This document shows positions 1 through 64,000 of a stretch of DNA of 64,000 bases, piece by piece. Both the position numbers and the translations under genes were made by a program. The notes under the pieces are model-generated. The model was given only the letters and a program-made list of their open reading frames with translations. It was not told the DNA's origin and searched no databases. How positions within the stretch are numbered: the first letter of the stretch is position 1; each line of letters begins with the position of its first letter. The stretch comes from Chrysemys picta bellii. Lineage: Eukaryota. Where the stretch lies: positions 8,804,001-8,868,000 of the forward strand of contig NC_088791.1 of assembly GCF_011386835.1 (NCBI RefSeq), in the 5' to 3' direction.

Positions 1-123
1 CCGCGGCCGGGCTCTGCGCCCTCCCCTGCCACGGTCCCCGCCGGGGGGGGGGGAGGGAGGGGGCAACAGACGGGACGCGTGGCTTTTTTGCCTGGGGTGG
101 CAAAAAAGCCAGAGCCAGCCCTG
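1..123. mobile_element. Right end of a hAT-type MITE, cut by the window edge
   Basis: Ends GAGCCAGCCCTG, matching the CAGGGCCGGCTC...CCGGCCCTG termini of the complete copy at 45300-45519; GC-rich interior. Confidence 0.6.
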
Positions 124-182
124 GTTCTTCTACCCCCCACTCCTTACGTATGGAACATCCTCTCTGACCTAGTCTGCTAGGT

Positions 183-1490
183 CACTACCCTCCCTTCATT
201 CTTTGAGGGGGTCAGCAAACATGGACAAGGGTGGTCCAGTGGATATAGTGTACATGGACCTTCAGAAAGCCTTCGACAAAGTCCCTCACCAACGGCTCTT
301 ATGCAAAGTAAGCAGTCATGGGAGAAGCGGAAAGGTCCTCTAATTGATCAGTAACTAGTTAAAAGACAGGAAACAAAGGATAGAAATAAATAGTCAGTTT
401 TCACAATGGGAGAGGTAAATAGTGATGTCCTGCAAAGATCTGTACTGGGACCAGTGCTGTTCAACATATTCATAAATGATCTGGAAAAGGGGGGTAAACA
501 GTGAGGTGGCAAAATTTGCAGACGATACAAAATTACTCAAAATAGTCAAGTCCAAAGCAGAATGTGAATAGTCCCAAAGAGATCTCACAAAACTGGCTGA
601 CTCAGCAACAAAATGGCAGATGAAATTCAATACTGGTCAATGAAAAGTACCACACATTGGAAAACATAGTCCCAACTATACATACAAAATGATGGGAACT
701 AAATTAGTTGCTACCATTCAGGAAAGAGATCTTGGGAGTCCTTGTGGATAGTTCTCTGAAAACATCTGCTCAACATGAAGTGGCAGTCAAAAAAAACCCT
801 AACAGAATATTAGGAATCATGACGAAAGGTTAGATTATAAAACAGAAAATCTCATAATGCCACTATGTAAATTCAGGGTACACCCATATCTTGAATACTG
901 CATGCAGTTCTTGTCACCCAATCTCAAAAACGATATATTAGCATTGGAAAAGGTACAGAGAAGGGCAACAAAAATTATTAAGGGCATGCAACAGCTTCAA
1001 TATGAGGAGAGATTAAAAAGACTGGGACTGTTCAGCTTACAAAAGAGACGGGTGTGGAGAAAGTGAATAAGGAAGTGTTATTTACTACTTCACATAACAC
1101 AGAAACCAGGGGTCACCAATGAAATTAAAAGGCAGAAGAAACAAAAGGAATTACTTCTTCACACAATGCAGTCAATCTGTGGAACTCATTGCCAGGGGAT
1201 GTTGTGAAGGCCAAAATAACAACAGGGTTCCAAAAAGAATGAGATAAGATCATAGAGAATAGGTCCATCAATGGCTATTAGCCAAGATAGTCAGGGATGC
1301 AACCCCATGCTCTGAGTGTCCCTAGCCTCTGATTGCAAGAAGCTGAGAGTGGATGACAGTCGATGGATCACTCGATGACTGCCTGTTCTATTCACTCCCT
1401 CTAAAGCAACTGGCATTGGCCATTGCCAGAAGACAGGACACTGGACAAGGTGGACAATTGGTCTGACCCAGTATGGCTGTTCTTAGGTTC
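183..1490 (+). mobile_element. CR1 LINE, 5'-truncated and degenerate (RT C-terminal half plus 3' UTR)
   Basis: DKG-PVDIVY-D-QKAFDKVPHQRLL-like RT motif at about 220-300; ORF 857-1066 reads VHPYLEYCMQF...LEKVQRRATK...YEERLKRLGLFSL (CR1 ORF2 C-terminus); ends in a decayed TTCTTATG-type tail; many frameshifts. Confidence 0.93.
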
Positions 1491-2399
1491 TGCTGTTATG
1501 TTCAAATCCCTCTTGAAGATCTACGCCTACCATGATGTTTACAAGAAATTAGCCAATTCAGTAATGTCAAGTTGGGGGGTACATGGGGATAGTCTATATA
1601 TCGAATTTAAAAAAAACCCTTGATTTATCAATATTGTATCATCAAATCATGACCAGTCATCATTGGTAACTTGTTTCCCTTTTCCCCTACACTTTGTACA
1701 TTTCATCTTGTTAGACTATAAAGTTTTCAGGGCAGGGACTGCATCCTCCTTTAGATGTAAATCACAATATATGATAACCACCAGACTATACTTCCCTGGG
1801 CTCAGTGGCTCTCTCTCATCCTGAAGCCAAGTTGCACCTTCAAGCTCCATTGGATTATTAACAGCAAAGCAGACGAACAGGCATGACAGTGTAAGTGGAA
1901 ATTAGAAGCAAAAATGAAATCAACGAACCCCATGTTTTCCACTGCCACAGTATGTTCAGGGCGAGCGGCTCCCCTGTCATTATTTCATTACAGCAATTTC
2001 AACACTTGCTCCTGCTAAGTTATTAAAAAACATTTTAATCATTTTCCTCATCACAGGCATAACAAACTCTCTCATTACCCAAACGTGGAGCAGCGCCAAA
2101 TGATATGGTGAGAAAATTTGCTTTAAAAAAAAAAACCCCAACACAACACCCACATGTACATCCATAAATGAAAGATCAAACAGTTCAGGAAGAGAGGCAG
2201 GTGACTTGCTGGAATTGTGGCTCTTTGAGTGTATTGCCACTGCAAATCCCACCTCACTGTGGAACTGAGCATTTGGGTGAGAGGCTATATAAAGACCTTG
2301 TGGCTGCAGGCTCATTTCCACTAATGGGGTGCCAGAGGCTACCACACAATTTCCCTCCTCACCCTGTAATAGACCTCATATATGATGGGGGACTGGTGA

Positions 2400-3153
2400 G
2401 TGTGTTCATTTGTTTTCCCGTTTAAATAAAACCGATTTCTTATAACCAAGGGACCAAAACTATTTGGCTGAGTCATTCAGTTGGATCTCTACTGCTCCTG
2501 GGCGTCAAGGCTCAAGATTCTGTGCAACACCCTTTGTCTACCACCAGATTTCCATGCCATGCCCAGTAAAGCATGTAAAGAGTACTGGTGATGGGGGATT
2601 TAGCAAACTAGTTGACGGAGGCTTCCTTTTACACACAAAGAGGCAGGAATCTGACACACACAACTCTGCCAAGGCCATGATAAAAAGGGAGAAATTCTGA
2701 TTCCCCAGAGGCCTCAAGTTACCATCACAGTGCTGTCCATCGGCACAAAGAGGCTCATACTCCACACCATGTGGTGTTGGAGCTTGAGTGGTAAATAGCA
2801 TACTTGCTTTGGAGGGGGCTCCTGGCCAGTGCAGATCTGGTAGCATTGACAGTCCTGATGCTCCTCCCCTTTGAGAATGTATCATCAATTCCATCTTCAG
2901 ATATAGAATGTAGGCATTACTCTAGCCTCAGACTGATCGAGGGATCTGTAACTTTTTAGTTCCATTAGTCTGATTCCTTTTTATCACCTATGAAACGCTG
3001 TCAGACTGAGATCAGTGATCGGCAAAACGAATGTGAAGCTGCTGATAAATGCTTTTGGTCTTTCCAAGGCTAGATTATTTATGTTCAGGAGCTCTTCCTC
3101 CCGTTACATCTAGAATGGAGCTTACTCAGGATGCAGCAGCTCACATCATTCCA

Positions 3154-3206
<53 letters not shown>

Positions 3207-3490
3207 GTCTGAGCATATTACTGCTGTTTTAAACTCTTGGCTTTGGCTCCCTGTCAAATCACATTTTGCTTTGAAAGTTCTTTTCCTCTCCTTCAAGGTC
3301 CTTAACGTCTGTGGTTCATCCACCTGCAGGTTCTCTGTTTGTCTTTTCTTCTGTTCCTGGCCAATTATTAAGGTCAGAATTAGCAGGATATTTAGTTTTC
3401 TCTGGTTGTAAACTTGATTCACTGGGAGCCAGGATATTTGATAACTATGCACCCGAGCTATGGAATGTAATGCCTAATGAAATAAAAAGA
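2400..3490 (+). mobile_element. Ancient L2-clade LINE relic (RT to C-terminus)
   Basis: Degenerate GVPQGSIL-like (about 2500) and DDTQL-like (about 2650) motifs, then PRLDY...QDAAAHII...HITAVL..WLWLPVKS....KVLFLSFK (3049-3300) and GARIFDNYAPELWNVMP (about 3420-3475), resembling L2 SRLDY/QNAAAR/HITPVL..LHWLP and GDRAFSVAAP.LWN.LP. Confidence 0.72.
3155..3204 (+). repeat. (AC)25 microsatellite
   Basis: Perfect 50-bp AC run counted directly. Confidence 0.99.
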
Positions 3491-4000
3491 TGGGCTGTCT
3501 GTGGCATTGGTTCAAGACCAGGACAAGGAAATACACACACACACACAGAAAGACACGCGCACACACATACCAACAACAACACCACACATCTGGCAAGATT
3601 TGTACAGCTTATCATGCCAATAAAGTCTCATTTAATTGAAGTGAATTGATTGTGTGTGTGTGTGTGTGTGTTGTTTTTTTTAAGAACCCTCAGGGATCTG
3701 CTAGATAATTAAGATCCACCCATAGTTGGACTATGTAATATGTGGGGTTTGATCCTGTATAGCCTTTTATCAGCAGGGCCCATTCCTGATCTAACAGCAG
3801 ATGGCTATGTTGGGTACTGCCACCTTTTTCTCTCTCATGCACAAAAGTGTTGATTTTTTTTTAATTATTGGAGCCCCTGGCGCTATTGTGAAGGATTTGA
3901 CAGAAATGTAAGGTACGGTGATTGCTGTAGTCCAGGAAGGTGCGAGAGCTTCACCATGCCCATAAATGTTCAACACTGCATTGTGCAGGGACATTTCTTA

Positions 4001-4216
4001 GAAGTAATGTGGTCTAGTGGTTTAAATGGGCAATGATAATTAGGAAGCCTGGGATTTATTCCCACCTCTGCCACTGCCCTCCTATATGACCTTGGGTAAT
4101 CTCAAATTCTGTGGCTTAAATTCCCCCATCTGTAAAATGGGAATAACCACACTTACCCACCTTTCTAAAGTAATTTAAGATCCTCAGATGGAAAGCACTA
4201 CGTATGTCTGAAGTAT
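4001..4216 (+). mobile_element. MIR/CORE-SINE
   Basis: tRNA-like head (GTGGTCTAGTGG...CCTGGGATTTATTCCC) followed by a CORE-type segment (TGACCTTGGG...CCCCATCTGTAAAATGGGAATAA). Confidence 0.8.
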
Positions 4217-5715
4217 GATCACTCATTCTTTTATGCCTCTTGCTAGTACTCAGTTTATACACTGGAGCCTAAATATGGGGCATGTGCAATCTGGTTCTAT
4301 GCAAACGCCTATATTTCCTTTTATCATACTGAATGAGCACATCACACAGAGCATGTGCCTGGGCCCATGAACACAAATTCTTTGAGAAAAAACTACAAAA
4401 ATCAGTCCAAATATAGCAAGGATATATTAAAAGAAACCACACTAAATTTCTAAATCTGCATATAATCTATCAAGCTAAAAGCCTTACTGTACAGATTTTA
4501 CACCCATGATAACATTACACCAGATTTTACAGATGGACTCTAGACCATTCCCATCAGACTAATGCCCAGAGCCAAAGTCCCTCCACTGAACACCCTGCTA
4601 ATAGCCCCAGATGTTCAGCTCTAGGGAATGACAAGAGCTCCAGCTAATTTCAGATATTTTGGCAATGTGCACAGGTAAACAGGTAGCTTCTCCAGTCGTA
4701 ACAATAGGACTCAAAACATGTAGAGATCAACACCTTGAACTGCACCCAGAAAAGAACAAGGAGACAGTTCAGTGCAGTCATTAGTGCATTGACTTAATAT
4801 GCTCCCTTAATACACAATTCTCTACAATTCTGATGCTTCCAAGTAATTAGCACAGGTAGAGTGCACTGCAATATTCCAGTCTGAAGGTCACACAGGCATA
4901 AATGATTGTGGCACTGTCCACATCTGAGCGATATGATCGCAAACTTCAAGACAAATAAAGACGAAAGGGAAATTTCTGTCTACCACGGTCACCTAGATCT
5001 CCAGGAGCAGTCAAGATTCCAGAAACAAACCCAAGGAAGTGATCTTTGCTGACAAAGTGTGGGCAAGCCAGCTCAGTCACGAGCAAAGATACTGTCGCGC
5101 TGGTTAGAGTGATTCGTTAGACTTTTGGGGGGACAGAAGCCATTGGAGAAATTTAATGCACATCACTTTGCTTCCCTTAAGCATGACATAAAATGTGAGA
5201 GCACGAGCAAACACGAAATACAGCTGTTTAAACCAAAGACATGTTTTTGGCTTGTCACGCTCATTTCCTTTTTCACACAGTTCCCCACATCACATATTCC
5301 GGGAGAGATTTTTAAAGGCATAAAGGGCAATTAGACAGTCAAACTCCCACTGATTATCACTAGAAATGGCTTGTCCAGTGAGCTCAGAGCGTTACGATTC
5401 ACTCCTTGCAACAAAAGATACATTAAAATCTATTCCAAATTGTTTTTTCTTTTAATTGCATGGGACACAAACAGTTATTCAGGCTGCAGTTATTCATACA
5501 AACAGGAATATGATGCAACTGTGTATACAATCCTTTTTCTGCCCTTTAATCTTAAAAGGACTATCTTCAGCCATTATTTAGAGTTAATAGGATAGATTTC
5601 ATCTCATTTGCACTGGTGTAAATCCAGTGTAACTCCATTGATTTCAAGGTCAACTGAGATCAGAATCTGGGATATTGTCTTTAAGACTCTGATGCTCTTT
5701 AAATCTCTTTACAGG

Positions 5716-5761
5716 AACTACAATCCACGGCAAGTTAACTACAATCCACGGCAAGTTAACT
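5716..5761. repeat. Exact 21-bp tandem duplication
   Basis: AACTACAATCCACGGCAAGTT at 5716-5736 and 5737-5757, followed by AACT. Confidence 0.97.
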
Positions 5762-5854
5762 GAACACAGCACCAGGCAGGATTCTGATCTTTTTATACCA
5801 GTTTTACATGGCTGTAACTCCCTTGACTACAGTGAGTTTTTTTCGGATTTACAG

Positions 5855-5960
5855 AAGCATGAGATTCACAGATTTTAAAGCTAGAAGGGACCATTCTGAT
5901 TCATATCTCCTGTATAAAGTTGGACAGAGCATTTCGCCCAGTGATTCCTACATCAAGCCC
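5855..5960 (-). mobile_element. CR1 3' UTR fragment
   Basis: AGATTCACAGATTTTAAAGCTAGAAGGGACCATT... resembles the CR1 3' end at 17136-17230. Confidence 0.7.
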
Positions 5961-7125
5961 GTAATGATCAGAATCAAGCCCATCATGCATGGTAATACAT
6001 GACAGTTTCACAACGTCAAATTGGGGCAACACTGGAAAATATCTTTTATCACATGTGCGGTTCACAAAAGCAGATCAATTGTTTTGCAAAAATTACCATT
6101 CTGACAGGCTCTTCTGTGCGTGAGAGAGAATCAGTAATTTTTAAATGAAAAGGTCTATTTACAGATTAGTAACGAAAGGGGAAACTTTCAACTTACTGCC
6201 TTCTCTGAATTGTTTCGGATGTAATTTAGAACATTATTAACCTTTAAACTGCTAGCAAAGTTTACACACTTTCGCAAGAACCTTTATATTCCCCAAAGGG
6301 GGAAAAAATCCATAATGCAGAAATGAATACTCTGATCACAGCACTTGAGGGTCTATTTTCCTGCTTTCTATTCTGCAGTTGACAAATCCACTTCTTCAAA
6401 ACGGTGGCAGCCTTTCTGCCCTCGCTCCAATGAATGCATCTTGTCAGGAAGGGGCGGTCCCTGACGTAAAGGAGCTTCTTTACCTTTTCCATTTAACAAT
6501 AGATTAATCTCTCTTTTGTTCTCTGCAAGAGGTAGATGTCACATTTTGAAATATGCTTTTACAACAGGTATAATTAAATGTCTAAGAGGAGGGATGGCAC
6601 AGAAATTAGTGGCGGGTCCTTTACAACTCGAAAAGGCTAGCACAGGGTTTCTTTTTCCCCCACTACACATCTGCAATTACATTCCACTGTGAATAATGTA
6701 ATTATAAAAATGGAATTAAAAATGAGTGTGTTGTAAAAGGATTAGTCCTTCAAGCATTTGAACATTTCAAAAGGAGAATGGATTAATGCTGACAATTCAA
6801 TAAATTAGCCATCAATTATTTAAAACACTGTGGCTTTTCTGATTGGAAAAACATTTCAAAAACTAGACATTATAGAGTGATTCTTTCTGAGCGAAATGGT
6901 CCCAGACTTCCAAACACAGAAAAAAGAATCCAGACTAATGTGCCAATGAGCCTAATGGGAATATAGGAAAGTTTCTTCTCTGCATAGTTATCTTGGGGTC
7001 CTTTATAAAAGTGTATCATGACTATATGTTTGTAGTGTTGTTGTAGTCATGTTGCTCCTAGGATGCAAGAGAGAAAAGGTAGATGAGGTAATATCTTTTA
7101 TTGGACCAACTTCTGTTGGTGGAAG

Positions 7126-7165
7126 GGACAAGCTTTTGAGCTTCACAGAGCTCTTCTTCAAGTCT
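7126..7165 (-). ncRNA. Decayed minimal hammerhead motif in pLTR
   Basis: Reverse complement AGAC-TTGAAGA-AGAGCTCTGTGAAGCTC-AAAA-GCTT-GTCC; core changes C3U and G12A. Confidence 0.55.
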
Positions 7166-7338
7166 GGGGAAGGTAGCTAGATTGTGTGAGCAAAATATAA
7201 ATTGGGATAGATTGTTAAAGCATAAGGGGGGTTCACACAGGCTGCAGGAGACCACTTAAAATAAAGAGGGCAATTAAGGCTTAGCAGGCAGTAGGTGTGT
7301 TACAAATTGTTGGAATGAGCTATAAAATCAGTGTTTTT

Positions 7339-7633
7339 GGGTACGTCTATACTTACCTCTCGGTTCGGCGGTAAGCAATCGATCTTCTGGGATCGATTTA
7401 TCGCGTCTTGTCTAGACGCTTTAAATCGATCCCGGAAGTCCTCGCCGTCGACGCCGGTACTCCTGCTCCACGAGAGGAGTAAGCGGAGTCGACGGGGGAG
7501 CCTGCCTGCTGCGTGTGGACCCGCGATAAGTACCTTGTAGTTCGAACTAAGGTACTTCGACTTCAGATACGTTATTCACGTAGCTGAAGTTGCGTATCTT
7601 AGTTCGAACTGGGGGGTTAGTGTGGACCAGCCC
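7339..7633 (+). mobile_element. PIF/Harbinger-type MITE, family A
   Basis: Termini GGGTACGTCTATAC...GTGTGGACCAGCCC; flanks TTT/TTA (decayed TWA TSD); inserted in the PLE; same family as 31814, 50045 and 57810. Confidence 0.85.
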
Positions 7634-7926
7634 TTAATTGACAACAGGGTTTTTAGTGTCTTTAATGAATTTAAGTTCTCAAGCTCATCTTTTGAAGGCG
7701 CTGTGCAGGTTTCCTTTGAGGACAAAGACTGAGAGGTCAGATATGGAGTGATGGTTTTGGGAAAAATGTTTGCCCACGGGTGATACAGTGTTTTTGCCTT
7801 TTATCATTTTTCTCTGTGAGTTCATTCAAGATAGTAGTGGTTGTCTGGTTTCACCCACATAGTGGTTGGAGTATTTGACGCCCTGAATGAGGTACACTAT
7901 ATGTTGTGATCGACATGTGTAGGGTC

Positions 7927-7995
7927 TAAGGGTAGCACTCCGTGTGTGTCATGGAGGTCGCGGAAGTTACGGATTCTGTGACTTTCCACGACCTC
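7927..7995. mobile_element. Single terminus of a DNA-transposon-derived element with an internal hairpin
   Basis: TAAGGGTAG... terminus followed by an imperfect hairpin at 7954-7995 (GAGGTCGCGGAAGTTACGGA / TCTGTGACTTTCCACGACCTC); sits at the PLE deletion breakpoint. Confidence 0.5.
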
Positions 7996-9270
7996 TCTCA
8001 GTCAATTTTTTTCCAGAAGCAATCCATGTAATGATCCAGTGTGGGGTTTTGTCCTATGGGGGTGTCCAGTCACATGGTTCCTTTTGCTTATGACTGTTGA
8101 TGGGGATTTGGTAGTTGTGTGAAGTGTCGTCTATGTTGTGAAAAAATTCCTTGCGGCAGAGTCCGTGGAAGAATTCTTCTAGTTCTCCACATTAGCATGG
8201 TATCAGATTCTGTGGTGGGGCAGCAATTTAGTCCTTTGGATACTACAGATATTTCAGAGTTAGCCTTGATAGGTTAATGATGTTGGGGAGTCATGTAGTG
8301 TCCATGTGGTGGATCCTAGTGTTGTGGCTTCTCCTAGAGGTGGTGTTCTATGGAGTTGTTGCAGTTGTAAACGCACTTAAAATATGGACTCTGCACCAGA
8401 GAAGTCGATTGCACCAGGGAAAGGGTTACCCAAATACCCCAGGAGAACCTGTTTCACTGCAGAAAAAAAATCTTCACTGACCCACATCCCTAGTTTTCAC
8501 CTACCACCCCACATAGAACCTTTACAGAGTATCATCAAACAATTACTTGATGGGGACCACATCCTGAAAGAAATCTTTCCTGAGCCCCCTCTTCTGGCCT
8601 TCAAACAACCCCCCAACCCCGCCAAGTTAATTATAAGAAGCAAGTTCCTCACAGACCAGGACGCACCAACTGAAAACAGTGCTGAACCCTGCCCAGAACC
8701 ACAGATGCAAAACCTTCAGACATACCAATACACTATGATGATCTATACCCTCCACGACACACTTGTTACGATTCATAGATCCTACTCATGCCTATCACAA
8801 CACATGATGCATCTCATCAAGTGCATCAAATACCTCACCAACAACAGTGTGGGTGAAATTATGCTCTTTAATGAATTCACACAGAAAAATAATAAAAGAC
8901 AAAAACATCACGTCACTTGTGAGAAAATACTTTTCACAAAGTGATCATTCCATACCTTACCTCTCAGCCCTTGTCCTCAAAGGAAACCTGCACAATGCCT
9001 TCAAAAGATGAGCTTGGGAAACACTGCTAGACATTAAAATCGTGTTGTTCATTACAACTTGTAACACACCCAACTGCCTGATAAGCCTTAACTGCCCTCT
9101 TCATTTTAAAATGGTCTCCTACAGCATGTGTGAACTTCTCTTATGCTTAACAATCCAACCCTCAATTGCCCACTTCATTTTAAGTGGTCTCCTACAGCCA
9201 TGTGAACCCCTGATGCTTTAACAATCTGTCCCAACTTGTATTTAGCTCAGACACTCTGGCTACTTTCCCC

Positions 9271-9310
9271 AGACCTGAAGAGCAGCTCTATGGAGCTCGA
9301 AAACTTGTCC
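9271..9310 (+). ncRNA. Minimal hammerhead motif in pLTR (partly decayed)
   Basis: AGAC-CTGAAGA-GCAGCTCTATGGAGCTC-GAAA-ACTT-GTCC; canonical CUGANGA and GAAA boxes. Confidence 0.7.
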
Positions 9311-10405
9311 CTTCCACCAACAGAAATTGAACCAGTAAAATATCTCTCTTCACTCACCTTGTCTCTCTTATGTCACACTATATTGCATTATAAATTGGAC
9401 TCGGGATTCGCATTATAAATTAGACTTGGGAGTCACAAAGTGTACTAATTCTGCAAACAGAAGAGGCCAGGGCAACAGAGCATTTCTGCATTGCCATGAT
9501 ACAGAATATTAACTTTGGGTTAATCAGTGCACAGAAAGTCCCCCCACCCCCAAAATGTTATAGATTTGCAAGTATGAGTGCCAATTAAGCTTTCCTAGTA
9601 AAAATGGGGGTAAGGAAGGAAACTCTAGAGTCTTTCTGGTCACAGAATGATGTATTTAGTTGAAGTGCAGTTTATTAGCATTTGCCTTTGTAGTTATTTG
9701 TAAGTGAATGCTAAGGGCATTCTGGACACTGCAGATATGGACATCCATCATAGAAATACCCACAGCTAAATTGAAACAGATTAAAAATGAAAAAGTATAT
9801 AAGAAAAAAAGGGAGCTGGAAGGATGAATATGTGTGGTGGGGATTATTGATGCAGTTCTAACTAAAATCCCCCATGCACTTTTCAAAAAAGATCAGTGCT
9901 GGCACTGATGATCAGTTAACAAGAAGGCCCAATCTTCCTCTGCACCCCAAACTGCAAGACTTTAATGGCAAGGCCCTTGTGTATTTAACGAGGTAACAAA
10001 TAAAATGGACAATCTTCAAACAAATATGGAGCACGGCCAAGCCAAATGGCTTTTACGATGGACATAAGACGACGATAGCCATTGCTGACACCAACCATGT
10101 GGGCTCAGCGGAGGAGGAAAATGAAGATTTATGAGCGCAATATTTATCCTGTGAAGGCAGCCTGTCTGTGCTGTTTTACTAATTAAAATAATCAATCAAT
10201 GCCTATGTCCAAGGCTGGGGCAGATGAAAAGTTGGGGATAAACCAAATGTCAAAAGCAACTCCTAGAAAAGCCAGAATGTGAGGAAAATAAATAAATAGA
10301 ACGACTTATGAGGATGTTTTAGTGCTTTTACCGGTCTAGTGATTGCTCAACGAATTACCACTAAAAACAGCCACTCAATCTGTGGTGAGGGTGTATATTG
10401 TAACT

Positions 10406-10715
10406 CAGGGGTCGGCAACCTTTCAGAAGTGGTGTGCCGAGTCTTCACTTATTCACGCTAATTTAAGGTTTCGCGTGTCGGTAATACATGTTAACGTTTT
10501 TAGAAGGTCTCTTTCTATAAGCCTATAATATAGAACTAATCTATTGTTGTACGTAAAGTAAATAAGGTTTTTAAAACGTTTAAGAAGCTTCATTTAAAAT
10601 TAAATTAAAATGCAGAGCCCCCTGGACCTGTGGCCAGGACCCGGTCAGTGTGAGTGCCACTGAAAATCAGCTCACATGCCACCTTCGGCACGTGTGCCAT
10701 AGGTTGCCTACCCCG
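10406..10715. mobile_element. hAT (Charlie-like) MITE
   Basis: Termini CAGGGGTCGGCAACCT...AGGTTGCCTACCCC(T)G; flanks TTGTAACT / TTAACT are a decayed 8-bp TSD. Confidence 0.82.
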
Positions 10716-12588
10716 TTAACTGCAACTGCAGCAAAGTCCTCATTAAGGGCTTAATCCTGCAATGTACTGAGGCCTCGTCAAATCCCAATCAAGTCAGCGG
10801 GAGCTGGTGGTGCTCAGCTTCTCAGGAATGTTTCACACCTTACTGATTAAGCTCGACAGTCTCCATCCTTAAACTGTTGAGCATATTGAACTCCCACCAA
10901 CTTCCAGTAAAGCCAAAGATAATTGCATATACGCAATAGCTACAAGATCACAAAGGTACAACCATATAAATAGACCTGGGAAGGATCCAGAGGAAAATGC
11001 ATGTAGAGTTTCTCTAGCTGTTCTAGAAGGGAATATCAACAGGATAGAGAAATGCTGGTATATAACCCGCCCCCAATCCAGTGACTGCACCTATGGAGCA
11101 CAAGCCTTAAAAAAGCAGGAGTGGAGGTGTGGGAGAGGATGGTAGTGATAGTTGATAGACTTGCTCTGCTATAACTGACAATGAGGTGCTAAATTTGTAG
11201 GCCAAAGAAGAGGGTGACAGAAGTGGAGCGACACACTCTCTGTTTTGGTTACTGTCTCCAGTTATCAGATGAATTATCAGAAAAAAAAAAAAAAGAACCT
11301 CAAAATTCACCCACATGCAATAGTCCTCCCTTCATGCGCATACTAGCTTCTAGGGTAACCTCACAGGCTTAGTACTTTTGCTATTCCCTAACCACAGCTG
11401 TTCTTTCCTGCTGGTTTCAGGTCTGCAATCCAGTCATTTCCCCCTTCTTGACTGACTGCTGCATATCCTATGCAGCACTGAAAACTGAAGATGCCTTTGA
11501 TAGCGAGTAAAGTCAAATATGTTTCAAAAAAGTCAGCTCTTGAAAGATCAGATTGACAGAGTGCTAATGAAGTTCAGTCCCTGTCAGCAGATATGTCATA
11601 AACCATTACCTCTCTCCAGCTTATTCACCAAGCAGTCCTGCAGCAGAAAGATCAAAACAGACAGCAACCAGTCAACACCCTAAAACATCCCCTGAAAATG
11701 CAAAGGTTGACCCTATTCCAACCAAGGTTTGCAGAATACTGAAAGCCAAGGAAATTGTTCTTTTCCAACTAGAGGAAGTCAGATCCAAACTATATTTAAA
11801 TTAATGATAAAGACCCGACTCAAACCCACACAGTTAAGGTTGAGAATCTGGGCTGATATCGTAAATTGTGCCATCATAAAAAAAATTGAAAACATACATA
11901 ATGTCATAAATTCATCTGAAAGTACTAGTATGAGGCACCTAGAAACAAAACTTGTTAGTGCACTACAAAATACACAGATTTAGAGAGGGAGAGAGAGAGA
12001 GAGAGAAATTATGTCTGTGGGGTTAGATAAGAACCTACAAATAGCAAATCTTATAAATGCGAAGTTGCATTTTCACTTTGTCACCTGAAAAATGGGGATA
12101 ATGATACTGATTTCTTTTGTACCGCGTTTTGAGATCTATTGATGAAAACCCCTATAAAAGACCTAGGTATGATTATATTATTATTATTAATAGTGCTGGA
12201 ATAATTTAAATCAGAAATCCAGACACTACAACGTCCTCTACATGGGGCAACATATTAATACCATTTGGAAACTTACGCTAGTGCAGAATGTGGTTACTTG
12301 CTTATTAAGTGCTGCTTCAAATACATTAAACAGGTGCTACAAGTGCTACTCTGGCGGTAAGTTTTACAGTTCCATACAAGCGCCTTGGGTTTAATTATGC
12401 ACTTGATAAAAATTAAAATAAAATAAATATATGAAATAAATTAAGAAGTTTCTTAAATGATAGGATATCACTTAGATTGGGTAAGCAAATATTTAGAGAA
12501 TTCATAGAATCACAGGACTGGATGGGACGTCGAGAGGTTATCTAGTCTAGTCCCCTGCACTCAAGGCAGGACTAAGTAGTATCGAGAC

Positions 12589-12758
12589 CAGTGGTGGGCA
12601 ACCTGCGGCCTGTCAGGGTAATCCACTGGCGGGCTGCAAGACAGTTTGTTTACATTGACCGTCCGCAGGCACGACCGCCCGCAGCTGCCAGTGGCCGTGG
12701 TTCGCTGTTCCTGGCCAATGGGAGCTGTGGGAAGCGGCAGCCAGCACGTCCCTGCGGC
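12589..12758. mobile_element. hAT MITE, one end only
   Basis: Starts CAGTGGTGGGCAACCTGCGGCC; no second TIR; CR1 ORF2 resumes much further upstream, implying a deletion. Confidence 0.75.
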
Positions 12759-12962
12759 ACGTTGACTGTTACTTATCTTCTAGGTGTTTGCAAATTGATT
12801 ACTTAATTACTTGCTTCATTATCTTTCCAGGTACTGGAGTTAAGCTGACTGGTCCGTATTTCCCCGGGTTGTCCTTATTTCCCTTTTTATAGGTAGGCAC
12901 TATATTTGCCTTTTTCCAGTCCTCTGGAGTCTCTCCCGTCTTTCATGACTTTTCAAAGATAA

Positions 12963-13110
12963 GGAGTATTTGTGGCACCTTAGAGACTAACAAATTTATT
13001 AGAGCATAATATATAATATATGCTCTAATAAATTTGTTAGTCTCTAAGGTGCCACAAGTACTCCTGTTCTTCTTTTTGCGGATACAGACTAACACGGCTG
13101 CTACTCTGAA
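12963..13110 (+). mobile_element. Mini fold-back Penelope insertion (pLTR 3' end only)
   Basis: 46-bp inverted arms 12963-13008 / 13019-13064 (1 mismatch); AT-only 10-nt loop; TSD ACTTTTCAAAGATAA at 12948-12962 and 13111-13125; 13020-13107 matches 24017-24104 at 87/88 nt. Confidence 0.96.
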
Positions 13111-14224
13111 ACTTTTCAAAGATAATCACTAATGGCTCAGACATCTCCTCAGTCAGTTCCTTGAGTATTCTAGGATGTATTTCATTAGCCAATGGTGTCT
13201 TGAAGACACCTAACTTGTCTCAGTAATTTTTAACTTGTTCTTTCCCTATTTTAGCCTCTAAACTACCTCATTTTCACTGCCATTCACTATGTTAGAAGTC
13301 CAATTGCTACTAACCTTTTTGGTGAAAAACAAACAAAAAAAGTCATTTAGCACTTCTGCCATTTCTACATTTTCTGTTATTGCATTTCCCCCCTCATTGA
13401 GTAACGGACCTACCCTGTCCTTGGTATTCCTCTTGCTTCTAATGTATTTGTAGAATGTTTTCTTGTTACCCATAATGTCTCTAGCTAGTTTAACCTCGTT
13501 TCGTGCCTTGGCCTTTTTATTTTTGTCCCTACATACTTGTGTTATTTGGTTAAATTCATCCTTTGTAATTTGACCTAGTTTCCACTTTTTGTAGGACTCT
13601 TTTTTGAGTTTCAGATCATTGAAGATTTCCTGGGTAAGCCAGGGTGATCTCTTGCCATACTTTCTATCTTTCTTACGCAGTGGGATAGTTTGCTCTTGGG
13701 CCCTTAATAATGTTTCTTTGAAAAACTGCCAACTCTCTTAACTGTTTTTCCCCTTAGACTTGCTTCCCACGGGATCTTACCTACCAACTTTGTGAGTTTG
13801 TTAAAGTCTGCATTCTTGAAATCCATTATCTTTATTGTGCTGTTTTTCTTCCTACCATTCTTTAGAATCATGAACTCTACTATTTCATGATCACTTTCAC
13901 CTAAGCTGCCCTCCACTTTCAAATTCTCAACCAGTTCCTCCCTATTTGTCAAAATCAAACCTAGAACAGCTATCTCCTAGCACCTTCTGAAATACAAAAT
14001 TGTCTCCAATACATTCCTGTTGGATAATGTGTAGCCTGCTGTATTATTTTCCCAACAGCTATCTGGGTAGTTGAAGTCCCTCATCACCACCAAGTCCTGT
14101 GCTTTGGATGATTTTGTTATTAGATATTATTAGAAATAAGATGGACACATTGGTAATCTCTCTGAATCATAAATTCAAATCCAGGTGGGGCTGGAATTGG
14201 CCAAAAGTTATTAGCATGTGACAC

Positions 14225-14365
14225 ACATTTGGTGGCCTAAATAAAATGAGATGGTGGTGTAACCTACGTAGCTAATCAAGTATCTCTAGACATTTCATTA
14301 ACTGGCAGTCTCATGACAAGAGTCAGGACTGAACAGACAATAGAGACTGACCTCTAGACTCATTC
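14225..14365 (+). mobile_element. AmnSINE1/Deu-domain SINE fragment
   Basis: TTGGTGGCCTA..TAAAATGAG.TGGTGGT and TGGCAGTCTC....AGAG.C.AGGACTGAA.....TAGAGACTGA resemble the AmnSINE1 consensus as recalled. Confidence 0.6.
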
Positions 14366-14804
14366 CCACTTCTGTCCCCTTTTGGTCAAGTTTGAAGCAC
14401 ATTAGTGGGATGGTTTGAAGAAGATGAGACTACTGTTATGATGGCATGGGGATGGTGGGAGGGGCGGGGGAGGGAGTGGGATGTTCCTACACTGGGGATA
14501 AAGAAAATAATTCAGCCTGATGGCATGCCATGCCAGTATGTCCACATAAATCCTTATGAACTTGTCAACTCAATCCGTTCTCCCATCTATGTTTTACTGA
14601 ATATGCATGTGAACTTTTTTTTTTAAAATAAAACAAATCAATTGTAACATTTTGCCTTAAACTAGCAATAGCATTTAGACCACGCTGTGGTCACATGATC
14701 TGTCTCAATGCAGAGCGTAAACGCTTCCAGAAGAGATAGCAGTACGTTGAGGGAGCAAGAATCAGTGTAAAGAAGCACTCAAGTGAATAGGAAAATTCTC
14801 CATT

Positions 14805-15002
14805 GAGAGGGAATTTTGTCTAGTGGTTCAAACAGAAGACTGGGAACCGGACTCCTGGGTTCTATTTAAAGCTCTGCCACTGCCCAAAATGTGACCTTGA
14901 ACTTATTTCAACTGCTTGGTGTCTTAGTTCTCCCATCTGCAAAAATGGTTGTCACCTGCCACACAGGGTGTAACTATCTGTAAAGCACTTTGATATTCTT
15001 GA
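14805..15002 (+). mobile_element. MIR/CORE-SINE
   Basis: GTCTAGTGGTT...GACTCCTGGGTTCTA...GCTCTGCCACT...TGTGACCTTGAAC...TCCCATCTGCAAAAATGG. Confidence 0.78.
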
Positions 15003-16197
15003 GTCACAGTGTCAGCGTAAAATATTATTAGAATTTATTGATTAGAATCACAGGTGCTTCCTCAAAGGTTACGTTCACCCTCGAAACCAAGAAATTCAAT
15101 TGATCAGCCACAATTGTAGCCTAATAGATTTTGATTACTGCTGCAAGTGGACCTTAAAGAAGACTAATCTGTTTACTCTAATAATAAAGAAATCCACTTT
15201 GAACCAATGTGTGCAACAACCACCACTGGTGGCCAGTTGAATGCCCCTCACTGCGATCATTCTTCTTACTAACATGCCGTAATTTGACAGGATAGAAACA
15301 ATGTGCCATTGCTGTTGGTAATGTTTCCTCAGGAAAGTCACAAGTGATCCTGGCAGTGACTTAGCTTAGCGTGCGAGATAATCAGTCCAGGCAATGGGGT
15401 AATTATCTCAAGCAAGTCATTATCCAGCAAGCAGCTGTGCACTCAGATTTGTGAATGAGACTTTAACTAGATTTTCAGCAATCAGCCCTTTGTCAGAAAC
15501 TTTTATGCCCTACCATATACGACAAATGATGCTGCTATGATACATGGTAGTAAATGCATATGCCTTAAAGGCCAATTCCAGTCTAGTTTGCACTGTACAG
15601 TCCAGGAGTTGCAAAGATCAAACAGCAAGAAACACTTTTCACTGGGCATAAACCATGAAACACGCATTTCCAAAGTCATTGTTGGTAGTGGCCACCTTGC
15701 TGAAAAGATCTATCATTTTTGAGGTTGACAGCATGGGAACAGGATATAAGAAGTTGTCAAGCTGTTTTCAGCCTGATTGAATACTGGTTTAAACAACTGC
15801 AGCATAAACTTTAATGCAGAATATTTGACAATTTAGTTTTTTGTTCATGACTGTTCAGGGAGTATTAAAAGGGGAGTGATTAAAAAAGTCTTCCATTTGA
15901 CTACAGAATAATGGCTTTAAAAGTACTTATAAGGTCCTATTCCTAGTTAAGCGCAGATTTTTTTTAATGGGCTACTACAATGTTTTTAGCTTCATCATTG
16001 TAGAATTACATCACTAATTTGAGAGGGACATGATGGGTTAGGATGGCAGAAAACCTTTCCCCTACGATGGAGGTCTTTGCTTCAAACATGTCAAGGTGGA
16101 CTATGCAAAGGGAGTGGATGGTTCTTAATGGTTCTTAACCCAGTTCCTAGTGAATGTGTGTCTACATCATAAAACTACCACCACGACTAGCCACTTT

Positions 16198-16380
16198 GCG
16201 TACATCTTCACATCAGCTAAACACCCTCGTATGGCCTGCGTTGGGCAATTAGGGCTCACAGGGGTTGGGCTGTGGGGCTGTTTCACTCCTGTGCAGACTT
16301 CTGGGCCCAAGCCAGAGTCCAAGCTCTGGACCCCTCCCACCTCGCAGGGTCCTGTGTCTAGTTACTGTGTAGACATACCC
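16198..16380. mobile_element. PIF/Harbinger-type MITE (third family)
   Basis: Right TIR GTGTAGACATACCC; decayed left TIR GCGTACATCTTCAC; TTT on both flanks. Confidence 0.65.
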
Positions 16381-17135
16381 TTTGTGGCAAGCCTCACTAA
16401 AGGTACTAAGGACTGACAAATTATAGGGACTGAATGAGAAATCACAATCCAGTCCGTCTCTTCAACCTCAAATGGACCTTAAGCAAATTCACATGGCTAC
16501 AGAGGAGGCAGGCATATATCATATATATCATCTTGCTAAGAATCCAAAACAAATTTGGAAGGTTAATAGCTTCAATGGCCCTGATCCAAAGCCTACACTC
16601 TGATATGACCAAATGGAATTATCAGCTCCTGATAAGTTCATCTGCTTGGGCAGACTGATTTGGATTTCTTATCCATTCTAATTCTCACAAGCGAGTTACT
16701 GATGTAAAAGAAAAAGAGAAAAAAGCAAGATACCCAAGGAATGCCCACAACAATCATCTGCGTTTTTTCCTATACAACTCTAATGGACTTGACTGGTTAT
16801 GCTGTTTCAAGCCATCTAGTCTTGAATTAAAATCACTCTGCCTTATATGGCATCTTTTTATTTCAGTTTTAATACAGTTTTTCTGCCCTGGAAGCCAGAA
16901 GACCAGGCTTGAAATGTGATTTTCCACTATCTACTGAAAGTCAAGTCTCAAATTTTACTGCCCACAACCGACCATGTCTATTTCCTCTTTCATTTGGAAC
17001 TTGTGAAAGTGAGGAACTATTAGTACTGGAGACAGGCATGGGATGAGTAAGTATCATGCAAAACTTCCACCAGTGCAGACACACCTCACTCGAACTATAC
17101 CACACTCTGGCCAATCCAGCTCTGCCAATGCTTTT

Positions 17136-17870
17136 CATGGATTCCAAGTTTCCAAGGCCAGAAGGGACCATTGTGATCGTCTAGTCTGACCTGCATAATA
17201 CAAGCTATAGAACTTCCCCAGAATCATTCCTAGAGCAGATCTTTGGGAACAAAATCCAATCTTGATTTTAAAATGGTCTGTGTTGGAGAATTCACCACAA
17301 CACTTGGTAAATTGTTCCAATGGTTCATTACTCTTAATGTTAAAAATTTACTTATTTCCAGTCTGAATTTGTCTAACACCAACTTTCAGACACTGAATCA
17401 TATGATACCTCTCTCTGCTAGATTGAAGAGCCTGTTACTAAACATATGATCCCCAAGTAGATACTTACAGACTATAATAAAGTCACCTCTTAGCCTTCTC
17501 TGTGTTAAACTGAATAGATTCAGCTCCTTGAATGTATCACTATCAGGCAGGTTTTCTAATCCTTTAATCATTCTCATGGCCCTCTCCAATTTATTAACAT
17601 CCTTCTTGAATTGTGCACACCAGCACTGGATACAGTGTTCCAGCAGTTGTTGCACCCGTGCCAAATACAGAGGTAAATCTCCTACTCGAGATTCCCTGTT
17701 TATACATCCAAAGATCACACTAGCCCTTTTGGCCACAGCATTGCGGTAGGAGCTCACGTTTAAATGATTATCCACCATGACTCCCAAATCTTTTTCCACG
17801 TTGCTGCTTCCCTGGATAGAGTCTCATATCCTGTAAGTCTGGTTGATGTTCTTTGTTCTTCTATGTATAC
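17136..17870 (-). mobile_element. CR1 LINE, 5'-truncated and degenerate
   Basis: ORF 17398-17799 (EKDLGVMVDNHL...LLEHCIQCW...KELNLFSLTQRRLRGD) is CR1 ORF2 C-terminus; 3' UTR at 17136-17230. Confidence 0.92.
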
Positions 17871-17875
17871 ATTAA

Positions 17876-18206
17876 GTATCAGGGGGTAGCTGTGTTAGTC
17901 TGTATCCACAAAAACAACAAGGAGTCCGGTGGCACCTTAAAGATTAACAGATTTATTTGGGCATAAGCTTTCTTCAGATGCATGGAGTGAAAATGACAGA
18001 TACAGGCATAAATATACTGGCATATGAAGAGGAGGGCGTTACCTTACAACTGGAGAACCAGTATTGACAAGGCCAATTTAGTCAGGGTGGACGTGGTCCA
18101 CTCCCAATAATTGATGAGGAGGTGTCAATACCAAGAGAGGGAAAATTGCTTTTGTAGTGAGCCAGCCACTCCCAGTCCCTATTCAAGCCCAAATTAATGG
18201 TGTTAA
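17876..18206 (-). mobile_element. Penelope-like 3' fragment (pLTR plus end of endonuclease)
   Basis: Reverse-complement terminus ...GGATACAGACTAACACAGCTACCCCCTGATAC and GGTGCCACCGGACTCC block, homologous to the other pLTRs here. Confidence 0.88.
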
Positions 18207-18788
18207 GCCGTATTAAAACCCATATTGTTTGCCTGTGCCCAGCTTCCCAAGTGAGCTAGATCGCTCTGCATCTGCTTTCTAGTTCTCATCTATAAAAACG
18301 CCTACTAGTCTAATGGAAGGTTCTTCACACAACTCTGTTTATGTTTCACGCTCCTGCCTTGCAGCTTGCCTGCTACTGCAGTCCTGCTATTACACCTCAG
18401 TTCTGATCTGTAACATTTCTGCTATTCCAAAGCTAGGATGAGATTCACCAAAGTTATCTTCAGCTCATGTAAGGATCTGAACTCAGAAGCCCAGAGGTAA
18501 AAAGCTACTCCACAGGTGCCCCCGCTCCCTGTCATTTTCCATATGCTCATTTAACAATCAGGGCTGCTCTTCGGCTGGAACAATGCCATTTTGTGACATC
18601 ATATATGAGGGACATGTTATTGATAATGCATTAAGTCCCCTAGTCTTGCAAATGGAGGCTGGCAGGTGACTGTAAAAGATTCACATTGCAGGGAGGAGAA
18701 ATCCATGTTAAAAACCTCGTAGTTTGAAGGTGTTGTGCTGCCCCACAATATTTTACTGTGAGGAGAAGAGTCTCCAAAGCAGCTAAGG

Positions 18789-18970
18789 CAATATTTCTGA
18801 ACCTTTCTGAACCAGGGACCGGCTTGCTGCCTTCCTAAACTGTGTCAGGGAGATCTCAGGGACCCGGCTGTCTGCTGCCCTTCTAAACTGTGTCAGGGAA
18901 ATCTCGGGGACTGGCAAGGAGGCTGCCGTGGACTAGCGCCGGTTCACAGACCGGTGGTTGAGAAACACTG
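18789..18970. mobile_element. hAT MITE with internal ~45-bp tandem duplication
   Basis: Termini CAATATTTCTGAACC...GGTTGAGAAACACTG; TSD AGCTAAGG / ATCTAAGG; CAGGGACC..GCTGCC.T.CTAAACTGTGTCAGGGA.ATCT occurs twice. Confidence 0.85.
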
Positions 18971-19219
18971 ATCTAAGGGACTTGCATTCCTAAATCCCTC
19001 TAGGCACTTTCGAAAAATCTTTCCTCTGACTCTAGCTTTCGTTTGTTTGTGATAGTTTAAATATATTCTAAACTTGCTGGAGATACAGCAACTCAAATCC
19101 ATTGTTCTTGGATCAATTGACTGGTTGTATTTGTCTTGAAGTTCATTAGTATGAGCAACAAAACATGAAATACAGACTGCTACAGACTGTTTTCTAAACC
19201 AAAATATAAATTGCAAATA

Positions 19220-19412
19220 CATAGAATCTCAGGGTTGGACGGGACCTCAGAAGATCATCTAGTCCAACACCCTGCTCAAAGCAGGACCAATCCCCAATTA
19301 AATCATCCAACAGATTTTTGCCCCATATCCCTAAATAGTCCCCTCAAGAATTGAACTCACAACCCTGAGTTTAACAGGCCAATGCTCAAACCACTGAGCT
19401 ATCCCTCCCCCC
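19220..19412 (-). mobile_element. Tortoise Pol III/SINE (tRNA-derived head plus CR1-derived tail)
   Basis: Head GGGAGGGATAGCTCAGTGGTTTGAGCATTGGCCTGTTAAACTCAGGGTTGTGAGTTCAATTC has A and B boxes; tail 19220-19300 aligns to the CR1 3' end at 58116-58200. Confidence 0.92.
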
Positions 19413-19419
19413 TCTGACA

Positions 19420-19800
19420 GTGATACATATTATGTAGGCACTTGGACAGCACTTTTGATCTTCATAGAACATTTCAATTGTTAATCAATCCTCAAAATAC
19501 CGCTGTCATGTGCAGGGGTGCTAGAACAATTTGTATAGTGAAGATGCTGAGAGCCATCCAACCAAACTATATACCTTGTATATAATGGAAACCACTTCAA
19601 GCCAGGGAGTGCGGCAGCATCTGCCGCACCCGTAGTTTCAGCACCTATGGTCATGTGGACAGGTAATAATATGTCCATTTTATAGATGGGATAAGTGAGG
19701 CGGAGAGGTTAAATGACTTGAAAAAGGCCATGAGAGGAGTCAATATCAGAGCCAGGGTTAGAACTCAGTTCTGACCTCCCAGTCCTGTGCACTAATCACC
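19420..19800 (-). mobile_element. MIR/CORE-SINE interrupted by a hAT MITE
   Basis: CCATTTTATAGATGGGA.AAGTGAGGCGGAGAGGTTAAATGACTTG CORE segment; both halves flank the MITE at 19513-19649. Confidence 0.75.
19513..19649. mobile_element. hAT MITE
   Basis: Termini CAGGGGTGCTAGAAC...GTTTCAGCACCTATG; exact 8-bp TSD GTCATGTG (19505-19512, 19650-19657). Confidence 0.9.
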
Positions 19801-20689
19801 ACGCCAGACCTCTCAATGGGCCTCCATAGATTTCGTTATCACCCAAGTATGGAGAAGAAATAGGTTTATTACAATCCCTACTAGTCCTCATGAGACTGAT
19901 AAAGAACTGTTACAATGAAGCATGTCCCATTTAAATACTGTAACCTTTAAGCCAAATTTCTTAACAACAACATACTGTTTAGTCAGCTTGAAATGTTCTA
20001 AGATTTGCAAGCATCCCCAGTTTCCAAAGGTCAGACACAAGATAATACTGTATTTAAAAAAACAAAACAAAAAAACCCTTATAGCAAACGTAAGAAAGCT
20101 GGTAACAATACTTCATGATGGATTTACTGTTGTTTATTGGATGATTACATCATCTGGACTCCTTGTGAAAGGGACAGGCTAAGGCCCAGGAAGACGAATA
20201 AGCCCTACCACCAGATTAGTGCACTATAATGGGTGAGATGCAGAGATGCCATTAACGGCAGGGTTGGCGGTGTGATTTACCCTTCTGCACAGGCAAAACA
20301 TAGGTGTAACTTACTGGGTGGGTGTTAGGGACAGTAGGAAAAATGCAAGGGAAGCAACACAGGAATGAAAGCTGGTTTCAGAATGAAGGGGAGGTAAGGA
20401 AGTCATTCAAATCAGATCCAGGTGCGTCAAGTACTAGTCCCTGAGAAAGAGAGAGTTAAGGACGAGGGAGAGATTGTTTCGTGTTTGGCAGCCTCCTCCC
20501 TCGACACACCAATGCAAAAGTTAGGGAGTAAAAACCAGTACATAGGTAAAAGCCACCAAATTAAGGGGACCCATATCGGAACGCATGTAAAACTTCTCTC
20601 TAAAAAAAATTGCACACTGCTTCTGCTGCCAATACAGCCACAGGCATGTGACAACAGAAAAATGCTGGCGAGTCGCTCAGCTTGGGTAC

Positions 20690-20909
20690 CTGCAGAAGAG
20701 GCCGTTGAACTCCTAGCATCTTCATGGTGTCCGCATTGGCCAATATCTTCAGGGGGTCGGATGCCTTGGTGACACCTTCTATCTCTTTGTTGATCTCTGC
20801 TAGGACTTGATTAAGGAAGATGTTCTTGATGTACATGGTGAGGAACTCCCGGAGCGGACATTGTTTGGTTGGGCCAAGGCCCATGGCATGCTCAATCTCC
20901 TGAATAAAT
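20690..20909 (-). CDS. EXOC4: Internal coding exon of exocyst complex component 4 (Sec8); exon 11 by my recollection of the human structure
   Basis: Translates (R)[73 protein letters not shown], nearly identical to vertebrate EXOC4. Acceptor ttttatattttag|A with a candidate branch point CTAAG (A at 20936); donor CAG|GTACCC; 220 bp, phase 2 in, phase 0 out. Confidence 0.97.
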
Positions 20910-21012
20910 CTAAAATATAAAAAGGGAAATCATACTTAGCCACACAATACAATTACCAAAAAAGAAGAACAGGAGGACTTGTGGCACCTTAGAGACTAAC
21001 AAATTTATTAGA

Positions 21013-21052
21013 GCATAAGCTTTCGTGGACTATAGCCCACTTCTTCGGATGC
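21013..21052 (-). ncRNA. Minimal hammerhead motif in the inverted arm (EXOC4 sense strand)
   Basis: Exact reverse complement of 23981-24020. Confidence 0.78.
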
Positions 21053-21247
21053 ATATAGAATGGAACATATATTGAGGAGATATATATACACACATACAGA
21101 GAGCATAAACAGGTGGGAGTTGTCTTACCACCTCTGAGAGGCCAATTAATTAAGAGAAAAAAACTTTTGAAGTGATAATCAAGCTAGCCCAGCACAGACA
21201 GACAGTTAGATAACAAGTGTGAGAATACTTACAAGGGGAGATAGATT

Positions 21248-21940
21248 TCAATGTTTGTAATGGCCCAACCATTCCCAGTCCTTATTTAAACCGGAGTTGA
21301 TTGTGTCTAGTTTGCATATCAATTCTAGCTCAGCAGTTTCTCGTTGGAGTCTGTTTTTGAAGTTTTTCTGTTGTAATATAGCCACCCGCAGGTCTGTCAC
21401 TGAATGACCAGACAGGTTAAAGTGTTCTCCCACTGGTTTTTGAGTATTTTGATTCCTGATGTCAGATTTGTGTCCATTAATTCTTTTGCGTAGAGACTGT
21501 CCGGTTTGGCCAATGTACATGGCAGAGGGGCATTGCTGGCACATGATGGCATATATCACATTGGTAGATGTGCAGGTGAACGAGCCCCTGATGGTATGGC
21601 TGATGTGATTAGGTCCTATGATGATGTCACTGGAATAGATATGTGGACAGAGTTGACATCGGGGTTTGTTACAAGGATAGGTTCCTGGGTTAGTGGTTTT
21701 GTTCAGTGATGTGTGGTTGCTGGTGAGTATTTGCTTTAGGTTGGGGGGTTGTCTGTAAGCGAGGACAGGTCTGTCTCCCAAGATCTGTGAGAGTAAAGGA
21801 TCATCTTTCAGGATAGGTTGTAGATCTCTGATGATGCGCTGGAGAGGTTTTAGTTGGGGGCTGAAGGTGACAGCTAGTGGTGTTCTGTTATTTTCTTTGT
21901 TGGGCCTGTCTCGGGGACATAACCTCATAACCTCAGCCAT
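21248..21940 (-). CDS. Junction-created stand-alone GIY-YIG endonuclease ORF (230 aa from the first ATG); expression unknown
   Basis: ATG at 21940 (MAEVMRLCPR, from antisense RT sequence and the junction) in frame with DRPNK...CNKPRCQLC...VIYAIMC...YIGQTGQ...KH-stop of the inverted arm. The track's 21949 start is GTG. Confidence 0.45.
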   Translation of the reverse strand: MAEVMRLCPRDRPNKENNRTPLAVTFSPQLKPLQRIIRDLQPILKDDPLLSQILGDRPVLAYRQPPNLKQILTSNHTSLNKTTNPGTYPCNKPRCQLCPHIYSSDIIIGPNHISHTIRGSFTCTSTNVIYAIMCQQCPSAMYIGQTGQSLRKRINGHKSDIRNQNTQKPVGEHFNLSGHSVTDLRVAILQQKNFKNRLQRETAELELICKLDTINSGLNKDWEWLGHYKH

Positions 21941-22024
21941 GCAGAACACAACGCCATCTACAGCCTCAGAAACAACCCTGACATCATAATCAAAAAGGCT
22001 GACAAAGGAGGTGCTGTCGTCATC

Positions 22025-23785
22025 ATGAATAAATTGGAATATGACCAGGAGGCTGCTAGACAGCTCTCTAACACCACATTCTACAGGCCATTATCCTCTG
22101 ATCCCACTGAGGATTACCTAAAGAAACTACACCATCTGCTAAAAAAACTCCCTGACAAAGCACAGGAACAAATCTGTACAGACACATGCCTAGAACCCCG
22201 ACCAGGGGTATTCTATTTGCTACCCAAGATCCATAAACCTGGATATCCTGGACGCCCCATCATCTCAGGCATTGGCACCCTAACATCAGGCTTGTCTGGT
22301 TATGTAGACTCTCTCCTCAGACCCTACGCTACCAGCACTCCCAGCTATCTTCGAGACACCACTGACTTCCTGAGGAAACTACAATCCATCGGTGATCTTC
22401 CAGAAAACACCATCCTGGCCACTATGGACGTAGAAGCCCTCTACACCAATATTCCACACAAAGATGGACTACAAGCTATCAGGAACAGTATCCCTGATAA
22501 TATCACAGCTAACCTGGTAGCTGAACTTTGTGATTTTGTCCTCACCCACAACTATTTCACATTTGGGGACAATATATACCTTCAAGTCAGCGGCACTGCT
22601 ATGGGTACCCGCATGGCCCCACAATATGCCAACATTTTTATGGCTGACTTAGAACAACGCTTCCTTAGCTCTCGTCCCCTAACGCCCCTACTCTACTTGC
22701 GCTACATTGATGACATCTTCATCATCTGGACCCATGGAAAAGAAGCCCTTGAGGAATTTCACCATGATTTCAACAATTTCCATCCCACCATCAACCTCAG
22801 CCTAGATCAATCCACACAAGCGGTCCATTTCCTGGACACTACTGTGCTAATAAGCGATGGTCACATAAATACCACCCTATACCGGAAACCTACTGACCGC
22901 TACACTTACCTACATGCCTCCAGCTTCCATCCAGGACACACCACACGATCCATTGTCTACAGCCAAGCTCTAAGATATAACCGCATTTGCTCCAATCCCT
23001 CGGATAGAGACAAGCACCTACAAGATCTCTATCAAGCATTCTTAAAACTACAATACCCACCTGCTGAAGTGAAAAAACAGATTGACAGAGCCAGACGAGT
23101 ACCCAGAAGTCACCTCCTACAAGACAGGCCCAACAAAGAAAATAACAGAACACCACTAGCTGTCACCTTCAGCCCCCAACTAAAACCTCTCCAGCGCATC
23201 ATCAGAGATCTACAACCTATCCTGAAAGATGATCCTTTACTCTCACAGATCTTGGGAGACAGACCTGTCCTCGCTTACAGACAACCCCCCAACCTAAAGC
23301 AAATACTCACCAGCAACCACACATCACTGAACAAAACCACTAACCCAGGAACCTATCCTTGTAACAAACCCCGATGTCAACTCTGTCCACATATCTATTC
23401 CAGTGACATCATCATAGGACCTAATCACATCAGCCATACCATCAGGGGCTCGTTCACCTGCACATCTACCAATGTGATATATGCCATCATGTGCCAGCAA
23501 TGCCCCTCTGCCATGTACATTGGCCAAACCGGACAGTCTCTACGCAAAAGAATTAATGGACACAAATCTGACATCAGGAATCAAAATACTCAAAAACCAG
23601 TGGGAGAACACTTTAACCTGTCTGGTCATTCAGTGACAGACCTGCGGGTGGCTATATTACAACAGAAAAACTTCAAAAACAGACTCCAACGAGAAACTGC
23701 TGAGCTAGAATTGATATGCAAACTAGACACAATCAACTCCGGTTTAAATAAGGACTGGGAATGGTTGGGCCATTACAAACATTGA
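22025..23785 (+). CDS. PLE polyprotein, N-terminally truncated: reverse transcriptase plus Cys-rich linker plus GIY-YIG endonuclease
   Basis: 586 aa with no stops, open upstream to 21926 (HNLSHAEHNAIYSLRNNPDIIIKKADKGGAVVI). Motifs PGRPIISG, DVEALYTNI, GTAMG, RYIDD; linker CNKPRCQLC (a Neptune-type feature); VIY...YIGQT. Confidence 0.96.
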   Translation: MNKLEYDQEAARQLSNTTFYRPLSSDPTEDYLKKLHHLLKKLPDKAQEQICTDTCLEPRPGVFYLLPKIHKPGYPGRPIISGIGTLTSGLSGYVDSLLRPYATSTPSYLRDTTDFLRKLQSIGDLPENTILATMDVEALYTNIPHKDGLQAIRNSIPDNITANLVAELCDFVLTHNYFTFGDNIYLQVSGTAMGTRMAPQYANIFMADLEQRFLSSRPLTPLLYLRYIDDIFIIWTHGKEALEEFHHDFNNFHPTINLSLDQSTQAVHFLDTTVLISDGHINTTLYRKPTDRYTYLHASSFHPGHTTRSIVYSQALRYNRICSNPSDRDKHLQDLYQAFLKLQYPPAEVKKQIDRARRVPRSHLLQDRPNKENNRTPLAVTFSPQLKPLQRIIRDLQPILKDDPLLSQILGDRPVLAYRQPPNLKQILTSNHTSLNKTTNPGTYPCNKPRCQLCPHIYSSDIIIGPNHISHTIRGSFTCTSTNVIYAIMCQQCPSAMYIGQTGQSLRKRINGHKSDIRNQNTQKPVGEHFNLSGHSVTDLRVAILQQKNFKNRLQRETAELELICKLDTINSGLNKDWEWLGHYKH

Positions 23786-23980
23786 AATCTATCTCCCCTT
23801 GTAAGTATTCTCACACTTGTTATCTAACTGTCTGTCTGTGCTGGGCTAGCTTGATTATCACTTCAAAAGTTTTTTTCTCTTAATTAATTGGCCTCTCAGA
23901 GGTGGTAAGACAACTCCCACCTGTTTATGCTCTCTGTATGTGTGTATATATATCTCCTCAATATATGTTCCATTCTATAT

Positions 23981-24020
23981 GCATCCGAAGAAGTGGGCTA
24001 TAGTCCACGAAAGCTTATGC
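23981..24020 (+). ncRNA. Minimal type I hammerhead motif in pLTR
   Basis: GCAT-CCGAAGA-A-GTGGGC(TATA)GTCCAC-GAAA-GC-TT^ATGC: stem I GCAT/ATGC, palindromic AAGCTT stem III, predicted cut between 24016 and 24017; U4 replaced by C. Confidence 0.8.
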
Positions 24021-24514
24021 TCTAATAAATTTGTTAGTCTCTAAGGTGCCACAAGTCCTCCTGTTCTTCTTTTTGCGGATACAGACTAACACGGCTGCTA
24101 CTCTAATACAATTACCATGACCTACACATTGTAATGTCCCATACATACAGCTAGTGTGAGAACACAGGGTCAATCATGGGAGCTGGCGGGAAAGAGTTGT
24201 AAGATTCAGAGGCAATGGAGTTCTAACAGAGTGCACTGGACACAGGCAGGACTCCTGAGTTTATCACCAGCTATGCCCTTGACTGTACCCAATTTGAGAT
24301 TTCTTAAAGGCTCCTGATCTTCAGAAAGGGCTGAGAATCTACTTAAAATGGAGGCACCCAAAATCATTAGTCACTTTTGAAAATTCTGACCTGCATGTGA
24401 ACTTGGGCAAATCATTTTAACTACCCATGACTCAGTTTCCCTTTCTGTAAAATTATGTTCCACTTTATTTCGAACAATAACAGCCCCTCACTCTTAAATG
24501 GCTCTTTTCATCAG

Positions 24515-24685
24515 CAGATCTCAAAGCATTTTACAAAGGAGTTTTGTATCATTATCCCCATTTTTACAAACAGGGTAAGCGAGACACGGACAGGTGACAT
24601 GACATGCCCAAAGTCACCCAGCCAGGCTGAAAACCAGGTATAAAACCCAGATCTCCTGCGTTCCAGTCCAGTGCTCTATCCACTT
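24515..24685 (-). mobile_element. MIR/CORE-SINE
   Basis: ATTATCCCCATTTTTACAAACAGGG.AAGCGAGACAC...GACATGCCCAAAGTCACCCAGC. Confidence 0.8.
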
Positions 24686-25119
24686 GGCCACAGTGCTCCT
24701 ACTCATGCACTCACTGATCCCTGGAAGAAAAATGCTTTATATGTGCTATGTATTATTATTTTATTCCAGGAGAAGTGATTGGATCACATTCACTTATATG
24801 CATGCAGAAGGCATGCTGCCTTTTTCCGAATATCGCCCCCCACTTAATGTCCCACCCTCCTCAAAAATTTTAGCATCTTCTCCATCAACACATCTTTATT
24901 TCACTGACATAATTTGCTTGGCCAAGACAGCTGCTTTTTCCAGGAACCACCTCCTCTCACATCAATAAAGTGACACCCTCAAGGCAAAGATGGTTTCTTT
25001 GATCTACATCCAAAATGACCGAAGTGAGTCATTTTTTTTTCTTTATTTCTTGAAGTGTTGAGGACGATAACAAGAGAAATCACAATTAATTGATTTATCA
25101 ATCTACAGTACTTGTATGG

Positions 25120-25350
25120 CTCCCATTATGGCAGTATTTGAGCACCTTGCAGACTTTAATGTATTTACGCTCACCACACCCTGGTGATGCAGGGCAGTGC
25201 TACTAACCCTGTTTTGCGGGGGGGGGGGGGGGGGGGAGGAATTGAGGCACGGAGAGACTAAATGACAGGCCAAAGATCACACAGGAAGCCGGTAGTGAAG
25301 CCGGGATTTGAACCTAAGTCTCCCAAGTCAGTCCCTTAACCACTTGGCCA
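25120..25350 (-). mobile_element. MIR/CORE-SINE containing a G19 run
   Basis: AATTGAGGCACGGAGAGACTAAATGAC...CCAAAGATCACACAGGAAG...GGGATTTGAACCTAAGTCTCC; poly-G at 25218-25236. Confidence 0.78.
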
Positions 25351-26654
25351 CCCCTCCTCTCCATGGGAAGGATTTTTTGAACACAGGCATTTCTGACATT
25401 TCCAGCATTTATCAGCGATGTCTTAGCAGTCACTATGCCCCCTGAACAGATCAATATGATTTTCTTAATTGTCGATATTTTCTACTTCCACACGTAGTTC
25501 TCTAGATGAGGTAACTTCTCTTAGCAGAATTGATAGCGTGTCCCCTGTCAATTTCAGCAGCATGATTTCTTTCAGATATAAACCATTTGTTCCCCAATGC
25601 TTACACTCCGCTGACTTCATCAGTCTAAAATGACACATATGGGGTGAGGCAGCATCTGCATGGGGACCCATTCAGTCCAATAACTTTGAAAATTCACTCA
25701 ACTGTCAGAGCTGCAGTGGGACTTCCCCCAGCAAAACGCACACGGAAAGAAACACAAAGGAAGGCAGTTTATTCCCTTATTTGCACAGATCGATAAAGCG
25801 AATAAAGTTATCCACCAGGGAAACTGCAGAGTCATGAAGCAAGAGAAAGGCAGAAGAGGCCTATCTCTGAAATAACACACCCAATGTCACCAACTTCTGT
25901 GGACTGACATTTCCTGATGTCTTCAAGGGGATGCTTGTCATGATTAAGCTGTGACCCACTGTGCTTTTATATTTGTTCCCATATCTGTTTGCAATGTTCA
26001 TATCACTCTTTATATGGATACCCTTCTTTATACAGGGCTTCTTACAGAGCTTTTCTGATCTGGAAAGTAATTTTAGAAATAAGAATTAACCTTCCCAGTG
26101 CCCCTGGTAGTATCCTTGTTCTACAGGTAAGGAAAGCAAGGCAGAGCACTCAGTTTCACAAATGCATATGCACATGCTAAGCTTTAAGCCGATGAATACT
26201 GCCATTGAGGTCAAAGGGACTACTCACATGTTCACAGTTTGAGCATTTGCATAACTGTCCGTAGGAATGGGGTGTAAACGACTTGCCAAAGGCCACAGGA
26301 AGAGTTGGTATCAGACCCAGGATTAGATACAGAATTCTTAGTTCCCAGCCTCGTGCATTAATTTCTAACCCAAAACTCTGCTAAGGCTCCCACTTCAATC
26401 ACCATAGACCTTGTCTACATCAGGAAACTACACCAGGTTAGGTAACCATGTGTTCTAATATTATGTAATTTCTTGGCACAGACAGGGCGACAGTGGCTCA
26501 TTATCACTCAGTAAGGGCCAGAAGCGTGTCCGCGGTGCTTTAAGGGATTTGTATTTTATTTGACGCGAACCATAAAGTAATCACAGTGCATGTGAATGCT
26601 GATAGGCAGAGATGATTTAGGGAGTGTGAAACTTAAGACTGCTCAGCAAAGCTT

Positions 26655-26810
26655 CCAAGAACAATGGTCTAAAGCTAAGGAAAGAAAATTCAAGCTAAAT
26701 ATTAGGGAAAAGTTATTAAGAGCCAAAGCAAATACGCAGTGGAATGGATGACCGAGGGATATGGTTGAGGAACCATCACTGCACATATTCAAGAACAGTA
26801 GGATTAAATG
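26655..26810 (+). mobile_element. Old CR1 3' fragment
   Basis: AGAACAATGGTCTAAAGCTAAGGAAAGAAAATTCAAGCTAAATATTAGGGAAAA encodes an NNGLKL...FKLNIRE-type CR1 C-terminus. Confidence 0.7.
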
Positions 26811-27772
26811 ATAATGGCAATGACAGTGAAACACTGAAATTTTCACTGGTTCAAAAGACTCCATTAAAGTAGGTGGGGATTTTGCATGAGAAAAGATTGA
26901 GTAAAAACCTAATAAGGATATCATCTCAAAGAGAACAGCTAAGCAGTGTGGGTGGATGCTATAAGTGATTTTCCCCTGCCCTCACTATTTATGATCTCAC
27001 TAAAAAACTGATCTCATGGAAAATATATTACACACAAACCCCCCTATATTAAAAGAACATTATTAAGGTTGCAAAGTCGGCACTCAAAAGGGAGGAAATG
27101 CCAGAATTAAGGTTATTTGTACAACATTAGTTCGGCCCCCTTGCAAGTATGCATTATCATACGGTCTTCAATTACATGATCACATAAAATTTTTTTCCAG
27201 GTTTCCTCCCTCCTTCAGTGAACGGGATGGATCTGCTCTGGGAATGAATCAAGATTGTGTACTGAACAACAGGGTTGAAACCTTTAGAGCCATCACACCA
27301 AGCTCTGCCACTTGAGTTAATGGAATAACATAGTATTATTTGGTTGTCATCCTCTATGTGGATCAGCACTAGTGAGGGATGGGGCACTTTTCCAGTGCAT
27401 TTCACACACAGTTGCTAACAGCAGAAGAATGAGGAGACTCAGGATCCTTGGGTTCCCTTCCAGACTCCTCCTACCCCATTCCCACCAATCTATCTTTGTG
27501 TCTCAGTCTTGTCACTTTCACACCATGGCTTGTCCCAGCCCGATTCTCCTCACCTAATCAGCCCCAATCTCAGACTCCTTGCTCAGCAAATCCTCCGTCT
27601 CATTCTTCTGGACTCCTTGACCCAGTCTCCACCCATACCCAGTCCCAATCTTCTTGCCCACCTACTCCCTGTTCCTGCCAGCTCCCCAGCTGCTTCTCCT
27701 CCGTCTCCATGCCCAGCCAATCCCCGTTCCTCCTCACCCATGTCCTTAATTGATCTGTCTCTCCCGCAGCAA

Positions 27773-28076
27773 TAGGGTGGCCAGGTGACCAGATTTCGAC
27801 AGGAAAGTCTGGTCGAAAAGGGCACCTGACCAGACATCCAAAGTCTGGTTACTGCGGGTGGGGAGGTGCCAGGTCATCACCGGCACCAGCCCCTACTCAG
27901 TTAGGGCTGCCTCCTACCTGCATTGGGCGACTGCAGCTCCCAGCCTTGGCTCTGCAGGCTAGTCCCTCCTGACTTGGGTAGAGGGGAGAGTGGAAATGCA
28001 GTGAGTGATGGGGAGAGGAGGGAAGAAGGGGGGCAGGGCCTTGGGGGAAGAGGCGGGGCAGGGGTTGGCAACCCTA
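27773..28076. mobile_element. hAT MITE (TAGGGT-terminus family)
   Basis: TAGGGTGGCCA...TGGCAACCCTA; TSD CGCAGCAA / CCCAGCAA. Confidence 0.82.
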
Positions 28077-29845
28077 CCCAGCAACCTGGCCACCAGTCAC
28101 CCCTCCACCCACACTCCCTGTCCCGCCGTCCCATTCTTCCTTCTGGCCCTTCTCCATTTGACTTAGGCAGCTTCTTCCCCCAGAGACCTGGGCCCAGCAG
28201 GGGCAGGTCCCATTGAGAGCTCAGGAAAGAGTCTTCCCGCTCTCAGTTCAGATGGCTGGACCTGAACAGCTTGAAGCAGCCCAGACCTGCAATTTCAGGG
28301 AAAGTCCTAGTCAGCTCCCAGCCTGACCCATAATATTTTATAGACAGACACGCACATACATAGACTATTATTTATTTCAATTTATGACAAACACCTATCT
28401 GAACCCTAGGCACTTTCTGATCTTTACAACAGACATGAGATATTTGACTGAGTGACCATCATCATTAAATAAATATCTCCACAAGAATATCTTCCAAAAA
28501 TCCTCCTCACTCAGCTCACCCCCTCAGTCATCCCACCCAGAGAATAGGATAAAAAAAAAAGTCATTTTGAGTGAAAAACTCACCAATATAAAATGGTTTA
28601 AAAATTAAATAATTGAAAACTTTTGACTCTGGATTAAAACCCTCAAACAAGGCACAGCGGAGTGTGTGCTGCACACATGACTGTGTGCCAATGGGCCTCT
28701 GGAATCAGATGCCTTTCCATAAATCCAAATAAAAAAACCCCATAAGAAATCATCACGATGGTGAAAATGGCTCTATGATAGATCATTTCAACAGCTACTA
28801 TTTTCGTTTTATTTTCCAAAGAGTGAGATTTTAGATACACTTTGCTGCCAAACAGGACCATAAAGAAGGGATGAAGCCTCAAAAGGAAGAGCTTTGATTC
28901 AAATGGTCTGCTTAGATTGTTTTACTAGAAAAAGAACCCTTCAGATGCAATTTACAAGGGATTCAAGAAACAGTATCACCAGCCTCATTTAAAACCATCT
29001 CTCACTGGCACATGAAAATTGAAGAAAAACCCATAAAGGTTAACGCACTGTGGGGTGCATTCTCTCGATGGGTGAGAATAAGTCATATGGCGCATCAAGA
29101 ATATTCCCCTAACACTTGGTAATTACACTTATTTAACATAACTGCATTCTTCCTTCTGTAAAATGCTCCAAAGCTTTCTCCAAATAAAAATGCAAACCAA
29201 GCACACCATCAGACCCTGGACCATGCTCACTGCATATACTCCAGGGTAATTGTCCAAAATCCTAATGAAGCTAAGCGGGATTCAACTGATCAGATATACA
29301 TTTTTGTGAAATGTCTGCATGGGATGGAGATCCTAAAAAGATGAGGAAAAAACGGAAATCTGCATCTCATATCCAATTCACAACCTGCGCTTGCAGAGTG
29401 ATATACAAATTTAACTTGTTTTATCTCTCTATGAAAGCATTTGAGGTGATTTGTGACTACAATTAAGTGTTCCCTGTAGACAGAAAAGCACTTTAGGTAA
29501 AATGAAGTGCCTTTTTGCAAATGACAGTCGTTTGGATTTTTTAAAAAAAGCACATCATTTCAGAATATTTAAGTCATTCTAATTCCCAACTTTGAAGGCT
29601 GCCTTACCTATACTGTATGTGTTTAAAAAAAAAAGATTGATTCAGAAACTTATATCATCATTCGTCCAATGCTTAGGTGTTTTTTCCTTTTGTTATTAAA
29701 CCTCTAATAAAAAGAAATGTCATTAAAAATAGAGAAAATACCTCACTGAATTCCAGTAACACCAGCAACTTCAATGAAGCCTACCCTGATTTAACTAATG
29801 AAGCTATTACCTGAAAGTGCCCCCAAAATAAACAACTGGATTGGA

Positions 29846-29932
29846 TTTTCAAAAGCACCTAAATCATTTAGGAGCACAAGTCCCAAATTCAATGGGATTT
29901 GTACTCCTAAGTTACTTAGGTGCTTTTGAAAA
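29846..29932. repeat. Short palindromic ancient DNA-element relic
   Basis: Imperfect ~40-bp arms TTTTCAAAAGCACCTAA...TCCCA / TGGGA...TTAGGTGCTTTTGAAAA around a 7-nt loop; related termini at 44634-44836 and about 24300-24390. Confidence 0.75.
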
Positions 29933-30649
29933 ACCTGCCTATTATATACTAGCTAATCCCCACAACACAACTACTCCAGAATCATTTCATCTTTATTTCA
30001 TGGTAGACTATTTTGTATTATTATAATTAATAATAATAATGTACGGTAGTTCCCATGATGTGGTAGGTGCTTTTCATACATTCAAGAAGGGACAGCATCA
30101 GCTAGGAGAAGATCACAATCTAAGGGTAGACAAATAGATAGAACAATTGGCAGGACATACCCAAATCAGCTCAATTCACTGTATGTAGCACAGCAGAAGA
30201 AGGGTGTTTGAAAAGCTTTTCATTGTGAATGGCTTTCCCAAAATCATTTTTCAGCCTTTAAGGTAATTTTAGATTGATTAGAAGGAGGAATTAATAAACT
30301 GTGAAGTCTATGAGGCTGTGAAATAGGCACCCCCAGGAAGTGATGGAAGCTTCATACTATTCAGAAAGAGACTGTACAATGCATTGGAAATCATTCCCTA
30401 GGGACCAATCTTACAACAGCATAGTGGATGGACTAGATGAGCCAGTAGAATTTTTGCATCCCTAATTTTCAGTACGTTCATTTCTACTTCACTGGTCGAC
30501 ACTTAAACTGCTTCCCTGTCGCCTGTATATGTATTTATCTAATAACAAAATAAGGAGTCATTTTAAAGTTTAATCCTAAAAACAGAAATAAGAAATGATT
30601 AAAACAAACTGGGTTATGCAGTCAATCCCCTTGCTGGTGCAGAATTGTT

Positions 30650-30882
30650 CCCTTCATTACACTGTTGAATACTTCGTCTTGTCTACATTTTAATATCCCA
30701 AGTGGTGGATGTTTTCATCACTTCCCTTGATAAAATATTCCACAGCTTGATAGATCTCACTGTTGGGAAGTTTTTTGTGATATTAAACCTAAATTTCCTT
30801 CTCTTCGTTTCATCCTGTTATGCCCATGTGTCACCTTACACAATTTTTTCTTCCTCCTTGGTGATCACACCCTTCAGATACT
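30650..30882 (-). mobile_element. Old CR1 3' fragment
   Basis: CACTTCCCTTG..AAAATATTCCACAG...GATAGATCTCACTGTT.GGAAGTTTT..TGATATT.AACCTAAATTT resembles the CR1 ORF2 end in antisense. A plus-strand CR1-like relic also lies at about 30270-30470. Confidence 0.65.
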
Positions 30883-31813
30883 TAATAAATCCTAGAACCC
30901 ACACAGAGAACATCCTGACAGACACCCTCTCTCCTTTATAACTAGGGGGATTCAGATCAAATGTCCCTACTGACTGCAGCTATGAGAATATGGCATGGGG
31001 AGAGAAGTGATTAAACAACATCCCATGAAACTGGTACTACGGAGCTGCTTATAAACACTCTGCTTACGATGAAATAATTGGGTTGCTTTTTTCCATCCCC
31101 CTAAATAGCTATTTCATGTACCAAGTTGGTTGACAAAACCATCTCGTTGGAATAGAACCCAATTCTCAACACAATCCTCATTCCATTTCATCCTCTCATT
31201 CCTTTCTTTGCTCTTGAAGTGAAATCCTATTGAGACTCTTGAAGTGTCAAGTGGTTCTGATCATTACATATGTACGTAGTATAGTAAATATAAAACATCC
31301 GCCATATTGGGTACACTAGAGATCATTTGCCATTGAAGACCCATCAGTTGAGTAGATACTAAAATGATGGAATGCACAGTACTTCCACAGAAAAACTAGA
31401 CCACTGGGAATTATTTTGGTTACAGTATTACCAGTTACCATTGAATTGATATATCTCTGAGGAAGGTGCTAATGATAAATACCTTAACCATATGGAAGAT
31501 AAACCAGCTGTCTACACGAAAAGACTGTGTGCAGGGAATAGTATGTAGGAAATGGAAGCCCAAGCTCCCACCTAGGTGACAGAGCACAAGCTAACGGAAG
31601 GTGTAGGCACAACTCCTTACTGAGATTCGTCCATGGTGGTTGTATTTAAAAGCCTGTCGGCTTCCTCTCAGATAAATACTTAAGTTGATGTCACTATCTG
31701 AAGGATTCCCTGCACTTACTATAGGACGTACCCAGGCAATGTGGCAAAATGCTGAGGTAACAGTTTTAAAGGGAGACCACTAAATCTTAGGCATCTGTCA
31801 TCGAAGTAACTTG

Positions 31814-32103
31814 GGGTACGTCTTCACTACCCACCAGATCGGCGGGTAGTGATCGATCTATTGGGGATCGATTTATCGCGTCTAGTGTAGACGCGATAAA
31901 TCGATCGCTCTGCCGTCGACTCCGGAACTCCACCGCGGCGAGAGGCGGAAGTGGAGTTGACGGGGGAGTGGCAGCTGTCGATCCCGTGCTGTGAGGACGG
32001 GAGGTAAGTCGAACTAAGATACGCAACTTCAGCTACGAGAATAGCGTAGCTGAAGTCGACGTATCTTAGGTTGAACCCCCCCCCCCCCAGTGTAGACCAG
32101 GCC
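31814..32103 (+). mobile_element. PIF/Harbinger-type MITE, family A
   Basis: GGGTACGTCTTCAC...GTGTAGACCAGGCC; flanks TTG/TTA; internal palindromes. Confidence 0.88.
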
Positions 32104-32559
32104 TTAGTGTCAATTTAATGCAAGTTAGCTCATCTCTGGTCTAAAGTAGTAGAGAGTGCAGAGACCTGTCTTCAAACCTGGTTGAGGTCACCAGCTTCTG
32201 CCCATATCACAAAAGCACTGCACATTTTGGCTGGGTGGCTAATCTCTGCTCAGTGCTGGGAAAATAGAGTTTGACAGTCAAGACTGCAATACACCTGATA
32301 GAGAAGTGTGGGAGAGGCTTATATACAGCACGCCCCTGTAATACATTGTGGTACCAGTTGGAACTGAAACTTATGTTCAGTGAAACGTGATGGGGCAGAA
32401 TTCTGTAGGGTATTTTAGGCAATAGATTACCATAACGGTCCCTTCCGACCAGAAAATCTATCAAATCAGAAGTCCTTACTCAGGAAAAACTGTCACTGAC
32501 TTCAATAAGATTTTTGGATGAGTAAAGACTTCTGGATTTGTCCCTATAGCAGGATAAGG

Positions 32560-32800
32560 GAGGAAGAATGATGGTGTTGAGACTAAAGCACTAGGATCCA
32601 GGCAGTTTGGGTTCCTTTGCTTGTTCTATCACAGACTCCCTGTGTGATTCTTAGGTAAGTTGTTTCACTCTGCCCCCATTTCCCATCTTTAAAATGGGCT
32701 AATAAGACTTCCTATCTGTACAGGGGTACTGTGAGGATAAATTTGTTAATGGTTGTGAGGTACTCAGATATTTTTGGTGATGGAGGCCATGTGAGTACAT
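32560..32800 (+). mobile_element. MIR/CORE-SINE
   Basis: TTTGGGTTCC...CACAGACTCCCTGTGTGA...TAGGTAAGT...CCCATCTTTAAAATGGG.TAATAA. Confidence 0.72.
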
Positions 32801-34274
32801 AGAATAAAAGGTGTATTTTACAAGTAATTTGCGCTGAAGCAGCTATTGTTTAGTAACTAGCTAATTCCTGCAGATCACAAGTTTCTAGATTAGTTGAAGT
32901 ACCACTATGATAGAATGCTGTTTCTTACACATTGAATCAAAGTGGGGAGTGTTGTTAGTGGTTAGAGCACAGGATGATTAGCCAGGGCTCCTTGGACCCA
33001 GGAACTCTGGATGTAAAAAGTATGAGCACTTACTGCCTAAGCTAAAGACCCCATGTTCCATAGTTCAAAGGCTGTTGCAGATTCATAAGTGTCTATATGT
33101 GGACTAGCCACTGGAGGGGTACAGAGAGTCACACTATGTAAGCATGGGTTATACTCTCAAAACCATAGTATACCTGTAAAACGCAATGCTAAACAGGTTG
33201 ACCTGGCTTCTCCCAGTTATTTCTACAGAGCCAGAGGCATCAGCTTCACTTTACTGACACAAAAAAGGTCTCCGCTCCAAGGAGCTTACAATATAAGGAT
33301 CTCATCCGACTCCCACTGAAGTCAATGAGAGTCTTTCCCATTGAGCCCTGAATTAGACATTGTAAATACATAGGAGAGGGGAAATGATGTAGAACAGGCA
33401 TCTATTACCCTCCCTCATTACTTGGCTAGCTCATTTTAATGGTAGTACTGCATTACAACAAAGTCCATTTCCAGTTTTAACCCAGAGGGCCTAATTCTCA
33501 TCTCTATGCAATCAAGCCAGTCCCATTTACTTCAATAGGAAGTAGGCATGTGCATCCAGGAGAGGAAAGACCCCACTAAAAAGGAGGGCTCTGCTATTGT
33601 ATACATTAGTTTTTGGTCCACCTGGTCTGGATCTCAGCAGTCTCCTAACACAAGAAATCTTCATTAACAAGCTTAGGCATAAGTGAAAATATCTTTCTGC
33701 TCTGATTCAGCTGAGCAGTAGTTCAGATGCATTGCTCCAAAGCCTCTCTCCGTCTCTTTTTATTTTAATCATGTTGGAGGTGGATCTCATTACAGAAGTA
33801 ATGATTTCCACAACAAAGCCTGCACAGTGTAATTAACGTATTGCAAACATTAGCAAGATCCAGCCTGATAAAAAGTTTTTGAAAAGGTTATTTGACTACC
33901 ACTCAGATCACACATTATCTATCCTCTAATATCTTGTGAGGACATAAGCAAGCTTCAGGAAGCTGCTGCATATCTCCAAGTTGTTTGGCAGCTGCCAGAA
34001 CTTAACTGATATTCAGAGGTGATTCTTCCTAAGGTGGTAAATTGAAACAGTTTTCCGACCCTCCATAAGGAAGTCAGCTTTGTTTCAATAGCAGCAAGAC
34101 AGAAGAACTGAAAACCATTATTGTGTAAGGAAAGCTGTGAAAAGGATATAAATGTCACAGTCGGGGCAGAGCATTGGGAAATATATCATGGAGAACATTG
34201 GCAGAAGAATGGATTTAAATGACCTAACTGGCACTTCTTTTCTGTCTCCGATTTCTAGTATTCAGTGCGGGTGA

Positions 34275-34427
34275 GTCTGGAAATCTGTATTTTCCACTGC
34301 ATGCATCCGATGAAGTGGGTTTTAGCCCACGAAAGCTTATGCTCAAAAAAATTTGTTAGTCTCTAAGGTGCCACAAGTACTCCTGTTCTTTTTGCGGATA
34401 CAGACTAACACGGCTGCTACTCTGAAA
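34275..34427 (+). mobile_element. Penelope pLTR 3' fragment without inversion
   Basis: Ends GCGGATACAGACTAACACGGCTGCTACTCTGAAA like the 24-kb element; no TSD found. Confidence 0.92.
34303..34342 (+). ncRNA. Minimal hammerhead motif
   Basis: GCAT-CCGATGA-A-GTGGGT(TTTA)GCCCAC-GAAA-GC-TT^ATGC. Confidence 0.78.
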
Positions 34428-35663
34428 TTTGAGAGAAAGTCTAGGGTCATCTGTGCCCGATTCTGATCCCAGTTATAATCATGTAAAGCAACTGGCTTCA
34501 CAGGAGTTCTTCCCTATTCCCACTGGTGTATCTGAGAGTGAAATATGGTCCTGTGAAGTTTATAGCATCCAAAGTCTAACTTTATTCCATTTCTATCTCT
34601 AGATACTATTACCATGTTACCCCTGGTGGAAGAATCAAAGCAACAATTGCCTGGTAAACATCCACCACCACAGAACTAACAGTTGACTTGCCAACACTGA
34701 ACTGTTTAGCCATAAATCTGTAATAAACCAGCAGGGTTTTTCCTCTCTCTCCATGTCACACTGCCACTGTGATGCCTCTCTGGATGACTATTCAGAAATG
34801 ACTGACAATATTGCTCTAATTCACTGGTGCTGGGCTCTTTGATTATTCATGACGACCAACATACTTATTTACTGGCAAAGACAAGCCAGGGACACCAGTG
34901 AATTATGACACGGCTCCCAGCATCAAGTTGAAAATCATCCCAGTGGAGCATATTTTAAGAAATTTGCATTGGAAGGAGAAGACTTCCCAATTCTCCACAA
35001 ACAAAATTAACCCAGCATTCAGCATCTTTATTCTCGTCTGAACTCCTGCTTTATAAAGATAGTGAAGGGAGCTGGGCCTTTTGAGGCACTTATTTATTCA
35101 TCATGTAGTACATCTCATCAGATAAATCTACATACACACACAGAGAGGCCTTTTCCCTTATAGCACTTCAGTGTGAAGAGAAAATTCTGGCTCTGCTACA
35201 TTTAGCGCAGTATGAGATATGAAACCAATGCACCATGCTGCTCCCCCCACATAAATGTTCCCTTCAATTCATCCTTCTAAGCACTTCATCCTTCCAAGTT
35301 ACATAAATTGAGTTCCATGCAGTTTACTGGCAGGGAGAAAGGGGGTGGTTTGGCATCTTTCTGATTAGGCCTTAAAAGCCCAGGTCCTCTCGGCACCTTG
35401 TGGACTCTGACTACACTGTGCCCCCTTCTATAAGAATGGGGTCTTGCTCTTGGACAAAATTTCTTCTTTTCCCACCACTGTGTAGCATGCGGTCTATTTA
35501 TTACTCTCCACCCAGTGCTGGCTACATTACAGTACATAGTATACATTTCATATATAATATGCAGTGCAGTCTGGGAGCTTCTGGAATGAAATGGGCTGCA
35601 TCAATGTAAACAATTTTTATATGGCGGCTTCTGTAACTGGTGCCATTTATACTATAAACTCCC

Positions 35664-37136
35664 TGTATGGAGCCAGGGTGGCTTCCCTCCGAACCTGAGG
35701 GTAAAGAGCCACTCTCTCAGCCTGAGGGGGCGGGGCCAGACCAAGCTTACTCCGCCTCCCGGAAGGGGAGAGGTGGAATAGGAAGTACAAAGGGCGGGGG
35801 GCCCTTACCCCGGTCAGGGCAGCACCAGGGAGGGAGGCAGACGCAAACCGCTGGCTGTTCCCTTCAGACCCTGCTGCCGGTCCCTGGACCAGGAGAAACC
35901 TGACCTGGAGGAAGGACAGGGGCTACCAGGACTGCCCGCTGCTGAGTACCCAGAGGAACTGGAGGAGCCTGAGATGGAGTGGGAGCTGGAGCTGCCAGCA
36001 GATGAGTACCCGGAGGAGCTGGAGGGACCGGAGGGACTCGCTCGAAGGATCGGGTAGGAAGGAGCCCAGGGACAGAACTGCACAGTGCAGTGAGTCTATT
36101 TGGTCAGCGTGTTGCGGAGGGACCCTGCTGACCCAGTGGTGGGACCCTTGCCCTGCCACTGTCAGGGCCCTGGGCTGGAACGCAGTGGAGTTGGGTGGGC
36201 CTGCGTTCCCCTACCCCGGCCAGCCCGCCTCGGGTAGCAGAATCCCGACAGCGCTATAGACTCTCGCTGGCGCCCCCCTGCCTGAGGGGCGCACTATAGA
36301 CTCTCGCCTGCACCCCCCTTGCCTGAGGGGCGCTATAGACTCTCGTTGCCGCTCTCCCTGCCTGAGGGGCGCTATAGACTCTCTCCGGCGCCCCCCTGCC
36401 TGAGGGGCGCTATAGACTCTCGCCGCCGCTCTCCCTGCCTGAGGGGCGCACTATAGACTCTCGCCTGCACCCCCCTTGTCTGAGGGGCGCTATAGACTCT
36501 CGCCTGCACCCCCCTTGTCTGAGGGGCGCTATAGACTCTCTCCGGCGCTCCCCTGCCTGAGGGGCGCTATAGACTCTCTCCGGCGCTCCCCTGCCTGAGG
36601 GGCGCTATAGACTCTCTCTAGCGCTCCCCTGCCTGAGGGGCACGCTATAGACTCTCGCCGGCACCCCCCTTGCCTGAGGAGCGCTATAGTCTCTTGCTGC
36701 CGCTCTCCCTGACTGAGGGGCGCTATAGACTCTCGCCACCGCTCTCCCTGCTTGAGGAGCGCTATATACTCTCTCCGGCGCTCCCCTGCCTGAGGGGCAC
36801 GCTATATACTCTCGCCGGCGCCCCCCCCGCCTGAGGGGCGCGCTATAGACTCTCGCCGGCGCCCCCCCTGCCTGAGGGGCGCGCTATAGACTCTCGCCGG
36901 CGCCCCCCCTGCCTGAGGGGTGCTATAGACTCTCGCCGGCGCCCCCCCTGCCTGAGGGGGGTGCTACAGACTCTCGCCGGCGCCCCCCCTGCCTGAGGGG
37001 CGCGCTATAGACCCTTGCCGGTGTCCCTCCCTCCACTAATTCCCTAGTGGCAGACTGCATGACGCAAGCCGGCCAGTGGGACAGTAGCTCCCCACCACCC
37101 CCTAGCGGCTTGGTGGGCCAAACGACGCAGGTCACA
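35664..37136 (+). mobile_element. Solo LTR (Gypsy- or ERV-type)
   Basis: TGT...ACA termini; exact 5-bp TSD CTCCC (35659-35663, 37137-37141); GC-rich; orientation inferred from a TATA-like GTACAAA at about 35785. Confidence 0.85.
36251..37030 (+). repeat. CpG-rich minisatellite, 20 units of 38-41 bp, inside the LTR
   Basis: Unit approximately GCGCTATAGACTCTCGCCGGCGCCCCCCTGCCTGAGGG; 19 full units and 1 partial counted by hand. Confidence 0.97.
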
Positions 37137-37284
37137 CTCCCCCATACAACAAATTGTGCTATGAACAATATGGTATCTGGATTCTGGGCACATAACATTT
37201 ACTCTCAGAAATGTACTTTGATTCCCTATATGCATTGTTCCTCCTTCTGGTCTTTTTAATAAGCAGGTGAAAGGTTCCCTGGAA

Positions 37285-37520
37285 TATTAGCTAGAACATA
37301 GGGCTGGGTATCAGGAGACCTGCTGATCAAATCCTACATCTACCAACAACTCCCTGGGAGATCTGGAAGGAGTCACTTCTTCTAGGTGAGCTTCAGTTTC
37401 CCCTTCAGTAAAGTGGCATTAATGATATTTACTTCCTTTGCAGTGCTGTTGTGAGGCTTAAGTAATGTTTGCAAAGTGCTGTGAGCTCCTGAGAGAGAAG
37501 GCACTGTAGAAAAGCAGAGT
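37285..37520 (+). mobile_element. MIR/CORE-SINE
   Basis: GGCTGGGTATCAGGAGACCTG...CTTCAGTTTCCCCTTCAGTAAAGTGG...GTTGTGAGGCTTAA...TGTTTGCAAAGTGCT. Confidence 0.7.
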
Positions 37521-37914
37521 ATAATTATTATTATTACTCGCATCAAGGTAAAAGAGCTTTCTGAAAAATGCACAGCACTCTGCTTCTCTGATTTTGTTTC
37601 AGCAAGTACAATGCTTGGCTAATGGGGAGAGCAGAGAGCTATAATGCAGAGCAAGCTAATATGAACACTCAGAGCAATACATTCAGCCTTTAACCTGGTG
37701 CCTCACTTTGATTATCTGTATGTTTTCTATGATAATGGAGTTGCTACTGAAATACTTTTTGTTTTTATGCACTTTGAGGATCCACAGAACTGAAGCAAGG
37801 TGCAGCGCAAGCACACACGGGGCAAGCTTCTCCCTGCACTAGATAGCAATGCTGCACTGCATCACACCCCACTGCAACTCTTATTCCAATCTAAGCCCCC
37901 GCCTCTCTGCCAAG

Positions 37915-38034
37915 TAGGGTGATCCGATTTTATAGGGACAGTCCCGATTTTTGGGTCTCTCTCTTATATAGGCTCCTATTACCCCCCCCCTGCTCCCTGT
38001 CCCAATTTTTCACACTTGCTGTCTGGTCACCCTA
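37915..38034. mobile_element. hAT MITE, 120 bp (TAGGGTGA...GGTCACCCTA)
   Basis: Exact 8-bp TSD CTGCCAAG (37907-37914, 38035-38042). Confidence 0.93.
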
Positions 38035-39313
38035 CTGCCAAGGCACCACAAACCCTGACCTGCAGCACTCCGAACTATTCCAATCCTAGCCTGCACTTGA
38101 GCAAAGCCCGTGCGTTGTGCCAAACAGCCCTATGTTTCACTGTGGGTTTGTGATGTTGGTGATTATCCAAAGAAACAGCTGAACTAAGTTACCTACTGCT
38201 GATTCAGGTACAATTTAAACCCAAGACTGCAGAAGCAAAAGATGAATGTACCAAGCATGTCCAAAAGGGGCTCTGCAGTATGTTTATTTACAAGAACCTA
38301 AGGCAGATGCAACGGCTGTGAGCATAGTCTAACAGTCAGAGCAGGGAGCTGTGGGTCAGGCCTCTTGAGTCCTATTGCCAGTTCTGCTGCCGACTTGCTA
38401 TGTGACTATGGACAATGCCTCAGTTTTCCTGCCTATAAAATGGGTAGAATATTTTTCAACTAATCAACAATATATCCGGCACTGTAAAAGACAGAAAATA
38501 CACACAAAATGCAGGTAGCCCCTACTTCAAAGAGCTTACAATTTAAGCAACCTTGAAAATCAATCTATACTAACCCACGGCTGATCTACAGAGGTGTTGT
38601 GATGCTTAATTAAATGGTGTGTGTAAAACACTTTGGAGACCAGATTTGTAAAGCTATTTGGGTGCCTAAAGATGATGATTGGCAGCTAGTGCGGTATTCA
38701 AAAGGGCCAGTGTGAGTATGTGCATAATAAGGCATTGCTCAAAGAGGGTAGAGGGAAGGTAGGGTTGGCAACTCTGTTTTCCCCCTTTTTCCCCTTTAAT
38801 AGAGTTAGATGGAATGGAATCCCATGGGTGAGAGTGATGGTTGTAAAAGGAGGTGAAGAGCTTGTACATTTCAGTGACAGTGGGGTTGGCCAAGTAAAGG
38901 CATGTGTGTGTGTTAACAAAGCATATTGGTGCACTGCTGCAAGAGGGCAAAGTGAAGGCTGAATAGACAACCTTAACTGTGCATTTGCTGGATTTCAGAA
39001 GTTAAGAGTTTTGCTCTCAACATTCTGCAAGTGTACGACATACCACCAAGCAACCTTCACTCTACGTTAATGTAACTGTTTCCCATCAAATGGTAAATCC
39101 TCTTTTTCCCCCTTGAATGCCTTATTAAATGAGGTTTGTTGATGACCGTATCTAGAATGCATAACAGATCAATAGTTTATGCTACTTTCTGAACAGAGTA
39201 GCTTTTAAAAATTAATTATTATTAGTATTATTTTTAAATCTGATCTGGTGGCACATTCTTGCATGTTGAAATCCCACAACTCCTCAGTATGGACTCCTGT
39301 AAAAAGTAGCATA

Positions 39314-39453
39314 NNNNNNNNNNNNNNNNNNNNNNNNNNNNNNNNNNNNNNNNNNNNNNNNNNNNNNNNNNNNNNNNNNNNNNNNNNNNNNNNNNNNNNN
39401 NNNNNNNNNNNNNNNNNNNNNNNNNNNNNNNNNNNNNNNNNNNNNNNNNNNNN
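39314..39453. other. Assembly gap (140 N)
   Basis: Run of N bases. Confidence 1.
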
Positions 39454-39894
39454 TAAAGAGGATGGAAATGCAAAAAAAACCCCTCCATTCGGCTGGGGGT
39501 TTCAAAGCCTATGAATTTGGCGTGGCAGACTTCACGCCTGCAACAACAGACATTATCAGATTAGCTTTGCTACAGTTCTGTGCTCCGCCGCATGCTTTTT
39601 CCAATCAGATAACAACAGACTAATAACTGGCTTTATGTCTGTCAATCCAATTACTTCCTATTTGGTATGTTGCTGACACTCCATTAAATAAGCAGACAGA
39701 TGGCACGATCTTTCATTATCATCCAACTGATTTATTAGCCTCTAGTGCGCATAACCAGGGTGCAGCCAATCAATTATATCAGGCATTTTTTAGTCCAAAA
39801 ACTCATCAGGGCAAATAAAAGGGCTGATACAAAGGAAAATAACCTAAGGTTCCATCAGTGGATGCCTCAGAGACCAATCTATGCATCCATCCAT

Positions 39895-40085
39895 CGAATG
39901 GCACCTAGATAATTATATTTTAATGTAGTTATCCTCCCAACACCCCTGAAATAATAATATCCCCATTTTACAGATGTGGAACTAAGGCACAAATAGATTA
40001 AGGGCTTGCCCCTGGTCACACAACAAGTCTGTGGCAAATCAGTGTCTCCCAATTTCCCAGCTAGTGCCCTAATCAACAGGCCATC
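39895..40085 (-). mobile_element. MIR/CORE-SINE
   Basis: ATCCCCATTTTACAGATGTGGAACTAAGGCACAAATAGATTAAGGGCTTGCCCCTGGTCACACA. Confidence 0.85.
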
Positions 40086-41739
40086 CTTCTGCCTTTGCAC
40101 AGGGCTATAATCCCACCTCCCATATCTGCAAAAGTGTAGTTTCCTCAAGTGCATGGGTGTGGGGGGGAAGGAAGGAGAATGGCCATGTTTGACTTGTGTG
40201 ACTGAGAGTAACTATTGCATTGTGTCACCATGCAGGGAATCACAAGCTTCATCAAGTGTACGATGGGTGACTCAGGGAATGTTCCACTAATAAGCAAGGA
40301 AATGCACAGAAAGGGCAGGGAAAAAGAGGAATTATAAACCTAGCAAAACTCTTTTACTGAGAACTTGGATAAAAAAGCAACTCTGTTTGTAAGTGATGTG
40401 GAAGGAAGACCCAGATTGTTTCAACGTACACAGTGTGAATCTGGATCTGATTAATCTTGGTTTACAGGGAAGCTGATGGTGCAAGTGGGAGGGTCAAGTT
40501 TGTGACTGATGAAATTCTGCTGCTGGGGGATCAAGCCTATTAGTTTGGGAAGGAAACATGACAATGCCCCTTTTAAAGATAGGAAAACTGAGGCACACAA
40601 GTCATTGGATCTGATTTTCAGAGGTGCTAACATCCAGCTGCTTAGTAAATTCAATGAGATACACAGGTGCAACAGCAGTCCTCAGTGACTTGTCCATGGT
40701 CACAGAGAAACATAGCGACAAAGCCAGAAATGGAACTCAGAAGTGCCTGGCTGTGCAGACCAGCAGCCAGGACCTTTCGCTCAGCGAGGAAAGAGAGCGA
40801 CAGAGTCAATGCTGGGGGGACTTGGGCGCCTCCTAGGCTCTCCTCATCACCAAGGATAACAACTGATAGCTTGAAAGGGATCTAGAAACAATCTGTCCTC
40901 TCATTATGAATAATAATGCCCAGAGGGCAGCAAAACTCAGCCTCATAGTTGCAGAAAACAGAGGGGTCATTGCACTAAAATGCACTAAAGGAAGTAAGCA
41001 TCTGTGTGCTAAGACACTCTAAGCAGACAACTTTATAGCTCTTTAATGAGGATTATGCTTTTAAAGTCTTGGTTTGGGGAGAAAACATGGTCATTAACTG
41101 CAGTACCAACTTTCCTAAATTATTCCATTCCTTCCTGATTAAGAAGCATCTATATTCTGCAGCATGCCTGTCTCTGCCTATTCTATCCATCTACAGAGAA
41201 GAGAAGAGATAAACTTAGAGCCACGCCAACATTATGGAAGTTAAATAAGCTTTTATGAAGCCAGTATACTTTCCTTTGGAGGTTTATTGTCATTTATCAG
41301 CCAATTGTAATGACTGTCTATTACTCCGCAAAGTGAATTCAGAAGAAAGGTGTCGTTTTGATGGCTCTGGAGAACAGAGTTTCTTTATTGCCACAAAGAA
41401 GTACAGTATGTATCAGACAGGTGAGCCTCGCCAATGCGAATATGCCTCAGTCCTGACCCAGAGAGACTTCATCCAATGGGTAGAGGCCAGTTCAGTCCGC
41501 ATTGCTAATTAAGTTCTTGATGACTGCTGCTAACGAGGTCACAATTAGTGTCAAGAATAGGGATGATGTTTCTGCAACGTAGACAGCTGACCACAAGGAA
41601 CCAGGCTGAGATCACCAACTAATTTTGCAAAGGATGTGGAAAGTGATGAATTTCAGTCACTACCAACCTGGGTTTTAATGGGCAATCTGACCAGATAAAA
41701 TCCTGCCCAAGTGAGTAGTGGCCAAAATTCATTACTGCC

Positions 41740-41863
41740 TAGGGTGACCAGATGTCCTGATTTTATAGGGACAATCCCGATTTTGGGGTCTTTTTCTCAT
41801 ATAGGCTCCTATTACCTCCCACCGCCATCCCGATTTTTCACATTTGCTGCCTGAAGTCACCTT
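41740..41863. mobile_element. hAT MITE, same family as 37915-38034
   Basis: TAGGGTGACCAGATGTCC.GATTTTATAGGGACA.TCCCGATTTT...; decayed right TIR; no clear TSD. Confidence 0.85.
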
Positions 41864-44439
41864 CCTTTTCCTACATGAAGCACAGGGCACATGAAGAAGA
41901 GAAGGGTGCAAACAACCCATTCACCCTCAAAACAAATGATCATGATTAATAAAATACCACCACCACCTAAGATATCATGGCAACAGAACAGCAGGAAGCA
42001 CAAATGGAAAGAACTGGGCTCCTCTGACACTTTCTTCATCTGCTCCTGCCAGCAGCTGAGCACCTGCAACTCCCAGTCCCACTGAGTTCAGGTACCAACA
42101 CAGCCCAGGAGGCGCTCAGCACCTCCTGGGATCTGGCGGTAAATGGAGCCATGTGTGCTCTCTTGCTGGGCACTGCTGAGTCACGGCTGTTTCGTGTGGT
42201 TAGGAACACAAAGAAGGGGTGCTATAGACAAATGCCAGGTGATGTAAACACAATGTATGTGTGCGATCCAGAGTACAAATCAAGCCAGCCTATGTTCAGC
42301 CATGTACCATTTCAGCCTAATCAGATTCATTATTTGGCTGGCAGAGAAACTCAGCTCAATGGGGCCAAGCGATATTGCTCTTTAAGGTGAAAACAAAGTG
42401 ATCGAAGGCGATCAGCTGTGCTCCAGACTGCAGGTATTCAAAAGCATGTGCCTCATCTAAGGAACCGAACACAAGGGGAAAATGGTGTAATGTTTACTAT
42501 ATGCCCTAGGAGGTACAGTATGGGCAAAACCAATAGGTTTTAGAATTATTTCTATAGTCACTCCTTTAAGTGTTGCGATAAGGCCCAGTGAGCTCATTTT
42601 ATTATAAGAAGGAAGATTAATCAAGGTAATTTTCTTTTAACAGATTCTGAAAAACACAGGAGGAAAAACAGATCCATTATAGTATCAGAGCTGCCCCAGA
42701 TCAAAACATTGTTCATCACGTTCAGCCTCCAGCAGAAGTTAATACTGTAACTGATGCTTGAGAGGAAAGAGGACTCCCATGATAATGACCCATGAACCAA
42801 TCATGCAGTGCTGCAAGAGGCATGGAGTTTCAGATGAGTTAATATAACTGAGGGTTTGGTCATTAAGGAAGTCTCTTCTCACAAGGATGTTTGCCCTCAT
42901 GTCTTAGCCAGTTCCAAACTTCAAGAACTACAATCTGCCTACTTCAATTCCCCCTTGCAGTTTCAATCACATTCTCTATCTTTCTCCACTTCCAGCTCTC
43001 AAACTATTGCGTGTGTGTGTTGCTGAACAAGTGCTGAGTTCCACCCCAGAGGCAGCTGCTTTCCAGCTGTGGGTAGATTCATCCGTACAGGGTCTATAAT
43101 TTGTTAGATTGGGAAAGCTCATGAGGAGGCCTCAGGATGCAAGGCACAGTATAAACGTAAGATGATTTTATCGCCTTGGGGAAAATTCTCTCTTATCCCT
43201 GGCACACGTTCAGCTCATGTCCTGAAGTATGAGGTTTCATTACCCATATAATTACCTTAGTTTGCACAGATACACACAATGCACTCAAGTATCACTTGGC
43301 TTTATAAACATCACATCTCATAAGATGCCACTGCTAGCACAGTCTCAGGGGCTGATATTTGAACACTACTGACTTTGGAATATTCTGCGACAGTCACCAA
43401 GAGTTTAGGGACCCAGAGAATCGCCTCCACGCACACCTGCAATGCAGGAGAATGTAATGGAACCAAATCCATCGGGAATGCTTTATTCTGAGCTCATTAG
43501 CTCATGGGATGAATTCATTCCTGACGGTGCAGGGAAGCATGCTCTGCACCTCTCTTTGCCAGAGAGGCCCCTTCTGACCCAGTGAGTTGAGGGGGATTCT
43601 CCTCTATGGGTTGGCAGGCACAGTCTCCATCATTATTCACCTTTTCCTAGGGAGGGGCACCTTTTGTGGATGTTTGTGGCTCTACAGGAACCACACTAGC
43701 GGAGGATACACAGGGGATGTGCTGAAGCAATGCATTCCCAGCTACTCCCCATCCCCACCCTCTTTTGGGGGTACACTGGCTGCTGTAAGATTGTGGCAGC
43801 TTTCTGAAAATCCATCCTCCCCAGTTAGACTGTCCACTGCCAAGGGCCATGTGGAGCTATGGCTTACAGCTGTAAGGGCTGGAGTACACCGGGGTGAATT
43901 CAGCTTGCTGTCTGACTGTGCTTTGGAAATGTAAATCACTCCCCAAGTGCTATGCATATTACTGTGGTCTTTAAAGTACCATGTACATATTTTGCATTTC
44001 CATATGGCACAATATATCTCAGCCCAAATTCAAACTGAGCTAGGTGAAGCAGAGTTCGAAGGGAGTGAGTGGAAGTGAATACTCAGAGACTAGTAGAGCT
44101 GTCATTCTTTATTAGGGATATATTAATGTATTTTCCCGGTATAAAATACTGTCATCGTAACCATCTGTATTCTAAATTTGTGCTCAGCTTGTTCACATGC
44201 TATTTCAAAAATTCCCTACATTTTTTCCCCAATTACTTTGGGTAGGTTTCTCTCAACTCTACTTCCATTTCTATCTAAGAATGTATATTCCATAATAGGC
44301 TCACTTACGGGATGACAGCAGTTTCAGTGCATGCTCTTTGCCAACAATTCTCTCTTCCTGTAAATGAATTTTTGGTTTTAGGGGTTTTTTAACACTGCTG
44401 TAAGAACCGAGCTATCCAGTCAAAGTGAGCAACTTGCCC

Positions 44440-44620
44440 AAGGCTTAAAGCACAAGAGTTGGAGTTAGACAATGTGGGGTCTAATGCCAGCTCTGGCACA
44501 GACCTCCTTTGTTTCCTTATGCAAAATCATTTCATCTCTCTGCATTTCAGTTTCCTCATCTATAAAATGGGGATAATACCGCTTACCAACCTCACAGGGG
44601 AGCTGATAAGCTCCATTCAT
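44440..44620 (+). mobile_element. MIR/CORE-SINE
   Basis: TTCAGTTTCCTCATCTATAAAATGGGGATAATACCGCTTACC.ACCTCACAGGG. Confidence 0.82.
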
Positions 44621-44633
44621 ATATGTTTACCAA

Positions 44634-44836
44634 GGCCCAGGTTTTCAAAAGTGCATGCTGATTTCGAGTGCTTCACTCTTTGGGGTGCCCACCTTGAGAC
44701 ACCTTAGAGGAGCCCTATCTTCAGAAAGTGCTGAGCACCTGCCCTCTATAATCAGGCCCCTTCTTAGGGTACCCATCACGAGAAACCATAAATTGAGGAA
44801 TCCAACATTATTAGTCACTTTTGAAATTCTAGACCA
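44634..44836. mobile_element. Ancient palindromic-ended DNA-element relic
   Basis: GGCCCAGGTTTTCAAAAGTG...CACTTTTGAAATTCTAGACC inverted termini. Confidence 0.6.
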
Positions 44837-44939
44837 AGGCGTCCTGAGAGCCTTCAATAAAAGGGCAGATTGTTTGTTATTCTCTTGGCAGTTCAAAGTC
44901 TCATCTCTGTATAAAAATGTCAAGGTATTTGCCCATTAT

Positions 44940-45197
44940 GGCTTTGTCTACACTACCACAGGGGTATGTGAAAAAACAGCCCCTGACCAAGGTAAGTTTC
45001 ACTGACAGAAGTGCTGGTGTGGACAGCGCTATGTCAGCAGGAGAGGCTCTCCTGCCGACATAGCTAATGCTGCTCGTTGGGGGTGGTTTAATTATGCTGA
45101 CAGGAGAGCTCTCTCCTGCCGGCAAAGAGCGGCTACATGGGGAGACCTTACAGCAGCGCAGCTGTGCCGCTATAAGGTCCGTAGAGCAGACGTAGCC
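44940..45197 (+). mobile_element. PIF/Harbinger-type MITE, family B
   Basis: GGCTTTGTCTACAC...GCAGACGTAGCC; internal GGAGAG.CTCTCC palindromes; homologous to 55257-55543 in reverse. Confidence 0.82.
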
Positions 45198-45299
45198 TTG
45201 GTGAAAGCAGTCAGATTAACAGCACTGATAACTGAAGTCTCCTATTATCCCAGTACAGCCAGAAGCAGTGCAAGTTCCCCTACACAGCTGTGCCAATGG

Positions 45300-45519
45300 C
45301 AGGGCCGGCTCCAGGGTTTTGGCCAGCCCAAGCAGCCAAAAAAAAAAAAAAAAGCCGCGATTGCGATCTGCGGCAGCAATTCAGCGGGAGGTTCTTCGCT
45401 CTGAGCCGGAGTGAGGGACCCTCTGCCGAATTGCCGCCGAATAGCTGGACGTGCCGCCCCTCTCCGGAGTGGCCGTCCCAAGCACCTGCTTGACAAGCTG
45501 GTGCCTGGACCCGGCCCTG
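45300..45519. mobile_element. hAT MITE (CAGGGCCGGC termini)
   Basis: Exact 8-bp TSD GCCAATGG (45292-45299, 45520-45527); CpG-rich. Confidence 0.94.
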
Positions 45520-46181
45520 GCCAATGGGCCTCAATTGTGAGCTGATAAACTGGCGAGAACACTTCTAGTCGTCAGTGGGAAATTCAGTCTCCAGCCCTAT
45601 AAAGCCTGTGGCCTCTCTGCTAAATGGTGATTTGGGGGGGGGGGGGGGGGTGTTTCCAACCTCAGGGATGCCTTATCTGAGACTTTCCTTTGTGCCTCTC
45701 AAATATTGTGTTGATTGGATTCCTCTCCATTGATACAAATGATGAATATCTTATTCCTAGAAGTCTTCATTTCCGCTCCAGTAGTGATAACTAAGCACAA
45801 GCAGCTGCCACGGCTTGACTTAGCACAAGAAAGAGCCTGAGGTAGGATTGCTCTTATTGCGGCAGAGCAATATCAGATTTCAGTGCTGTGTTAGTGAAAC
45901 GCTCATCATTTACCCATGCAGCCTCTGAACCTGTGTCTTCCAGGACGTACACTACCAGCTCTGATACACGACAGCCCTCCAGACAGAGCCCTGCTGCTGC
46001 TGGCCCTGTGGTTCAGTCATGAGCAGTGGGCTCTCTTGTAAGAGGCAGTCCTTTGGGCATGTTCTGACATGGTGCAGGCGGGAGACATGTTTTTGAAGAA
46101 CCTGGGGGGAGGGGAGGGCGGAGGGGTGATGGGAGTAGTGGAACCTGCGTTAATAGTTGTATGCTACACTATGGAAAGCTT

Positions 46182-46378
46182 CAAAGAGTCCGGTGGCACC
46201 TTAGAGACTAACAGATGTACTGGAGCATAAACTTTCGTGGGTGAATACACGCATGCGTCTGACGAAGTGGGTATTCACCCACAAAAGCTTATGCTCCAAT
46301 ACGTCTGTTAGTCTATAAGGTGCCACAGGACTCTTTGTTGCTTTTTACAGATCCAGACTAACACGGCTACCCCTCTGA
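46182..46378 (+). mobile_element. Fold-back Penelope mini-insertion (different subfamily)
   Basis: 67-bp imperfect arms 46182-46248 / 46271-46337; 41-nt unpaired 3' tail; exact 12-bp TSD TATGGAAAGCTT (46170-46181, 46379-46390). Confidence 0.95.
46255..46294 (+). ncRNA. Minimal hammerhead motif with G12A change
   Basis: GCGT-CTGACGA-A-GTGGGT(ATTC)ACCCAC-AAAA-GC-TT^ATGC; the inverted arm still reads CACGAAA. Confidence 0.7.
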
Positions 46379-58103: not shown

Positions 58104-59598
58104 TAGAATCATAGAATCATAGAATATCAGAGTTGGAAGGGACCTCAAGAGGTCATCTAGTCCAACCCCCTGCTCAAAGCAGGACCAATTCCCAGCTAAA
58201 TCATCCCAGCCAGGGCTTTGTCAAGCCAGGCCTTAAAAACCTCCAAGGAAGGAGACTCCACCACCTCCCTAGGTAACGCATTCCAATGTTTCACCACCCT
58301 CCTAGTGAAATAGTTTTTCCTGATATCCAACCTGGACCTCCCCCACTGCAACTTGAGACCATTGCTCCTTGTTCTGTCATCTGCCACCACTGAGAACAGC
58401 CGAGCTCCATCCTCTTTGGAACCCCCCTTCAGGTAGTTGAAGGCTGCTATCAAATCCCCCCTCATTCTTCTCTTCTGGAGACTAAACAATCCCAGTTCCC
58501 TCAGCCTCTCCTCATAAGTCATGTGCTCCAGACCCCTAATCATTTTTGTTGCCCTCCGCTGGACTCTTTCCAATTTTTCCACATCCTTCTTGTAGTGTGG
58601 GGACCAAAACTGGACACAGTATTCCAGATGAGGCCTCACCAATGTCGAATAAAGGGGAACGATCACGTTCCTCGATCTGCTGGCAATGCCCCTACTTATA
58701 CAGCCCAAAATGCCGTTAGCCTTCTTGGCAACAAGAGCACACTGTTGACTCATATCCAGCTTCTCGTCCACTGTGACCCCTAGGTCCTTTTCTGCAGAAC
58801 TGCTACCTAGCCATTCGGTCCCTAGTCTGTAGCAGTGCATGGGATTCTTCCGTCCTAAGTGCAGGACTCTGCACTTGTCCTTGTTGAACCTCATCAGGTT
58901 TTTTTCGGCCCAATCCTCTAATTTGTCTAGGTCCCTCTGTATCCGATCCCTACCCTCTAGTGTATCTACCACGCCTCCTAATTTAGTGTCATCTGCAAAC
59001 TTGCTGAGAGTGCAGTCCACACCATCCTCCCGATCATTAATAAAGATATTAAACAAAACCGGCCCCAGGACCGACCCTTGGGGCACTCCGCTTGAAACCG
59101 GCTGCCAACTAGACATGGAGCCATTGATCACTACCCATTGAGCCCGACGATCTAGCCAGCTTTCTATCCACCTTACAGTCCATTCATCCAGCCCATACTT
59201 CTTTAACTTGGCGGCAAGAATACTGTGGGAGACCGTAACAAAAGCTTTGCTAAAGTCAAGGAATAACACATCCACTGCTTTCCCCTCATCCACAGAGCCA
59301 GTTATCTCATCATAGAAGGCAATTAGGTTAGTCAGGCACGACTTCCCCTTCGTGAATCCATGCTGACTGTTCCTGATCACTTTCCTCTCCTCTAAATGTT
59401 TCATAATTGATTCCTTGAGTACCTGCTCCATGATTTTTCCAGGGACTGAGGTGAGGCTGACTGGCCTGTAGTTCCCCGGATCCTCCTTCTTCCCTTTTTT
59501 AAAGATGGGCACTACATTAGCCTTTTTCCAGTCATCTGGGACCTCCCCCGATCGCCATGAGTTTTCAAAAATAATGGCTAATGGCTCTGCAATCTCAC
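58104..59598 (-). mobile_element. Young 5'-truncated CR1 LINE with an uninterrupted RT/C-terminal frame
   Basis: ORF 58196-59602 ([56 protein letters not shown]); (ATTCTATG)n tail at 58104-58125. No endonuclease domain; the annotated start is not a real initiator. Confidence 0.97.
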
Positions 59599-60634
59599 CC
59601 AAGGAAGAGAGATTCAGTGTTCATGGTAATAAAGGTGAATCACAGAGTGTGAGGGGCAGGGGGAGCCCTGGAAGAGAACCACTGAAGGCAGAAAAGGGGT
59701 AACATTCTCTGACTTTTCAAACAAGCCAAGAATCTGACAGGCCCTAGAGGATTTTAGGTGCCTACTAGTAAATTTTAGATTACTCTTCTAAATAGAACAT
59801 AATCTCAAAATCACTAGAATGAGCACAGAATTCTCTGGCAGCCACCAGACTCCCAGCCTATTTGGAGAAATATCCTGCAGGTTGGTTCACTAGACTAAGT
59901 TCCTAGCTGTATGTGTTTTCTGCCCTGCTGGTGACTAAGCTCCTTTTCTCCATAGAGTTTCTGCTATTTATCAGTCAGGAATCAAAACGCTGATGCTTCA
60001 TACAGAGGTGCAATTAGTTGTCTCACCATCCAGTCCACCCACTGGGCCACTGTGTTGAACTGCCATTTATATAAATGGATGCTCAGGGATTCCACCTGTT
60101 ACACCCATCAGCACAGAAGGTATGTCGTGCTACAATCGCCTCATACAGTAGGCAGCAGTCAACAGGCTAAGTTTCTTGAGTCTGATTTTGAATTGGATTG
60201 TGAATGCTAAAGAAACACTTGCCACACCGGACAATACTCCCAGACAAGGCTGGACTAGAAGATTTTGAAGCTGATTACTCAACGGTAAAAAAAATAATGA
60301 GACAAAAATTACAACCGCAATATTAATAGCCTGCACTGTATATACGGATTTAAATAACATATGTGGAGGATACGTTTGAAACTCCTATTTTCATGTACTT
60401 AACAACCAGGCAAGATGAACTGAGACATAAAGCAGCAGTGCTATGCAGTATTTCCCAATCTATTACTGGGTTATTGTAAGGCATTACAAGCCACATTATC
60501 TCACAGTAAAAGACAAAAAGTTTAATAATGTTGTCAAAGGCACCAGAACCAGATCAAAACCTTGAACTAATTTTGTTAAATGTAATATATGTATAGCTTA
60601 TGCTATTATAAACAAAGTGCAAAGCTACATGATA

Positions 60635-60880
60635 GGGACTGTGTGTGGTCTAGTGGTGAAAGCAGGGGGCTAGAAGTCGGGACTCCTGGGTTTTATTCCC
60701 ACTATCTATGCCCTATATGAAATAGGGCAAGTAACTTCATAGCTCTGTGCCTTATTTTCCCCAAGCTGTCAAATGGGAATAATATAACTTGCTTCTCAGT
60801 ATGAGGCTTAATTTGTTAACGGCTGCAAAATGCTTTGAGATTCCTTTGATGAAAAGTGCAATAGAGATGCAAAACATTAT
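60635..60880 (+). mobile_element. MIR/CORE-SINE
   Basis: GTGTGGTCTAGTGGTGAAAGCAGGGGGCTAGAAGTCGGGACTCCTGGGTTTTATTCCC...GGGCAAGT.ACTTCA...CTCTGTGCCTT. Confidence 0.85.
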
Positions 60881-61769
60881 AGCCTGGCTTAAAACTGAAA
60901 CCAATGAATGAGTGACAAGAATGAATCAGAGTTATTCTACTGATACACAGGAAGAAACCACCTCCAGCTCACTCTCTCTCAGCTCTGCAAACCTACTGAG
61001 GACAATGAAACACCCACACTGCCACTGAAGGTATCATTTGAAGTTAATGGGATCTCACAGATGTAACTGAATGAGAACATAATTTGGTCTGAAAATCCTT
61101 CATTTCTGGTGATGATGTGTAAGGAGGAAAGAACCCAGTTTGACTCTTAGTCCTTAACTGGAATGGAAGATAATCGAAAATTGTTACTGATACCCAAACA
61201 TGGAAACCCATAATGATATTTTAACAATCGCTTTTCAGAGCAGAACTGCCTTTTAAGGTGAACATTTCTAAAGGAACTGGGTAGCTAAGCAAAAGCTTGG
61301 CTGGCAAATATAACAATAATTAGTTGAAGTATATGATAAACCATGAAGAGGAAGATCTTGAGGGTCTAGCATAAGTCTGCTTAGCAGAAGGTCTCTCAGT
61401 GACTGAACCAATCTGGTAGAACACTGGTCTTGTTTGTAGAAACAGCTGAGAGGAAGAATGAGGTGCCCAGCAACTTGGCTTCCAGAGTCATGTGGCTGCA
61501 AATAGTTCCTCCTGCTCTACTGGCATAAGCCACTGAATCACAATGGTCACAGAGGACTGGCATATGCTGTTTTATTAAGATGCCATATGGATGGCTCATA
61601 ATTCCAGTGTGTTGATGCCTACTGTCCTTGTGCTTCAGCCAGAACAGAACAACTTTGGCTGAAGTTATGCTAAATGAGCACTCCAGCCCTTAAGAATGAC
61701 GTCAGCAGCAACAAATCTCCACCATGAGGTGCAGTCCAATGGTCCGAGCTTTGGGCCAGCAACCCACGA

Positions 61770-61900
61770 AACCAGAGTTCTAATCCAGACCTTGAACAGG
61801 TCTTGCTTTGTGGTCGTGGCAAGTCACAACTTCTCTGTGTCTATTTCTACATCAGTAAAATGTGAGCAATACATCTAGCAACCACACACAAGTGCTGTGG
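61770..61900 (+). mobile_element. MIR/CORE-SINE fragment
   Basis: CCAGAGTTCTAATCCAGAC...GGCAAGTCACAACTTCTCTGTGTCT.TTTCT.CATCAGTAAAATG. Confidence 0.7.
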
Positions 61901-61944
61901 CGATTCACTAACAAATATAAAGAGCTATCTGTTCTATATCTATC

Positions 61945-62145
61945 TATAGGCCCCACTACCTTAGTATTTGAGCACCTCACAATCTTCAGTGTATTTATCC
62001 TCATCATCCTGTGGGCTAGGGAAGTGCTATTATTTTACAGACAGCGAACTGAGGGACACAAAGACTATGTGACTTGCCAAAGTCTTACAGGAAGTCTGAG
62101 GCACAGAAGGGAATTGAACCTGGGGTCCGAAATCTCAACCTGCCC
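61945..62145 (-). mobile_element. MIR/CORE-SINE
   Basis: TATTTTACAGACAGCGAACTGAGGGACACAAAGAC.ATGTGACTTGCCAAAGTC.TACAGGAAGTCTG...GGGAATTGAACCTGGG. Confidence 0.85.
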
Positions 62146-64000
62146 TAACTTATCCTCTCTTTATAAATATCATTACTAAACCTGGGGCAGTGAAGAGCAC
62201 CCAGTTCTTAGGTCCCAAAGGACAAATATCCATGAAGGCAAATCTGACATAGCCTCAGTTATGGTGATCATAGCAGATGCCCTTATTCTTCATGACATAC
62301 AGGAACCGTGACTGCACTCATGGTCCACAATGCATAGAAGAGAATCCGGAAGATCCTAGCACTTACAGCTCTTAATGGGCTGCTTTCTTGATTGCCTCAG
62401 AGTTGGGTTTTAAGTTACCAAGGATCTAGACATCAGGCTGGATTTATTCTGAAGAGAGAGAATTTAATGCTGTGGTGGAGGGTGGTAACAGGGCAAGAAA
62501 TGTAGCAGGGTAAAATGTAAAGTATTGTTAGAAATTTACTGTAGACCTATGACTTGCATATGCGACAACGCTCTGACGACCTGTACTTGGGATATTATCG
62601 GTTGTGATCTGCTAATGTGGTGTCTCAATGGAAACTGTTTAAATCCCAACTTATGGGACTCTGGAAAGCCTTGTCCATAGCTCTTGAACTGATGCTCCAG
62701 GTCTGTTCATGTGATGGAGATATTTCTTGACCTGCCCCTAAAAGCTGAGGGTTCAGCACCTCTCAGTATCAGGCCCAGTTTTTCTAGTAGGAAAAAGGTG
62801 GTCTACTTTCATTGGGCAGTCTTTTGAGGGGGGAAAGGTGAAAAGAGAGATGGGATCAGACAAGAATCTCAGGGCATTTGGATCTACTAAGCAAGAAACA
62901 GAAGAATTACAGCCATTCTTCTTGAAGTATGGTAGGAAGTGCAAGAAATTGCTGGGACTTAGGAATTTCTGAGGTATATTTATATATACACACGCACACC
63001 TGCATGAATGACAACAAAATTTCATTTCCATTCTAATGGCTTGAGCCAAATCCCCTTAAGTAATAACGTCCTTGTCCTGCATTAGTGGAGCAGTGGAATG
63101 TGACTGGAAGTGATTTGTGGAACTAGACAGTTCTTAATGTTATGTAAGACTCCATGACAGGTAACACATACTCTGAGAAAGAATGAGGCTGGGAGGAGCA
63201 GTGTGGTGCGGTGTGATGTTCCTAAATACTACTAGGAAATAATATCCCTCTCTGCCTGCCATGGAGTATATTCAAAACAGCCTGAAATGTCAAGCACATA
63301 GAGAAAAGTGAGTTAAAAGGGGCCCACTTGCTGGCATGCAGGGAAAGGCTATATTAATTGCCAAATTAACACTTCATATATTCATAGTTAATTTTGGCAA
63401 CTGATTTCAGTTGGGGGAGGAGGAGGGAAATTCTCCTGTCCTTCAAGTTACTAGACATGTATTAGGAATGACAGCCTATGATTGCTGCAGACAGCATCTA
63501 ATTAACTGTCATTATAAAACACATGTCAAAGCCTGGGGCCTATGCTGGATCTGCTGCCTAATTTAGCTCCAGAATATTAAAGTCCCCTTTCAAACAAGCT
63601 GGTGAATGAATTTTGTTGTCTTATGGAACAACCTGGTTCCCCCACAAGCCCCCTCTCCCTTTTGGTGTTCACATTTAAAACAAGTGATGGATTTAAAACC
63701 ACTTCCTTGCTGGCTTCTTACTAGTCAGCCTTAGAGAAGGACTGGAACACAAGTATGACATGAAAGTGGAAGCTGTCTGTAAAACTATTAGCTGTCTAAT
63801 GAAACAATTATATCTCAACAACAATGACCCTTACAGGGCTTATTTTCTTAGTACTACATCACACAGATCTTAGCTCTCTTTTTTATTAATTAGAGCAAGG
63901 CATAATTTTAACCGAGACACAGAGAGATTAATTTGTGGGGAAGAAGCAATATAAGCTTTGGACAGGAACTGATCAGCATTCAATGATAGGTACCTTGTAC

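What the first reader, a model, noticed from the sequence alone, without database searches (positions are those of the whole stretch)
12948..13125. Mini PLE insertion begins at the predicted hammerhead cleavage site
The forward part matches 24017-24104 at 87/88 nt. Homology starts at (T)ATGCTC, and the predicted cut in the family ribozyme is GAAAGCTT^ATGC. Nothing of the ribozyme core upstream is present. The inverted arm turns at the same position through an AT-only loop that matches neither element nor target. The simplest reading is that an ~90-nt 3' self-cleavage product was itself reverse transcribed, folded back and integrated with a 13-15 bp TSD. That would be genomic evidence that the CCGA-variant ribozyme cuts in vivo and that its 3' product is mobile. 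One example could also be chance 5' truncation.
Basis: partly seen in the sequence, partly recalled or inferred. Interest (0 to 1): 0.72.

Follow-up and report, generated by a model that had tools for sequence, protein, structure and literature searches.

The report
Mini Penelope fold-back turning at ribozyme cut
A 149-bp hairpin-shaped insertion of the last ~90 bases of a Penelope-like retrotransposon has both arms ending at the base where the element's hammerhead ribozyme should cut. This is real and suggestive, but one locus cannot show that the ribozyme cuts in living cells.

Summary
Window 12963-13111 is a young fold-back insertion of the 3' end of an RT + GIY-YIG Penelope-like element (PLE), flanked by a perfect 15-bp target-site duplication (TSD).

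- **Forward arm:** 13020-13107 matches reference copy 24017-24104 at 87/88.
- **Inverted arm:** 12963-13007 is the reverse complement of 24017-24061.
- **Filler:** 12 nt, A/T only, matching neither element nor target.
- **Ribozyme:** no part of it is present. Both arms stop at the predicted scissile bond (GAAAGCUU^AUGC, 24016^24017), with 1-2 ambiguous T.

In all three fold-backs in this window, the inverted arm stops 30-47 nt short of the forward arm's 3' end. This suggests separately primed cDNAs, as seen in vitro for an Anolis PLE. Two cDNAs ending at one predefined base is therefore notable.

Against this, the example is single within a very large scan. Laying contigs of whole-genome runs on the element showed no dominant 5'-end peak at 24017: fewer than 24-27 contigs, against 175-180 at the 3' end. 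The core is a weakened U4C variant. Published Anolis data found no RNA ends at the cut.

My odds are about 0.4 for run-off on a ribozyme-cleaved template and about 0.35 for chance. The RNA need not be about 90 nt, because reverse transcription in PLEs starts internally. Unchecked notes from this scan report similar coincidences at other loci of this genome.

The parts
12948..12962 (.). Left target-site duplication, ACTTTTCAAAGATAA
   Evidence: Identical 15-mer at 13111-13125
12963..13007 (-). Inverted arm: reverse complement of the PLE tail from the predicted cut (ref 24017) to ref 24061/62. It lacks the last ~43-47 nt of the element.
   Evidence: 44/45 identical to the forward arm
13008..13019 (.). 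A/T-only filler AATATATAATAT between the two arms
   Evidence: No match to the element or the local target. Not a palindrome beyond 1 nt.
13020..13111 (+). Forward arm: PLE tail from the predicted cut to the family 3' end (ACTCT + GAAA)
   Evidence: 87/88 to 24017-24104. GAAA is the consensus after 24104 in 180/175 contigs.
13111..13125 (.). Right target-site duplication
23981..24020 (+). Reference minimal hammerhead in the pLTR of the young PLE copy: helix I GCAT/ATGC, core CCGAAGA, stem II 23993-24008, GAAA 24009-12, AGCT palindrome, cut 24016^24017
   Evidence: The minimum-free-energy fold gives helix I plus stem II. No Rfam hit.
24017..24104 (+). Reference 88-nt tail between the cut and the insertion 3' end
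22025..23785 (+). PLE ORF of the source family (RT + C-terminal GIY-YIG)
   Evidence: Pfam RVT_1 2.4e-11, GIY-YIG 1.4e-05
46185..46378 (+). Second, older mini fold-back of a related subfamily, used for comparison. Its arms end at different places around the hammerhead (about ref 23997 and about ref 23970), not at the cut. TSD at 46170-84 / 46379-93.

Best explanation
This is a young, extremely 5'-truncated fold-back insertion of a Penelope/Poseidon-type retrotransposon.

**Inferred steps**
1. The element's GIY-YIG nuclease cut both strands of an A/T-rich target 14-15 bp apart.
2. Reverse transcription was primed from both DNA ends on element RNA. It started at the element's internal start sites: ...ACTCTGAAA for the forward arm, and ~45 nt further upstream for the inverted arm.
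3. Both cDNAs ran to the same template base.
4. A few untemplated A/T residues were added, and the two ends were joined.

The single most likely reason both cDNAs stop at that base is that it was the physical 5' end of the RNA. That end would be produced by self-cleavage of the pLTR hammerhead, which works as a dimer and is probably helped by the element's protein.

**Shown:** the anatomy, the family, the TSD, and the coincidence with the predicted scissile bond.

**Inferred:** two-strand priming, run-off, and ribozyme cleavage in vivo.
For: - Both arms end at 24017, a position fixed in advance by hammerhead rules.
- In all three fold-backs of the window, the inverted arm's outer end lies in a 14-nt zone (ref 24061-24074), 30-47 nt short of the forward 3' end. 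This is the published one-sided 'tail' of PLEs (PMC8557442). It fits two RT start sites and extension of both DNA strands in vitro (PMC11167929). The arms are therefore separately primed.
- In the other two fold-backs the inner ends of the arms differ, so equal ends are not automatic.
- The forward arm is 88-92 nt. This equals the 85-92 nt between the hammerhead cut and the RT start in Anolis PAc. There, an RNA starting 6 nt before the cut is still an active template, and the ribozyme cleaves when the protein is present.
- A stall at a hairpin base would end at or after 24021 (helix I) or 24009 (stem II), not at 24017.
- An independent contig in run X5 has a forward arm starting exactly at 24017. 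Several printed joints start at 24016-24022.
- A natural U4C hammerhead keeps enough activity in vivo for viroid infectivity (PMC3088659).
Against: - There is one locus. With roughly 2-5% chance per arm, and hundreds of windows scanned, a few such coincidences are expected by chance.
- In contigs of two whole-genome runs, 5' loose ends at 24017 did not reach the six best-supported places per run. That means fewer than 24 and fewer than 27 contigs, against 180 and 175 at the 3' end. The class is therefore at most a minority.
- In Anolis, ribozyme mutants did not change insertion size, and no RNA-seq reads began or ended at the cut.
- The core carries U4C, and the motif lacks helix III, so it needs a second copy to fold.
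- RNA contigs span the cut uncut (table 8).
- Homology may run 1-2 T past the cut.
Confidence: 0.4

Rival explanations
1. The insertion is the same ordinary PLE fold-back, but the breakpoint is a coincidence. Either a cDNA truncated near the cut by chance and was duplicated by snap-back self-priming, or two cDNAs truncated there by chance. The ribozyme played no part.
For: - 5' truncation and adjacent inverted 5'-truncated copies are the normal state of PLE insertions (PMC8557442; PMC4209133).
- 3 of 5 PLE events in this window are under 200 bp. Short products are common, so each base near the tail has a 1-3% chance.
- The scan has read more than 700 windows of this genome, so a few exact coincidences are expected.
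- There is no dominant peak at 24017.
- The extra T / TT next to the arms fit a template that ran past the cut.
Against: - If the arms are independent cDNAs, as their outer ends suggest, both stopping within 2 nt of one predefined base has a probability of about 1e-3 per fold-back.
- The filler is not palindromic, which makes simple snap-back awkward.
- Printed joints crowd at 24016-24022.
Confidence: 0.35
2. Reverse transcriptase stopped at the folded or dimerised ribozyme, or at protein bound to it, without any RNA cleavage. The two template RNAs may have been held head to head by the trans helix III (AAGCUU). Both cDNAs then ended at the ribozyme and were joined there.
For: - Breaks of other copies lie on the ribozyme but not at the cut. 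Mini fold-back 2 ends at about ref 23997 and about ref 23970.
- The X5 contig has an inverted arm ending inside stem II, and joints fall at 24019-24022 and 23979-23982, the two strands of helix I.
- The PAc protein is predicted to be a dimer and extends both strands.
Against: - A stall before helix I or stem II predicts ends at or after 24021 or 24009, not at 24017.
- Clustering may reflect alignment clipping at variable sites 24022/24023 and divergence between subfamilies.
Confidence: 0.12
3. The insertion is a remnant of a larger fold-back PLE, like 20946-24117. Its unstable palindromic centre was deleted symmetrically after insertion and repaired with A/T filler.
For: Long inverted repeats are prone to central deletion (general knowledge). 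A 953-bp-arm fold-back of the same family lies 8 kb away. Symmetric arm ends and filler DNA fit end-joining repair.
Against: - The arms are not symmetric at their outer ends, and the deletion end would still have to hit the cut by chance.
- The element is very young (87/88; 44/45 between arms), leaving little time for this.
- There is no trace of longer arms.
Confidence: 0.08

Closest known systems
Canonical EN+ Penelope-like elements (Penelope/Poseidon clade) and their 5'-truncated inverted insertions
   Same: - RT + C-terminal GIY-YIG ORF in the source copy.
- pLTR with a minimal hammerhead.
- TSD and extreme 5' truncation.
- An adjacent inverted 5'-truncated copy.
- A 30-47 nt 'tail' present on one side only.
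- An A/T-rich target.
   Different: It is only 149 bp, contains no ribozyme, and both arms end at the ribozyme's scissile bond. That placement of breakpoints has not been reported in the papers I could read.
Anolis carolinensis PAc (Poseidon) in vitro system, Frangieh et al. 2024 (PMC11167929)
   Same: - The distance from the hammerhead cut to the RT start (85-92 nt) matches the 88-92 nt forward arm.
- Both DNA strands are cleaved and extended.
- There are two start sites that define the tail.
- A template starting about at the cut is active.
   Different: In PAc the ORF starts inside the ribozyme. Here the ribozyme lies 195 nt after the ORF stop of the copy in the window. PAc data argue that uncleaved RNA is the main substrate, and no RNA ends were seen at the cut.
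Minimal dimeric type I hammerheads of PLEs (Cervera and de la Pena 2014, PMC4209133)
   Same: - Helix I and stem II.
- No helix III apart from a palindromic AGCU.
- Located in the pLTR, and reported in turtles.
- Pairs on opposite strands 100-700 bp apart were noted.
   Different: The core is CCGAAGA (U4C) in the young subfamily. Older copies in the window have CUGAAGA or CUGACGA.
5'-processing ribozymes of non-LTR retrotransposons (HDV-like in R2, L1Tc, RTE; reviewed in PMC7761336)
   Same: The idea that a self-cleaving ribozyme defines the 5' end of the retrotransposed RNA.
   Different: Those ribozymes sit at the element's 5' end and stay in the product. Here the 3' cleavage product carries no ribozyme, and the product is a non-autonomous stub.
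L1 twin-priming inversions
   Same: An inverted 5' segment made by priming from the second target strand.
   Different: In twin priming the two segments cover adjacent, non-overlapping parts of the RNA. Here the inverted arm repeats the first 45 nt of the forward arm.

Membership tests
Penelope-like element insertion (EN+ PLE) | The source family encodes RT plus a GIY-YIG endonuclease in one ORF | tested here: met
   ORF 22025-23785: RVT_1 2.4e-11, GIY-YIG 1.4e-05. The arm copy 21251-21949 also has GIY-YIG.
Penelope-like element insertion (EN+ PLE) | The insertion is homologous to the 3' end (pLTR tail) of that family | tested here: met
   87/88 to 24017-24104; nhmmer E 8.6e-28
Penelope-like element insertion (EN+ PLE) | Target-site duplication | tested here: met
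   15/15 at 12948-62 and 13111-25
Penelope-like element insertion (EN+ PLE) | 5' truncation with an adjacent inverted 5'-truncated copy, and a 30-40 bp tail at one end only | tested here: met
   The inverted arm ends at ref 24061/62 and the forward arm at 24104+GAAA. The same asymmetry is seen in the other two fold-backs. At 43-47 nt, the tail here is slightly longer than the published 30-40.
Minimal type I hammerhead of PLEs (in the reference copy, not in the insertion) | Conserved core C3, G5, A6, G8, A9 ... G12 A13 A14, A15.1-U16.1, H17 | tested here: met
   CCGAAGA ... GAAA GCUU^ at 23985-24016
Minimal type I hammerhead of PLEs (in the reference copy, not in the insertion) | U at core position 4 | tested here: not met
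   C at 23986. No alternative letter above 2% in family contigs. U4C is a known weakened natural variant (PMC3088659).
Minimal type I hammerhead of PLEs (in the reference copy, not in the insertion) | Helices I and II form; helix III is replaced by a palindrome that allows a dimer | tested here: met
   The minimum-free-energy fold has GCAU/AUGC and a 6-bp stem II; AAGCUU is palindromic. The predicted cofold pairs the two stem II strands in trans rather than forming a hammerhead dimer, so the dimeric active fold is not demonstrated.
Minimal type I hammerhead of PLEs (in the reference copy, not in the insertion) | Match to curated Rfam hammerhead models | tested here: not met
   No hit at the gathering threshold or at E up to 10. 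This is expected for motifs without helix III.
Minimal type I hammerhead of PLEs (in the reference copy, not in the insertion) | Self-cleavage at the predicted bond | not testable with these tools
   Needs an in vitro or in vivo assay
Non-LTR retrozyme | Tandem units, each carrying a hammerhead, with the unit bounded by cleavage sites | tested here: not met
   The insertion has no ribozyme and is an inverted repeat, not a tandem one
L1-type twin-priming inversion | Inverted and direct segments derive from adjacent, non-overlapping parts of the RNA | tested here: not met
   The inverted arm duplicates the first 45 nt of the forward arm

The most novel reading that the evidence does not exclude
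The Penelope hammerhead does cleave the template RNA in vivo, probably as a dimer on the dimeric RT/endonuclease, and cleaved RNAs are still reverse transcribed from the internal start sites. This would leave a recognisable genome-wide class of ~90-nt stubs and fold-backs that turn exactly at the scissile bond. In the strongest form, the dimeric ribozyme is the hinge at which the cDNAs from the two target strands meet. That would explain why PLE insertions are so often inverted.
Probability: 0.3. Interest if true: 0.7.

Novelty: new member of a known kind. Interest (0 to 1): 0.42.

Why it matters
[quoted passage not shown] The one biochemical study found cleavage only with protein and saw no RNA ends at the cut (PMC11167929).

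If insertion breakpoints pile up on the scissile bond, ordinary genome assemblies would hold a fossil record of ribozyme cleavage in the germ line. The question could then be answered by counting, without any RNA work. It would also tie the ribozyme to the odd inverted architecture of these elements.

As it stands, this locus is a clean example and a sharp hypothesis, not evidence.

Tried and rejected
- **Rfam:** scans of the whole window (gathering threshold) and of 20900-24200 (E up to 10) found no hammerhead. The models do not cover helix-III-less motifs.
- **More copies for a breakpoint histogram:**
  - An exact-pattern scan of metagenome contigs gave two bacterial chance hits.
  - Genome contigs and viral contigs gave none.
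  - The search of earlier findings by sequence was blank.
- **Sensitive search inside the window:** blastn and nhmmer found only five PLE-tail insertion events, too few for statistics.
- **Read laying:** all runs were contigs and only the six best loose-end places per run are printed. The result is an upper bound, not a histogram. Its depth profile rises 3.6-fold over 23980-24035, but conservation of the tail between subfamilies confounds this.
- **TSD for the 34288-34428 copy:** none of 8 nt or more was found.
- **Templated filler:** I considered whether the filler comes from the A/T-rich stretch 23955-23967. AATATATG matches 8 nt, and a contig in X1 carries a real TATG-mediated deletion 23964-24015. 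I rejected this as not significant in A/T-only sequence.
- **Dead-core control:** I first took mini fold-back 2 for a dead-core lineage. This was wrong. Its AAAA is a post-insertion CpG change, since its other arm keeps GAAA.
- **Lunse et al. 2017:** the paper is not held.

Full report
**What is there**

Window 12948-13125 holds a compact insertion:

| Part | Coordinates | Notes |
|---|---|---|
| Left TSD | 12948-62 | 15-bp direct repeat ACTTTTCAAAGATAA |
| Inverted arm | 12963-13007 | 45 nt |
| Filler | 13008-19 | 12 nt, A/T only (AATATATAATAT) |
| Forward arm | 13020-13107 | 88 nt, followed by GAA(A) |
| Right TSD | 13111-25 | Same 15-mer |

- The forward arm matches 24017-24104 at 87/88. 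At the one mismatch (24057), the insertion carries the base that most family contigs carry.
- The inverted arm is the reverse complement of 24017-24061 and matches the forward arm at 44/45.
- The filler matches neither the element nor the surroundings.
- A family profile aligns both arms only from the column of the predicted cut onward, so nothing of the ribozyme is present.

One nuance: homology can be read one T further in the forward arm and two T further in the inverted arm. In A/T-only filler this is weak either way. It is also what untemplated A-addition to a run-off cDNA would look like (my inference).

**What family it belongs to**

The reference at 24017-24104 is the 3' end of a young fold-back element at 20946-24117. 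[quoted passage not shown] That makes it a canonical endonuclease-bearing Penelope-like element (PLE).

I did not verify either point.

The pLTR lies 195 nt after the ORF stop and carries a minimal type I hammerhead:
- helix I GCAU / AUGC
- core CCGAAGA
- a 6-bp stem II
- GAAA
- the palindrome AGCU in place of helix III
- U17, which puts the scissile bond at 24016^24017

This is the dimer-type motif described for PLEs, turtles included (PMC4209133). Rfam models do not detect it.

Position 4 is C instead of U. No alternative letter above 2% appears in family contigs. The older copies in the window have CUGA. A natural U4C hammerhead is much less active in vitro but sufficient in vivo for a viroid (PMC3088659).

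**Census in the window**

BLAST and nhmmer find five insertion events of this superfamily:
1. This mini fold-back.
2. An old long copy at 17870-18200 (-) that has lost stem II.
3. The big fold-back at 20946-24117.
4. A ~140-200-nt copy ending at 34428, whose 5' end lies at least 50 nt upstream of the cut.
5. A second, older mini fold-back at 46185-46378, with a 15-bp TSD (14/15).

Two features matter.

- **Outer ends cluster.** In all three fold-backs the inverted arm stops short of the forward arm's 3' end. The stops are at ref 24061/62, about 24062-65, and 24074, against 24104+GAAA. This is the published 'tail at one end only' signature (PMC8557442). For the Anolis element PAc, the tail was shown to be the stretch between two internal RT start sites, and the protein cleaves and extends both DNA strands (PMC11167929). 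The outer ends fall in a 14-nt zone even for 953-nt arms. I therefore read the inverted arms as separately primed cDNAs, not snap-back copies.
- **Inner ends usually differ.** In the other two fold-backs the inner ends of the arms are different: 953 nt against ~2.2 kb, and about ref 23997 against about ref 23970. Equal inner ends are therefore not automatic. Only this insertion has both at one base, and that base is the scissile bond.

**How it most likely arose**

In PAc the hammerhead cut lies 26 nt into the ORF and reverse transcription starts at 111-118 nt, which is 85-92 nt downstream of the cut. An RNA truncated to 6 nt before the cut is still an active template. The ribozyme cleaves only when the protein is present.

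The 88-92-nt forward arm here has the same geometry. The template can be long, and only the part between its 5' end and the internal start site is copied.

If the RNA 5' end was the ribozyme cut, both cDNAs would run off there. They would pick up a few untemplated residues and be joined.

A simple stall at secondary structure would be expected before helix I (at or after 24021) or before stem II (at or after 24009), not after the last base of helix I.

**Why this is not proof**

- **Scale of the scan.** If a cDNA end hits a given 3-5-nt window with 2-5% probability, two independent ends do so at about 1e-3 per fold-back. A symmetric process (snap-back, or central deletion of a palindrome) does so at 2-5%. 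This scan has notes on more than 700 windows of this genome, so a few such loci are expected by chance. The earlier notes reporting similar coincidences have no denominators and were not checked: s1-329924, s1-318462, s1-318506, s1-322523, s1-325673, s1-335693, s1-337940.
- **Partial genome-wide test.** I laid the contigs of two whole-genome runs and two RNA runs on window:23900-24117.
  - About 19,000-22,000 contigs matched.
  - The 3' end at 24104 is the best-supported loose end (180 and 175 contigs, consensus continuing GAAA).
  - The best 5' loose ends (23903, 24005, 24067) are all subfamily or indel artefacts.
  - Position 24017 is not among the six places printed per run. It therefore holds fewer than 24 and fewer than 27 contigs, which is under about 13% of the number of 3' ends.
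  - A dominant spike is excluded. A several-fold enrichment is not.
- **Hints in favour.** One X5 contig has a forward arm starting exactly at 24017 while its inverted arm reads through the cut into stem II. The starts of printed joints also crowd at 24016-24022 and 23979-23982, the two strands of helix I. But only the best-supported rows are printed, and variable sites 24022/24023 can clip alignments.
- **RNA evidence.** RNA contigs span the cut uncut. Summed RNA/DNA depth drops about 4-fold across the cut, but the tool warns that contig depth is not a local measure.
- **Published Anolis data.** Uncleaved RNA appears to be the main substrate, and no RNA-seq ends were found at the cut.

**Verdict**

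The feature is real, young, and structurally an ordinary (if very small) PLE fold-back insertion. The coincidence of both arm ends with the predicted scissile bond is exact and interesting.

| Reading | Odds |
|---|---|
| Ribozyme run-off | ~0.4 |
| Chance truncation or snap-back | ~0.35 |
| Stall or dimer hinge without cleavage | ~0.12 |
| Post-insertion central deletion | ~0.08 |

The value of the finding is that it turns an open question into a counting exercise on the assembly: do PLE hammerheads act in vivo, and at what step? I could not run that count.

Noticed in passing
window 46185-46378 (TSD 46170-84 / 46379-93): A second mini fold-back of an older PLE subfamily (core CUGACGA). The forward arm keeps the whole hammerhead. 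The inverted arm ends in stem II, and the arms abut without filler at a 10-nt palindrome, ACGCATGCGT. The forward arm's GAAA has decayed to AAAA by a CpG change, while the inverted arm keeps GAAA.
   Followed up: partly
window 17870-18200 (-): An old PLE copy in which the hammerhead has lost stem II and the G of GAAA (CTGAAGA directly followed by AAGCTTATGC). One search also lists six contigs with internal deletions of 35-143 nt across the ribozyme, one of them through a 4-nt TATG microhomology. Deletions removing the ribozyme may be recurrent.
   Followed up: no
window 24024-24029 (and 13027-13032 in the insertion): A canonical AATAAA lies 8 nt after the predicted ribozyme cut and is carried into every tail-only insertion.
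   Followed up: no
window:23900-24117, read laying: In RNA run X15, summed contig depth is highest over the 5' half of the hammerhead and halves from the cut onward, while DNA depth rises. The RNA/DNA ratio falls from about 4.5e-3 to about 1.1e-3. This may reflect differential stability of cleavage products, or only silent tail-only copies. Contig depth is unreliable.
   Followed up: partly
window 58199-59602 (-): A 468-aa ORF with a strong reverse transcriptase domain (RVT_1, 5e-35). It has no GIY-YIG match, and no tail of this PLE family was found near it. It is a different retroelement.
   Followed up: partly
window 34288-34428 (+): A short PLE tail copy with core CCGATGA (also U4C) and a 3-nt deletion in the T-rich run. 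No TSD of 8 nt or more was found. Its 5' limit is blurred, about 50-95 nt upstream of the cut.
   Followed up: partly

Follow-up and report, generated by a model that had tools for sequence, protein, structure and literature searches.

A recent fold-back PLE insertion in an EXOC4 intron of an emydid turtle, close to a 3' splice site

The insertion described here lies in an intron of EXOC4 within a window of 64,000 nt, the whole stretch of DNA that was analysed and to which all positions refer (Table 1). The flanking EXOC4 exon was identified by a PDB sequence search, in which 25 of the 26 residues encoded by its last codons agreed with the beginning of PDB 8ay2 ('Exocyst complex component 4'), and a Pfam search with the exon alone gave no match. 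The start of the exon was deduced from frame continuity together with the AG and the pyrimidine tract; the AG acceptor (20911-20910) precedes it and a GT donor (20689-20688) follows it. Intron sequence of 49 nt (20910-20958) lies between the exon and the element, whose distance to the candidate branch A is 23 nt; both distances agree with those given in the earlier note. The candidate branch point, the pyrimidine tract and the AG are all untouched by the insertion, which stops short of the splice signals as that note had stated. In empty-site contigs of two other organisms (C and D, see below), the region 20910-20945 is continuous with the sequence from 24105 onward. The PLE ORF is antisense to EXOC4.

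Table 1. Positions of the EXOC4 features and of the parts of the PLE insertion in the window.
Feature	Positions	Strand	Basis
EXOC4 coding exon, 220 nt, directly downstream of the insertion in transcript direction	20690-20909	-	protein match and splice signals
3' splice-site region: AG, pyrimidine tract, candidate branch point CTAAG (A at 20936)	20910-20945	-	sequence reading
Left TSD copy AATACAATTACCA (23% GC)	20946-20958		single copy in empty-site contigs
Inverted arm: antisense-oriented copy of the PLE 3' part (C-terminal 233 codons and 3' UTR)	20959-21911	-	100% reverse complement of 23122-24074
Hammerhead-like motif of the inverted arm (core CCGAAGA ... GAAA)	21017-21048	-	motif reading
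Inner junction scar: 6-nt filler CGGGGA and 8-nt duplicate CATAACCT of 21926-21933	21912-21925		sequence
Open frame, 620 codons, stop 23783-23785, first ATG 22025	21923-23785	+	ORF translation
Sense PLE copy, 5'-truncated, tail at end, 2179 nt	21926-24104	+	BLAST map; 98.8% identity to L001 5899-8045
Right arm: portion of the sense copy that is repeated inverted	23122-24074	+	exact comparison
Hammerhead-like motif of the sense copy	23985-24016	+	motif reading
AC-rich 30-nt 'tail' GCGGATACAGACTAACACGGCTGCTACTCT, at this end only	24075-24104	+	sequence
Right TSD copy	24105-24117		sequence and empty-site contigs

The insert has a total length of 3146 bp and is bracketed by a perfect 13-bp TSD, both copies of which were located; the match ends at 13 bp in both directions and, for fixed positions, would arise by chance with a probability of about 1.5e-8. 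The two arms are 953 nt long, flank a spacer of 1210 nt and are 100% complementary, and their exact reverse-complement identity was rechecked. Both the identity of the arms and the perfect TSD had been claimed before and were thus borne out. The inverted arm begins 30 nt short of the 3' end of the element and is devoid of the tail. It duplicates the right arm in full, being a pure subset of the sense copy, and reads in the PLE sense direction on the EXOC4 sense strand. The tail also terminates two further copies in the window (13078-13107 and 34394-34423). A repeat search detected no direct upstream repeat (direct pseudo-LTR) at this PLE, and no second TSD was found at the inner junction, one TSD bracketing the whole unit. 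Upstream of 21926, other copies of the family diverge (loose contig ends), and the sister copy L001 continues there with genuine ORF sequence.

The open frame contains a DKG motif (21998-22012), the RT motif YIDD (22703-22714) and a series of GIY-YIG motifs (23474-23614; VIY...YIGQTG...R..H...E). Pfam assigned RVT_1 with an E value of 2.7e-11 and GIY-YIG with 25.7 bits (cutoff 22.6) at residues 518-567, C-terminal in the RT ORF. ADKGG (residues 26-30) and YIDD (261-264) were invariant in an alignment with PLE proteins. The search for related proteins returned 2784 sequences at E ≤ 1e-20, the closest of them from turtles, and these relatives bear RVT_1, DUF8422 and HTH_animal. A Chrysemys picta bellii protein derived from another copy shared 584 of 586 residues. 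This entry, P0001, was printed as a 100% match and considered as the product of the same locus, a reading rejected in view of the 584/586 identity and its location in a different, myosin-IX-like gene. Exact-sequence look-ups gave no record of the 586-aa ORF of the window itself. Judging from the RT with DKG and YIDD, the GIY-YIG domain, the inverted pseudo-LTR, the one-sided tail and the AT-rich TSD of variable length, the element is an endonuclease-positive PLE (canonical, with C-terminal GIY-YIG). Two other assignments were discarded: a LINE-1-type twin-priming inversion, as the inverted and direct segments overlap fully over 953 nt, and a Foldback- or MITE-type DNA transposon, as the repeat ends 30 nt before the right end and an RT is encoded.

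The earlier description as a fold-back PLE is thus upheld by the RT, the GIY-YIG domain, the inverted arms and the TSD, and the minus-strand ORF (21248-21949) does repeat the C-terminal translation of 233 aa. By contrast, the intact RT-endonuclease frame that had been taken as the sign of an active copy did not hold up: the frame, though open, has lost its 5' part at the inversion junction (21912-21925), where the ORF starts, with the N-terminal domain missing and no start codon before 22025. Relatives of 714-832 aa extend upstream by a further 95 to about 250 residues, and the sister copy L001 extends 197 nt further in the 5' direction. The ORF lacks 95 N-terminal residues at the minimum, and the probable figure is about 210-250. 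Because the frame is cut at the inversion junction, the copy is not autonomous; it is devoid of the N-terminus and of a direct upstream repeat that would act as a pseudo-LTR promoter.

Each arm carries a hammerhead-like motif. An AATAAA hexamer lies beside the motif of the sense copy (24024-24029, plus strand) and recurs at 21009-21004 on the minus strand, which is the EXOC4 sense strand. The minimal hammerhead-like core reads CCGAAGA, with a C where the ribozyme core has U4. Rfam searches of 19000-26000 (E ≤ 1) and of 23880-24110 (E ≤ 10) yielded no hammerhead or other credible family; the only match was a chance lncRNA (E 6.9). Min-HHRs have been reported in turtle (PMC4209133).

The presence or absence of the insertion was assessed with Logan contigs from public short reads of four organisms (A-D). 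A precise empty site was found in organism C (record 24) and organism D (record 10), whose contigs join 20945 to 24105 with one copy of the TSD and whose flanks diverge by 1.1-1.2%. The site is filled in organism A, where records 1 and 7 enter the element from both flanks with 0 differences; the left-flank contig reaches 28 nt into the inverted arm without a difference, although these flank-element overlaps (28 and 23 nt) are below the 31-letter bridging rule and the sample is possibly the source of the assembly itself. Contigs of organism B stop at 20958 and resume at 24105, the exact boundaries of the element, and by these contig break positions alone organism B is apparently heterozygous. 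The insertion seems to be segregating, with one sample filled and another apparently heterozygous, and at least one animal is apparently homozygous for it. The absence of any difference over 953 nt of arm sequence sets a 95% upper bound of 0.31% on arm divergence, compared with the 1.1-1.2% flank divergence to organisms C and D. The identity of the arms probably reflects their synthesis in a single recent event, and the insertion is not old, as two related organisms lack it. The earlier dating of the insertion as young is sustained by the empty sites, the apparent heterozygote and the 0/953 arm differences. The locus holds a single recent insertion of an endonuclease-bearing PLE in an EXOC4 intron of an emydid turtle, either Chrysemys picta or a near relative of it.

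Summed contig depth was 1e5-2e6 within the element and about 24-60 in the flanks, and the PLE family is extremely abundant, with very many copies dispersed over turtle genomes. Variant letters seen within the element in the contigs do not represent RNA editing, since paralogous copies, numbering in the thousands, contribute them. The family was sampled in 235 kb of DNA from emydid turtles, where 11 insertions were counted, six of them fold-backs. All six carried the full tail at exactly one end and were flanked by AT-rich TSDs of 10-15 bp (17-42% GC in the sister copies). The layout seen in EXOC4 is shared by five further loci, from two assemblies. Independent copies of the family differ by 1-2% or more. 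Craig et al. 2021 (PMC8557442) described PLE insertions that have, at their 5' end, a 5'-truncated copy in inverted orientation, together with a tail of 30-40 bp at one end only. Nothing essential distinguishes the turtle copy from these elements, except that it has the inverted partner only, with neither a direct pseudo-LTR nor a full-length ORF. As the fold-back form is a published hallmark of PLEs and the majority form (6/11) in the family, it is standard architecture and unremarkable in itself. A search for turtle-specific literature on PLE activity gave nothing specific.

The arrangement could have formed by priming from both strands at two adjacent RT start sites, a route that we favour with moderate confidence. 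Briefly, the PLE ribonucleoprotein would cut both strands of the target DNA, and each cleaved 3' end would prime reverse transcription of the element RNA. One cDNA would begin at the distal start site and thereby acquire the tail, whereas the other would begin at the proximal site 30 nt upstream and remain without it. The 3' ends of both cDNAs would be joined with filler and microhomology, after which each would be completed on the other. The case for this route is built on the sister copies and on in vitro experiments with a lizard PLE. In these experiments (Frangieh et al. 2024, PMC11167929), both strands were cleaved and extended by the PLE protein of a reptile, and reverse transcription began at two adjacent internal sites whose spacing corresponds to the tail. 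In three sister fold-backs (L001, L003 6533-6723 and L003 9627-11489), the tail is carried by the shorter arm and absent from the longer one, and each arm has private sequence, namely the tail on one and upstream sequence on the other. Because the sister arms hold such private sequence (L001 and the L003 pair), these arms must have been copied independently from RNA rather than by snap-back of one cDNA.

Under such a snap-back, which we regard as unlikely, a first cDNA made by ordinary target-primed reverse transcription would switch with its 3' end onto its own nascent strand, copy 953 nt back and halt 30 nt short of the end. The EXOC4 copy taken by itself is compatible with this course of events, as its inverted arm is wholly contained in the sense copy and its junction, with filler and an 8-nt duplication, is typical of template jumps; in a mini copy (12956-13107), moreover, both arms end at one common internal point. 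However, snap-back is impossible for the three fold-backs with the tail on the shorter arm, gives no reason for a halt exactly at the second RT start site, and has to be set against the extension of both strands by a related PLE protein in vitro. A very improbable alternative is that a chimeric long read or the assembler produced the inversion and that a plain 5'-truncated PLE, or something else, occupies the locus in reality. PLEs in tandem or inverted arrangement are known to cause difficulties in assembly (PMC8557442), and among the listed contigs none crosses the inner junction (21911/21912) independently, the arm length and the interior being taken from the assembly alone. Against an artefact stand the contigs of organism A, which join the left flank to inverted PLE sequence and the tail to the right flank, the perfect TSD around the composite with exactly matching empty sites, and the recurrence of the layout at five other loci in two assemblies. 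Two independent head-to-head insertions at one site, or an old insertion with gene-converted arms, have the least to commend them: nested or adjacent insertions do occur in so abundant a family, but one TSD surrounds the whole unit and none lies at the inner junction, the arms are 100% identical where independent copies differ by 1-2% or more, and two related organisms lack the insertion, which is therefore not old. A single recent PLE insertion is, with high confidence, the best explanation, with dual priming as its probable origin and no or only a mild effect on EXOC4 as its most likely consequence.

The effect on EXOC4 is most likely none or mild, because the splice signals are intact and carriers exist. 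In the pre-mRNA the arms may pair into a perfect duplex of 953 bp, which is a plausible substrate for ADAR or for small-RNA production and has a predicted energy of -1907 kcal/mol on EXOC4-sense RNA. A consequential insertion, in which the duplex is edited by ADAR or diced, or the hammerhead-like motif and AATAAA lower the amount of correct EXOC4 mRNA from the carrier allele, is nevertheless rather improbable. The strength of the duplex and the AATAAA on the EXOC4 sense strand speak for it, as do Penelope-transformed D. melanogaster, in which the siRNAs coincide exactly with the inverted portions of rearranged Penelope copies (PMC3681739). On the other side are the untouched branch point, pyrimidine tract and AG, the apparently homozygous state of the allele in at least one animal, and the very large number of copies in turtle genomes, with 10 of the 11 sampled ones inside gene spans or models. 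The chance is slimmer still that a segregating allele has placed a perfect 953-bp intramolecular RNA duplex 23 nt from the branch point of a constitutive exon, in an essential exocyst gene, with measurable consequences in carriers. In that event, carriers would show hyper-editing of the arms, small RNAs or reduced or altered EXOC4 splicing, possibly also premature cleavage at the sense-oriented hammerhead-like motif or the AATAAA, and the locus would allow a test, seldom possible in a living reptile, of how far long intronic dsRNA beside a 3' splice site is tolerated.

PLEs and their occurrence in turtles have been published, as have the inverted 5' copies and the one-sided tails, and the insertion is no new kind of object. 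Its value lies elsewhere. The family sample, with one tail in 6/6 fold-backs and arm-private sequence in three, lends in vivo support to the model of two strands and two start sites. The EXOC4 insertion is apparently polymorphic and could serve as a population marker; its allele could also show, in a natural setting, whether editing, dicing or harm follows from a long perfect hairpin in an intron close to a splice site. Caution is advised in annotation, since truncated PLE ORFs have been named as 'uncharacterized proteins' of the host and some lie inside host gene models.

Among known systems, LINE-1 twin priming, reportedly set out by Ostertag and Kazazian in 2001, is said to use both target strands as primers of reverse transcription, to join the cDNAs by microhomology and to leave an inverted 5' part within a single TSD. 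It reportedly copies essentially non-overlapping parts of the RNA and so creates no long inverted repeat, whereas in the turtle PLE the same 953 nt were copied twice. Inverted Alu pairs in primate introns are ADAR substrates; they are about 300 bp long, imperfect and the product of two insertions. An intramolecular duplex of inverted retroelement copies within an intron is likewise possible in the turtle pre-mRNA, but it would be 953 bp long, perfect and derived from one event. Long dsRNA is more often edited by ADAR or sensed than diced in vertebrate somatic cells.

The closest counterpart with respect to formation is PAc, a Poseidon PLE of Anolis carolinensis (Frangieh et al. 2024, PMC11167929), which cuts AT-rich DNA on both strands, extends both and uses two adjacent RT starts in an AC-rich region at a spacing equal to the genomic tail. 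The turtle PLE resembles it in that its arm starts lie 30 nt apart in an AC-rich tail and its AT-rich TSD contains ATT. The start sites of PAc fall within the first part of the ORF in a tandem unit, whereas the putative start sites of the turtle family follow the 3' UTR. With respect to the product, siRNAs were observed at the inverted regions in transformed Drosophila melanogaster (Evgen'ev 2013, PMC3681739), whereas the turtle duplex is a prediction from the DNA. Newly transposed Penelope copies in these flies have long inverted repeats able to form dsRNA, and the turtle copy likewise has long inverted repeats that could do so.

A repeat finder returned a single inverted pair within 20000-25500, with arms of 953 nt that are 100% complementary and spaced 1210 nt apart, and the exact reverse-complement identity of the arms was verified by script. 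The element is delimited to 20959-24104 (3146 bp) because copies of a 13-mer target-site duplication (TSD) lie on either side; its final 30 nt (24075-24104) fall outside the inverted repeat. The identical inverted arms and perfect 13-bp TSD described in the earlier note were confirmed in this way.

Features of the window and of the comparison loci (window numbering unless a locus is named)
Feature	Position	Strand	Remarks
TSD AATACAATTACCA	20946-20958, 24105-24117		13-mer; bases beyond it differ between the two copies at both edges
Arms of element	20959-21911, 23122-24074
Inner junction scar	21912-21925		14 nt: 6-nt filler and 8-nt duplicate of the following 8 nt
Open frame	21923 to stop 23783-23785	+	Pfam RVT_1 and GIY-YIG matches above threshold
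Left-arm ORF		-	duplicates last 233 residues of + frame
EXOC4 exon	20909-20690	-	last 26 codons agree at 25/26 positions with first residues of PDB 8ay2 EXOC4 construct; GT follows
Acceptor signals ahead of exon		-	AG (complement of 20910-20911), pyrimidine tract, CTAAG with A at 20936
Hammerhead-like motif	21048-21017	EXOC4 sense	with AATAAA, ~100-140 nt from acceptor
AATAAA	21009-21004	EXOC4 sense	with hammerhead-like motif, ~100-140 nt from acceptor
Fold-back	12956-13107		tail on sense arm
Fold-back (element under study)	20959-24104		tail on sense arm
Fold-back	46193-46376		tail on sense arm
Fold-back	L001 4825-8045		tail on inverted arm; arms 846 nt, 99.8% identical
Fold-back	L003 6533-6723		tail on inverted arm
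Fold-back	L003 9627-11489		tail on inverted arm
Simple 5'-truncated copies	17888-17972, 34288-34423		tails present; not fold-backs
Run of 140 N	39314-39453		assembly gap or masked

Public short-read (Logan) contigs of four organisms with different labels (A-D) were aligned to 20400-24600. Organisms C (record 24, 1627 nt) and D (record 10, 561 nt) carry a precise empty site, in which 20945 is joined directly to 24105 with one TSD copy, and their flanks diverge from the window by about 1.1-1.2%. The filled site is represented in organism A, possibly the source of the assembly itself, by a 1395-nt contig leading from the left flank into 28 nt of the inverted arm and a 293-nt contig leading from the last 23 tail nt into the right flank, both with 0 differences and with overlaps below the 31-letter rule. 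Difference-free contigs of organism B stop exactly at 20958 and restart exactly at 24105; since the assembly graph breaks in this manner when filled and empty alleles coexist, this animal is apparently heterozygous. The inner junction (21911/21912) was crossed by none of the contigs listed for the four organisms. With 0 differences in 953 nt, arm divergence is below 0.31% (95% upper bound), far under that of the C and D flanks; if the rate is taken as 2.5e-10 to 2e-9 per site per year, the upper age bound ranges from 6.3 to 0.8 million years. The proposed youth of the insertion is borne out by the identical arms and the empty sites.

A protein search yielded 2784 relatives at E <= 1e-20, with turtle proteins nearest, and the two Pfam matches uphold the assignment to the Penelope-like elements (PLEs). 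The best relative, annotated in Chrysemys picta bellii as an 'uncharacterized protein' of 586 aa (584/586 identical), was rejected as the product of the window locus, being encoded by another copy, at locus L001 within a myosin-IX-like gene. The near-identity makes Chrysemys picta or a close emydid relative the most probable origin of the window, and an exact look-up of the window ORF itself found no entry. The reverse transcriptase and endonuclease motifs are undamaged in the window copy. The claim of an intact frame did not hold: in an alignment with relatives of 714-832 aa, the frame starts just ahead of the conserved HNLS...ADKGG block and is 5'-short by at least 95 residues against two turtle models and by ~210-250 against two longer PLE ORFs. 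The L001 sense copy extends 197 nt further upstream, matching coding sequence, and contigs of other copies part from the window sequence, as loose contig ends, just upstream of 21926. Judged from its sequence, the window copy is a non-autonomous element, because it has no N-terminal domain, no start codon before 22025 and no promoter-bearing upstream repeat.

Summed contig depth reaches 1e5-2e6 within the element and ~24-60 in the flanks, and ~40% of the contigs aligned to 20400-24600 are at least 99% alike, which fits, but does not prove, continuing activity of the family. A tail-less 5'-truncated copy, ~96% identical to the window element, is truncated at the same unit position in Chrysemys picta bellii (L002, 41284-42380) and Malaclemys terrapin (L004, 56811-57909); it looks like an older orthologous insertion, which would imply a long period of family activity. 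Turtle annotations call truncated PLE ORFs 'uncharacterized protein LOC...' (P0001, P0011, P0012, P0025, P0026, P0089 and others among the search matches), and PLE-derived segments occur inside models that bear host-gene names (TANGO2, a zinc-finger protein, MVB12B, DNAJB13 and endothelin-3), reflecting either annotation contamination or exonisation.

The EXOC4 exon probably starts at 20909, as indicated by the AG, pyrimidine tract and CTAAG signals. The earlier note had correctly placed the element 49 nt from the acceptor and 23 nt from the candidate branch point. A strong EXOC4 defect is unlikely, because the insertion leaves the neighbouring splice signals undisturbed and the filled allele is apparently the only one present in at least one animal. 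The proximal arm lies in PLE sense orientation when the EXOC4 sense strand is followed. Its hammerhead-like motif has C at the ribozyme-core U4 position and gave no match to any Rfam model. The core reads CCGAAGA or CCGATGA in the young subfamily and CTGACGA (canonical U4) in the 46193-46376 copy, where GAAA is replaced by AAAA. Pairing of the arms is predicted at -1907 kcal/mol, and effects of such a duplex on EXOC4 are plausible; production of small RNAs has a precedent, since in Penelope-transformed D. melanogaster siRNAs map precisely to the inverted regions of rearranged long-inverted-repeat copies (PMC3681739).

PLE insertions with an inverted 5'-truncated copy at the 5' end, and tails of 30-40 bp that are often confined to one end, were described by Craig et al. 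2021 (PMC8557442). When the sense unit was mapped over 235 kb, comprising the window and five loci of two emydid assemblies, fold-backs made up 6 of the 11 family insertions, an orthologous pair being counted once. All six have low-GC TSDs of 11-15 bp and a full tail at exactly one end, a pattern with P <= ~0.016 in this small sample if tails fell on ends independently. The inverted architecture is standard for the class and of an already known kind, which the earlier interpretation, sound on identity, youth and position and mistaken on ORF completeness, did not mention. In the fold-back at 12956-13107, a ~47-nt inverted piece is followed by a short AT loop and by 89 nt of tail-bearing direct 3' end; its TSD is 15 bp long (ACTTTTCAAAGATAA), and both arms stop at the predicted hammerhead cleavage point. 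The fold-back at 46193-46376 is older and more diverged (76-90% identity), with an 11-bp TSD. The simple copy at 34288-34423 starts just upstream of the hammerhead-like motif. An identical 11-nt stretch, GAAACTTTTCA, follows the point where tails normally end (...CTACTCT) in both L001 (4815-4856) and the window (13098-13125), which may be a chance match to the window copy's TSD or reflect a longer 3' RNA template priming by microhomology.

The PLE protein purified from green anole cuts both DNA strands and extends both; it begins reverse transcription at two neighbouring internal sites within an AC-rich region, the stretch between them corresponding to the genomic tail (Frangieh et al. 2024, PMC11167929). 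The window element agrees directly with this scheme in its two arm starts 30 nt apart, its AC-rich tail and its AT-rich target containing ATT. The distal site (24104) would have been the start of the sense copy, and a point 30 nt further upstream, corresponding to 24074, that of the inverted copy. Snap-back of a single cDNA may account for the window copy, where the inverted arm contains nothing that the sense copy lacks, but is disfavoured as the general route: in three sister fold-backs the tail is found only on the shorter arm and upstream sequence only on the longer one, and neither arm can therefore have been copied from the other, both deriving from RNA. Under this dual copying from RNA, the most likely origin of the window element, the two cDNA ends would have been joined via filler and microhomology, as suggested by the scar at the inner junction. 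Such joining resembles L1 twin priming, with the difference that in the window element one RNA region was copied twice.
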